Notes: generated by a model not told the origin, from the sequence alone. A stretch of DNA of 64,000 nucleotides from Curvularia clavata (GCA_023920165.1 CP089276.1:1984001-2048000), one strand, 5' to 3'. Shown: positions 1 through 64,000, counted from the stretch's first letter. Made by a program: numbers and translations.

Positions 1-326
1 CCGGCTTTATATTTTCTACACAAAGGCTAGGTTAGCAATATTAGTTGGCGTGGCAGGATAGTCTGCTCTGAGCTTTGTATTAAAAACCACTACTATTTGC
101 GCGGATAGGTCGTTAGCATTGTTGTATCGCCAATAGTGCCTATGTATCAATACTAGATTAAGCATGTTTGTCATTGGGATAATCGGCTCTAAGCTTCGTC
201 TTACTTGTCTCTATTATCTACACAAATAGCTTCTTAGCGTTGTTCCACCGCCCTTGGCCCAAAGACTACATCGAGCAGCCGCTCCAGTACTGTGGCACGT
301 GGCCTCTACTATAGCTCTATACGTAC

Positions 327-1433
327 TTATCTCCTCCCGAACACAGCCCCGTGAACTCCACCGTTGATGACTCCAGCTTGTTGGCCCGAGTTCTGACTAC
401 CAAATGTAACGTTCATTGCATGCGTTGCAGGTTGATGCGAAGACACATTCGCACTTTTCTCCCGGTCTTCCACTTGTACAGCAGGAATTGTTGACAACAG
501 CCCCTTCGCATACGCAGCGGCAGTTGCCGCCGCATAGTTCTGCCAACCCTTGTTCTTGTGAGAGTCTGCATAGTCACAGATGCCTCGGATGACCACACAC
601 GGGTGTTCTTCCATAACACCGGCAGCTTCCATCTCAAAGCAGATTGCTTCATGCTCGAGATGGACCCTGTTGCGTTCCACGGCAGATATCTGTAGCTGAT
701 TGCTCGAGGCGATATTGCCAAAATGGACAGACGGCTCATCAGTCGGTCGTGTGGCAGACTCCCCGCGTTCAAAACGCGAAATAGTGTAGTCTGCGTCGCA
801 GCAATCTTTGCAATCGTCAAGCTCAGTGCCTTGGTGCTGGTAGCCGTCCTCGAAGAGCCTGTCGCGAATGGGGCCTGGGTCATCGTACTGGCCTTGTCGC
901 TTCTCGTCGAGCTTAAGACGCATCTGCTTCAACGTATCGCAGATATTAATCTTAGACCACCCTTCCGATCGAAAATTGTTAACAGCGACCAGAAGATCAC
1001 CAGGAACGCCGTTAGTGTGTCCACGAAACTTGAGGCATCCTTGACCCTGCCAAGCGCCCTTGTCGTATTGCAACACCCCACCGTGGTTACCCCGCGGATA
1101 ACTGACGACTACGTCTCCTAGCACAATCTCCGAGGCAGCCCCAGCTGGTCCATAGCGAGGCACGCCGCCAGCGATACCGACGAGGAAGAAGTACTTAATA
1201 TTTGGAAATCCATCGCGCATTTTCTCAGCAAGAATTGCGGCTTGGCTGAGCCCGATTCGCCGCTGCACCCCCATGACGACCTTGTGCACTCCGATTCGGC
1301 CGCCTAAATAGAAAACGCCCTTGTGTTGGACCTCGTCCTGGGGATACTCCTCATCAAACACAAGTCGTGCAGCTTCCTTTTCTAAAGGCAAGGGGGAGAT
1401 CCACCCGATGGTGAAGTGATGATTCGAGGCCAT
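327..1433 (-). CDS. PNP_UDP_1 (purine/uridine nucleoside phosphorylase-like) effector protein with C-terminal amyloid signalling motif
   Basis: Single-exon 368-aa ORF with the fungal PNP_UDP motifs FTIGWISPLPLE, LVGIAGG, LGDVVV, FEMEAAG and IRGICDYADSHKNKGWQNYAAATAAAYAK; C-terminal tail VTFGSQNSGQQAGVINGGV. Confidence 0.9.
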   Translation of the reverse strand: MASNHHFTIGWISPLPLEKEAARLVFDEEYPQDEVQHKGVFYLGGRIGVHKVVMGVQRRIGLSQAAILAEKMRDGFPNIKYFFLVGIAGGVPRYGPAGAASEIVLGDVVVSYPRGNHGGVLQYDKGAWQGQGCLKFRGHTNGVPGDLLVAVNNFRSEGWSKINICDTLKQMRLKLDEKRQGQYDDPGPIRDRLFEDGYQHQGTELDDCKDCCDADYTISRFERGESATRPTDEPSVHFGNIASSNQLQISAVERNRVHLEHEAICFEMEAAGVMEEHPCVVIRGICDYADSHKNKGWQNYAAATAAAYAKGLLSTIPAVQVEDREKSANVSSHQPATHAMNVTFGSQNSGQQAGVINGGVHGAVFGRR

Positions 1434-1753
1434 GCTGCAAAAAGAAAAATCTCAATGATGGCTCCAAAGACGGTTGCAAAACTTGGGTGTTTGTGGTAGG
1501 TAGGAGATGTAAGAAAGTTATAGGCAGCAGTGCAGATAAAGAGCAGCGCTCAGCCTTGTCACTCAGCCTCGTCGCAGCCATCAATCAGGTTTTTCGTGAC
1601 AAGCTTGGCCTTTGATCATGATCAACGATTTGTGGAAATAACGGCATATGCTCATAAACAGCGTTAGGATTAGTGAATCGAGCAAGCTAGATAGCACTGT
1701 ATCTACATTTTCCGCCCACTAATTTACTACTAGACGATATCACGCTTGTTGCA

Positions 1754-3001
1754 CTATCGCACACTAGAGAATACACCAGTTTTCAACTTCGAGAGAGTTA
1801 TACGCCTAGCCCAACGATTCTTCCACAGCCACATAACAACCATCACAACGGCCATAGGGGCTGTGAAGGCCCAGTAAACCCAGAAATGGTGTGACACAGT
1901 AAACGACGAACTTCCTATGTCTCCACTGGGCTCAAAAGAAAAGAAGCTCATCCCAAAAACCGTCTTCAATCCAGCCATTAGCCAGGTATTGTATCAAATT
2001 AGAACGAATAACTCACAGAAACAAAGGTAGCTGGCAGAAAGGTCATCGTGACCACAGCAATCGCTTTCATCGCCGAAGCTTCGCTCGTCGCTTAAGATCG
2101 TTCAGCCAGCCCATCCTGAAATCGCAGCTGGAACTCGAGATGTTCTCCGACTGTGTCTCAGCGTCTACGCTTTTCATGTTGCCGAAAAGGTCAATCTCCA
2201 CTCTAGATATCTCATGGCGCTGTCGAATTGAGCTGAGCGATCGTGCTGCCACCTTCAAAGTCTCGTTCACATGCACGCCATGTCTTGCGATCTCGTGTAA
2301 GAGAACTTAGTCAGTCTCTTGCGTCGTCCTCTGCCTTTGCGTAAGCGCTGATGCCATTAGCCACTAGATATTTCTACTTGTAACTTACAGCTTCCTATCC
2401 GCTGATATGGTTCCTGGTAGACCAGACCGAGTCATCGTACAGCCGAAGCAGCTCAGAAACATGTGGCGTGAACGTTCTCTTTGGCCTTAGCTCGTCGTAC
2501 GTATGCTTGGTGGTAAAGCGAGACCAGAAGGCTAACACAAAACCTCCCATAAGTCCCTTAAATGCTGCTCAGCGCTGGGTTTACGTGCTGTAGCACTTCA
2601 CTTTCTCATTGTCGTCAAGCCAGAGGCTATGTCCAATAAAGCCATTGGACTGAACATACACCCTGTCGAACAATGTTGGAGGGATCTTTAGCTGGCGTTC
2701 TATCCCTTCTCGAAGCCTTGGAGAGGCGTCGAAGTAGCCTTAGCGGACATGAAACCGCGTGTCGTCAGACTGTGCTCCAAGCTGTGGCTGAAGCGACTCA
2801 CGTCACTTGGATTTCGGCAGAGTTGAGCTCCTACTTCGTGGCGAGAAGCAGATCTTTGAGGTGGATGTTCTTTGCACCTTCAAAACATCGTCCCATGTCC
2901 TTTCGTGTCGCTTGCACAAATTCGCTGTGATGTCTAGACGATAAGCACCTGCCTCGATGCTTGCAGTACAGAGCGCTTGCCTAGTTTAATGACTTCACCA
3001 T
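1754..3001 (-). pseudogene. Degraded fungal CorA-like (Mg2+ transporter-type C-terminal TM) gene
   Basis: Minus strand reads MKAIAVVTMTFLPATFVS|GTGAGT intron|...VFGMSFF...FWVYWAFTAPMAVVMVVMWLW (CorA-like TM1, GMxF loop, TM2); upstream parts are broken by stops and frameshifts; 5' end approximate. Confidence 0.6.
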
Positions 3002-3251
3002 TGTTGATTTTGTTCGTCGTCATTTTGAAGTGTGCCAAAACGGTTATGGAGCCGTTGCTTCGAGTTCCCATCTAAGTATTTAGAGATTAGAAGCAAGTCG
3101 CGAGGCAGTGACGGAGGTGGCTGGAAAGACAACCTTTCCGAACATCAGAAGGCCACGTCCAACCAAGCCTGCCAGGCTGAAGCCCAGCCAAGGCTTCACC
3201 ACAAACATCAGCAACGACTAACGCACGACTGTACAGTATCATCACGCTCTC

Positions 3252-6119
3252 ATGGCCTCCGCTACCTCGTTTGGCGACGCTAACGCCGGTCTCCAAGCGG
3301 GTATCATCAACGGCCCGGTAAGCGCTGCGTTCCAGCTGCCACCTGGTGAGTTGCAGCACTGCCCTAGATGTGCCAGCGTTACTAACAGACCGCTTCAAGA
3401 GCGACGCGAGACTCCACCACCCCCATCAATCGTGATACCCTTCCGCCGCGACGCCGATTTTATCGAGCGAGGCACAATACTCGACCGGGTCGAGCAAATA
3501 TGCGCGGCAACAGACGGGCGGGCTGCGCTCGTCGGTCTTGGCGGCGTAGGGTAAGTTAGAGGCAGCTTAGCCGGTAGTATATGCTAAATGTAGAAAAGCA
3601 AATCGCAACTTGCCATTGAGTATGCCTACCGCACGCGCGAGCGATCGCCTGAGACGTGGGTGTTCTGGGTGTACGCTAGCAATGCCGTGCGATTTGAACA
3701 GAGCTACCGCGAAATTGCCAACCGTGTGAAGCTTACTGGCCGTGAGGACCCGCAAACCAATATATTTGAGCTAGTCTACAACTGGTTGTGCAGTACTAAA
3801 CAACAGTGGCTGTTGGTGCTAGATAACATCGATGATTCTCGTTTTCTTCTAGACCACGGCACTGCGAACCCAACAACCGTATCCAAACCGCTGCGCGACT
3901 ACCTTCAATACGGCGACCGTGGCTCAATTCTCGTTACAACCCGGAACAAAGAGACGGCGCTAGAGCTAGTTGAACAGCGTAACGTCATTATGGTCGAGCC
4001 GCTGGACAAAGCGAGCGCAGTCGCGCTCCTCAGAAAGAAGCTGGGAGTGCAAAGCAATCAACAAGACAACAAGAGCGACGTTGCCGAGCTCGCCGCAGCG
4101 CTCGAATGCATGCCACTCGCCATTGTTCAGGCCGCAGCATACATCTCACAAAGAGCACCTCGATGCTCTGTGGAACAGTACTTAGAAGAATTCCAGCGCA
4201 GTGAACACGAGGAAACAAGCCTCCTAGACTACGAAGCAGGACAGATCCGAAGAGATAAAGAAGCGAAGAACTCAATCATCGTTACTTGGCAGATATCGTT
4301 CGAACATCTACGGCAGATCAGGTCTTCAGCAACCGACCTGCTTTCTTTTATGAGCTTCTGTGATCGGCAAGGGATTCCTGAGGCGCTAATCCGCTGCGAG
4401 GACGGTGGAGAAACCGACGCATCATCAAACATCAGCAAGCGTTCTATGGTTCGACACCTCAAGTGGTTGCGCCGCTCTCGAAGAGGGGAGTCAAAAGATC
4501 AACAAGACCATAAGAAGCACGTCAATGATTCCAGGACGTTTGATGATGATATACTAGCGCTGCGCAACTTTTGCTTTATTTCTGTTGATGGGGATGGTGA
4601 AAACTTTGAGATGCACGCGCTTGTACAGCTAGCAACCCGTAGGTGGTTGGCGGCGAACGGAGAGCTTGAGCGGTGGAAGCAGAAGTTTATCAGTAATCTT
4701 AGCGCGGCGTTTCCAACGGGAGCATACGAGAACTGGGCAGCCTGTCAGACACTCTTTGTGCACGCTAAATCAGCTGCTACACTAGAACCAGAAGCCAAGT
4801 CTTCACAGATAGAGTGGGCCACGCTGCTATACAACGCAGCTTGGTACGCATGGCAGAAAGGAAGCGTAGTTGATTGCGAGAATCTAGCAGTAAATTCGAT
4901 GAACGTACGACGAAAGTTGCTAGGAAGTGAGCACAAAGATACGCTAAGTAGCATGGGAATGGTAGGACTAGCATATATTTTAGGTGGTCGTTGGCGGGAG
5001 GCAGCAGAGATTGGAGCAGAAAAGATGGTCATAAGTATGAGGACTTTAGGATTAGACCATCTCAACACGCTAACGGCTATGCATAATCTGGCGTTTGCGT
5101 ACTGGAGTCAAGGGCGCTGGGATGAGGCAGAGAATCTATACAAACAAGTGTTAGAGATGCGCAAGACGAAGCTTAGCGCGGACCATCCAGATACGCTAAA
5201 TAGCATGGACTGCCTAGCATCAACATACAGAAGTCAAGGCCGGTGGAAGGATGCAGAAGATTTAGAAGTAGAGGTTTTAGAGACGAGCAAGAAAAAGCTT
5301 GGAGTAGATCATCCTTCTACGCTGGCTAGCATGTCTAGCCTGGCTTCGACATACTTGCACCAAGGGCGCTTGTATGAGGCGGAGGATCTATACAAACAAG
5401 CGTTGGAGATGGACAAGACAAAACTTGGAGCAGAGCATCCTTACACACTGACCAGTATGGCCGGCCTGGCCTCGACATATAGAAGTCAGGGCCGGTGGAA
5501 AGATGCAGAAGAGCTAGAGGTGGAGGTGTTAGGAACAAACAAGATAAAGTTGGGAGCAGATCATCCTTCTACGCTGACTGTTATGAACAATCTGGCATTG
5601 ACGTACTGGAACCAGAAGCGCTGGGATGAGGCCGAGGATCTGCAAGTGCAAGCGTTAGAGATGCGCAAGATGAAGCTTGGAGCGGACCACCCAGATACGC
5701 TGACTAGTATGAGTAGTTTGGCGTCGACATATAGAGAGCAAGGGCGATGGGACGAGGCCGAGATACTGTTTATGCAGGTGATAGAGACAAGCAAGGCGAA
5801 ACTCAGAGCAGACCATCCCTCTACGCTAACTAGCATGCGCAACCTAGCGTCGACATATATGGAGCAAGGCCGGTGGGACGAGGCTGAGACGCTATTCGTG
5901 CAGGTAATGGAGACGAGCAAGACGAAGCTTGGAGCAGACCATCCCACTACGCTATTCAGCATGCATAGCCTAGCTTTTACATGGAAAGCACAAGGTCGGA
6001 TAGCAGATGCTATAGCTCTAATGAGCCAGTGTTTGCAGCAGCGTCAGCGAGTGCTAAAAGCTAGCCATCCTGATGTTCAGTCTTCTTTAGCAGCTATAGA
6101 ACAGTGGGAAGCCGAGTAG
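3252..6119 (+). CDS. Fungal NLR (STAND): N-terminal amyloid motif, NB-ARC-type NTPase, TPR repeats; exons 3252-3345, 3400-3550, 3599-6119
   Basis: Spliced Walker A GLGGVG|KSQLAIEY, Walker B WLLVLDNIDD, GSILVTTRN, LPLAIVQAAAYI-like motif, MHALVQ, then about 8 repeats of LGADHPxTLxSMxxLAxTYxxQGRWxxAE; introns GTGAGT..AAG and GTAAGT..AAG restore the frame. Confidence 0.92.
5040..6000 (+). repeat. Array of ~126-bp (42-aa) TPR-coding repeats within the NLR
   Basis: Recurring GACCATCC/GATCATCC...ACGCT...AGCATG...CAAGG.CG.TGG units at ~126-nt spacing. Confidence 0.85.
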
Positions 6120-6702
6120 CTTAGTGCTGGTTTTCCACATATGCTAGATAGCTTGCTACCTAGCAAGAATAAAATGTAGAACTAGCAATCTATGTGGTAG
6201 TCTAGCTTTGTGCTGTGTATCTAGCTTAATGTGTTGCATTAGACCTGTTTTACATACGAACGTGGGTTATGATTGTGAGCTAGCTAGTTATCATATCTTA
6301 TTTCTCTATGATTGGCGGAGACTAGCAAGGGGAACCCTAGGTTGACAGGGGTCTTTTCAAATCGTTAGTTGCATAAAGGATGAGGGCCGTTTTGCAGCTT
6401 ACTGTAGTGATCGATAGTGTGCTGTGATTCAGTGAGGATAGTTAGAGTCAAAACTGGTACGGAACTTGGTAGAACAGCAACAACCTCTCTGATAGGCTGA
6501 ATATAAGGCATCTATCGATAGGAAGAAAACTCTGAATTCATCGAACCATGGTTACGATAGCGCAAGGCAGCAGGGCAGTGCACAAGTGCTATAAGTACCT
6601 TGCTCTTGTGAGCCCTGTGAGCTTAGTCTCCAACACTCTTGACTGTAACTCCAATAGCACGTACTTCTTCAAACAAGTCTAGTTACAACCCCGTATACCG
6701 AG

Positions 6703-7617
6703 ATGGATCCAGGATATGTCTCGTTCGAGGAGAATTTTGCTAGGCGACTACCACTGGAGCTCAAGCAAATGGTTTTCAAGTGGGCGGTAGTGGGCAACAG
6801 TAACGACATCGAGATCAATTTTGACAATATCGTATCTCCTGAGCCATCATCAGCTTTGGGATTTCTAGCAAAGCTGAAGGTGTCATATCCATGCGATGTC
6901 TACAATGAAGCGATACAATATTTGGCGAAGCCGATGTTTCGGTGGGTGTTTACAAGTGACTCAGAGCCGCATCGTTACCTCCTCAAGGTTTTCCACAAAC
7001 AAGCCCCCTCAGAGCTCCGAGAACAAATCCAGCACGTCTACTTACGGCGGATGAGGGTGGCGAGTCTCGTCAACTCAATGGAATTCCCTATAAACACACC
7101 GGATCGTTGGGATCTCAAATTGCCCAACCGGTCTGATTACTCTGAGTACCTTCAACGCATCGTCGGCAAGAAAAGATATCGATCTTTGCCAGACTTTGTC
7201 TCACCAATCCTCTCCGATTTTAAACTCGGCATGACCTTATTACCACGAACACTGCCATTCATCACCAAACTTGAGATTGGTCTCGATCTTTACGATTGTG
7301 CATTCCTGAACTGTATACACCATCCCTTCATTGACAGTTGGTCTAAGCGTGATGTAACTTTCCCACATGCACAATTGGAAATCTTTGACTACATTCTGCC
7401 GCTCAAAAGCTTCAAAAATATCTCAGAAGTCGACATTCGAGTCCTCTGGGGTGATTATTTTGGGCAAGGCAATGCCATTCATGGCGAAGAAGAAAAAAAC
7501 GTGAAACAGGAAATGCAAGAGTCCTTTGTGCATTTCCTTCGTGAGGTTGTCCCCGCAAAGTGCATCACTAGCCATGATGGGGACAAGATCCCGATGCATT
7601 CACCCAGCAAACGTTGA
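6703..7617 (+). CDS. Hypothetical protein with N-terminal F-box-like motif (RLPLELKQMVFKWAV)
   Basis: 304-aa ORF, TATA-like TATAAG at ~6590; no other recognisable domain. Confidence 0.6.
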   Translation: MDPGYVSFEENFARRLPLELKQMVFKWAVVGNSNDIEINFDNIVSPEPSSALGFLAKLKVSYPCDVYNEAIQYLAKPMFRWVFTSDSEPHRYLLKVFHKQAPSELREQIQHVYLRRMRVASLVNSMEFPINTPDRWDLKLPNRSDYSEYLQRIVGKKRYRSLPDFVSPILSDFKLGMTLLPRTLPFITKLEIGLDLYDCAFLNCIHHPFIDSWSKRDVTFPHAQLEIFDYILPLKSFKNISEVDIRVLWGDYFGQGNAIHGEEEKNVKQEMQESFVHFLREVVPAKCITSHDGDKIPMHSPSKR

Positions 7618-8043
7618 TTTTCACAATCGCAGAACTAATGGGCAGATGCAAACGGGAGTGGTTTGAATCCGTTTGTATGTGGTGATAGACTGACTCTGCT
7701 CACAGACGTGGTGAACGCCTGGCTGCTTGGACATCGCCCGTTGTACTTCAGCTTTTATTTTCAGACATTGTAAATTAGAGTATAGCTTGAGTTTGAGAGA
7801 CAGCAATCAAACCAAATAGCTGATAAATAACCTTCTGCCACTGCTGTATTGCTTTCTCTTTCACATGTTCCCTCACTTTGTATCAAACGCATGGAGCCGC
7901 GCTAGCATGCTCGATATATGGTGAAAGGCCTTCCGTTTGTCCTGCAATCTTATAAAGTCAATTCTTCCTCCCTCTTCCTCCCTGTCTCCCTCGGGCCATT
8001 CTGAGCCGCAACCTTCCATTAACAAATCACTTTGAACATTACC

Positions 8044-8923
8044 ATGGCTCCCCGAAAGCCTGCTGTCGAGGGCAAGGCTTCGAATACAAAGAAGGCTACT
8101 GCTGCCAAGAAAAGCAACGACGAGGTTGTCAAACGCGGCAAACGCGGATACCGGAAGTTCGGAAACGGCTTACTGAACGTAAAGCCCAAGGGTCCTGAGA
8201 TACAACTGTGGGTATATCAGGATTGTACTTTGTAAGAAGAGACTAACGTACGTCAGTGTCAAAGCGAATCAGCAGTCGCCCCTTCTACGTCTACCACCCG
8301 AGGTAAGTGTTGATTATCCCTTGTGCATGGAACGAATGTTGACTTTTCAGATCCGTAACATCATATGGGGACTTTTACTTGGTGGAAGAGTGCTGAGGCA
8401 CATGTTCGGGGCATCCGAGTCGTTTGGAAGTTTGCGCAACCACCATCTCGAGGTCCCGCTTCTGCGAGTATGCCGTCAGGTATACGCGGAAACTGCCTTG
8501 ATCCCACTTAAACAAAACCTTTTCTCTTTCCATCGGGAAACTGGGTTGAGAACTTGCTACAGGATGCTCAAGAGACATCTGTTTAACCATATTACTTCCG
8601 TTCAGTTTGAGCTCTCGATTACCCCCGGTGTCAACGTAGAAACAGCCTGTACTATTCTGTACGAAAGGATGTGCAAAATGCTCCAGCAACAATTTCCGGT
8701 TGGGTTGAAGGTGCTCACTGCGCGCATATTTTCCTGTGCTCTCGTCGATCGAGTCATCGAGGAAATAGGTGTAGATCATGTCCGCAAGGCGATCGAACAT
8801 GCTGCACCTGATATGTGCGTTAAAGTACGAGTTGAAGTCGCGGGGATGTCCTGGGGGGAATTCGACCCGAAGTACGCACTAAACACGATATACCAACATC
8901 AGTACATGCTAACACTAATATAG
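8044..8923 (+). CDS. Hypothetical DUF7730/F-box-like protein (3 exons)
   Basis: MAPRKP...GLLNVKPK|intron|NQQSPLLRLPPE|intron|IRNIIWGLLLGG...LLRVCRQVYAETALIP; TATAAA at ~7951. Confidence 0.7.
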
Positions 8924-9354
8924 TTATACCAGAAATTTCCCCTCACGATGGGAATCACTGTCACCCTAAGTGGTCCCATGTACGGAATGGTCAGCAAAAC
9001 GGACAGAATCTATCCAATATTCCGAGAAGTGGTGCTTTTATGCTCACTGGCCACATTGAGTAGCATATGAAACTGAGATGAGGTTTCCGATGGAGTTTTG
9101 AGCATAGTGGAAACCAGAGAAAATTATGAGCAAGCAACGACATAATACCGTGCAGAGGATTGATGTGGGCACGGAGTGAGTGCTGTAATCAATAAGCTAG
9201 CACGTAAATCTGAAATAGAAACCCAAGTCCACACTGCACACAACGAGCCAGGTACCTAGTCTTTGTGATTGCACAATTGCATGATTAGCGAGCAGGTACA
9301 GATGAAAGAGGCTTAAATCAACTTTTATGTACCGATAGACCACCTGCCAGACCT

Positions 9355-10111
9355 TTATTCAAAAACAAAGTTGATGCCTTCATTCTTTTCTTTAAACATT
9401 CTCATGATCTTCTTCTGCATTCGCTGTTCGACCGCTTTGGGGATGCCGGCCTTGTGAGTCAAAGATAAAACGACATGACCGCGATTAGATATCTCTGGAA
9501 GTACCAGCGGCTTGTCGAACTTAAACGACTCACAATGGATTTTGTTTATCAGGAAGCCCATTCCACTGGAAAGCTGCAATTTCAGACGGATCCACTTGAT
9601 ACTCTGAGCGCGAGCGGAGTGTAAGCTCTCAGCCCATTCTTCAAGCACGTAAAGGCGCGAAGCTGAGAAGGTGTTCGTACTGAATGGCAGCAACGCTGTC
9701 TCGGCATATATCTGGCGACAGACTTGCAGCAAGGCCAATGCGTGCTTGTACTTCGTTACGTTCTTAATATACCAGGGGTAATTCCCTGTTGTCTTAAATC
9801 TAAAAGTCCTGCCGCCAAGTGCATACGCGAAGATTTTGTTGCGCAGCTCCGCAGGTAGGCGTAGCAAAGGCGATTGCTGCTGATTCTGTCGTGCCCTGGT
9901 ATACACTTAGTGAATACATTCAAGACTAACAGACCACATCGACTCACATCTTGAAGTACTTGCCCGCCTTTCTCTCAATGTTTAACAGACCGTCTTCGTA
10001 GAATCTCACTTTTTCGTACCGACGCTTGACCACGCCTGCTCCGGTTGAAGCTGTCGACTTGTTCGGAGACGTCGCCTTGTCGTTCATGTCATGAGGCTTT
10101 CGAGGTGCCAT
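9355..10111 (-). CDS. Hypothetical DUF7730/F-box-like protein, paralogue of 8044-8923 (2 exons)
   Basis: MAPRKP...DGLLNIERK|GTGAGT..CAG intron|NQQQSPLLRLPAELRNKIFAYALGG...LLQVCRQIYAETALLP. Confidence 0.72.
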
Positions 10112-10893
10112 GATGTTGAGAATAAAGAAGGTTGTAGGAGTAAGAAGGTTGTGGGAGGAGTAAGGAAGGAGACTTGGATGGAGCTCGGGGCTGATATAGG
10201 GGCGAGTCTGACGCTACCCAGCAGCCAGGTAAAGGCCGCTCGAGGAGTGAGAGAGTGATGAACAAGTAACTGCAATTCTGATTCTCAGAAGTGAGGCCAA
10301 AAGCACATTTACGGTATGGTAATTTGGTTTGGAAAGGAAAGGAAATGGAGACATCATTAGAATCAGAAGTTCACTCGCACAGATGTAAAAAAGCTAATAT
10401 TCCGAAGCCCGAACATGGGCTAGAGTACGTTGAATAATTGGTTTACTTAAGCCACAGTCTAGCTCGAGCGCAGGTAATAGAAGCACAGGTTCACACTATG
10501 CACGACGAGGCTGGCACCTAATTTGTTTGTCAGTACATTATTACAAATGACAAAATCAGTAGCTAACGTGGCCAAGACGTGCTCAGAGAGAAGATTTTAA
10601 ACTCGTCATTGACAGTACTAGACGAGTCAAGAGATCAGGCTGCAAGCAGTCTTTCACTCTCGTCTCAAGCCTAGCGCCATCTCCGCCTAAGGATGACGAT
10701 AACGAAGTTTTCATCATTGCACATGAAGTTGAGTAAAATGGTAGACTTACAAGTGATTGCTCATGCATCGACTACGAGATTGCTTTTTTGTGTAGCAAGG
10801 GTGCTGCCCAAAGCAAATTGCCGTGATGAACGACGAAGCAGGATGTGAATGCCTTCTGTTGATAAGCATACACAACTGCTAGAGCCATCTGTT

Positions 10894-11574
10894 TCAATAT
10901 TCGAGATCAAGGGTATCATCCTTCTGCACGTCTGGACCGTTCGCCTGATGCCAAGGATCCCACTCATCGCTCTCCTCATCACTGTAGTCACTGCCTGCAC
11001 CATTGCGACCACTCCTTCGTCTCGGTAGCCCCTTCTGCAATCTCACTTCCTTTCTCCTCTTCGCATATCTATCCCTCTTCCTCTTAGCCTTGGCTTTGCT
11101 CTTCGCGCTAGTTGCAGCCCACTGCTGCTTGTTCTCTGGTTCATTAGGTTGAGCCTGCTGTGTACCATCCGTGGTATGCGAAGAACCCTCTTGTGCTGGA
11201 CTGGCAACATCAACGGACGAATTTGCAGCAGTGGACCTGGACTCGGAAGGCTCTCCATTCTCCTTTTTCAGGCGTCGCTGGCGGAGGATGGCCTGTATTT
11301 CCGAGTGTCGGAACATGGCAATTTGCTCGTCGGTCAGGGTGCGTTTGGTGCCATCGGGGTAGTAGCCAAGCCCATCGTCCTCTTCGTCGTAATACTCTTC
11401 GGCTGTTTCGGGCTCGCGATTCACACCATAGAGAACATGCTCTGGCGTTGGCGCGTGAGGAAAATGCTGCGCGTGAAAAGCAAGGAGATCGTCCTGGTAC
11501 TGTCAGTACCATCTCACAAACTTTCGGAAATTTAATGCACTTACAACTGTGACTGTTGGAATTTGTAGCGACAT
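10894..11574 (-). CDS. Conserved fungal protein, DUF3807-like
   Basis: Exon 1 MSLQIPTVTV|GTAAGT, exon 2 DDLLAFHAQHF...DDGLGYYPDGTKRTLTDEQIAMFRHSEIQ. Confidence 0.75.
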
Positions 11575-11821
11575 GGCTCTGCGATTTCTTTGAAAGGTAC
11601 GAGCCGATCAGCGACGCGCTCAAAGGCGCGGAATTTCACGTTGCCGAAGTCATGAGTGTAGGAAGAAAGAAACGGGTCCCAAGCTCGAAAAGGCGCCTGG
11701 CGATCATTCGCGCGATCACGAGGTCTTGGCTTCACCGCGGCATGACGTGTGTGCCGCCCATGCCAACCGCCGCGCTCACGACAACTCCAACGACACCCTA
11801 ATGCACTCCACTTGAGCCACC

Positions 11822-12887
11822 ATGAAACCTGGATACTTCTTTCAATACCCTCTTGCTACCCTGTCTCTCATCTTCGCTTGCTCCGCTGAATCTCGCCCTC
11901 TTGACAGCATCATCGAGTCGTTCCATATCATTGCCGAGCAAGCGCCGCTTCGCGACTACATCATGGGCAAACCGGAAGAGCAGGTTTCAACCGGCGTCAT
12001 TATCTCCGATGTTATCGGAAAGACACAGGAGATTGCCATCTTCAGCGGACTAACAAGAGACATCGACGCCATCTCCGGACGGTTAGACGACGCTGCAAAG
12101 AATGCCACCGTACTTGCCCCTCACAACGCCGTCATGCGCGACTTGAAAAGGAAGCCCTGGGAAGACCCCGAGGATTACAACACTTTTGGTGCCGACGCGT
12201 ACGAGGGCGCTGGTGGAGAAGACCGCGCCAAGGCGAACCTGGAGCGCTTCGTTCAACGACACGTTGTACCCGAGAGCCCATGGGAAGAGGGCAAGAAGGT
12301 CAAGACGCTTGCAGGCAATGAGATCTGGTGGGAGTCTAGAGACGGCCAAAAGAAGGTAAGCAAGTCCAAGTTGGCATTCCCTTAGTCGCTGCACAACATG
12401 GGAGATGCCCCACCTGTTCGGAGGATGTGGTTCGCTTCTCGGCCCAACTACCCACGAAAATATTCGATGCAATTTCCAAAACTTCCATCAATCAACCAAA
12501 CAATTGGTGAGATGGCCGAGTTGGTTATGGCGCCAGGTTAAGGTTATCTTAACATCATATTCCTGGTCACGAAAGTGGCGTGGGTTCGAGTCCCACTCTC
12601 ATCAGCATTCGTCTGGCTCTAGTCAGATACCCCAGGTTCTTTTTTTCCTTTTTGGATCGTCCTCGTAGGCTATATCTGGTTAGGTATCATACCTCTTTGC
12701 TGTGGTGGTGTTGCTGCTCCAAATTGGTTTTGACTGCCTCGATTCATATTTTTTTTTGTTGCCAAGCACTCTCAGCCAGCACGCTAATTGAGTAATGCAG
12801 ATCCAACCCGGCAACGTCGAAGTCAAAAGCATCGCTGACAAGGTCTCTAACGGCGAAGTTTGGGTGCTTGGAGGTTCTCTCGCCTAA
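11822..12887 (+). CDS. FAS1 (fasciclin) domain-containing secreted protein; exons 11822-12355 and 12801-12887
   Basis: Signal-peptide-like N-terminus, NATVLAPHN, RKPWEDP, FVQRHVVP; intron GTAAGC(12356)..GCTAAT..CAG(12800); exon 2 IQPGNVEVKSIADKVSNGEVWVLGGSLA*. Confidence 0.85.
12506..12604 (+). tRNA. tRNA-Leu(AAG) with ~17-nt intron, nested in the FAS1 gene intron
   Basis: Acceptor GGTGAGA/TCTCATC, D arm GCCGAGTTGGTTATGGC, anticodon stem CCAGG/CCTGG with loop TT-AAG-G plus intron, long variable arm, T arm GTGGGTTCGAGTCCCAC; T-run terminator at ~12640. Confidence 0.93.
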
Positions 12888-13315
12888 ATCTGCTATTGTC
12901 GCAGGACATCTATCTCAAGCTTCCCAAGAGGCTTGAGGTGAACCTTTTGCTCGGCTCGTAACGTTACAGATCAAGGCTGGGCCATGATGATGAGAGTAAC
13001 AGAGCCTTTTAGACATACGAGACTGTATAGAATAAGTGCAGAAGTTATGATTATGGGCTCAATGGATACGGTGATGTTCATTCGCACTATTTTCACAATT
13101 TATCAGATAACTACGCTACAACACATGTAGTTTTCAGCTACTCGTTCTGAATTACCTTCGTGTTAGTTGCAAACTTGGGAAGTGTTGTAGCGAGTAGTTA
13201 GCATCACCATGTAACGATTTACGAAGGCATATCGTGATTATTTATGTATTACAGCTTCCAGGTCATATGATGACTGGATATGTTTAGTGTACTATAACGA
13301 ATCCTCAAGCGTCAC

Positions 13316-14398
13316 CTACAACATTGGAGTCTCCTCCCTCTCTCCAATAACGTTGAGGAACGCAGTGTGAACATGCTCCGTCAAATCGCTAGCCTGCAGC
13401 GATCTGCCCTTCTCCTTGAAAGCCAACTTGGAGCACTCCCTAGTGATACACGAGCCACCGTATGCTGCCAGCGCCAGTGTCTCGCTCCTCGACATCTCAG
13501 TCCCAATATCCCACAGCTTGTCGTGATACGCCTTCCTGTAAGCCAGCAGTGTTGCCAGACTGCCTGTCAAAGTATCACCCTGACCACCAGAGCGCTTCAG
13601 GCCACCCTCGCCCTCAGAGACAAGAGTATGTGCGCCGTTGGAAATGTAGTCCTTGGCGCCCTTCTGAATGATTGTAACACCACCGAAAGCCTTAGACAAC
13701 TTGGCACAAAGTTCCGAGGGATCTCCCTCGTTCACATCGACACCCTTTGCCTTGGCCAGTCTTCCAAACTCCACAACGTTGGGTGTCAGAATGCACTCTG
13801 TGCACCCTTCGACGAGTTCGGGTCTAGTCTGCGCAAGGAACAGACCGTCTGCGTCCAGCACGAACGGAATACCTTGCTTCCTGGCCTCTTCGATGACCTT
13901 CGCGCATGTGTCTTGCATAAGTTTGTCGCGACCAAGACCAGGACCAATTACAATGACATGAAGCCGCGACAGCATTCCGATGACTTCTGCGCTTACGCTT
14001 TCGGCACTCTCAGACTGTGCGAGGTTCTTAGATTGCCGCATGTACGGGTGTACCATGAGATTGGGAGAATAGGTCTTGATAACGGCGCCTGCGCCAGGCT
14101 CACATATTACGTGGGACTGAATTCATGTCAGCGAGTCTCCCAAAAGAAGCGAATATGGAATATGCATACCATGTCGCAACCTAGTTTTGCAGAGGCCATG
14201 GCGGAGAAGTAGGGCGCACCAGTGTAGTCCTCGCTGCCGCCGATGACTGCTACACGACCCAATTGCCCTAGAACGAGTTGATTAGAGACATTTATTACAA
14301 CCTGCTATAATTTCCATACCCTTGTGGAAGCTTTCAAGCATGGGCGGTACCATGTTGTAGACCTTCTTAAGAAGATCTTTCCTTGAAGCGGCAGCCAT
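13316..14398 (-). CDS. NNR2: ATP-dependent (S)-NAD(P)H-hydrate dehydratase (YjeF-C/CARKD family), multi-exon
   Basis: [63 protein letters not shown]. Confidence 0.92.
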
Positions 14399-15029
14399 TT
14401 TGGGTTTTTCTTGGATTAACAAATATAGATATCGTGCAAGTAGACCTAGATGGGAAAGTCGAGGATTTCAATGTTGAGAGAATAATGTTGTGAGCTTTCC
14501 GGTTCGACGGTTTTGTTATGGAGCTCACAGCGCATCAGGACGTCATAATGATAGTGGGGCATTGACGCGACGCGCCACATCTTGCAACGACATGGATGGC
14601 AGAGAAGGAAAAAAACGAGAACAGCTACGCACCAAATCAAACAAGACAAAAGTCACACGCAGCAGTTGGGAAGTCGTGGTGTTATTTGTTCAATTTATCA
14701 ACTAAGTTTTTACTCCGTTGGCTGCCGTTCGGAATGACACCCATGAACATAGACATGTGCAGCAGAAATGGCTCGTACCTCCCTTGTCGAGCTCAAAAGA
14801 GTGCTGCTCGCTGAGCAGCATACGCATAAATATTACAAAAAGCAAGACCGCCAAAACTGGCAAAGGCCAGTGTACGCCAACGCAAATTCTCCATACGCGC
14901 GCGTCCCATGCTTGCCCAGCAAAATCCGCGATGGCCTGAAAACAATGGTAAAGTTATACCAAGATTGTAGGTATTGAAGTGGGAGAGACATCCATACTCC
15001 CTTAGCTGCCGGCGCAACCTACATGTGAT

Positions 15030-17012
15030 TTAAGCCGCGGCAGCATCTGTAACCTCAGGCTCAGCAGCGGTATTAGTAGCCTCCTCACTAGGCTTGGCCT
15101 CGGCTTGAGGCTCTGGTGCATCCTTGCTACCTTCATTGTCTGCTTCTGTCATGGCGACATCGCCGTCTGCGTCGGCTGGCTTCGAAGTGGTAGTCTCTGC
15201 TGCATCATCGCTCGTTTTCTCGTCAGTTCCAGCAGGCTTCTCGACATTCTTTTCTGAAGGCGAAGCCTCCTTAGCGGATTCGGACTTTTCGCGGTCTTCG
15301 TTCTTGACACCGTTGGCACCAGCTGGCTCGGTGTCAGATGCTAAAGCACCGCTCCATTTGGCGAGCAGTTCGGTGGAACGCTTTTTGAACGAAAATTCCT
15401 CCTCCATTGGAATGGATTCGAGCTTCATAATAGCTCGAAGGACCTTGTGGACTTTGGTCTTCTTGATGACCTCCGCCTCAAGATCCTCATGAGCCTCAAG
15501 CTGCTTCAGGTATTCAGACATGCTGGTCATATCCTCATCCTTGGGAGCCTGGTCGCGCGACAAAAATCCCTTTTGCAGACGATGTCGGAGGTAGAGGACC
15601 TGCTTCTCGCGCTTCTGTAACCGCTCTTCCTCAGTCATAGGTGGCTCCTCAGGTACTACAGGCTCCTCGCTAGCCTTCTTCTTTGACTTGGGCTCCTTCT
15701 TCGGCTTTGCGGCAGATCCTTCTTTCGGTGTCTTTGTTGTGAGCTTAAGCTTGGTCTTGGGAGTCTTTGCAGGCTATCGATAAATTAGTTGATGCAGGCA
15801 AGGTTGTGAATACGGTGCATACCTTTTCGCTCTCGCCATCGCTCTCGTCGTCCTTCTTGCGCTTCTTGGTGGCCTTAGCCTTCTTAGCAGACGGAGCAGC
15901 ATCAGCATCGTCCATGTCAGCATCTTCTGACTTTCCTGCCGCTGTGCTCTTGCGCTTGGCGGCTTTTTCGGCCTTCTCCTTTTTCTGCTGTTCTTTCTGC
16001 TCCTTCTGCTCGATATCTTCCTGCATCGCAGTCTCATGGGCAGAGAGCATCTCCTTGAAATATGCCAGATCGTGTCCCTCAGCAGCAATCTGATATGCCT
16101 CCCAAAGAGCTTTGTTCCTCTTTCCCTGGTTGCCGGTCTCTACGTCTTTCTTCACTTCGTCAAGATCAAACGGCAACAGATCAGTGTTGACTTGCCATGC
16201 ACTGTCGATTCTGGTTAGCAAACGTACTAGCTAGAAGCGCAAGAGGCTGTGAACTTACAACTCATTAGTACCCAAAAACATGATGGGGTATCGTCGATCT
16301 TTCGCGTTTTTGCCACCCTCCAGGAAGTCTTCTCGGTATGTGCCATCAATGCGCCTAGCACTGACAGGACGCTTGCTGAGAAGTGATTCGGGAAGCATTT
16401 CCTCGTCGCACACAATAACTGGCCATGGTTGGTATCCACGCATAGCAACCATGTGCATGTCTCCAGGCGATACATTCAAGCGAAGCTCAGGAGCCTTCTT
16501 TCCTTTCTTAGCTGGTGTCTTCTTCTTGTGCTCGGGAACACCAGCGCCCGATTTGCGCTTGCCGTTGGCAGCCTTTTTGGGTGCCGGGGTGCCATTGGTC
16601 GCTGGCGCGTCGGAGGTAGGGGCGGCTTCTGCGAGGATGCATTAGTATATGGAATCGACAAGTAAAGGATTTTCACGTTGCTTCGAACGAACGGAGTCTT
16701 CCTTCACTTACCCGCATCATCGCTTCCTGCAGCGGCCTCTCCCTGCGCGTCAGTGGTGACATCATCCTTCGCGGCGGTATCTTCTTGGGCGTCTTTGTTT
16801 TCCGACACTGTTGGCGATCATGTCAGAATACATTGCCAAGTTTCCAAAGATGATTCCTTACCTTCAGCAACGCCAGAGGTTGCTACAGCGCCGTTCTCAG
16901 CCGGCTTTGCCTCTGCGACGGCAGGTTGAGCAACAGCATCGGTAGAACGCGTCGCCTCCTCCGTGGTGTTCGCAGCGTCCACAGGCACGGGTGCTTTCAC
17001 CTCGTCTGCCAT
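15030..17012 (-). CDS. PWWP-domain chromatin protein (Pdp3/Ioc4-like), multi-exon
   Basis: VAMRGYQPWPVIVCDEEMLP (PWWP variant), YPIMFLGTNE; C-terminal VLYLRHRLQKGFL...KTKVHKVLRAI. Confidence 0.85.
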
Positions 17013-19907
17013 TGTGCGAGTCACGCTCACGCTGATGTAGTGTCGTGTCGACGCGTAAGCGATGCGCAGGATCGCGATTTAGGTCGTTGATGGGTTGAGT
17101 GCGATAGCAAGACCGCGTGGTTGATGGTTGACAGCGCGGATTGATGGGGCGCGGTGGGTGAGGTGGCTGGGTTGGTTTGTGGTGGTGTGGGGAGGGCGAG
17201 AGAGAAGAGATCGGAGACGCAACTCTTCAACTTTCCAACGACGCCAGGCGCAGCACGTGACGTTGGCCAGTCTGCCCGCAACGAGCGCTCTATCGATTTC
17301 GAAAAATTTCGAGGTGATTCAGCACCGTCTCTTGATTCACCGACCACTTTATGGTAATGTTGCAGCAAGCGTGTGGGCTGTTTGCTGTGTTGTGGGAGTT
17401 GGTTGCTCTGCTATCGCCGCCTTCCAAGGTTTGGCGGGATGTGATGACTTTGGTCCGTGCTGGAGTACAAAGCAGCTGCGCCTTCAGCCAGGCAACCCAC
17501 TCACAACCAAAGTGAAAGGGGCCCGTATATGATACAAATCCAAAGGATGTCATCTTCCGGTGCAGCTCCGTTGATGGTTTCCTTGTAGGCTAGCCGAGCC
17601 ACGATGGACGGTCGATTGGCTTCGATTGGCAGGCGCCAGTATCGTGTCATGAGAAGCTTCTAGGTGAAGACGCACGTCGTTGGCAGAATGAAGACTCTTC
17701 CAAATCAGCTTCCCTAGCTCTTGCTCTCACTGCGCAAGCCGTACGCGTATCATCAATTCGTTTTGCTGTCCTTGGTGACGTCGGTGATCGTCAATGGTTA
17801 GATTAGCGGCAATACATCAAAACATTTGACTGCAGGGTCTCAGACACGGTCGATAGGGATGATTCGCATTTGTCTACACTTACAAACTCGTCAGCTTGGA
17901 TACTCCTTTATTTTAAGGACCCGAGAGGACACTTACTATTCTTGTAAAACTCCCCTTTCATGATGTCTGTACCTCTCTTCCTAGATGAAAGCAATTTATT
18001 TCCGCCTGCTTACCTTATTGAGACGCATACCTCAACCTGATGGTCTTCATTTGATGGCATAACCTCTCAAGGTACACTGGAGAGATTGATGCGGACACGG
18101 CGCTTGGAAGAAGGCATCCAGAGCCCTGCAAGAATCCCCACAAAGACTGGCTGTAGCTGCCACGTCGCATGCAGAAATGAGGGCAGGAAACCGTGACCAT
18201 AAATCCGAATGACCTGTCGATCACTGGTTCCAATGTCTCTATGATCTGGCGGCATTCATTGAACCTAATGCTGTCTCTCAACCCTAGCGTATATGGTTTG
18301 TATGCTGAACGGCTTCCTTTCGCTGGACTTACAGAATAACAAAAGTCTCTGTTGCGCCCTGCTGTGTTTCTGCCTCTGTTATCATCTCATGGATTTATGA
18401 CTGTGCTGATCCATCTCTTCCAAGACTACGTCTGCCATGCTGGCAGTGATGGAATTAAGAGGCAGGCCAACCGAGTCACAAATATGGGATTACTAGCCAC
18501 CACTTCTTTGAAGGATTCCAAAGAGTTTAGGCCAAGCATTGTGGGCTTCGTGAAGCCAATCTGTAACGCAGATGAGCGTGGAGGAAGGAGTGTGAATTTG
18601 AACATGCTGAAACATGTAAATCGTATTCGACAGAGAGGGTTCACTTATTCATGGAGTTCAAGCCTAGTCGTATTCCGATAGTTATGCGGCAAAGTTGCGA
18701 TCCAGGCAGGTTGGCTATAAGAGCTTTGCTGCATATGGAACACTCGTCGCCACATCGGAGCAAAGTCGAAATGGTCTTTATTCTCGTGCATACCCAAGAC
18801 CACGCTGAGCCGCTGCACCGGATTATCGCGGTCCGAAGGGTAGGGATTTCCGTACCCACGTTAGCTATCGATAAGCTAATAGTCGTCTGGTACAGCACGC
18901 GACGGATGCAGCTGCGTTTCCTTCAATCACCATTGCTAGCTCAACCAGTCGCAATGATATGTCGTGGTGCCAATTGCATATAGTCGGACTTGGTGTCGAT
19001 CACTAGCATGTCAAATAGGCCATGGCAAGCGACTTGCACGACCGTACGGAGTATCTTGATCATCGGCTACGATGACCTGCCGTGGCGCGAAGCGCGATGG
19101 GGATGATGGTTGTCGGAACTCTCAGCCATGGTGTATTTCGATGAGCATGTCCAGAGCTGCCGCTTCCCACCCTGGCGGCTAACGGTAGCTTCGAGGGCGG
19201 TTTGGATATCTGCGCACTCTGAAAACTGTAGTTTCCCAGTTATGCGCACTTCCAATGCATGTAGCCAGCCATCGGTTTCATCTAATCGCCGGTTGTCGGG
19301 ATCATGTATAGGAGCGGTCGAGCGAGGGGTGGAGGAGCGTCGTAGGAGCCATCGTATTCTCCTGGTCTTGTTTAATCAAACCCCAGCAAAGGGGTTAGCG
19401 GTTTGAGCACTGTGCAACAAGTATGTGAGGCGTTCGTTCGCTGGCAAGGTCTGGGGCGTTGATGGTGTTCGATGTGGGCAGTTTCCACGAGCGAGTGGCC
19501 TCTGGTTATCGCTAGTGCTCATCACGTGTGGCATCAACGCCTGCAAAACCAAACACTGACCCAAGCAATGTTGCATTGAACCAAATTCGTTCAGTGAATT
19601 CAGTGATTCCTTGCTTCACTGCACATGAACAGAATAAGATGTATCTGTGACTATAGTCCAGCTCAGGGCTAGTGCATGGCATTCATGTAATCGCAGGTTG
19701 CAATTGTAGGCTTGTGCTGGGTCTCCAAGGCCGCCTAGAACTTCTGTCATACGCTTCGAACATTTGCAAAAGCCTTAACCGCTAAAGGCCGCTTCGCGCA
19801 TGCTTAGCGTGATGTAATTACAGGCCCGAGCAGCCGCAGCCCTGGATTTGGTCATAAAGTTGCGCAATACCCTCCCCGCCGTATCCACGTCCTACCCCGT
19901 GAGCAAC

Positions 19908-20457
19908 ATGGCAACAGAAGCGGGTGCCCACAATGGCGCACCAGATGGCGATTATCAGGCACTGTGGGCAAACAAATATCGAGGCGTATGTTGCTTCGAC
20001 GGCCTGGCGCTGATACCTCCTGGCTAATAACTTGTAGGCGACAGTAGAAGACCTCGATCCCCCGCCCGCCCTCTCCGTCAAACCCACTGACCCGATATCA
20101 TGGGCTCTCATGTCCGGCCTTGAGCGCGACTACACCCATCTCACTGTTACTGCAGAGGAGAACCGCGCATTGCTGGGATACATCAGCATTCCTCGTCTCC
20201 AGCAACTCCTCAAGGAAGGCAAAGTCAAGGACAGTGATCCGGTTGAAGAAGCCATGCACAAGTTCCAGCGACGCGGCAGGAGATACAAGGTCATTACCAC
20301 AGAAACGCCGTTGGAGGAACTCGAGGAGTTCTTCAATGGCGGAGTAGACGGTAGTGGAAAGCAGGAGTTCGCCGTGGTGACTGATGCAAGCAGAAAGTTT
20401 GTGCTTGGCGTGGCTACAAGGGCTGATCTGGAGAACTTTGCCAAAAGGAGGGCATGA
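19908..20457 (+). CDS. Small CBS-domain protein (2 exons)
   Basis: MATEAG...NKYRG|GTATGT..TAG|ATVEDLDPPPALSVKP...ERDYTHLTV...FAVVTDASRKFVLGVATRADLENF. Confidence 0.8.
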
Positions 20458-21060
20458 AGGAGCACCGTATTTCCATGAGTGTCGAGGATTATGTCGCATG
20501 GACGGGCCAAGATGGTATGCATTGGCAGGCGTTACTTGGGATACCAATGATCACCCATGCAAATGGAGGGACGATTAGGCACATGCCTCACAATCCATGG
20601 AACTCCTAGAGTCTTTTTGTTTACAAAATTCAACAGTACCAATTTGTACCAAATCGAGACTTGCTAATTTGATCCCCGTTGCGCTAGCAGATAGCCTTGG
20701 TGGGACGCGGGCCTTGACCTCTCCATCTCCAGCAATGTCCATTCCATAAAGTCTGACTAACTCTGCAGTCGATGCCATGTTTTCAAGACAAGTTTGCAAA
20801 TCGACAACCACCAACGGTCTCGCCTTCCACAGACGTCATGATAAGGCCCAGTGCCTTCTATGCTGACTCATGTCCGCTCCCCCATCTCATTCCCGATGTT
20901 TTTCCCATGTGCAGACCACGATCTCGGGTTTCCCCGCATACCGCAGGCTGGACAGTGGCTCTTAATGTAGCTTGAACCTTAACCCACTACAGGGGTTTGA
21001 AGAAAAGTACCTGGATTCACACAACTTGCTCCTCTTCTTGTGGACAAGGCAGCCGCTGGC

Positions 21061-22376
21061 ATGCTCGCATCTGCCTTCCGCGTTCGCAGTAAACCCCTCC
21101 TCCAGCAACCACTATCACAAGCCTGGAGAACTACAGCACGGCCATTCACACCACAGCGTGCACGCATTTTATCAGCGGCAACAGCCTTCCAAAGACAAAC
21201 GAGATGGTTGGCAAACGATGCATTGAAAGCGCGAGTGGGCGCTGGGACGACTACGCCCGTTCCTGAGAATGCGGATCCGCCAAAGTCCAAGCCGCCATTC
21301 TACTTTGCGACTGGATATGCGCTCTTCGCAAAGCGACCTTCGAGGCCATTTCCCCCACCGTTTCTCTCCTTACCATCGACGAGTTTCTCGGAGCCACTGA
21401 GTACACATGACAAAAGTCGGGATCGGCGACCGACCGTGAACGGGCAGATGATTCGAGGGGTCACAAATGGCGACGACGCGGTGCTAGTCAGCGAGAGTTT
21501 TATAGCCGCGAACGACGGCGTAGGAGCATGGGCTGCAAGGGAGAAGGGGCATGCAGCGTGAGTTAACCAAAACCTTTGTACTTGTTGAATTGTCACTGAC
21601 ACGACGTGTCGCATAGTCTCTGGTCCCGCCTAATTGCTCATTTCTGGGCCCTCGAAGTCGAAGCCGCAACCTATAATGCTACAACACCCCCAGAACCAGT
21701 CGCCTACCTCCAAACAGCCTACAAACTCACTCAGCAAGCCACCTCGGAGCCCAACGAGTGGCACGGCACAACAACTACGTGCAGCGCGCTTCTCAGCACC
21801 GACAACGAAGAACCAAACCACCCCATCCTCTACGTAACGCAACTCGGAGACTCCCAGATTCTCGTCATACGCCCGGGTAGCAGGGAAGTCATATTCAAGA
21901 CGCAGGAACAGTGGCACTGGTTCGACTGTCCCCGGCAACTAGGCACAAACAGCCCCGACACACCGACTCAAAACGCCATGCTGGATCGCGTGCAGATTCA
22001 GGAAGAAGACGTGGTGATTGCCATGACGGATGGCGTGGTGGATAATCTATGGGAACACGAGATTGTGGAGAATGTGTGCGATAGCATAGAGAGGTGGGAG
22101 GCTGATCAGCACAAGCAGACGGAAGATCAAAAATATCCCGATGAGATGCAGTTTGTGGCTCAGCAACTTGTCAATGCTGCAAGGGATATTGCGCTGGATC
22201 CGTTCGCTGAAAGTCCTTACATGGAGAAAGCTATCGACGAAGGTCTGTCTATAGAAGGAGGTTCGTATTTCCCGAGTTCTTGATTCAGAGGCCTTGTTCT
22301 CTTGCTGACAACTGTTCCAGGCAAACTTGACGATATCAGTGTCGTGGCAGCTCAGTGCAAACGGCGCAAAGGCTGA
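21061..22376 (+). CDS. PTC7: Mitochondrial PP2C-type protein phosphatase PTC7/AZR1-like (3 exons)
   Basis: NGDDAVLV, ANDGVGAW, GTTT, QLGDS, QWHWFDCPRQLG, MTDGVVDNL, GG|KLDDISVV; N-terminus resembles a mitochondrial presequence. Confidence 0.87.
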
Positions 22377-23086
22377 GACTATGGCTTTGACATTCAGAAG
22401 ACTGGAATCCTACGAAAACACAACCATCATCTTCTACGACTCACCAGTGTCGAATTTCATGTACGGGAATAGCACATACGCAGATCCCTTGATGACATGG
22501 AATGGACGAAGCGGGCATTACAATGAAGGCTTGTATCATCCATGGCTTAATGCACCCACAGAGCATTGTGCTGCCATGCTGACACACAAAAAGTGGACTA
22601 AACCACTCAGGTTGCCAAATGCCGCTCAGAGCAAGAAATGATGAGGAATCATTGGCAGTGCGAGGACACGATCCTAGCGTCATTTGGCACACTTTTTTTT
22701 GAAGAAGCACAGCATCGAGCGGGATGTGAGAGAAAATTATATGACGTTTCATTGAAATACATACTCGAATTAACCATGTGGTTGCCCAGGATAAGCACTG
22801 CATTGCTCACCTGTTGATTCTAGACACGCTCAAATCATCATGTTATACTTACACAGTACTTTTGATGGAATGAAACTGCAGTTCTCGATGATGCGTGGGC
22901 GAGGATTCAAATGATACCGTCTTGACAAGTCAAGGTTGATAGCGGTCAGAACAGCAGGGCGTTCTTCGACTCGGTTCCACAACCAAGACATGTGGAGATC
23001 ATAGTCTGAGGACACGCGATACAAATAGCAGAAGTCATTAAAGCTCAACTGCTCCCTCAGCTGCGTTTCCTTCGGACTGACAATCT

Positions 23087-24427
23087 TCAAGGAGAGCGAG
23101 AGACACGGCGTCTGCCCTTACCAGTTTTGCTGCGAGATGGTGACCTGCTGAAACTTGGCGAGCGTTTGCGCTTCTTGACGTCAGCGCGAGAATCGTTGGA
23201 TTCTGCATCAGAGGAGGAATATCTGCGTCGTCGCTCGCGCACAGGGGTTACAGATCGGGGAGACCTCGAAGGAGAGCGACCTCGACGGCGTGGAGGGCTG
23301 TGCGACGGTGACCTTGTTCGGAGCCTGGGCGCTGGTGAGCTCGACTTGTTACGGGGAGAGCTAGATCGCGAAGTGTGCCTTCTCTTGTCCTGATCAGGAG
23401 ACCGAGACCTATCCCTGCGCGCTTCCCGCCGTCTAGCAGGTGGGGAATTGCTTCGTGAAGGAGACCTGCGTCGCGTGCGGCGAGGCGGAGACCTAGAACG
23501 ATCGGAGGATGGTGAGCGACGCGTTCGGCGCCTGGGCGGACTGCGCGATGGTCCTGACGATGGTGAGCGACGTGTACGACGATATGGTGGGGATGCAGAA
23601 TGACTGTTCGAACGACGGCGTTCGCGAGACCTGTCATACCGCCCTCCGCGTCCGCGGCCTCTGGGCATGTAGACATCGCGCTCACGGTTTGGTGGGGAAT
23701 ATCTTCTTCTCCTGTCACATGTCAGCAACCCAGTCTTCTTGTCTAGTGGCATGTTGCGTACGGTGATCTCGAGTCGCGTCGAGGTCCCCTGTCAAAGTCT
23801 CGGCCTCGTCCTCTACGATCGCTGCCGCGATATCGTCCGCCTCCACCACCACCACGTCCGCGTTCGGGGCGGTCTGAACGTTCGCTCCGACGGAAAGAGT
23901 CGACCATGGTGTTCTGTGCTTGACTTTCAGCGCGGCGTGCATCAGCAGTGGCTTTGGAAAGCTGCAAATCATGTCAGTAACGCTGGTGGCATGAGCCGGC
24001 AATACGTTGTACCTGTTCTTTCTGCAACTCGGCTTTCTTCGCCTCCAAAAGCTCGCGCGGTACACCCATGGGACTCTCCTGGGCACTGAGCATGAGGTTC
24101 CATAACTCTTTGCAGAACGGTGCTGTTTCCTTTTCCAAGAAGCCCGTGAGCTGGATTTGGATTTCTTTAATTTTAGGCTAAGTGGGTTCAGTATTGTCTG
24201 AGAGAGATTAAAGGCCAGAAGATACTCACGAACTGGCTCTGCTCAATCAAGTTGTAGCATGTCTCGACAATTATGTCATCTTCATTGCCGAGGATGGTAG
24301 TGAGCTTATTGGCAATCCACCTTTTGATCAGGTCAATGTTGACTTTCTCGATGTCGACCTTCTGGTTGAACTCGGGCGGAAATTTGGTCGCCATGAGGCG
24401 CTTCTGGTCGACGCTGAGGAGCGCCAT
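23087..24427 (-). CDS. PWI-domain, RS-rich splicing factor (SRm160/SRRM1-like), multi-exon
   Basis: TKFPPEFNQKVDIEKVNIDLIKRWIA...QIQLTGFL...FCKELWNLMLSAQESPMGVP; long RS/SP-rich tail. Confidence 0.87.
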
Positions 24428-25010
24428 GGTGGCAAGTGGTGGTGGAGTTGGATTGCGCGAGAGCGAGTGAGGTGTATGGTGAGAGGGACGCGACGTTGAA
24501 AGCTCGAGCTCACATGGGTCCGTCGCGGGCTTGGCAACAACCTCGAGGACTGGATTACGTCAGTCGCTCATGCAGGTACTACACATCACACTAACTCGGT
24601 TGGGCTCGAGTATTGGTCTTCCGTTCTGCCTTTCCTTCACCTTGGAGGTTAATATAGAGTTTTATGAAGATCAACCCATATTTCTGGGCATTGCACCGTG
24701 GGACGCTTTGAATATGGATTTGATCGTTGCTTCCCAGGCCGGCTTTGCACTCCCATTCCGGCATTCGCGCATCACCTGGAAGTGTATGCCTGCTATAGCC
24801 ATCGCCTCCTCCTGCCAACTTGGAGTTTGCTGCTAGCTCTTAACTTCCTCGAATTCTCAATATAATAAAGTTTCTCCTCCTAGAGCCTTACTTCACAGCC
24901 ACCTCTCGGCCCTCATACAATTTTCCGTTGCATTTGTCCTCGTCCAGTTACTGTTCACAGGCCTCAACTCCAATACCTTTGATATATCCGTCAACCAGTC
25001 CTCGATTACA

Positions 25011-25871
25011 ATGGCATCTCTTTCTACAGAGTCTAACTTGTCCGCACCAACTAAACAGCTCGGAACCGTCACAGAGTCTTCGTCCGCTCAGTCGTTCGCC
25101 AGTGCAGCACCTCTCCCTGGCACAACTGAGCCAGCCACAGATCCAGCAGCTCTTCCTACCACAACAGAGACAATCACAGATCCAGCACCTCCGTCTACTC
25201 CAGCGGCACTTCCAGCTGTACCTTCGAAAACAACCTCGACCGTTCCAGAACCAGAGTCTCTGCCGATAACCGAGCCAGTATTGTCAGTACCTGCCATAGA
25301 ACCAGTGGCAACAGAACCTGCACCAGCTGTTCCCATAGCGCCTATTCCTCTAGCATCTCTGCAGACAGTAACCCTGCCAACTATACCAGTTGCCGTTCCC
25401 ACCGCAGGGATAGACGTACCACGGACGGTCTCTACTGCACAAGTGCCTGTAGCAGTACCAGCTGCTTCTCTGCCGGCCGGAACTCTGCCGACCATACCAG
25501 TGGCTGTTCCCACCTCAGGCAGTGCGTTACAGCTAGTCTCAACTACACAGTCACCTGTAGCTGTACCCTCGGCTAATTCCCTGCCTGCAACCATCACAGC
25601 AGTGCCTGAGACTCTGGCAAAGCCGGCATCTGCAATTGCTCCATCCATTGCAAAAACAACAAAGTGGGTTCACTTAACCCACTCTCTCGATACGCACGTA
25701 CTGACAGTACCCAGAACGATGCGCAAACGCGACATGATCAAATTAGTCCGGCCCATGCTCACAGTGGCACCCGAATGCTTTCCCATCCTGGTGCTGCTCG
25801 CTCAGAAGAATGCGGCAGGTACGAATATCAAGCCTATCATTGATCTCATGATCGCGGCTGCGGGTCCATGA
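25011..25871 (+). CDS. Pro/Thr/Ala-rich hypothetical protein with internal VPVAVP repeats
   Basis: 286-aa ORF with a probable in-frame 51-nt intron (25664-25714); TATAATAAA at ~24861. Confidence 0.5.
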   Translation: MASLSTESNLSAPTKQLGTVTESSSAQSFASAAPLPGTTEPATDPAALPTTTETITDPAPPSTPAALPAVPSKTTSTVPEPESLPITEPVLSVPAIEPVATEPAPAVPIAPIPLASLQTVTLPTIPVAVPTAGIDVPRTVSTAQVPVAVPAASLPAGTLPTIPVAVPTSGSALQLVSTTQSPVAVPSANSLPATITAVPETLAKPASAIAPSIAKTTKWVHLTHSLDTHVLTVPRTMRKRDMIKLVRPMLTVAPECFPILVLLAQKNAAGTNIKPIIDLMIAAAGP

Positions 25872-26386
25872 ATCTAGTTTGAAGACTGGTGTTTGGATTG
25901 GGGCTGCGAATTGCAGGTCTACCTTGCTCTGTGCTGTGCCTTGAGCGCTGCTGTTATCTTGTAGATTAACTGACTACGCTCGTTCCTACGACTATCACTA
26001 ATTGACTCTACCTCGCTCCTCCACTAGTCATCCACTCGTCTCTTCCAGTACATTGACCACGACTCTACTTGATAACCGCCTGACCCCTCGCTGTGGTTTC
26101 CAGACGCTTCTCGGTCGTCTACTAGCAGAGAGTGCATAAACTGTTCTTAAGCAGATACTGCTGCGTCTTTGCTCAGTCTTAAATGTGTCATCTCAGCCCC
26201 ATTACAAGGTAGAGAAACTGAAGCAAAGCAGAGAAGTGCATGCCGCCGCATTTGACTTGACCGTTCTTTGAATACTACGCGCATAGCACACAATCCTTCT
26301 CCTTGGCCTCGAATCTTACTCAGCTTCTCTTCATATCCCATTCTTCGAAGCCGACAAAAGCTCCATCATCCCATCTCATTCTCTAC

Positions 26387-26814
26387 TCATCCCCCGACCG
26401 CCCTCTCAACCAGCCCTCTCGCCTCCTCCAAAACCCTACTCAACTCCCCCCTCTTCTCTGCTTCCTTGACTTCAATATGCAACTTGAGCAGGTCCTTTGC
26501 GCGCTTGAGATCGAGATCCGAGTCGTCTTTAGGGTCTGCGTCAGCAGCCGCAGCGGCGCTGGTGGTAGCAGTGGTGGTTGTAGAGGAGGAATCGGAGCGA
26601 GCGGATACGAGAGCCAGGGCAGCGGCAGGGTCCTGTGGGATTTGTGAGTTCGGGTTTTGATCGAAGAGAATGAGAGATGGGAAAGGAGGGAGGGAAAGAT
26701 GGACATAGGTAAAGGACGAGTACGTACACAGACGCGTAGAGAGACGAGATCGGAGAGGATTTCGGCGAGTTGCATGGTGTTGTTATCTTTAGCTGAGACT
26801 GGGTCTTGTGCCAT
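26387..26814 (-). CDS. Small conserved fungal hypothetical protein (2 exons)
   Basis: QLAEILSDLVSLRVC|GTACGT..CAG|DPAAALALVSAR...DLKRAKDLLKLHIEVK...ARGLVERAVGG*. Confidence 0.7.
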
Positions 26815-27273
26815 TTTCCACGTTGCGCCTTAGTTGTTGTATCTTATTTCGGTGTTGGATTCGTCTCTTCCTCTCCCTGCTTTTTCTGGCTCTGGTGGTG
26901 TAGATAGGGTTGAGAGTATTTTTGTATCAAGCGCAAATGATCAAGGCCATTTGTTTTGGAAAAATAGGTTTGGGTAGAATGAGTTGAGGGTTCCAAGGGC
27001 AAGAATGTAATGTCTGTACTAGGGAAGCTCTGACGTTGCCCGACTTCTGTTCTGCCCCTCTGCCCCACGCAGCTCGTACCTAGCGTGTTTTCCGTGGAGA
27101 AGAGCTCAACCCCCCGCGTCAATTGCCGGGTGAGTGCTTTGCCGAAGTCGCGCGCAACGTCTTCCTAGCTAGCTATCTTTGTGCATCTTACTTTGCTTTT
27201 GACAATCTTTATATTTTGGTTGTATACTTCCTTGGAATAGTTGTATTGCAGAGGAATACTCAGTCAATTGACA

Positions 27274-28283
27274 ATGGCTAGTATACAAGCTATCAGGGCA
27301 AATTGCCGCAAGGTATGTGCTGTTCAGATCCGTGATCGGTCAGGGGGGATCCGTGGAGCATCTAAATAGGAAAAAGAGCTCAGGGAAACGCGATTGGGAT
27401 AGAAGGACGATCGCAGAATGAATGGGGTAAAGGACAAGAAGCACTTGCATTTTGCGACACTCAATGTTCATTAGGAATTGAGCTTGAAAAAAAAAGGACC
27501 TAGCTGGAAGCTGCGGGCGTGACTAACTTCTTCTCAAGGTAATGTGCATTGGCAGAAACTATGCCGATCACATCAAGGAGCTTTCAAGTGCGACACCCAA
27601 GCAGCCCTTCTTCTTTCTCAAGCCCCCGTCCTCTATTCTGCTTCCTGGGGCTGGACCGGTGCTGCGACCTCGGGGTGTGATCATGCACTATGAGGTTGAG
27701 CTGGGTCTCGTCATGGGCAAGACGATCAGGGATCTTCATCCAGAGGATACCAAGGGCGCGATGGACGCTATTGAGGGTATGTTAAACACAACATCTAAAT
27801 GCCTACCTGCGATCCACGATATTTCACAAGAACATACCGTTGACTTCTTCCGCAGGCTACATCCTCGCCATCGACATGACGGCGCGAAACGTGCAAGATG
27901 AGGCCAAGAGGAAAGGACTCCCGTGGTCCATCGCAAAGGGTTTCGATACCTTCATGCCCATCAGTAACTTTATTGCCAAGAACCGGATCCCGAACCCACA
28001 GGATGCTCATCTTTGGCTCTCGGTCAACAACGAGATGAAGCAGTCTGACAACACTGAACTGATGCTTTTCCGAATTCCACGACAGCTGAGCGATATCAGC
28101 AGAGTGATGACACTTGATAAGGGTGATATTGTCCTTACAGGTACTCCAAAGGGCGTAGGTCCAGTGAAGACTGGTGATATCATGCGTGCGGGTATCAAAG
28201 TTGATGGAAAGGATATTGAAGAGGCGAGCATGGAAGTACCAGTTGCAGACCGCGAGGGTTTGTATGAGTTTAGCGAGACATAG
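27274..28283 (+). CDS. FMP41: Fumarylacetoacetate hydrolase family protein (FAHD1/Fmp41-like), 3 exons
   Basis: NCRK|VMCIGRNYADHIKEL, FFFLKPPSS, HYEVELG, IDMTAR, KGLPWSIAKGFDTF, GDIVLTGTPKGVG. Confidence 0.9.
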
Positions 28284-28399
28284 GCGCCAGTATCTAGGTC
28301 TCTCCGTAGTGATATTAAGAAAGAGTACGAAAATGCACAAGCTCCTGGAGGACCTCCGAAGTATCAAAGTTTGGCGCCTTTTCTGCTGCTTTGCTTCAA

Positions 28400-30107
28400 T
28401 CACAGCTCATCGTAACAGTAGGAGTAACTGGCAGAGACCCGTTCCTGTGTAGCATTGATGTCCTCCTGGGCTCGCTGTCTAGGGCTAATTCTTACGATTA
28501 ATCGTTTCTGGCCTCTCGGGTTCATATTTGCTGGCGGTGGAGGTGCAGGGGTTGAGTTCCTCTTGCGGGAAGCAGCAGCCTTTGTCTTCCTAGAGTGCGT
28601 GTTTGTAGGGGCTGACTTTGCTGAGATCACGGGCTCTTGTTCACTCGGGTCTTCTTCTTTGCAATGATTCTGAGTGGCTCTGGTATTTCTACCAGCAGCC
28701 TGGCTCGCTCCAATGGTCTTGATTTTAGTCACAGGACGTTGCTTGGCAGGAGTAGCCTTGGTTTTCTTGCGAGGAGGGGATACTGGCTCGGTTTTCTGCG
28801 CCGGCTGAGTTTCTGAGGCAGCACTTGCTCCTGTTGTTACCTTCAGGTCTTCTCCCTTGGCTTGGTTTTTCTTGGCTTGTGATCTCGTCTGCCGTTGGGT
28901 CGGAGGCCCAGATTCAGGCTGCTTCCGTTTCCCTGGCGGTCCTCTCTCTACAAGCTGCGTTGGAAGAGCTTCACTGGTCGCAGCGTTGGCTTTGGAACGA
29001 CCACGAGTTTGGCACTGAGTTGCAAGTGCAGGTGCAGGCACAGGTACAGGCGTAGGTGTGGGTAAAGGTGCAGGTGCAGTTGTAGGCTCATTATGCCAAT
29101 GTTTCCTGGAAACAAGCTGTGTAGGCAGCGGAGAACTGTGATAGAGACTAGGACCTGGTTCTTCATTTGGTGGCGGTTGTGCATTTTCCTCATCCATATG
29201 CCGTGGTAACTTTGCATCGTGAATTGATGGCCGTTGTAAGAGTCTCCGTCGAGCTGAGATGATTGAATGGCTATTAGTAGGAGGTGATATATGAGTGCTA
29301 CCAGGGTCTCTACACTGTCTTTCAGTAACATGTTCAGCGACTGTCGTATTATCGAGTTACTCACGTTTCTTGCACCTCAAGACTTTGAGGAACTTGAATC
29401 TCTTCTTGCATGGGCACCCCTGGGATCAGGCGCGGAAATACGCTTTCCTCAGGGTCAGGCTCGACTGTTGAATCTGATACTCCAGCGTCCAATCTCTTGG
29501 GTAGCATCAGTCCTTCCTCAACTCCTCTCCTTGACTCCAGCCCCGTCCTTGACCGCAGAGAATTAGAAGCATCGCTTTCCCGCGTAGACCTAAGACATTC
29601 TACTTCTCTTTCCAGGCCTTGGATACGTTCCGCATCATCTCTCCTATCGTGCTCAAAAGCATCAAGGCGGCGAAATACATCCTCAATGCTCACATTATCC
29701 TCCAGGAGTCTCGCCATACCCTCCGCCACGAGCGATACTTTGGTCTCGAGCTCACTCTGCTTCTGCCTCAGATTCTCATTTGTGTCAACGAACGTATTTA
29801 GCCGGGTTGTTTGGGCAGATGCCCACTCTGAAAAGGCTTCGTTGTCTACTTTCGCCTTGATACCGGTAAGCCAATCTTCCAAGTCACCGATTCGTGCTGC
29901 AGCAGCTTCAACAGCCTCTGCAACGGTCTCAATGGCTCGTATTCGAGCATCGTAGCCGTCGTGTTGTTTCTGGAGCGCACGCATCTCTGTGAGTAGGTGC
30001 GCATGTTGCTTCTTCATCTCGGGGCCCCAAAGCAGTACTTCGGCCGAAGAAAAAGACATGCGTGAAGGACCGGCATCGTTGGCCGTACTGGGCCGGTGCG
30101 ACATCAT
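28400..30107 (-). CDS. Hypothetical protein with N-terminal coiled coil and basic low-complexity C-terminus, multi-exon
   Basis: Consecutive same-strand ORFs 29361-30107 (EVLLWGPEMKKQHAHLL) and 28400-29197 with splice signals between them. Confidence 0.6.
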
Positions 30108-30404
30108 GTGAAGGACGGTAGGTATGCTCGAGGGCGGGAGCAGGCGAATTGACAGTGGCGGTGGTGAAGTGCAAGGGGCAAAGAATGGAGCAGACCTACA
30201 GAGTTCAGGTAAGCCTCAGATGGCAACTTGTGCTCGGTCTAGATGAAAGAGGCATGTGCGTCACTGGGTGCGACTTCCTCCTGTAGTCTCAGCCAACAAC
30301 CTCCGCACTTCAAATCATTATCACCTGAGAACTATCACGCCGCGAGTGAAGTAAATCTTTCTTATTGCATGCTACCTACTAAGTGCCTCTTACCTCACAC
30401 TACC

Positions 30405-32731
30405 TCAAACAGTCCGCTTCGGCCCTTTCGGTGCATCTGCCACATCATCTCTCTTCATGATGCGGATCTTTGCGTCCTTGGTGTCTGGGTCTGACTCTGA
30501 TTCCTTTGCCCGCTCGGCGACGCTCTTGTCATAACTACTCGGGTCGATACCAAGAATACCACCGACGTTGTTGCGGTCTCCGGGTACGGAGAACTCGCGG
30601 AAAGCATATCTCCACTCATTTAAGAAAGCCCGGATAGCCTTTCCGACCTTGTCCTTGCCATTTTTGGAATGGTGACCAGTACCAGTTATGGCGTAAACTG
30701 GACGGGAAGAGGAACTATGCTTCAGCAGAATACCCTCAAGATAGGATACCGACTCGTCTGGATGCAGACCTGTCGAGTATCAGAAGCGATTCTGTAAAGG
30801 TTTTGACAAAGGCAGATACGTACCGTGAAGATCAACATACAGCTCTTTTGAGTCGTCATTGTCCTTGTTGCGCTCTTCGTATAGGATGCGGGCAGCTTCG
30901 CGGTGAGCCTCACGCATCAGGTTGTTCTCGCTCTGCCCCCTAAGACTAAGAGCTTTAGCCGCGCGCGAGTCGCTGCGGTTCCAAGCCTGAGCAGCACTAA
31001 TGCTTGTCAGTCTGTTCATCCTAGTTGATTCGTAATGCTTACCTCTGCAGGAACTTGTTGCGCAGACTACCATGCTTGAACGCTTCGGCACGAGCGTCGA
31101 GATAGGCCTGATTGCCTTTTTCTCCCGTCACTAGCCAAGGGATGTGCTGAGGGGCAGGTATCGCCTGTGCAGCCACACTGTTCTCACGAGATCCGTTGAA
31201 ACTCTTAGCCGGTCTCAGGGCCTTTCGAACTGGAGTTGCAGGAGCTGGCGAAGGCGACATGCGGACAACATCTGCTAGGCTGTTCGGTCCCGGGGTATCC
31301 TTGTTATGAGCACCCCGCTTTCCGTGGTGTCGCTTCCCGGGCTTCACAGCAACAGCAGCGCCTAGAGCAGGGAAAGCATCTTTGTCGTCGACTGCGAGTA
31401 CAGAAGGTGTGGCTGCACGAGACGTTTGACGGCTGCCTGTCCTTGACTGCGGGCGACTTCCACCTCCAGGTGTGAAATTAGCATATGGACTCAGACCAGG
31501 TGGGGGCCGTGTAGGCCCACCGCTTGTGAAGCCATAAAGCTGCTCTAGTGAGGTTGCTTCAGAAGTTGATATTGACGGTGTGCCCAGAGGAGAGCCGCTG
31601 TACTGAAGGGAGGGAAATTCATAGTCAGACATTTGGAAATTGGGTAGGGGTGAGGTGCCAGCGTCCGAGATGGCCATCCGAGCCATGAGAGCAGAAGGGT
31701 CATGAGAGAACAGGCAGGTATCCCCGGCTAGACAATTACCGTTGAGAAAATACCTGGATTGCATGTTAGCGTTGGGACAAGCCTACGCAGAGACCTTATA
31801 CCTACTTGCACAGAGTCTTGCTGGTGTCATGGGCGAATCGACAATCTGCTCTAGCGCAATGTCCGTTGGATAAAAAGTACTTGCATACAACATTGCTCTT
31901 TTGCTGGCCAATTGGGGTAGCAGGTCTAAAGGTCGGAGCCATGGACTTTCCGATTACGTATCCAGTATGCTCAGGAGGGGCAGCGGGAAGCTGCGAAGTC
32001 TCCATCTGCTGGCCCATCAACGCAAGCAGAGCAGCACTGAGGTCGTAGCCATTGGCCTCGAGGACCTTTTCAAGCTCCTCGTCTGATCGGTCGTCGCGCA
32101 GTATTGATCTCAGCATGTCATAGGGACCCATATCCATAGTCTGGGGCTGTACCCATTCGGCGGCTGCACCGTTGAGCGTGCCGTCACCCATGTACGACGA
32201 CTCTGTACTGGCCACATCCTCATTGACCAGCCAATCTACTGAGTGTGTATCCAGGTCATTATAGGATTCTGTGTTTGGACTTGCGCATTCGCTGAATTGA
32301 TATGCGCTCAAGCTCGGACTGTGAGGGATATGGGGGGTTGAAAAAGCAAGCCGCGGCGAGGGTCGAGGGGAAGTAAAGGGAGACGCAGTGGACGATTTTG
32401 TTCGCGCGAAGCCAGGCGGGGCTATACCGAAGCCTGGGGGAGGGTGTACCATGCGCGGAGAGTTGTTGACTGGGGTCGGGGCGCGGTTGGCCTGCCATGG
32501 AGCTGGTGATGGACGACGGATGACGGTATGGCGGCTGGGAGGAGAGCTGGATGAGCTGCCGGCGTCGCGATAACGCCAGAGACAATCAAGGACAATGTTC
32601 TCGAGAGACTTGCCCGTGAGGTTAGTCTCCTTGCGCATCAGCTCCTCGAGCTTGTCCGTCTTGTCCTCATCGTCCAAGGCATCATCCTGCAGCACCGGCA
32701 GTGCCTTTTCATACAAGTCGTCTGCGACCAT
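30405..32731 (-). CDS. CCCH zinc-finger and Smr-domain protein, multi-exon
   Basis: CKYFLSNGHCARADCRFAH, CK|YFLNGNCLAGDTCLFSH; Smr motifs YVDLHG and YAITGTGHHSKNGKDK. Confidence 0.88.
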
Positions 32732-33695
32732 GGCGAGGGTTGGAGAGATTGTGGGAGGCCGAGCGGTGAGCGGTGGCGCGTAGGATGAGGTCGAGACAGG
32801 AGGCTGCCGGGCTGATTAAGTACTGCGTCTATTGGCAGAGCGACCTGCGCGTTTAGAGATCAAACAACGGCAAGTGCAAGAGGGCGTCCCGCAGCCTTTG
32901 GTGTGCACGACACACGGGAGTGCGCCGAGAGGGCGGAGTCAATGAATGCCTGGAGGGCGATTGCGAGCGCGAATGAAGCTCAAGGGACTAGACTCAGGGC
33001 GCTCAACTACGTAGGGGTGGGGGCGCTGCCCGTGCAGAGGACCATACAGCGACTGTAATCCCGGCAATGGCAGTCTACATAGCCTTGGTTAGTGAGTAGA
33101 CTTGAGTAGACTTGCTGGGCGAGAGACGGTTGGGCTGCTATGGCGTACAAGTGTGGACAAAAGGAGACGAAGCTGCTACATATGCCTCAGCGTCGTCTTG
33201 GAATAGGGCAACGGGGCGCCACAGGCTGAGGCTGGAAGCAGTCACGTGTAGGCCCACGATGTCCCTTGGTTGCACCGCCGCTGAAACCCAGAAGCTCTCT
33301 GCATGTTTACGCAGAACAAAGCCCTATGTGCTCTCCGAAACCAGCACCTTGTCGCACAGGGTTTCCGCCACGCCGCGACCCCAGCGCAGTCACGGCGCTT
33401 CTCACCTCGTCTGCCCGCCTAATGCAGGGCGGATGCGGCGGTGCTCATCTTTCGTCCGCCCGGCATGACGATGAAACCAGTTGGCCAGCACTAGCATTAG
33501 CATCTTACCTACACCAACAGCCTCGACTCTTCTGTCACAACACCCGGAATGTCCCTTTCCACCTATTTCCAGTAGCAATTCTTCCCTCCATCGCCTCTCC
33601 TTTCTTCCTTCCTTCCTTCCTTCCATCCATCCTATTTCCCTTAGCTCCGCATACGTCCGTGTCGCCCCAGCTCCACAACCAAGGCGCCAGCCAAC

Positions 33696-34898
33696 ATGCC
33701 GGCGACCGACTATGATGTGCGCGCTCTTGCGCTTCCGCTCGAGGACGAAGAGACGGGTGAGACGCCCATATGGAGTCGACGGCCGCAATCATCTACATTC
33801 CGGCGCAGCGCCTCGCACAACAGCCAGCAGACCACATGGCGGCAACGCGCATTCGACAACTACCACAAACTCTCTCGACGGGCCTTGGACCAGTACAACA
33901 AGCTTTCACCTGTGCAGAAAGTGCTATTTGTAGCGGGCAATGTGGTATTGGCCGTTGGCGGCATACTGTTCCTCATCTTCAATGAGCGGATATTCGGCGC
34001 CCTGTTGCCTCTGGCCAAGAAGTGGAGAGACGTTACTGCGGGATGGCTGATAATCTGGGCTCTGATATTTGTCGTCAGTTTCCCGCCTTTGATAGGCTAC
34101 TCTAGTCTCCTTACCATTGCTGGGTTTGTATATGGCTTTCCAAATGGGTGGGTCTTAGCAATTGACAATAGGTGATGCCCAACAACGCTGACTCGACTCA
34201 GTTGGTTCATATCCGCGACTGCGACGGTTGCCGGCAGCACTGCATCCTTTCTCCTTTCGCGCACCCTCCTCAAATCTATGGTCCACCGCCTTGTAGCAAA
34301 CGACACGCGCTTCGCTGCCCTGTCCCTGACCCTCAAACACGACGGGCTGAAGCTGCTCGTCATGTACCGCCTGTGCCCGCTACCCTACTCCATCTCCAAC
34401 GGCGCCGTCGCCACCTTTCCCACCGTACACTGGGCTTCGTATGCTCTGGCCACCGCCATTGTATCGCCCAAGCTGATGCTCCATATCTTCATCGGCAGCC
34501 AGCTAGAGAAGATTGCAGAGAGTGGAGGTAAGATGGACATACGCACAAAGGCTCTGTCCTACATGTCTATCCTCATTGGTCTTATTGCAGGCGTGACCAC
34601 TGGCTGGCTCGTCTACCGCAAGACCAAGGCCCGCGCCGCACAGCTAGAGGCAGAAGAGCGTGCTGGCGTCCGGCGTGTCAGCATTGAAGACTTGGAGAAT
34701 GAGTATCATGACGACCCGGGAGCGCTGGAAGCTGCCGAGCGGTTACGAGAGGAGGATGATGATATTAGTCTGAGGACTGCTTGGGAAGACGAGTACCATG
34801 ACGAGCCTCCTGAAACGGGCGATGCCATTGAAATCGGCGACGACCCTTTCAAGGACGGCGATGTGAGTGAAACGGACCAGGATCGAGAAGACAAGTAG
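33696..34898 (+). CDS. TVP38: Tlg2-vesicle protein TVP38/TMEM64 (SNARE-associated, DedA-like), 2 exons
   Basis: SFPPLIGYS, GFVYGFPNGW, LLVMYRLCPLPYSISN, SPKLMLHIFIGS. Confidence 0.88.
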
Positions 34899-35289
34899 GC
34901 TTGGTAAAGGCTTGGTAGAGACTTGGTACATGGACTGAGGACTTTTGCATACTTAGACACGAGTAACCATGTTGAACAATACACGACTCAATCATCACGC
35001 AGCACTCGTAACAGGAAACATTCATTGCCATTTACTATCATTTGTCCATAAGCAAGAGCACTGACTGGGAATCACAAGGCATAGTCATGTAGTCACAGAC
35101 GGAGGATCAAGCAGGCTGCGTCAGCCATCGGTCATGTTAGGGAAAAAGAACATATCTTCCATATTGAGACACGGCTGATGGTGAAGACGCATCTCCTATT
35201 ATACATCTATTCTCATGAACCAATCAGCGCTTTTTGGCCCCTTAGAAACTGTCGAATAGACCGTACCCTCTGTCCACCCATCACCCTAC

Positions 35290-39588
<4,299 letters not shown>

Positions 39589-39920
39589 GGCTGCAGCTGC
39601 TCAAGAGACTAATTCGGTAGCTCTGCAACCAATTGAGATTGATGCAGGTATGGAAGAGGGGAGATGTTGATGGAGTTGAGGAAGGAGCTCTGCTGTGAGG
39701 AAGAAAGTCCTGCGGTTCGGGAGGAAAGCGCGGACCTTGGCGTCGACCACTAATCCTAAAAAAGCCGATTCTCAACCGAGCTCCAACTTTACAACGACAT
39801 TGACGTTTGGTCTGGAGTGCGTTTGCGGGGTCAACGGTAAGTCTAATCATGTCTAAAAATGTCAATTGAGTGGCTGAGATACGGCGTGCCCTCTGACGAT
39901 TGTGAGCAATGGGCTACTGT

Positions 39921-39981
39921 GCTCATGTTGAACACAGCTCATGTTGAACACAGCTCATGTTGAACACAGCTCATGTTGAAC
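39921..39981. repeat. Perfect 16-bp tandem repeat (GCTCATGTTGAACACA) x ~3.8
   Basis: Read directly, upstream of ATP1. Confidence 0.95.
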
Positions 39982-40323
39982 GCAACTCACTTTACGTGGG
40001 AGCTGTCTTATCGATTGGTCTTCACCTGTCTGTACAACATTCAATTTCGACAAGCCAGCCAATTTATAAATCTCCAAAAAATATACATTCAACTGCCAAC
40101 CAACTCAAAATACACAACAATCTAGAGTGGTATCCTACGTTTTGCAACCATGTAAAACAACTCCACATACGCCTTGCACCATGCAATGCCATCTTCTGCA
40201 GTATCTTTACAGTACGCGTGCATCTTGAGAAAGTGCCGGTCGAGCGCTTCGTCTTATTACCATGGGTAGGCCGCCACTACATTTCGCTTGATGCTGACCA
40301 TGTCATCCATCTCAGGTATTGGT

Positions 40324-41055
40324 TTATTTCGCAGAGCCATTCTGGGCCTTGTCCTTGCCCTTTTTGAACTTTTGAATCTCCTGCTCCACAGCCTGGTCTA
40401 TCCGACGCTTCAACTCCGGGCGGTAGCCGAGCTTGAAGAGAATCTCGAACCAGACAAAGAATGGGGCGAGGAATATAGCTTGCACGAGATTGTCTAACAA
40501 AGCTGGTGCCCTTCCCTCAAACTTTCCGTGTCCAACGAACTGCGCAATCCAGCATGCAATGTTGATCGCGCCAGCCCAGGAGTTGACGGCCATGCCATAC
40601 TCAGATGTGAGATGGTTCGCATACGCAGTGCCGCCAATGAGTATCGGAGCAATCATGGCTCCTGCGACGGGCTCCATCAGGATGTACAGGGTCGAGTAGA
40701 GTACAGCTGTGGCGGTGCCGACGTTGAGCGGGAGATTGGGCACAGAGAGCCATGAGGGCAGCGGAACAGCCGGCGTGTTAGTGAGCTGTGGTCGTATTAG
40801 TGGGGCTTATGTGGTGACATTTCAGGGGCCGTACAAGTAGGAGAGACGTCAATAGGATCGGGGGCACGCAAAGTATGTGTATCCCCACGTTGACCTGATG
40901 GGCAGCGCATTAGCTGACATGTGAAAATGGACCTTGGTGGATAGGCCTACTTTGTTATGGTGATATGATCCATACTGCTCTCCAGTTAGCTAGGCCCAGA
41001 TACTGGCTGAAGAATGACGTACAAAGACCAGTTGTTTCTCCAGGTTCAGAGACAT
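40324..41055 (-). CDS. MPO1: DUF962/Mpo1 family 2-hydroxy fatty acid dioxygenase, multi-exon
   Basis: MSLNLEKQLVF|YGSYHHNK|VNVGIHILCVPP...WIAQFVGHGKFEGRAPALLDNLVQAIFLAPFFVWFE. Confidence 0.88.
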
Positions 41056-41721
41056 GGTTCCGGATGCGGAGCTTGAGCGCGTGCTGAGGTTGCGAGGGGC
41101 GGTTAGGGGACTAAATCATGTCGTGATGACGGGCGGATGCGAGGCTCGACGAATTGCGGGGAATCAAGGCAACGTCCGTGGAAGCCCGAGAAAGTGCGGA
41201 TGGCGCAGAGTGAACGTATCACGACATGGGTGTGTGGGGGTGCGCAAGCTGGCAGGTGGGAGTCTGGTCACTGCTTCGCCTTGGCGAATGATTTTCCGCG
41301 CCGAGAATGCTGTAGCCCTGCAGGAGCTCGACGCTCAGGTCACAGCATTCGACTGTCCTTCCAGCCCTCCTCCTCACTACGCCATATCTGCTACAACTGT
41401 ATCTTCCGACTACCACCACTGGCGCGCATACACTGCAGACTGTGCGCATGGGCTGCTGGATATAAGAACTAGGGTTGGCTTGCAGGCCGAGGGCGCGTCT
41501 CGCAGAAACACGCGCGCTGCCTACACTACGCACTGTCGACTCTTCACTGGGCCCGTCAGAATAAAGACATTAGAGTCGCATAGTTTCAAGGAGACCCGTC
41601 TGGCTTTCCTCACCTTCTACCACCGTCTACCGTCCCACCGTGCTTCTCCATCTATATCTTCCAAGAAAACCGCGTCCATCTACGTTCTCTTGCCCGCTGC
41701 GTCAGTCGCATAACGCACAAC

Positions 41722-42391
41722 ATGTTTTTCCTCAAAGAACTCGAGAAGACAATCCAGCTGCATCCGTCATACTTTGGCCCCCTCATTCGCCAGCACATCC
41801 ACCGCGAGCTGCTGCAAAAAGAGGAGGGCTCGAGCACGGGCAAGTACACCATAGTGTGCATCCTGGACTCGTTCGATATCTCCGATGGCAAAGTCATGCC
41901 CGGCTCCGGCTCTGCGGAGTATGTCGTACATTACAAAGCAGTTGTATGGAGGCCGTACAAGGGCGAGGTGGTATGTGCAAATCACGGGATGCGACAATGG
42001 AATACGCAGCTAACTATGTCAAGATGGATGGTATCGTCACCTCAGTACTCCGCACAGGCTTCTTTGTAGACTGCGGCTCTCTGCAAGCATTCGTAGGACG
42101 CAGTGTAAATCCCTCCCTCCTTGCGCGCCTACCTACCCATTGACACAGGACAGATGATCCCCGCCGAAATCAAGTTTGACGCAAACGCCACGCCGCCGCA
42201 GTGGACCGACGACGGAGAACAGGTGATTGAGAAGGGTACCAACATTCGCATCAAGATCAAGGGTCTGAGGTCTGAGGTCGATAAAATGTACGCTGTGGGC
42301 ACCATGAAGGAGGTAAGAACAGTCCGAACTAGTCACAATGAGCACCAACTCAGCCAAACTACAGGATTACCTTGGCCCGCTGCCGTCTTAG
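41722..42391 (+). CDS. RPB7: RNA polymerase II subunit RPB7 (4 exons)
   Basis: MFFLKELEKTIQLHPSYFGP, AVVWRPYKGEV, AVGTMKE|DYLGPL. Confidence 0.93.
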
Positions 42392-43019
42392 TCTGGCAAA
42401 AAGGCAAAATCCAAGGGTGGCAAAGCAAGCTCCGTTGGCGCGAATGGCCTCGACTCAAACTGTACAGAGACTCATCCCAAAGACCAGTCAACACCTTCTG
42501 ATTCCGACCCTCCCACTCATGATTGTGCGATTCAGCCACCATCTTGAATTCGAGTAGTCTTTCGGTCAGATCACTACAAAACAGATGACACATTTCTTCA
42601 CAAATTGGCTACGACTGCACCGACGTGAGAAAGCCGCAAGGGCTCGGCTTGCTATCACTTCAAGCAGGAGGGATACCAGTTCCAAAGTTGGTTAGAAAAG
42701 GAATAGGCTCGAATCACATTGTTCCAAATATGTCCCAGTCTGGACTTTAATAGAAATATATTTCTTGGTTTCTTTTGTGTCGCTAGTGAATGTTCCGCCC
42801 CTTAGACCAGAGGATGGCTTGGTACGTTTCGGCCACCATCAGCTCTTACACCTCCGCATCCGCTCCGCACTTACCTCCGCGTGGCAGTATAACCCCCTAC
42901 CCGCTCCTTTCCGGCGCATACCATTTTGGCACGTGTCAAACGTTCGCCTATATTGCTGTATCACCAGAATGCGTTGATTGTGCAAGTTTCCTTATTTTCT
43001 CTAAACCCGAGCCATCACG

Positions 43020-45823
43020 ATGCCGCGACAGCGCGCCCTCCAGGAGGAGGAAGCGGAGCTTCTAGCCAAACACGAGCGGTCCGCACGCACCTCTGAAGAC
43101 GAGTCCGAGGGCTCCGTATCGTCCATCTCCACCACATCACTAGTTCTCGAGCACATTAACAACCCAGCGATCGCCGGCGCAACGCGATCCATTCGCGGGG
43201 AGAAGTACACGGACGACGACGACGATGCAGGACGCTCGCGCGAGCAGTTCGACATCGAGGGTGTACGATACCATACCGCAACAGGAGTAGATAAGAAGGC
43301 AAGGAGGTGGTTATGGATCATAGGTACGGCATGCGTAGCAGGATGGACGCTTGCGCTGGTGATCTTCTTGATGAAGGGCACCTACAAGCCTGTCTCGAGC
43401 CGACCACACGATCCTCTTGCGAGCTCCACGAAGGGATCGGGCAAGAAAATCACAATGGATGAAATCTTGAGTGGCCAGTTCTATGCCCAACACCAGAGCG
43501 TCGAGTGGATAGCAGGCCCAGCGGGCGAGGATGGCTTGTTGCTCGAGAAGGACTCTGGAAACAAAGAATATTTGGTAGTCGAGGATATCAGAACCAAGGA
43601 CGAGATGAAGACGTCCAAGGCGAAGACTATTCTTATGAAAGAAAAAAGCTTCACGGCAGGCGCATCCGCTGTCTATCCAGTTGATGTTTGGCCCAGCAAG
43701 GACTTTAAAAAGGTGCTTGTCATGTCGGATTACCAGAAAAACTGGAGGCACTCTGGAACCGGAAAATACTGGATATTCGACGTAGCGACGCAAACTGGCG
43801 AGCCTCTCGATCCACAGAACCCAGACAGCGTGATTCAGCTGGCTTCCTTGTCGCCGCAATCGGATGCAGTTGTATTTACGAGGGACAATAACATGTTCTT
43901 GCGCAAACTGGATTCGAAAGAAGTCATTCAGATTACAAAAGATGGCGGAAGCGAGCTGTTCTATGGTGTTCCCGACTGGGTCTACGAAGAGGAGGTATTC
44001 CAAGGAAACAGTGCAACGTGGTGGTCTGAAGATGGCAAATACATTGCCTTCTTGCGCACAGATGAATCAATGGTCCCGACGTACCCGGTTCAGTATTTTG
44101 TCTCACGGCCCAGCGGAGCAAAGCCCAAGGCTGGCGAGGAAAACTACCCCGAAGTTCGCGACATCAAGTATCCCAAGGCCGGTGCACCAAACCCGATCGT
44201 ATCGCTGCAGTTCTATGACGTCGAGAAGGGCGAGGTATTCAGCGTCAATATTGAGGACGACTTCAAGGATGAGGATCGGTTGATTACGGAAATCGTATGG
44301 GCAGGAAAGACAAAGCAAGTACTTGTCCGGGAAACGAACCGTGAGAGTGACACCCTGAAGCTTGTTCTGATGAATGTCGAGCAACGCACTGGAAAGACAA
44401 TCCGGACAGAAAATGTTGCAGAGCTAGATGGTGGATGGTTCGAGGTCTCGCAAAAAACCACCTTTGTGCCAGCAGACCCCGCCAATGGCCGCGAACACGA
44501 CGGCTATATTGACACCATCATTCACGAGGGATACGACCATATCGGCTACTTTACACCTCTAGACAGCGACAAACCTGTGCTCCTTACTCAGGGTCAGTGG
44601 GAGGTTGCCGACGCGCCGTCCCGGGTGGATTTGAAGAACAACATTGTCTACTACATCTCCACTGAGAAGAGCTCCATCGAGCGCCATGTCTACTCCGTCT
44701 ATCTGAACGGTACTGGAAAGAGCGAAGTCGTGGAAAACAGTGGTTCGGGGTTCTATGACGCATCCTTCTCGGCTGGTGGTTCGTATGCCCTGATCACCTA
44801 TAGAGGGCCCGGTATTCCATGGCAGAGGATCATGAGCACAAAATCGACCAACGAGAAATACCAAAAGGTGATTGAAGAGAACAAGGCTCTCGATCGCTTC
44901 GTACGCCAGCATGAGATGCCAATTCTCAACTACCAAACAATTGACGTGGATGGGTTTACGCTTAACGTTCTCGAACGGCGTCCGCCGCACTTTGACGCAA
45001 AGAAGAAGTACCCGGTGCTGTTCTACCAATATAGTGGTCCAGGATCTCAGGAAGTAAGCAAGAGGTACAGAGTCGATTTCCAATCGTACATTGCCGCGAG
45101 TCTTGGATACATTGTTGTCACTGTGGACGGACGCGGTACGGGTTTCCTCGGTCGTAAGCTTCGCTGCATCACCAGAGGCAACATTGGGTACTACGAAGCG
45201 CACGATCAGATTGCGGCGGCCAAGATCTGGGCAAGCAAGAAGTACGTTGATGCCGATAGAATAGCAATATGGGGCTGGAGCTACGGAGGCTTCACTACGC
45301 TGAAGACGCTTGAGCAAGACGGAGGTGAGACGTTCAAGTATGGCATGGCCGTTGCACCCGTCACAGACTGGCGTTTCTACGACTCCATCTATACCGAGCG
45401 GTACATGCATACGCCCCAGAACAATCCCGCCGGCTACGAGAACTCGACCATATCCGATGTCAGATCGCTCGCGAAGAACGTCCGATTCCTTGTTATGCAC
45501 GGTATTGCCGACGACAACGTACACATGCAGAACACTCTTACTCTGCTCGACCGACTGGATCTCGCAGGTATTGAGAACTACGACGTACATGTGTTCCCAG
45601 ACTCGGATCATGGCATCTACTTCCACAATGCCAACAGAATTGTCTATGATAGTAAGAGTGTCCCTCCTGTGAAAATCAGGATAATGCTAACGAAGATACA
45701 GAACTAAGATGGTGGTTGGTGAATGCTTTCAATGGTGAATGGTCGAGGATTGCAAAGGCGAATCCAAAGGCCCAGATTGACGCAAAGTCGGTAGAGCGGA
45801 AGAGCGTTGTTTTGCGTGCGTAA
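43020..45823 (+). CDS. DAP2: Dipeptidyl aminopeptidase B (S9B, type II membrane protein)
   Basis: N-terminal TM segment, GVPDWVYEEE, catalytic GWSYGG, HGIADDNVH, FPDSDH; last intron ~45652-45702. Confidence 0.92.
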
Positions 45824-46217
45824 CGGATATATCGGCCTTTTGGTGTTTGGAGTTTGTCAACCGTGATGGATGTTGGATTGAGTCCATTCCAGATATGTGT
45901 AGTTACGGTCTAGTACGCTCTGATTTGTCACTCTGAAGCACCATGGTACGGTTAGACGACCACGATGGCGCTCCTAGACTAGACTCCATTCTGCAGCTAC
46001 GAAGTTCATAGAAGGAATTGGCCAGCTTCAAGTTCTACGATTTGGTCAGCACAATGGTGTCGTGATAATCAGCTGCGCTCCAGAAGCCGTTCCCCTCTTT
46101 ATCAACCCCACTTTCAGCTGTTGTATAAAAGAGCAATCATGACGCCAGTGCAAGATACTACACGACGATCATTGTGCGACTTGACTCTGTAAACGCGGAT
46201 AAACCCAATTACCCACG

Positions 46218-47355
46218 ATGAAGTTCTCCCCAAACGACCTAGCCATCTGCGAAACATGCGGGACACAATACGATGTTCCGCTGTCACAGCACCCGGAGAC
46301 GTGCCGCATCTGCGATGTACGTCATAGCAAGTCACGATAAATTTACATTTGAAACACAATGGCATTTGTATCTGGGATAACGAAACTCATAAAAAATGAT
46401 GAGAATGATAAAATTAAGAAGAAGAGAAAAACTGACATGACACCAGGACCCGCGCCAATACGTCCCCGCCACCGGCCAAACCTGGACCAGTCTCTCGCAC
46501 GTCCAATCCATTCAGAAAAACGTCTTCGAAACTGACAAAAAGGACCCTCGCATCCACTACATCAGCACGCGCGCCCTCACACCTTCAGAACTTCCGCCCG
46601 GCCTCTCCGACTCGAGTACCACTCGCAAGCAACTTGGTATTGGGCAGCGCGCCATCTTGCTGCAAACTGCGCACGGTAATGTACTCTGGGACTGCATTGC
46701 CCTACTTACGCCTGAGACGATTGAGTTTGTGGAGTCCAAGGGAGGACTGAAGGCAATCGTAATTTCCCATCCGCATTTTTACACGACGCATTTGGAGTGG
46801 GCGAGCGTATTCAAATGTCCTGTGTACGTCTGCGCTGACGATGCGGAGTGGTTGAATCGCGAGGATAAAGAGGGGGTGAGGAAGTTGGTTCAGGGTGCCA
46901 CGCCGATTGAGGAGGTAGGAGGAGATGTTACTATGGTACAGTGTGGAGGCCATTTCGAAGGAAGTTCGGTCGCGGTGTGGGAGGGGAAGATGTTTATTGC
47001 GGACACATTTATGAGTGTGCCTGTGAGTTTTTCACTCCATTATTTTTCGTTATCCTCTTGTGGTTGAAAAGCTGACGTGCGGACATAGTCTGGCTTCAGT
47101 AATGCCTACCGCGTACCGGATACTACATCCTACTCTTTCATGTGGGCATATCCTAACATGATTCCTCTGCCGCCGACTGCGATTCATAGGATTTGGAAGG
47201 CGATTAAGCCGTTTGAGTTTGATAGTACCTATGGAGGGTTTGCAGGACAGAATCTAAGCAGGCCGGACTTGAAGGCACAAGTGTTGCAAAGTATGAAGCT
47301 TTTCCTGAGGAGAAGTGGACATGAGAATGCGGCGATTTTTGAAGAGAGTTTGTAG
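46218..47355 (+). CDS. Metallo-beta-lactamase-fold hydrolase with N-terminal CxxC..CxxC (3 exons)
   Basis: ICETCGTQY..CRICD|DPRQY, GIGQRA, LWDC, ISHPHFYT, GGHFEGS, FMWAYPNMIPL. Confidence 0.85.
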
Positions 47356-47917
47356 GCTAAGCGTAGGATGCGCAGTCGAATTGGAGTTGCGGACTAGTCA
47401 TTTGTGTACACTTTGAATGAAGACTATTGTATTGCAATCCTCTTGTCGAGTGGCGTAGTCAATTCAAACCTCGAATTTACTGCACAAGGTAGAGAGGTCA
47501 AAATAGCAGAAGCTGCATGGTAACAAGGTAGATCATTGACGTTCCAAGCAGCTGGGTCGACTCGTTGAGGCTCAGCGGCTGCGCATGTACAAGGGAGTCT
47601 GAAAAATCATACCATGTCGTATAGTACTCCCTCAATGTAACACCAGTAGCCCCAGCAAAATCATTTGGGGGCCACGGAGTTCAAGTAGCCGGACAACAAA
47701 GTTCCTTGTTGGGGAACAAGATGTACTCCGCCTCGGGTTCTTTGTGTGCCAAAAATAATGAGATGCATCATGCCCCGCCGTTGTCCTGGAAAGCAGCGTG
47801 ACCATGAGGGGACAAAGAAGCAGTTTAACTAGTAATTGCGCTGCTGCTACGAGGTTGTCCAGCATACTTATCCCTTGGAATACATCTCGCTGTACTACAC
47901 TCTGTCTGCTTACAGCA

Positions 47918-49303
47918 ATGGCGCATGTAGCAGAAGATTACTACGACATGCCTGCTGACGAACTGCCGTCTGCAAACTTTGCAGGACGTCCAACGAGTGA
48001 CATTGACATGCTCGGCGGATACTGGAATCTGGCTACACACTATTCATCGTCCTCCGAAGATGACGACGATGACAGCAACATTAGGGCCTCACCGCAACGA
48101 AGAAATTTATCAAGACCATGTCGACCCGCCCCGAAGCTACAAAGGCGAGCAGGAGAAAAAGGGCCGAGTACTACGACGAGTACAATTTCCCCCACCGATG
48201 ACATCAGTCATGGCAGCGGTGTAACAGGTTCAGGATGGAGGGTGTCACAGAGGAGAGAGCAACAGACGGCGTCTGGTAGTTTGGAGGCACGGACTTCACC
48301 GCTGTTTGGACCCAGTAGAGTTAAGAGGAAGAGGAAGACACGGACGCAGTCATGTGACGAGACTGGCAGTGGTACGGCGACCAGCCGACCTATTATTCCT
48401 ACTAGTACTAGCAGGACGAGGGCCATGTCGGGGCCACCGGGCGGCGGAGAAGCAATTTCTCCTTGTGCAAAACAATCTCGCACCTCTGTCGCGCATCCGA
48501 CGCGCGTACGACGAATGGGGCAAAGCACGCAGCTGGCAGCGCTGGACACGGGCGTAGCAGCCGACGAATCCAAATCGAGGAAATTTGCATCGTCGCCAAG
48601 CTCAGTGCTATTGACGCCGCGTGAGCTGTATGGGATTGGCGACGGGCAGGCAGACCGTGAAACAGCAGCCAGGGCCTGGCAGGCGGCGGCCAATATCATG
48701 GGCTCGCCGTTGTCGTCTTCATCGCGATCAAACACGCATTGCTGCAATGAGCAGGCTGGTGGGAGGGTCGACGTGGCGGACCCCCGGAATATAGATTGGC
48801 CGGGCGCGATGATGCCTGCAAGGGAGTCCGTTAGGGTGCGCAGAGACTCTGTTGCAACAGGACTTGATGCGTCCACGTTTGATACCAAATTAGGGTCCGA
48901 GGAGAAGCGCTACGACACTGAGCAAGTGGGGCCTGGAGAGGATGATATCGTCACGTTTTTTGAAGAGTTTGGTGTCGTGGTAGAGGCGACCGAGGCGACC
49001 CTAGACCAATTCTGGCTGCGGCACAGCTGCACAGCAGAGGACGACCGGTCTGACGCAGCCATGTCGACCATATCAACCGTATCAAGTGTAAGGATATCAG
49101 GCGTGGGGGAGGCAAAGGCAGAGACGCCACAGATTGACCAACAGTCACAGTCGGGTCGACAGTCGAGGTTCTCCTTGTCGTCAGCGTCGTCATGCTCGGC
49201 ACCCAAGTCCCGGCCGCAGAAGCGTAAGCGTAGCAGGCTGAGGGACTTGTTGTTGTCACCAGGTCTTCCTGGCACAGCCTTTCTCAAAATCCCTGCGAGC
49301 TAG
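47918..49303 (+). CDS. Hypothetical low-complexity Ser/Arg-rich protein
   Basis: Open frame of more than 460 codons; no recognisable domain. Confidence 0.55.
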   Translation: MAHVAEDYYDMPADELPSANFAGRPTSDIDMLGGYWNLATHYSSSSEDDDDDSNIRASPQRRNLSRPCRPAPKLQRRAGEKGPSTTTSTISPTDDISHGSGVTGSGWRVSQRREQQTASGSLEARTSPLFGPSRVKRKRKTRTQSCDETGSGTATSRPIIPTSTSRTRAMSGPPGGGEAISPCAKQSRTSVAHPTRVRRMGQSTQLAALDTGVAADESKSRKFASSPSSVLLTPRELYGIGDGQADRETAARAWQAAANIMGSPLSSSSRSNTHCCNEQAGGRVDVADPRNIDWPGAMMPARESVRVRRDSVATGLDASTFDTKLGSEEKRYDTEQVGPGEDDIVTFFEEFGVVVEATEATLDQFWLRHSCTAEDDRSDAAMSTISTVSSVRISGVGEAKAETPQIDQQSQSGRQSRFSLSSASSCSAPKSRPQKRKRSRLRDLLLSPGLPGTAFLKIPAS

Positions 49304-50283
49304 CAACAGCACGTCGGCGAGTAGTTCAGAAGACATGAATGCCATCCTGTGTGTATAACGGGTCCAAATTAAACTTTGTGAAATGAATATGGTGTGAACG
49401 CGATTCAGCGGATCGATCCTGGGGGGGTGTCCAAGCACGTCAGTCAGCCTTAGCAGAGTAGTTCGCGAGAGACGGCCTTGGTGGTTTGCAGAGCATCGTG
49501 AGAATAAGCAAGTCTAGACCAGTGCGTGGCTAACGAAAACAAGCACTCTGACGGCGATCCGCCGTTTCCGCGATTCGCGTTGCTCTTGTGTAATGAAATG
49601 ACGACGGGGAAGAGGGTTGGCATCGTCGCATCGGGAAGATGAGCGACGCTGGCTTCGCCGCCAGGACCAAAGGGTTACGCCCATGGCGCTGCCACTGACC
49701 GCACAGGGTGCCCAGTGCGACACGATGCACAAGATGTGCTGGTCCATTGCCGAGTGCGGGCATGCAATAGGGTGGAGGAGATACTGGGGGGAGGGCCCTG
49801 GTGACATGGGGGTACCGCTGAGCGTGCTATTCCTTTACAGGGAGCGAGAAAACGAGGCAGCAAATGAACAACTCGGCCGACTCCTTTCATCCAATAACAC
49901 ACGGATTGGGACGGCCGTGATCATCGTCGCGCGTTGCCCTTCTGAGCGTTGCCCTGGCCCTTTGTCCACCGCTCAGCGCGGGCCGCAGGCGTCAGACACT
50001 TTCCGACACGAGCCAGCGCATCGCCTGTCCCCCATGTATGCCGGCCTATGCTAAAAAGCACATCCCCCCAATGCATCCCGCACTTCTTACCTGTTGATCG
50101 CCTGCTCCCCATCCCATTCTTCAAAGCCCATCTTACACAGCTCTTTGTCCAAACAACCACCCCTCTGTCCCAACAAACGTAAGCTACTTCGTTCGTTTTG
50201 CCATCGTTTTGTGCTAATTGCGGCCCTGTCACCAGTCAACCAAACTCCAACACTTCCCACTACCACGACCAAGACCACCTTCC

Positions 50284-52160
50284 ATGGCTTCGACTTTGTC
50301 CAGTAGTAGTAGTAGCAGTAGTAGTAATAGCTACGTCGACTTTCTCCAGCAAGCCAAGCGCAACTTCTGGATGAGCAACGCTCACCTCACAGAGGACGAG
50401 CGAAACCATGCCTGGTTCCAGCTGGCGTGCCAACCCACACAAGCCTCGACAGCCGACCAAATACCGCGCTCCATGCCCTGCCCCTCGTCCGACGTGACAC
50501 AATTCTCAGTATGGATTTGATTTGGTCCGCGCTCCTTGGCCCTGCTCTCTAACACGCCCTCCAGATGTCTGGCTCCGCTCCCGTCATGAACCGCTCAGAC
50601 TCGGCCATGAACGACAACATGCACGCCTACACCGACTACACCCTCTACTCGGACTCGTCGATGCACAGGCAGCCCGCCCTCCAGTCGCTGGCCGAGGCTG
50701 GCTACAGCACCGGCATCGCAGAGTACAGCGTTGACGATTACGTCAGCAGCTGCATCCAGCCAGACGGCTCCTCCTCCACCCTCCCCTTTCCCCAGCACTC
50801 ACAGTCGTTGCAACTGACACCAACCCCGCAGTGGAGTTCATCTTCCGATGTCTCTTCACCCGCCACCCCGTCAACCGCTCTGATGACCCCTGTTACTCAG
50901 TCCAGTAATATGAGCCGTCAGGGCAGTTGCAACCCTCAGTTCTTTGATCAAGTTTCCATGTTGCGTGTCCCGTCAGATTCTTCATGTATCATGCCCATCC
51001 TCTCAGAGGATGGGACCTTTCCTTATTCCTTTGGTGTCGAGTCAAAACCCATCAGCGAGTCCGCTGGTGTTTCTCCTTTTCTCTCCTTCACTGGCTCCTC
51101 CAGTGAAGCTTTCCTTACTTCTTCTGCTTCTTTGTCTTGTTCTGTTCCCGCAAGTGTGCCCGCACTTGCCTCTTCCGACATCAACGTCAACAACAACGAC
51201 CAGTCGTGCCTGGCGGAGGATATGCGGAGGTCGACTTCAATCACGTCTAACGTGGGCAACTCGAGCGAGGCTGCTGCTTCTCCCTCGACGGACTCACGTC
51301 ACTCGCAGCGCGAGCGTGAAATCATCGCACAAGCTGCGTCTCGCAAGATTGCCCCAAAGGCAATCGACAGCCAGAATGAGGCCGAGTCCAAGTCATCCAA
51401 TGCTCAGATGGCAAGGATACGGTCTGAAGATGGCTCGTCCAAAACTGTTGGTGTCATTGCTAAAACGCCCTATGTGCGTCCTCAGCACCCAAAGATCAAG
51501 TGTAATTTCTGTAACGAGCGGCCCGATGGGTTCCGTGGCACCCATGAACTCGACCGTCACATTGCCCGTGCCCACGCCTCGCGTAGGAAGGGTTACATCT
51601 GTGTCGACTCGTCGGCGGACCAGAAGTTTCTTGCCAACTGTAAGCACTGCCGTAACAAGAAGGTATACGGTGCCTACTACAACGCTGCTGCCCATCTCCG
51701 CCGTGCCCACTTCCACCCCCGCAAGAGGGGCCGGAAGGGCCGCAGCGACGAGAAGCGTGGTGGTATCGGTGGTGGCGACCACCCTCCCATGGAGTACCTG
51801 AAGCAAAACTGGATCAAAGAGGTGGAAGTTGAGAACAAGCCTACGCCTCAGTCTCCTGAGAGCAACTCGGACAACGACGCTCCCGAGTCCGCCGACAACT
51901 CCAACGCCGACACCACACCCTCGTACAACGTCGACACTGTTGCTGCCCAGTACCCCATCTCGCAACAGCCCCTGCCTATGCCCATGATCAGCCAAGTCTC
52001 TGTTGACCAACAGCCTCAATATATGGACTATGGTATGAGTATGCATGCAAGTGAGCCCATGGTCTTTGACAACACGCCCTTTTTCGACCCAAGCCTTGCT
52101 GCTGCTGGTGCTCCCACAGACATGAGTAATTTCCAGTTCGACGCCTACATGGGTTCATAG
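50284..52160 (+). CDS. Putative zinc-finger transcription factor (DUF7896/KLAP1-like), 2 exons
   Basis: CNFCNERPDGFRGTHELDRHIARAH, CKHCRNKKVYGAYYNAAAHLRRAHF, KRGGIGGGDHPP; intron ~50509-50565. Confidence 0.8.
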
Positions 52161-53020
52161 ACAGATCTCTGTCGCTTCTCCTGTTCTTATCCTTTTATCC
52201 TTGCTTTTATTACGCCTTGAAGACGATGGCTTCATGTTGGGAGGTACCCTTTCGTTCTTGATGTATATAACGTTTTCCCTCTTTCTTCACCCCTTTCATC
52301 TTTCTCTCGCATTTTCCCTCTTTTAATCGGGATTCACCTGGCGTTTTTCGATGACTGTGACCACCAGTCGGGCTGAGCTTCTATGGAGCGCCTGGAGCTG
52401 CGGTAGGTTCGCATCGGGTTGGCGTTTTTGCTGTTTTTGTTATACGATGGATGGAAGACAGATGTGCAGGGTAGCTCTCTCCGTTTTGAGCTGGTTGTTT
52501 GGTTTGATGTTTGAGGAGAGGGTGGTTAGGGTATACGTAGAGACGAGAGAGCGTACACACGGCAGAGTGGTGTAATTTCGGTACTACATATTCCCTGGTA
52601 CATGGGAAGGGGAAGAAGGCTGACGAAGAAAATGAAGAGAATACTTGTTACTTGTTGTTCCTGATTAAGTTCTTGCAGTGAGGTTTGTTAAAGTACAGTT
52701 TTTGATGATAGATTGTTGGTGAGGAATATTCAAGTAATTGTTCCCATCATGTTTGATGATGTTTCGTGGTGTATGTCTGTGTGGATTCGCGTTGAGAAAT
52801 GAAGAAAAGACACGTAGAGCCTTTCTGTGTATTTCAATCACTAGTCTGCAGGAATATGACTGTCCATGTCAAACGCCGATCTGAGGAGTTCCAGACTCTT
52901 GTCGAGGACTCAATTTTATATCAACAATTATATTACTACACAGTAGCTTTTCATTATCCCTCATCAAACCCAGACAGCGACTCAGCTCATTTCACTCGTT
53001 TTCCAGAACCCACCGCATTC

Positions 53021-53640
53021 CTAGTAGCTAGAATTTGGATAATTGCCTCCACCCTGCGTCTCATTATCCACAGGGTTCGCCGGACCACCTGTCTGTCCGT
53101 ACGCACCACCCGCCGCCGTAGCCTGCGCTTTAGATGCTTTGATAGCTTCTCTGGCCTCTGCCTGCTCTGCTTTCTTCCTACGCGATCGTCAGAAAAACCA
53201 ATGTTCTTTATAGCCGCCACATGATGCGTGTGCACTCACCTATCCAAGTCACTTTCCAGTCCCGGCTGTGCACCGCCTCCACCCATACCTTCCCCTTTCC
53301 TCGCCACAGCATCTGCTACCCGCCCCTCACCCGGCATAGCCATTTGCTGTCCGTCGAGCTCCTTATGGCGTCCCACGTCTTCGTCGCTCAGTCCTTTTCG
53401 CTCCTCTCCCGCCGGCGCGCCGTGAACGCCTTTGCCTTCTTCGAATTTGGCGTTGCGCAGACCATCCGCGTCACTGGCTTGCTTCGTGGGGATGCGCTGA
53501 TCCACCATGGCGGCGTTATCAGAGGCGTTGAACTCTGATTGTACTTGTTCTTTGGGGTCTTTTTGCACAGGGTTGCTGGCGGTCGCGTAGGCTTGGTCGA
53601 GGGAGGGCTGCGAAGGGCCTTTAGGGTCAAGCGCGGACAT
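53021..53640 (-). CDS. Small hydrophilic conserved fungal hypothetical protein (2 exons)
   Basis: LDGQQMAMPGEGRVADAV...GLESDLDR|KKAEQAEARE; TATAAA upstream on the minus strand (~53671-53676). Confidence 0.75.
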
Positions 53641-54276
53641 GGTTGCGGTTGCCGTGTTGGTTGAAGGGGTTTTATAAGTGGATTATGAATTGATCAGGAA
53701 TTGAGTTTGAAAATCTCAATGGCAGATATTTGGGGTTGGTTTTGTATAAGGAAAGAACTGGTTGAGCTGTCGAGGTGTTGTTTTGGTTGGACTATCATCA
53801 CTGCTATGACGTCTGCGGGGCGCGCCCGTAATTCATTCCACGCCCGTGCGCTGCTAGTCATGTGAATACGTGGAAAGCTAATCACTGGGCCGCGTTTTAG
53901 TCGTTCTTTGTAGTAATTCGGCATCAGCGTGGGATGTTATTGCGTGGTTGGGTTGTAAACTTGGATTCTCACAGTGAACATCTCCACTAAGTCCAATTTA
54001 CGTCATGGTGTCGTTACCCCTATGGTTTTGAGTTACTTCATATTTTACACAGCGGGTATCTGGCTTATGTATACCAGATCAATAGCAGTGTCTGTTTCCC
54101 CCCTCATGGCGTTGAGGGAATAGTTGTGCTGCTCAAAGTACCTCGGCGCATTCAACAACTAGGAAACGGCCATGTCGACAAAAATAGCATTCGTCTGTCC
54201 AGACTCCCAATCCATAACACCAGAAAATGATTTGCCCAAACGCCTTCGCTATGCTCGTGTAATCGATCAGTAGATA

Positions 54277-55065
54277 TCACTCCATCTCCATCTCCACGTC
54301 CTCTGTAGGCTCTCTTGTCTCGTCACGTTTTGGAGGATTGTTGTTTTCTTGTAACTCTGCTGCTTTGGCGGCCCTCTCGCGGGTTTTGCGACACCACTCT
54401 TCTATCGAGTCAGCAGCCCCTCCCTCAATCTTGATTGTTTTCGGCTCGGCTGGTACACCCAAGACTGTGCCCTGAAAGCGTGACTCGACTCCGGTTTTGC
54501 TGTGCTTCTTCATGAGGGCTAGATGCAATTAGCATTTCATAAAACATTGCAAGGGGACATGTAACATACTATTCAGGTAGTCCTCCATTTCTTCCTGGTC
54601 CAGTTGCTCTGTCGGGTTCGTCGGGACTGGCTTGTATGTACCGGCAATGCGCCGTATCTCCTGGTTCGTGTCGCCTTTAACCCATTGAATAAACTCAGTG
54701 ACGTCTGCTGTATCTTCGTTATCGCGTCGCGTCGCTTCCTTTTGGCGTGCACCCGTATCCGCGTTATACTCCTCGAGCGGCTTTCGTAATATCTCTTTCC
54801 ACAGTTCTTCTCCAGCTGTCATGGTTGGCACAAGGAGCGCGCAATCCTGCATGGCCATGCGCACATCGGTGATGGTCGGTGTGAGGTCGTTGTGATTCAA
54901 GTAGGCATTATAGGCTGTGCGCTCGGCCAGGAGAGTCAGGTACCGTGCTGTGAGGTCTACGATTGTATCGACTGCAGAGGGCTTGCCATGCTGGAAGCCT
55001 GTCGCGCGCAGAATGTGGAGGACGGCGGGCCGCAGCAAACTCAGGAAGAGATCGTTTTGAGACAT
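54277..55065 (-). CDS. TAF3: Bromodomain-associated (BTP) histone-fold protein, TFIID subunit TAF3-like (2 exons)
   Basis: SLLRPAVLHILRATGF..KPSAVDTIVDLTARYLTLLA...TITDVRMAM; EDYLN|ALMKKHSKTGVESRFQGTVLG. Confidence 0.75.
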
Positions 55066-55367
55066 GCTTGCACATGCGTCTGCGTTTATAGTAAGGAAGA
55101 TTCAGCGGTCCAGTGGTGACTGTTACGGTGGGAACAGGCACATGACGGTCAGGCTATGGGGGAATCAATGTTAAAGTGAAGGTACGCGCGGAAGCTTTGG
55201 CCTTTCACCGTTGCGCTCGCCAAGACAGCCCTCGACGCATCACCACGTCGTTCGTCCATTCGTTCCCCAGCCCGTAGACATTGCATCCCTTGCAGATGTC
55301 GCGCCCGCCGGCGCATCCTCACACCCTATCATCACAGTTTACGAAATAATCTGCGCCGCCACCCAAG

Positions 55368-57029
55368 ATGAAGCTCAAACTCAAGAACCCCGACGCTCCT
55401 CCTCCCAGCGATGCGCCCACAGAACCGCCTCCCTCCGACGCGCCTACGCCGACCACCGCGAAGCCAGGCCTGAAAATCAAGTTCAAACCTGCAGCGCCTG
55501 TCTCAGGCGACTCTGTAGATGCGCAGAGCGGTGATGCAACAAAGATCAAGCGCAAGTACACCAAAAAGCCCAAGGTTGACGAGAGCGGCAACATCATCCC
55601 TCCAGGAAAGCCCGGGCCTAAGAAGAGGGCGCGCGATGAGGGCGAAAATGTTGATTCACCCGCTCTCAAGCGCAAGCCAAAGCCCACAGCAAAGAGCCTT
55701 GCCATGGCCAACGACAGCGACGATGACGACCTCACAGCAGTCGAACAACCGCCTCCTCCACTCAAGGCGCACAATCGCACGCAGTCTATCAAGCTCTCCA
55801 TCAAACCAAAGGGCGGCTTGAGCACAAATGTCCCAGCCAGAAGCACGGCCATTCTGAAGGTCAAGGGCGCGGGAAAACCGCCAGTAAGACCGTATGGTGT
55901 TGGCTACGACAGCGAGGCCGAGGAAGCGGAGGTTGACCCGGCCATCGAGTCTCAGTTTGTGCTGCGGATGAAACCTGGGCCAGACTGCGACTTACTGCGC
56001 AAGTCTATTGAAGAAAAGACCATCGGCAAGAGCATGTCACAAGGAGGCCCTGGCGTGCACTTCCGCTTCTTTGATCGCGAGGGCCGCCGCGCGATGCTCA
56101 CGATACAGAATCGCATGTATGCCGCGACCATGGTAGAGCTGCCCGCAGTCATTGAATCTCTGAAGAGCTGGAACAAGAAGGACTGGGTAAAGACCGCCGA
56201 TGTCTGCCAGATGCTCTTGGTCTTGGACGAGGTTAAGAATGAGGAAGAGGCAAAAAAGTATCCGCTGCCGTCCTACATCTCCCCAGATACACACCGCTTC
56301 CCTCACGGCCTGACGCCGCCAATGAGATGGGCCCGCAAGCGACGCTTCCGTCATCGAAAATCCTACATTGATGTTGAGCGAGCTGAAGCGGAGATGAATC
56401 GACTGCTAGCTGAGGATGAAAATGCCGTGTCTACAAAGTACGAGATGATAGACAGCGACGCAGAGAGCTCTGAAGAAGAGTCAAGTTCGGAAGAAGACGT
56501 TGATGAGGAAATGGCTGATGCCTCGCAAGCTGAAGAGATGGACGCCAACGACCTTGAGCAGATGCTTGCAGAGGGCCTCATGGACGATGAGGTCGAGTTC
56601 ACAGGCGATAACGAACAGCTGAATGCGCTACTTGCCAACTCTAACAATATCGAAGTCGAACAAGTTGGCACCCCCACGACTGCTCATGACGTCGCCATGC
56701 ACGCTCTCAGCCAGAATGGCAATGTGGCCGTCGAACCTGAGACCGCAGCCTCTACACCTGCAGCAGCCACTTCTGCCGATGATGATGATGACGACGACTC
56801 TGATGAGGATGGTGACGAAGTGGATGAAGCCGCGGCGGCTGAGGAGCAACGCAAAGAGCAGCTCCGCACCGAAATTGCAGAGCTGGAGAAGGCCATTATC
56901 CAGAGCACCGAGCAGCGCGACAGACAAACCAATGTCCTCTTTAAGAAACGCGTGCAGAACCAGATCGATAAGCAGAAGGCGGATCTTGCTATCAAGCGTA
57001 AGCAGCTTAACGAGGAGGCGGATGAATAA
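55368..57029 (+). CDS. TAF7: TFIID subunit TAF7 (TAFII55 N-terminal domain)
   Basis: DPAIESQFVLRM, VELPAVIESLKSWNKK, KTADVCQMLLV, HGLTPPMRWARKRRFR; C-terminal coiled coil. Confidence 0.92.
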   Translation: MKLKLKNPDAPPPSDAPTEPPPSDAPTPTTAKPGLKIKFKPAAPVSGDSVDAQSGDATKIKRKYTKKPKVDESGNIIPPGKPGPKKRARDEGENVDSPALKRKPKPTAKSLAMANDSDDDDLTAVEQPPPPLKAHNRTQSIKLSIKPKGGLSTNVPARSTAILKVKGAGKPPVRPYGVGYDSEAEEAEVDPAIESQFVLRMKPGPDCDLLRKSIEEKTIGKSMSQGGPGVHFRFFDREGRRAMLTIQNRMYAATMVELPAVIESLKSWNKKDWVKTADVCQMLLVLDEVKNEEEAKKYPLPSYISPDTHRFPHGLTPPMRWARKRRFRHRKSYIDVERAEAEMNRLLAEDENAVSTKYEMIDSDAESSEEESSSEEDVDEEMADASQAEEMDANDLEQMLAEGLMDDEVEFTGDNEQLNALLANSNNIEVEQVGTPTTAHDVAMHALSQNGNVAVEPETAASTPAAATSADDDDDDDSDEDGDEVDEAAAAEEQRKEQLRTEIAELEKAIIQSTEQRDRQTNVLFKKRVQNQIDKQKADLAIKRKQLNEEADE

Positions 57030-57677
57030 CAAACAGGTGTATTCTTCCATTAGCTTCCGCCTTGTAGGACAGTGTAAGCATTTGGTATTGGTTCATGGGA
57101 GGGGGGGTGAACATGGAAATCAGGCCGGCGTCTAGGTCACTGCATTCTTATGGCGTTTTTAAGACTGGGGCACGAAGCCCTGCTTGCATATAGGCGTTTT
57201 CTATAACTACTATACATCGCGCCATGCCAGTGGTCTCGATACTTTTTCTTTCAATGGTCCTTGTAATCTGCAATCTACATGAATCCCCAAATCGGAATTC
57301 GTTCCTAGAACTCAATTGATAGGTGAATTGAGACGTCGTAGTGGTGAAACTTGGTTTTGAATATAAGCGATGAAAATGAGCCTTAAAAGCTTTGAAAGCG
57401 GGTTATGAAAGCTAGTCGTGGAAATTAGTGGTGACGGGTACATCCTAATACAATGGTAGCTGGAAAGAATAGCCACGTGATCTGGACCCTGCCAAGGCGT
57501 GCGTTTTAGTTTGCCGTATACTTGCGTCGTCCTTTGTTGCCCCGCTGCTCTTTTCTCCAACAAATCCTTAACGTCTCACCCCACATCGGTTGAACCACGA
57601 TCCAGGCGTATGTTAACGCGTGTCGCGAGGTCACAAAGGTAATAAGCGCATAATTTTCCACCGCAATCGATTGCGAA

Positions 57678-58869
57678 ATGCCGCCCATAGGGCCACCGCC
57701 GTATACTCATGAACAGATCTCCGCGATGACCTCCCAAGCGGAGAGAACACGCGCCTACGCCGAGCTCGCAAGTATGTGAAAAACTATCCCGGATCGCAAG
57801 ATAGTCTCAATATGTTAACAGCAAACTACTAGGCTATATTGCGCGCCTCAAAAGAGAGAAAGCAGAGCGTCAAAATGCTGAGACCCAAGGCGACGCGGGC
57901 AATCATTACCACAGCCCACCTCATCGAAAGCTCGGTAGCTCTAGTCATGGCTCTGCTCACTACCATCCATACCAGCGCCCACAGGCTATAGGAAAGAACG
58001 CGGCTGAGTCTCGCGACGCAAACGATATTGAAAGCCTCCTGAAGCAGCTGACCAACGACGGCATCTCGGAGCAGCCGTCCAACAATGGTGTGTCGAAGAA
58101 GAGGTCAATCGAGGACATGTCGGAGAAGCCGAAAGTCAAAAAAGCCCTTTTGAAGCAGCTGTCTAACAACGCCGCCCCAAATCGCGATGGTCATCAAACC
58201 GAGCCCAAGAACCTCTGCCCCACGTTTATTGTCACAGGTATTTCAACCAAACGATACTTTCGCCGCATCCCCTTCTGCTTATGCGCCCCTAACCCGCGCT
58301 TAGGACGTTGTTCCCGTAAGGTGTGCCCCCATATCCACGACCCAGACAAACAGGCCGTGTGCAAACGCTGGTTCTACAAGGATACATGCCAGATGGGGAA
58401 ATTGTGTTTCCTATCGCATGTTGCTACCCCGCGCAATACGCCTACATGCACCTATTTCATGGCTGGTCGATGCTCCAACAATGACTGCCGTTTCGCTCAC
58501 GTTCGCGTTGACCCTGCTGCACTCAACTGCAAAAAATTTGGACGCCTGGGCTACTGTGAGAAGGGAGACACGTGCACTGAATTGCATGCACACGAGTGTC
58601 CCTATTATGCCAATCAGGGTTTTTGTTACCACGGCGACAACTGCCGCATGGGACATTACCATCGTGCCTCTCGAATGAAGGCCAGCCGTTTCCCTTCACC
58701 AGCTTCCCCTCTTGCGTCAAACACCTCTGACCGTTCCAACACTCCTGAGGATGATATGGATGTCGCCGGAGTTAACCTGGAACAGAACATGCCAAAGACT
58801 GATGCTCACCAACAGGCCCATCAGTTCACACAGCAGGCAGATTTTGTTTCCCTCGATGACGATCCCTGA
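57678..58869 (+). CDS. Multi-CCCH zinc-finger protein (ZC3H3/Yth1-like array), multi-exon
   Basis: Five C-x7/8-C-x4/5-C-x3-H units (CPTF..., CKRWF..., CTYF..., CKKF..., CPYY...). Confidence 0.8.
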
Positions 58870-59973
58870 ACAACTAGCCCACTCAGTGGTCTGATGCTGC
58901 CCGAACACTGTAAGTTCTCCCCTTCTTTCCTTCTGTCATGGATTCACCTGACTTTCCTTTTCTTTCAAGTTCTGGTGTCTACAAGCTGCCCACTATGGTA
59001 AGTTCTCGACTCTACTCTCTTCAAGATTTTTCGACTGTTCTCTCTTCGACTTGTCTCAACTTTAATTTCTTCGACTAGTCTCGACTGTTTCAGTCCAGCC
59101 CTTGACGTTTTTGCGTTCAGGGTTCTTTTCGATGATACCCCTTCTCACGATTTACTGCCGTCTTCTGTTGTCTTCTATTCGAAGGGCTGTCCATGTCCAT
59201 TTTCCAAGCCTCCACTGCCAATGGAAGTGAATTAGCACATGTAGCTTGCTCTATGTAGCCTGCATTTACTTTTCGATAGATACGGCCTTGCTCGCAATAC
59301 GAGTGCGAATAATAGCACGAGCCGAAAAAAACATAATAAGAGAGTAAAAAAAAGTATTTATGAAAACAATTGAAAGATGTAAATGATTCTTGTCTGTCCC
59401 TGTCCAATGCTATCGATTGGTGGATACATGTAGAAGATAAGTACATGTTTGCGAGTGTTGAAAGAAAATGGGCTGCAGCTCAATGGTGGCGCATACGGCA
59501 GTGCGATTGTATGAACGTGGGAATGAAGACTTTAGGACATGCTTTGCCCATGTCTAAATGAGATTATAACTATTGTAAGTTACATAGAGAATATGGACCC
59601 CGCAAGGCGTTTGGGTCGATGTATCTATATATACGACGCCTTAGCGACGCGATTGCTTGCAGCGTAGGTTCTGACAGGGGCGGCGCGTGGTGGAGGCTGA
59701 GGCGGGCTGGAGCTACCGCTTAGCCTCCATTCTACTGTCAATCGTGCCTTACAATTCGACAGCCCGCGCACAGCATAATGTGCTGCTTTGCCCCGTTTAC
59801 GATGACTCTGCGAAGATATAAGACCACCCTGAAGATTGAATAGTGTCAAAGTACGGCGCGCGCTCCAGGTTTGGCGAAGTCGTTCTCGAATAACATTAGG
59901 TCTCCTGCCGCGTAACCCCTTGCCTTTGCTGGCAAAGCGAAGCTTGACACGAGAGCCCGTTCTACGCAACAAC

Positions 59974-62514
59974 ATGACGCTCAAAGACCTGTTGAAAAAA
60001 AAGGACAAAATAAAAGACGAGGGTGCTACCCCGACGTCCCCCACCGGTCCTACGCTTTCGCCCGATGTTCCAGAGTTCCAGTTCTTTCGCACTACGACCT
60101 CGACGCAAGAAACGATCGAGCCCCCTAGCTTTCCTGGCGACCCCCAGCGCAGCGCTCCGCTCTTGTCACCTGAACCGAAGGGCAAATTTGGCAGATTCAG
60201 GAGTCGTAGCAATGCGTCGTCACAAGGCTCTACGTCGGGAGGAGAGCGGCACAGGTTCCAGCTTGGGCGGAGCAAGTCGAATGCCTCAGTAAACGTGCCA
60301 GATAATCTTCCAGAAGTGGGCGGAGATGGGGTAGCACGAACAGAGGAAGAGGAAGCTAAATGGGAAAGAAGGGCTACTGTGCTGGTTACATCGGGTCTGC
60401 AACACAACTCCAGCCAGCCCAGTACACCAAGCTTTGCGCCCATGAGTCCAACGTCTCAAGGGACGCCCACGAGCGCCAGGCGTCGCAGTGCAACCATCGG
60501 CGCTCCAGCAGATGAGGTACGCATCATTGTGGATAGGACAGGAGTTGGTCTAAGCTTTGCATAGGAGACCATACACGAGGCTATTCGACTACACGAGAAC
60601 GGAGGTGGGCAGTCGCACCAGCTGTGTATGCGTTCATGATGAAGCTAACAATAGGACGAAGACCTTGAAGCATCAACTTCCTTATTTGCGAAACTTGCTG
60701 AGCCCACTGGAGCAAACAATGCACTGGCACAGGTACTCTATGGTCTCGCCTTGCGGTAGGTTTCCTGTCTCTCCTCCAACCGCAATCTGATATTGTCAAC
60801 CAACCCCGAATATTTGTCCAAATCCGACCCAATTCATTGACTGACCATGTAATAGCCATGGCTGGGGCTGTGAGCCGAATCAGGAACAAGCAGTTCAATA
60901 CCTATCCATGGCAGCATCAAACAGTGCAGAGGTCGAGAAACTAGCCCTTGGTGCAGGCATGAAGAAAGGAGGTGCGGCCAAAGGTGAGCTTGTGCTGGCC
61001 ATGTACGAGTTGGCCAACTGCTTCCGCAATGGCTGGGGTATCAAGAAAGATCCAACTGCTGCGAAGCAGTATTACGAGACCGCTGCAAACTTGGGCGACA
61101 CGGATGCGATGAACGAGGTAGCTTGGTGCTACCTCGAGGGCTTCGGCACGAAGAAAGACAAGGTAAGCAAGCCATGTCAGCCCCTTCACTATCTGATGGT
61201 CTTTGCACTCGCTTGTACGTCTTCTTGACCGGTCAACTCTATGCAACAACGACGCGAACTGCCAGCTTGGAAGGCTGTACAGCCTGGACCTCAGTCATCA
61301 TGCGCCCTGTCCCTCTGAGACATGGCGTCTGCGTTATTTCGCCTCACTGTTTGGGCAGCAGTAGAAACTCGGCTGATGTGGATGTATGCTGACTGCGCCT
61401 TGTCTCCAGTTCAAAGCGGCTCAATTCCTGCGCCTCGCAGAGTCCAAGGGCAATAAGACGTTAGGCAACACTTGGTAAGTGGCATCATTTCTTTACCATT
61501 TCCGTCGACAAGAAGGATCCATATTGTCCCGGACCGAGCCTCAATCTATGCCGCGGCAAGAGAAGATATGATGGTGACCCGCGCCATCCCGTCGCAGCCG
61601 ATGTTGCATTTTCAGACAATCTCAACACCAAGCCACCAGGCGTGATCCAACAATCCAACGCACGGCGCTATTGTCTGTTCAGGCGAGCCGGTCTGAAGGC
61701 GCAGTTGCCAAGCAGAATCGATTGGCTCAGAGTGCACCGTTTTGACTCTCGTCTCGCTTAGCCGATGCGGACGCTGAACGGCCCTCGCCCTCACCCGCAG
61801 CACGACCTGTCACACCTATTGCCAGTTCCCCGCTACGCACACCTGATCGCATCTGCAGACGAAGGAAAAACCCATCATTAGGACCCTGCCTGTTTGGTGC
61901 AAGCATAAATCTTCCATGCCAATAGCGGAAGCCGCATACCTCCAGAACCGGTCTACCGGGAGCCTAGTGCACGCAAGCCTGTTTATGGGTCTACACGTGG
62001 CAGCGTGTAGCTGGCCTCGGTTCCGGAGTAAGCATCAGCGGAAGGGTGGGAGGGTGTAGCCGATGACGGAGTTCAGCACGTCAATGGGTGTGTGGAGCAA
62101 CCGTCAGATGATTGCATCAATCACAGCAAGCTGGAAATTACGATGCATGATGGCGCGACAATAGTAGCATGGTGTTGACGTTATTGCTGGCAAGGCCGTG
62201 CGGGCTTGCTGCTTGGAAGAGCAAAGGGCACATTCGTATCACGGACGGCTATCGCGACAACGACGGTAGGCTCGGGGAACTGAGAACAACGGAAGACAAC
62301 GACCCTCTTTGGTGACGATCTGGATCTTGACTTGCTAGACTGCAGTAGTTTCGGCATGCCGTCCATCATTGCCCTGGTGCTGTACGACTAAGCCTTCGGA
62401 GCTGAACTTTACCCGCTAATGCTTTCCCTCTGGACAAGTCGGATTGGACCGATGAGCACATGCTGACTAGACTATTGCAATAGGATCTGGAAAGACAAAT
62501 ACAACCCCAAGTAA
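59974..62514 (+). CDS. Sel1-like repeat (HCP-like) protein, multi-exon, with a long last intron (61475-62483)
   Basis: QVLYGLALR|HGWG, ELVLAMYELANCFRNGWG, YETAANLGDTDAMNEVAWCYLEGFGTKKDK|FKAAQFLRLAESKGNKTLGNTW|IWKDKYNPK*. Confidence 0.85.
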
Positions 62515-62804
62515 AGGCGTTATAGTGTCGCTTTAGGCCAGGCGTTGTGGGCTGCCTCGGCCCGACTCGCTCCTACACAGCCTATTCCGGAAGTCATGAG
62601 ATGGTGTCGTGTGAGATAGGCGTCGCGTCGTCTTTCCCGTGGGGAAGCGAAGATCTTGTTGCTTTTGTTTTCAGCAACAAAGTTTGTTTCTTGAATAATT
62701 CAACCCATTATTTTCTTTTTGTCCTATCAACGTCCAAGTTTTTTGTCCGAGGGGGTGTCGTTTTTTTCGGTTTTAATCCCGGGTGATTTACCCTTTTCTT
62801 CCTG

Positions 62805-62861
62805 GTGGGTGTACTGGATGTTGGTGTGGGTGTACTGGATGTTGGTGTGGGTGTGTGTGTG
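62805..62861. repeat. Short 21-bp tandem duplication (GTGGGTGTACTGGATGTTGGT x2) running into (GT)n
   Basis: Read directly. Confidence 0.7.
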
Positions 62862-64000
62862 GCAAAACATTGGTTCTAGAATCTAGGGCCACTTACTCCT
62901 AGGGAAGGTAAAGGATCGCACACTATTTTCCTCAGGGTAATCGTACGCCGAGTATTGGAGACTATGTCTAGCTTTGGACTTGCTGCGGGACGAATTCACG
63001 GGCAAAGAAGGCAGCACTTGTCCACTGAGAGAGACAAGAGTTTCTTTCGGTAATCATCTGGAACTGGAATGATTCATTTATCCTATCGATTTCCAGCACG
63101 ACTCAGTAACGCAAAGGCCGTCGTACAATGCTCCGAGAAAGATACCTACATTGTAGCCATGTTCTTGCTTACCGCATCACGGTGGTCTGTCCCTGCGGGA
63201 AACGCCGAGAAACGGAGCATCTTACATGCTTAAGAGTCATACATTGGAATTTTTTTCTCTCTCTAGATACCCTTTGACACGTAGGAAACGTGGTAGAGAA
63301 GCATCTAGCATTTCCCCCCCATTCTCCTCCGTTTCATCACCCTGTTTTCGTACACATGTACAGGTGAAGTAATGCAAGTGTCGATGTATGTACATACGGA
63401 TGTAATGCACGCCAAACCTCCCCTCCATAAGATTTTCCCTTCGTGCATAACCCCCCCGCTTTCCCGGCTCAAACTTGCATATCCTGTGTATTTTTTTCTT
63501 CTCTTCCCTTCCGCACTCGCCCGTCTTTCTGCTTGATTCTCTCCATCGGAAGCAAGTATAATGGGGCTTGTGGGCTAGCTCATCGCACCTACATACATAC
63601 GCAGATAGCTTGGACCCCGTACCGTCCTCTCGTATGCATGCAAGTGTGAAAGTGTCTGTGTAACACTTCCACACCCCTGTTCACCTGTGGCTGTGGTCTT
63701 TGTGGTCTGTGAGTACGTACATACACACGCATGTAGATGCAGAAGAAGAAAAAAACTACGGACAAGGGACCACAATTCTGAAACGAAGCTATCGTGCGTT
63801 GGTGGTGCATCCACGGCGGCTGGTGGAGGTGGAGGTGGAGATGCATGAAGGGAGGGAGGTCGAGGGTCTACAGCTAGGAGTTTTGGTAGAGGGGTTGGGA
63901 ATGACGTCGACAGCGTATGGTCTTTGCTTTGCTGTGTACTTGATTCCTTTTTTTTTCATGGGTTCAAAGCATATCACGGGGTAAGGATAAGAAAATGAGG

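Follow-up and report, generated by a model that had tools for sequence, protein, structure and literature searches.

Near one end of the window, i.e., the whole 64-kb stretch of Curvularia clavata DNA analysed here, two divergent genes encode an NB-ARC/TPR NLR and a stand-alone PNP_UDP nucleosidase that share a PP-like peptide, and we consider it likely that they form a two-component NLR signalosome of the PNT1/HELLP type in which an enzyme replaces the pore-former as executioner. Every in silico test run agrees with an NLR/effector pair sharing a PP-type amyloid signalling motif, and the two-component locus proposed in the first-pass annotation, a TPR NLR and a PNP_UDP enzyme with a common motif, is supported by domains, profile, transcripts and linkage. 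The locus spans positions 327 to 6119, both ends being stop codons of the two genes. The NLR gene (3252-6119, plus strand) has three exons and encodes 921 amino acids, a model found letter for letter as a protein record (P0121). The effector gene (327-1433, minus strand) is a single-exon CDS coding for 368 amino acids (330-1433, stop codon 327-329), and its exact protein sequence is also present in the protein collection. A gap of 1.8 kb separates the two genes.

The NLR N-terminus reads MASAT-SFGDANAGLQAGIINGPV and the PNP_UDP C-terminus reads ...NV-TFGSQNSGQQAGVINGGV-HGAVFGRR before the stop codon. The two peptides, located by translation, alignment and profile searches at 3267-3320 on the plus strand (NLR residues 6-23) and at 354-407 on the minus strand (effector residues 343-360), are identical at 11 of 18 positions, as had been noted earlier. 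They had also been placed exactly at the termini; they are near them, the NLR motif starting after five residues and the effector motif ending before the last eight. These positions (6-23 in the NLR, 343-360 of 368 in the effector) fit the PP type, in which the motif starts at NLR residues 5-9 and, on the effector side, falls within the last ~100 residues. The motif stretch was the top local alignment of the two whole proteins (Smith-Waterman score 63), and none of 5,000 shuffles of NLR residues 1-40 scored as high (mean 19.6, sd 3.8, maximum 42). Shuffling the 18-mer 100,000 times, which preserves its G/N/Q-rich composition, gave a mean of 2.1 identities and a maximum of 9, with 0/100,000 reaching 11. 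Both sides carry the half-core N-x-G-x-Q-x-G, as N-A-G-L-Q-A-G in the NLR and N-S-G-Q-Q-A-G in the effector. A six-frame scan of the window found this half-core in both motifs and at one further site (50874-50894, minus strand), where the frame is interrupted by stops.

The NLR motif is encoded by exon 1 (3252-3345, plus strand; 31 aa, ATG at 3252), which is followed by a 54-nt intron that is in frame and without a stop codon (3346-3399). Exon 2 (3400-3550, plus strand), established from translation and transcript contigs, encodes the linker, the start of the NB-ARC domain and most of the Walker A loop GLGGVGKS (residues 77-84), whose codons (3534-3605) span the 48-nt intron 2 (3551-3598). Exon 3 (3599-6119, plus strand; stop codon 6117-6119) encodes the remaining NB-ARC, a DUF7779-like winged-helix region and, at roughly 5040-6116, about eight TPR_10/TPR_12 repeats, as assigned with Pfam. 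The joint 3345|3400 (GT..AG, skipping 54 nt) was seen in RNA run X1 and in record 6 of run X11, and the joint 3550/3599 (GT..AG) in X1 record 3 and in the same X11 record, which spans 3226-3344, 3399-3549 and 3598-4859. An unspliced 112-nt contig at intron 1 was also present in X1 (depth 4.8). Since in contigs from two runs the exon with the motif is joined by splicing to those encoding NB-ARC, exon 1 belongs to the NLR mRNA, and the concern raised in the first-pass annotation that it might lie outside this mRNA is removed. An X1 contig over 300-1963 contained no joint inside the effector gene, and RNA library X13 holds pieces of both genes (at least 99%).

The Pfam matches of the NLR were to NB-ARC (E 2.2e-7, 30.9 bits vs. 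a cut-off of 23.5), TPR_10 (E 7.8e-109, eight stretches) and TPR_12 (E 1.5e-89). With a Walker A loop in the NB-ARC domain followed by TPR repeats, the protein falls into the NB-ARC/TPR (PNT1-like) class. No Pfam family matched residues 1-99, in agreement with the earlier observation that the NLR has no other N-terminal effector domain.

The effector matched Pfam PNP_UDP_1 (PF01048; E 4.4e-7, 30 bits vs. a cut-off of 25.1). Its AF2 model was of moderate quality (pTM 0.70, mean pLDDT 64.6, residues 90-141 below 50), and Foldseek returned MTA/SAH nucleosidases as best matches (E about 1e-6, TM (target) 0.50-0.57), consistent with an MTAN-like nucleosidase. An alignment of 47 homologues places the end of the PNP domain near residue 313 and shows no variation at E267-M268-E269 or D290 and conservation of at least 90% at D287. 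The C-terminal tail that bears the motif (residues 325-368; 330-461, minus strand), delimited with the AF2 model and the homologue alignment, is predicted to be unstructured, with pLDDT below 50 and no secondary structure. In an alignment to the MTA/SAH nucleosidases 4jos and 4bmx, E267-M268-E269 and D287 fall on their E-M-E and I-S-D motifs, D287 on the Asp that by count is H. pylori D198. E-M-E is the ribose/base-binding motif of MTAN and this Asp its catalytic residue, roles read in part from the names of mutant entries. By alignment, both the MTAN-type Asp and EME are retained in the effector. Two profiles, the PADLOC CBASS "PN-superfamily" effector profile PDLC00759 (E 2.5e-7) and PDC-M60C (E 2.2e-10), gave partial matches confined to residues 233-314.

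Cap17/DtcC-type immune ATP nucleosidases (CBASS, Detocs) and the PNP domain of the fungal NLR NLRN have the PNP_UDP/MTAN fold, the catalytic Asp and an immune-type architecture in common with the window's effector. Their triggers are a cyclic nucleotide, phosphotransfer or, inside an NLR, activation in cis, whereas here activation would presumably occur in trans through the amyloid motif. A preprint reports that a fungal NLR's PNP domain is an ATP nucleosidase in vitro. A cis form is also encountered, with the PNP domain fused to NACHT/TPR NLRs in five of six long ORFs tested. By analogy with Cap17-like domains, the effector is most probably a nucleosidase of the ATP/adenosine type.

As judged by profile, the shared motif is of a divergent PP type, with both sides under the Pfam cut-off. 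Against Ses_B (PF17046), the Pfam profile for PP, the NLR motif gave E 0.0041 (17.4 bits) and the effector tail E 0.12 (12.8 bits), both below the gathering cut-off of 23.2 bits. The first-pass annotation had proposed scoring both motifs against PP, sigma, HRAM and PUASM; Ses_B was the sole amyloid-motif family matching either peptide at E ≤10, and the others were excluded. Neither sigma (PF17106) nor HET-s/HRAM (Pfam HET-s profile) matched either peptide at that threshold, and the sigma profile does match three homologues (P0046, P0048, and P0076). The tail of one relative (P0072) exceeded the Ses_B cut-off with 27.1 bits, and the NLR N-terminus at related locus L002 reached 21.3 bits. When 50 NLR-side motifs, taken from the NLR N-termini of other proteins, were made into a profile, it matched effector residues 344-361 at E 2e-4, with 14.8 bits vs. 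5.6 bits for the best tail-shuffled decoy. At E ≤0.01, it found 34 of 121 real PNP tails, the window's effector included, and 0/121 shuffled decoys. The motif had been called PP-like with an N-x-G-x-Q-x-G-x-N core; the likeness to PP holds by profile, but the strict pseudopalindrome does not, as both sides read N-x-G-x-Q-x-G-x-x-N with the closing N one place later. Of the G-phi-Q-phi-G at the centre, common to PP and RHIM, the NLR has a fitting version (G-L-Q-A-G) and the effector has G-Q-Q-A-G, with Q at the first phi; effector homologues beyond this sub-clade have G-F-Q-A-G. NLR residues F7, N11, G13, Q15, and G17 are invariant among 36 aligned homologues, the invariance of the N/G/Q/G columns partly reflecting how the rows were chosen.

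The PNP_UDP-associated amyloid signalling motif (PUASM), for which fibrils and prion behaviour have been demonstrated, likewise pairs the C-terminus of a stand-alone PNP_UDP protein with a matching NLR N-terminus. It differs in its sequence (F-x-G-x-G-x-Q-x-x-G-x-G-x-F), in its NACHT or NACHT-WD40 partners and in its occurrence, mostly in Sordariomycetes. We rejected a PUASM identity, as neither peptide fits that pattern and the partner here is an NB-ARC/TPR protein.

Nine related loci contained a stand-alone long-tailed PNP, seven of them with usable flank. In four of these seven, an NLR-type gene with an N-terminus matching the tail follows or faces the PNP gene: L001 and L002 have a PP-type tail and a TPR NLR partner, L003 has another tail class and a TPR NLR, and L063 has another tail class and a NACHT-ANK NLR. 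For three of the four, 0/35 control loci scored as high. In the available flanks of L005, L048 and L066, which for L066 amount to 10 kb on either side, no partner was detected. A change of tail class was accompanied by a change in the neighbouring NLR N-terminus. Linkage with matched motifs thus recurs in other genomes, as the co-occurrence test called for in the first-pass annotation was meant to establish, and the doubt that the genes might be unlinked elsewhere is removed. Among PP pairs, cognate motifs were not more alike than non-cognate ones (0/5 effector rows peaked on the cognate NLR), so the effector may serve many PP-type NLR paralogues. In line with this, the PNP effector could be the common executioner for a genome-wide clade of PP-type NB-ARC/TPR NLR paralogues, the linked NLR being one activator among several and the linkage a relic of the module's origin. 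Of 64 NLR homologues with their N-terminal region present, 42 carry a PP-like core (52/120 of all those listed), and several, a second Curvularia protein (P0125) among them, come from a single genome. Between the window and L001, effector identity is 91%, tail included, and NLR body identity 58%; published work, moreover, reports NLR-side motifs in greater number than effector-side ones, as well as non-adjacent genes that co-occur. However, linkage was retained in four of seven related loci and in a published Ascochyta rabiei pair, which argues that the neighbour matters. We regard such shared wiring as a serious but somewhat less than even prospect. It overlaps with the signalosome explanation and differs from it in wiring alone.

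The shared peptide might instead be a non-amyloid docking motif through which, without templating, the enzyme binds the NLR one to one or a third protein exerts regulation. Such a role would suit the sub-threshold Ses_B scores of both peptides and the effector's G-Q-Q-A-G, in which the first phi of G-phi-Q-phi-G is not hydrophobic. We find it unlikely, since by profile the motif belongs to a family that forms prions and fibrils, as PNT1(1-31) and HELLP(214-271) do, and since it is G/N/Q-rich, with no charged residue in the effector stretch, one (D9) in the NLR stretch, and a disordered tail as its site in the effector. In addition, close homologues of the enzyme swap the motif for sigma, with Pfam support, or for a third, unclassified tail class.

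The two genes had been described as divergently transcribed. They are divergent but not strictly adjacent, as a decayed minus-strand gene (1754-3036, approximate ends) with a two-helix GMN-type C-terminus is transcribed and spliced within the gap. Introns 2388-2331 and 2016-1964 are removed in X1 record 1, and the spliced transcript contains in-frame stops and a frameshift and no long ORF. Compared with L001, deletions of ~240 bp and 141 bp are present. A Pfam search returned nothing at E ≤0.1 and a single weak match (E 0.2). This gene is probably a pseudogene, and it is outside the signalling pair; no third, motif-bearing gene of the HELLP or SBP type was found in the 64-kb window. Its decay, together with the deviation of the effector motif from the family consensus, could mean that the entire locus is decaying and the pair on its way to loss, no longer working. 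We consider this very improbable, because both ORFs of the pair are intact, transcribed and correctly spliced, the effector's catalytic residues are retained, and its high identity to the L001 protein extends to residues 344-368 (motif to C-terminus), which are unchanged. A chance likeness of two low-complexity G/N/Q-rich ends, both short and biased in composition, was rejected as next to negligible, given that composition-preserving shuffles never attained the match and that it recurs at related loci and switches class together with its partner.

PNT1/HELLP of Podospora anserina and PNT1/HELLP/SBP of Chaetomium globosum resemble the present pair in combining NB-ARC and TPR domains with a motif in the first ~30 residues, a C-terminal copy on the effector, clustered genes and a G-x-Q-x-G core flanked by N and G. 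In place of the HeLo-like membrane protein or the SesB lipase of these systems, the window has a PNP_UDP nucleosidase as effector, and its motif is a variant, with the last N shifted by one, G-Q-Q-A-G in the effector and sub-cut-off Ses_B scores. Pairing of PP with PNP_UDP is already catalogued, including a homologue of this locus, and is not new. PF01048 is the partner in 4 of 28 PP pairs listed by Wojciechowski et al. (2022; supplementary file 6), whose table has the A. rabiei pair KZM25280.1/KZM25282.1 as a row without functional study. KZM25280.1 (P0059) shares 70% identity with the PNP of the window; KZM25282.1 (P0243) is in a 90% cluster represented by P0240, which is 53% identical to the window's NLR over the NLR region searched. 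That pair agrees with ours in motif class, effector family and NLR type, and differs in species and motif sub-variant (G-F-Q-A-G vs. G-Q-Q-A-G here). The description of the pairing as less studied is fair for bench work but does not extend to novelty in catalogues.

By analogy with characterised relatives, from which we take over amyloid templating, binding of a ligand by the TPR array would cause the NB-ARC domains to oligomerise, gathering the N-terminal motifs into a cross-beta nucleus. In PNT1, the prion formed by residues 1-31 activates HELLP. The nucleus would then template the effector tail, recruiting effector molecules and aligning them along a fibre, and forced proximity would activate the nucleosidase, in whose relatives the active sites lie at subunit interfaces. 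The enzyme would most likely remove adenine from ATP or dATP, as Cap17-like domains do, depleting the nucleotide pool and leading to cell arrest or death. Proximity activation and substrate are both proposed here by analogy alone.

More tentatively, the locus may represent a prion-like switch on a metabolic executioner, in which PP-type NB-ARC/TPR receptors, possibly many paralogues for one effector, template a fibre of a Cap17-like nucleosidase and thereby cause ATP depletion. The polar G-Q-Q-A-G would then be a possible safety catch: it could lower self-nucleation, leaving conversion to receptor seeds only. Related fungi carry nearly identical enzymes with PP, sigma or third-class tails, so tail exchange would rewire receptor control, placing the same enzyme under a different receptor clade.

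The effector gene lies on the minus strand (330-1433, stop codon at 327-329) and encodes, in one uninterrupted reading frame of 368 codons, a stand-alone PNP_UDP protein (MTAN-like nucleosidase) that matches Pfam PNP_UDP_1 (E = 4.4e-7, 30 bits against a cut-off of 25.1). The NLR gene lies on the plus strand in three exons (3252-3345, with its ATG at 3252; 3400-3550; 3599-6119) separated by introns of 54 and 48 nt with GT..AG ends, the model giving a product of 921 aa. Exon 3 carries an NB-ARC domain (Pfam E = 2.2e-7, 30.9 bits against a cut-off of 23.5) and TPR_10 repeats (E = 7.8e-109, eight stretches), and intron 2 interrupts the Walker A loop GLGGVGKS. The NLR model is identical, letter for letter, to P0121, a protein retrieved in our homology searches under the source name "kinesin [Curvularia clavata]"; the effector protein is likewise present in protein records. 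The first-pass annotation saw no other effector domain at the N-terminus of the NLR, and indeed no Pfam family matched its first 99 residues (read unspliced) at E ≤ 0.01. The same annotation reported a motif common to the NLR N-terminus and the effector C-terminus, which we reproduced: residues 6-23 of the NLR (SFGDANAGLQAGIINGPV) and residues 343-360 of the PNP protein (TFGSQNSGQQAGVINGGV) are identical at 11 of 18 positions. When the two whole proteins are aligned locally, this stretch comes out best, and its score of 63 was reached by none of 5000 shuffles of NLR residues 1-40 (mean 19.6, sd 3.8, maximum 42); 11 identities were never obtained in 100000 composition-preserving shuffles of the 18-mer. 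A six-frame scan of the 64-kb window places N-x-G-x-Q-x-G at both motif sites and at one further site, in a stop-broken frame. Elsewhere in the 64-kb window we found no other NLR or motif-bearing effector, including a third effector of HELLP or SesB type.

Transcript evidence came from contigs of public runs aligned to 300-6200, which cannot rank expression. Both NLR introns are absent from contigs of runs X1 and X11, at the joints 3345 to 3400 (GT..AG, skipping 54 nt) and 3550 to 3599 (GT..AG, skipping 48 nt). A single X11 contig of 1532 nt covers 3226-3344, 3399-3549 and 3598-4859, so that the NB-ARC region is joined to the motif exon and its ATG in one piece. Exon 1 is thus part of the NLR mRNA, as the earlier reading had assumed. 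The runs were tagged as RNA by guess; the spliced form is nevertheless demonstrated by the intron-less joints. Beside it, X1 contains an unspliced 112-nt contig of low depth over intron 1 (3346-3399), which is in frame and stop-free, so that its retention would add only 18 residues. These would sit between the motif and the NB-ARC domain. Run X13, whose library is recorded as RNA, gave eight pieces at ≥ 99% over the PNP gene, the NLR and the interval between them, for which DNA carry-over is possible. No joint was found inside the PNP gene in the run contigs over 300-6200, of which X9 and X13 cover only parts, the uncovered parts being uninformative. In the TPR array (5140-5950), X1 and X9 contigs show joints from 5173 to 5739, from 5644 to 5719 and from 5762 back to 5593. 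These could be either strain differences in repeat number or assembly slippage in near-identical repeats; variable TPR numbers are described for pnt1 in published work.

To assign the motif to a class, we compared it with the published amyloid signalling motifs. The PP motif is defined in the literature by N-x-G-x-Q-x-G-x-N, with an earlier consensus of FxGx(x)NxGLQLxGxNxGxL, and its G-phi-Q-phi-G core is described as common to RHIM. Both window peptides contain N-x-G-x-Q-x-G, the closing N falling one place beyond its position in the PP pattern, and the effector core is G-Q-Q-A-G. Ses_B, the PP profile of Pfam (cut-off 23.2 bits), was the sole amyloid-motif family to match either peptide at E ≤ 10, with 17.4 bits (E = 0.0041) for the NLR N-terminus and 12.8 bits (E = 0.12) for the effector tail, both under the cut-off. 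Among relatives, Ses_B scored 27.1 bits on the tail of effector homologue P0072 and 21.3 bits on the NLR N-terminus of the metagenome locus L002. As an independent check, we built a profile from the NLR side (50 motifs taken from 119 homologues, the NLR of the window being excluded) and ran it on 121 PNP proteins together with 121 decoys in which the last 45 residues were shuffled. At E ≤ 0.01, it matched 34 of the 121 real proteins and no decoy, and it recovered the window's PNP at residues 344-361 (E = 2e-4, 14.8 bits; best decoy 5.6 bits). Taken with the Ses_B scores, this result places the window motif, at the level of sequence, as a divergent member of the PP class, in agreement with the PP-like motif proposed in the first-pass annotation. 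The PUASM, sigma and HRAM readings were rejected, the PUASM pattern (F-x-G-x-G-x-Q-x-x-G-x-G-x-F, reported with NACHT NLRs) being unlike the motif and Ses_B being the only amyloid-motif family matched.

The effector keeps its catalytic residues, and its motif sits on a disordered tail. Searched against the PDB, a profile built on 47 homologues found MTA/SAH and futalosine nucleosidases (best E = 4.7e-6) and aligned E267-M268-E269 of the effector to the nucleosidase E-M-E and I-C-D287 to I-S-D. By count on the printed alignment, D287 corresponds to H. pylori D198, the residue altered in the 'D198N' entries, and within the effector family the E-M-E and I-C-D287 positions are either invariant or conserved to at least 90%. 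The AF2 model is of moderate quality (pTM 0.70, mean pLDDT 64.6), with a recognisable core and with residues 325-368 unstructured; its best Foldseek matches are MTANs (E about 1e-6, target TM 0.50-0.57). The PADLOC profile for the CBASS 'PN-superfamily' effector matches residues 239-308 (E = 2.5e-7). In preprint work, the PNP domains of Cap17-like immune nucleosidases are reported to cleave adenine from ATP and dATP, and adenine cleavage from ATP/dATP in vitro is also reported for the PNP domain of a fungal NLR. The domain occurs in cis as well, since five of six long ORFs tested encode PNP_UDP fused to NACHT-type or TPR NLRs. The remaining ORF (L009:1151-3865, plus strand, 905 aa, in a related metagenome locus) carries PNP_UDP, HeLo and DUF7580, so that enzyme and pore-former domains occur together in one protein.

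The two genes had been described as adjacent; their linkage and divergent orientation stand, but they are not direct neighbours, lying 1.8 kb apart with a gene remnant between them (1754-3036, minus strand). An X1 contig over 300-3345 lacks the minus-strand introns 2388-2331 and 2016-1964, which indicates a transcribed, spliced element between effector and NLR. Once spliced, this sequence has no long ORF, being interrupted by in-frame stops and a frameshift, and its counterpart in the metagenome locus L001 has longer frames and a two-helix end with F-G-M-N-F-F. The window's copy lacks two segments, of about 240 and 141 bp, that are present in L001, and its two-helix GMN-type C-terminus reads F-G-M-S-F-F. 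The element is probably a decaying gene that persists as an expressed pseudogene, and it holds no copy of the motif. Pfam searches with pieces of the intervening gene and with the downstream ORF at 6703-7617 gave nothing at E ≤ 0.1 (one weak match at E = 0.2), and in the ESM Atlas the C-terminal 69 aa of the remnant had best scores of 0.82-0.83, below the meaningful level. The ORF at 6703-7617 (plus strand, 304 aa from its ATG, no Pfam family) lies directly downstream of the NLR and is followed by one that matches DUF7730 (8183-8923, plus strand). The genes in the remainder of the window are ordinary ones, with a DPP IV-type peptidase, TAFII55, a PP2C fragment, DUF3807 and zf-BED/DUF7896.

The linkage of effector and NLR is recurrent. 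From 79 metagenome loci, nine were chosen by eye for a stand-alone PNP with a G/N/Q-rich tail of 50-67 aa, and two of these, L006 and L007, are contigs of 1.2-1.3 kb, too short to include a neighbour, which leaves seven. For four of the seven, a comparison of the tail with the remainder of its locus gives the beginning of an NLR-type gene as the best match. The NLR of L001 is divergent and 2.2 kb away, and that of L002 is in tandem 250 bp downstream; both have PP motifs (WFGDANTGFQAGVINGNV and SFADGNSGLQAGNIYGPV, respectively) and TPR + DUF7779 architecture. In L003 (downstream, TPR) and L063 (divergent, about 370 bp away, NACHT-ANK), the tail is different and is matched by the NLR. For L001, L003 and L063, the score of the own locus was reached by none of 35 control loci; for L002, two of the 35 reached it. 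No partner was found in the available locus DNA of L005, L048 and L066. Two proteins of Ascochyta rabiei, P0059 (KZM25280.1) and P0243 (KZM25282.1), form one pair of the catalogue of Wojciechowski et al. (2022), and locus tags in Boeremia place a PNP (g522) with two NLRs (g520 and g523), all three reporting the same longest contig (77171). The linked pair thus exists in other genomes, and tail and NLR N-terminus co-vary at the class level: where the tail class switches, the NLR N-terminus switches with it. This co-change is the strongest in-silico sign that the two proteins may act as a functional couple. Pair-specific co-variation was not found within the PP class, the cognate NLR being top-scoring for none of five effector rows.

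L001, the nearest relative among the loci, is collinear with the window, with nucleotide identities of 87% over 303-2093 and 72% over 2456-4378. The fall from 87 to 72% occurs near 2455, at a deletion site. The effectors of the two loci are 91% identical (335/368), with no change in residues 344-368, which span the motif and the remainder of the tail, whereas the NLR body (3600-6116) is only 58% identical (486/841). A fast-evolving receptor next to a conserved executioner would fit the pattern of an immune module, and the same contrast would fit a hub arrangement, with one effector served by many PP-type receptors.

At E ≤ 0.001 the effector search yielded 7934 proteins, and we examined the 120 best; the named relatives among them are nearly all from Pleosporales or other Pezizomycotina. 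Their enzyme part is strongly conserved (71% mean column identity, 47 sequences). Simple regular expressions assigned the tails of these 120 homologues to strict N-x-G-x-Q-x-G (37), looser PP-like (11), ...GGKVIQG... (10), sigma-like (3), 'other' (32), tails under 30 aa (16), domain end not found (10) and a long extension (1). Of the 32 'other' tails, 20 can be recognised by eye as PP variants (FGNNTNGIQGRDFHGN is one example). The sigma label is backed by Pfam PF17106, at 31.1 bits in P0046, above the cut-off of 27.6 bits, and narrowly below it in P0048 (26.4 bits) and P0076 (25.7 bits). These three homologues with a sigma-type tail (Pfam NACHT_sigma) are 72-78% identical to the window's PNP. 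The ...GGKVIQG... tails (P0008, P0057, P0050 and those of L003 and L063) matched no Pfam amyloid-motif family, and the 'HRAM-like' label for this class was given by eye only. The differing tail (...VNHVGSI.TAGGKVIQG...) is found on the enzymes P0008, P0014 and P0015, up to 93% identical over the domain. P0008 and P0014, whose domain is 86-93% identical to that of the window's PNP, belong to the ...GGKVIQG... class, so that the signalling tail behaves as an exchangeable module, swapped on a conserved enzyme. The G-Q-Q-A-G variant is common to the window, P0001-P0004, P0075 and L001. On the receptor side, 64 of the 120 NB-ARC homologues listed have the N-terminal region (Walker A at residue 60 or later), and a PP-like core was detected by pattern in 42 of these 64 and in 52 of the 120 listed, counts that exclude several near-misses (e.g., G-F-E-A-G, G-I-Q-A-A). 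Many of the listed NLR homologues stem from the same genomes, and they include a second Curvularia protein (P0125). F7, N11, G13, Q15 and G17 are invariant in 36 aligned NLR homologues; because these rows were picked by motif pattern, only F7, G21 and V23 are informative.

The window therefore holds two intact, expressed and linked genes that share a significant PP-class motif. As in characterised relatives, oligomerisation of the receptor would nucleate a cross-beta fold, which would in turn template the effector tail, since PNT1(1-31) and HELLP(214-271), from the Podospora anserina NLR/pore-former pair, are reported to form prions and to cross-convert. By analogy, alignment on the fibre could switch on the nucleosidase by proximity, with ATP/dATP as its putative substrate. 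Published bench work describes amyloid-controlled fungal cell death for the pore-formers HET-S, HELLF and HELLP, and aggregation and prion behaviour for a PUASM peptide. Our literature search found no demonstration of templating that activates a PNP_UDP enzyme, and the 2022 paper, as far as its text was available, leaves co-aggregation to later work.

Pairs of this kind are already known. As early as 2012, UDP-phosphorylase/STAND pairs carrying a sigma-type extension had been described, and PP and sigma are reported to accompany both pore-forming and enzymatic effectors (Wojciechowski et al., 2022). That survey places a PF01048 motif set within the PP/RHIM cluster (its Figure E) and gives PF01048 as the partner in 4 of 28 PP-type adjacent pairs, one of these four being a homologue of the window locus. 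The locus thus adds one member to a catalogued class and is unsurprising to a specialist. Because its genes are intact and expressed, its splicing is confirmed, its catalytic residues are kept and comparison sets exist, it is a clean candidate for showing templated activation of a PNP_UDP enzyme, with the closely related natural locus L001 and homologous enzymes bearing other tail classes at hand for comparison.
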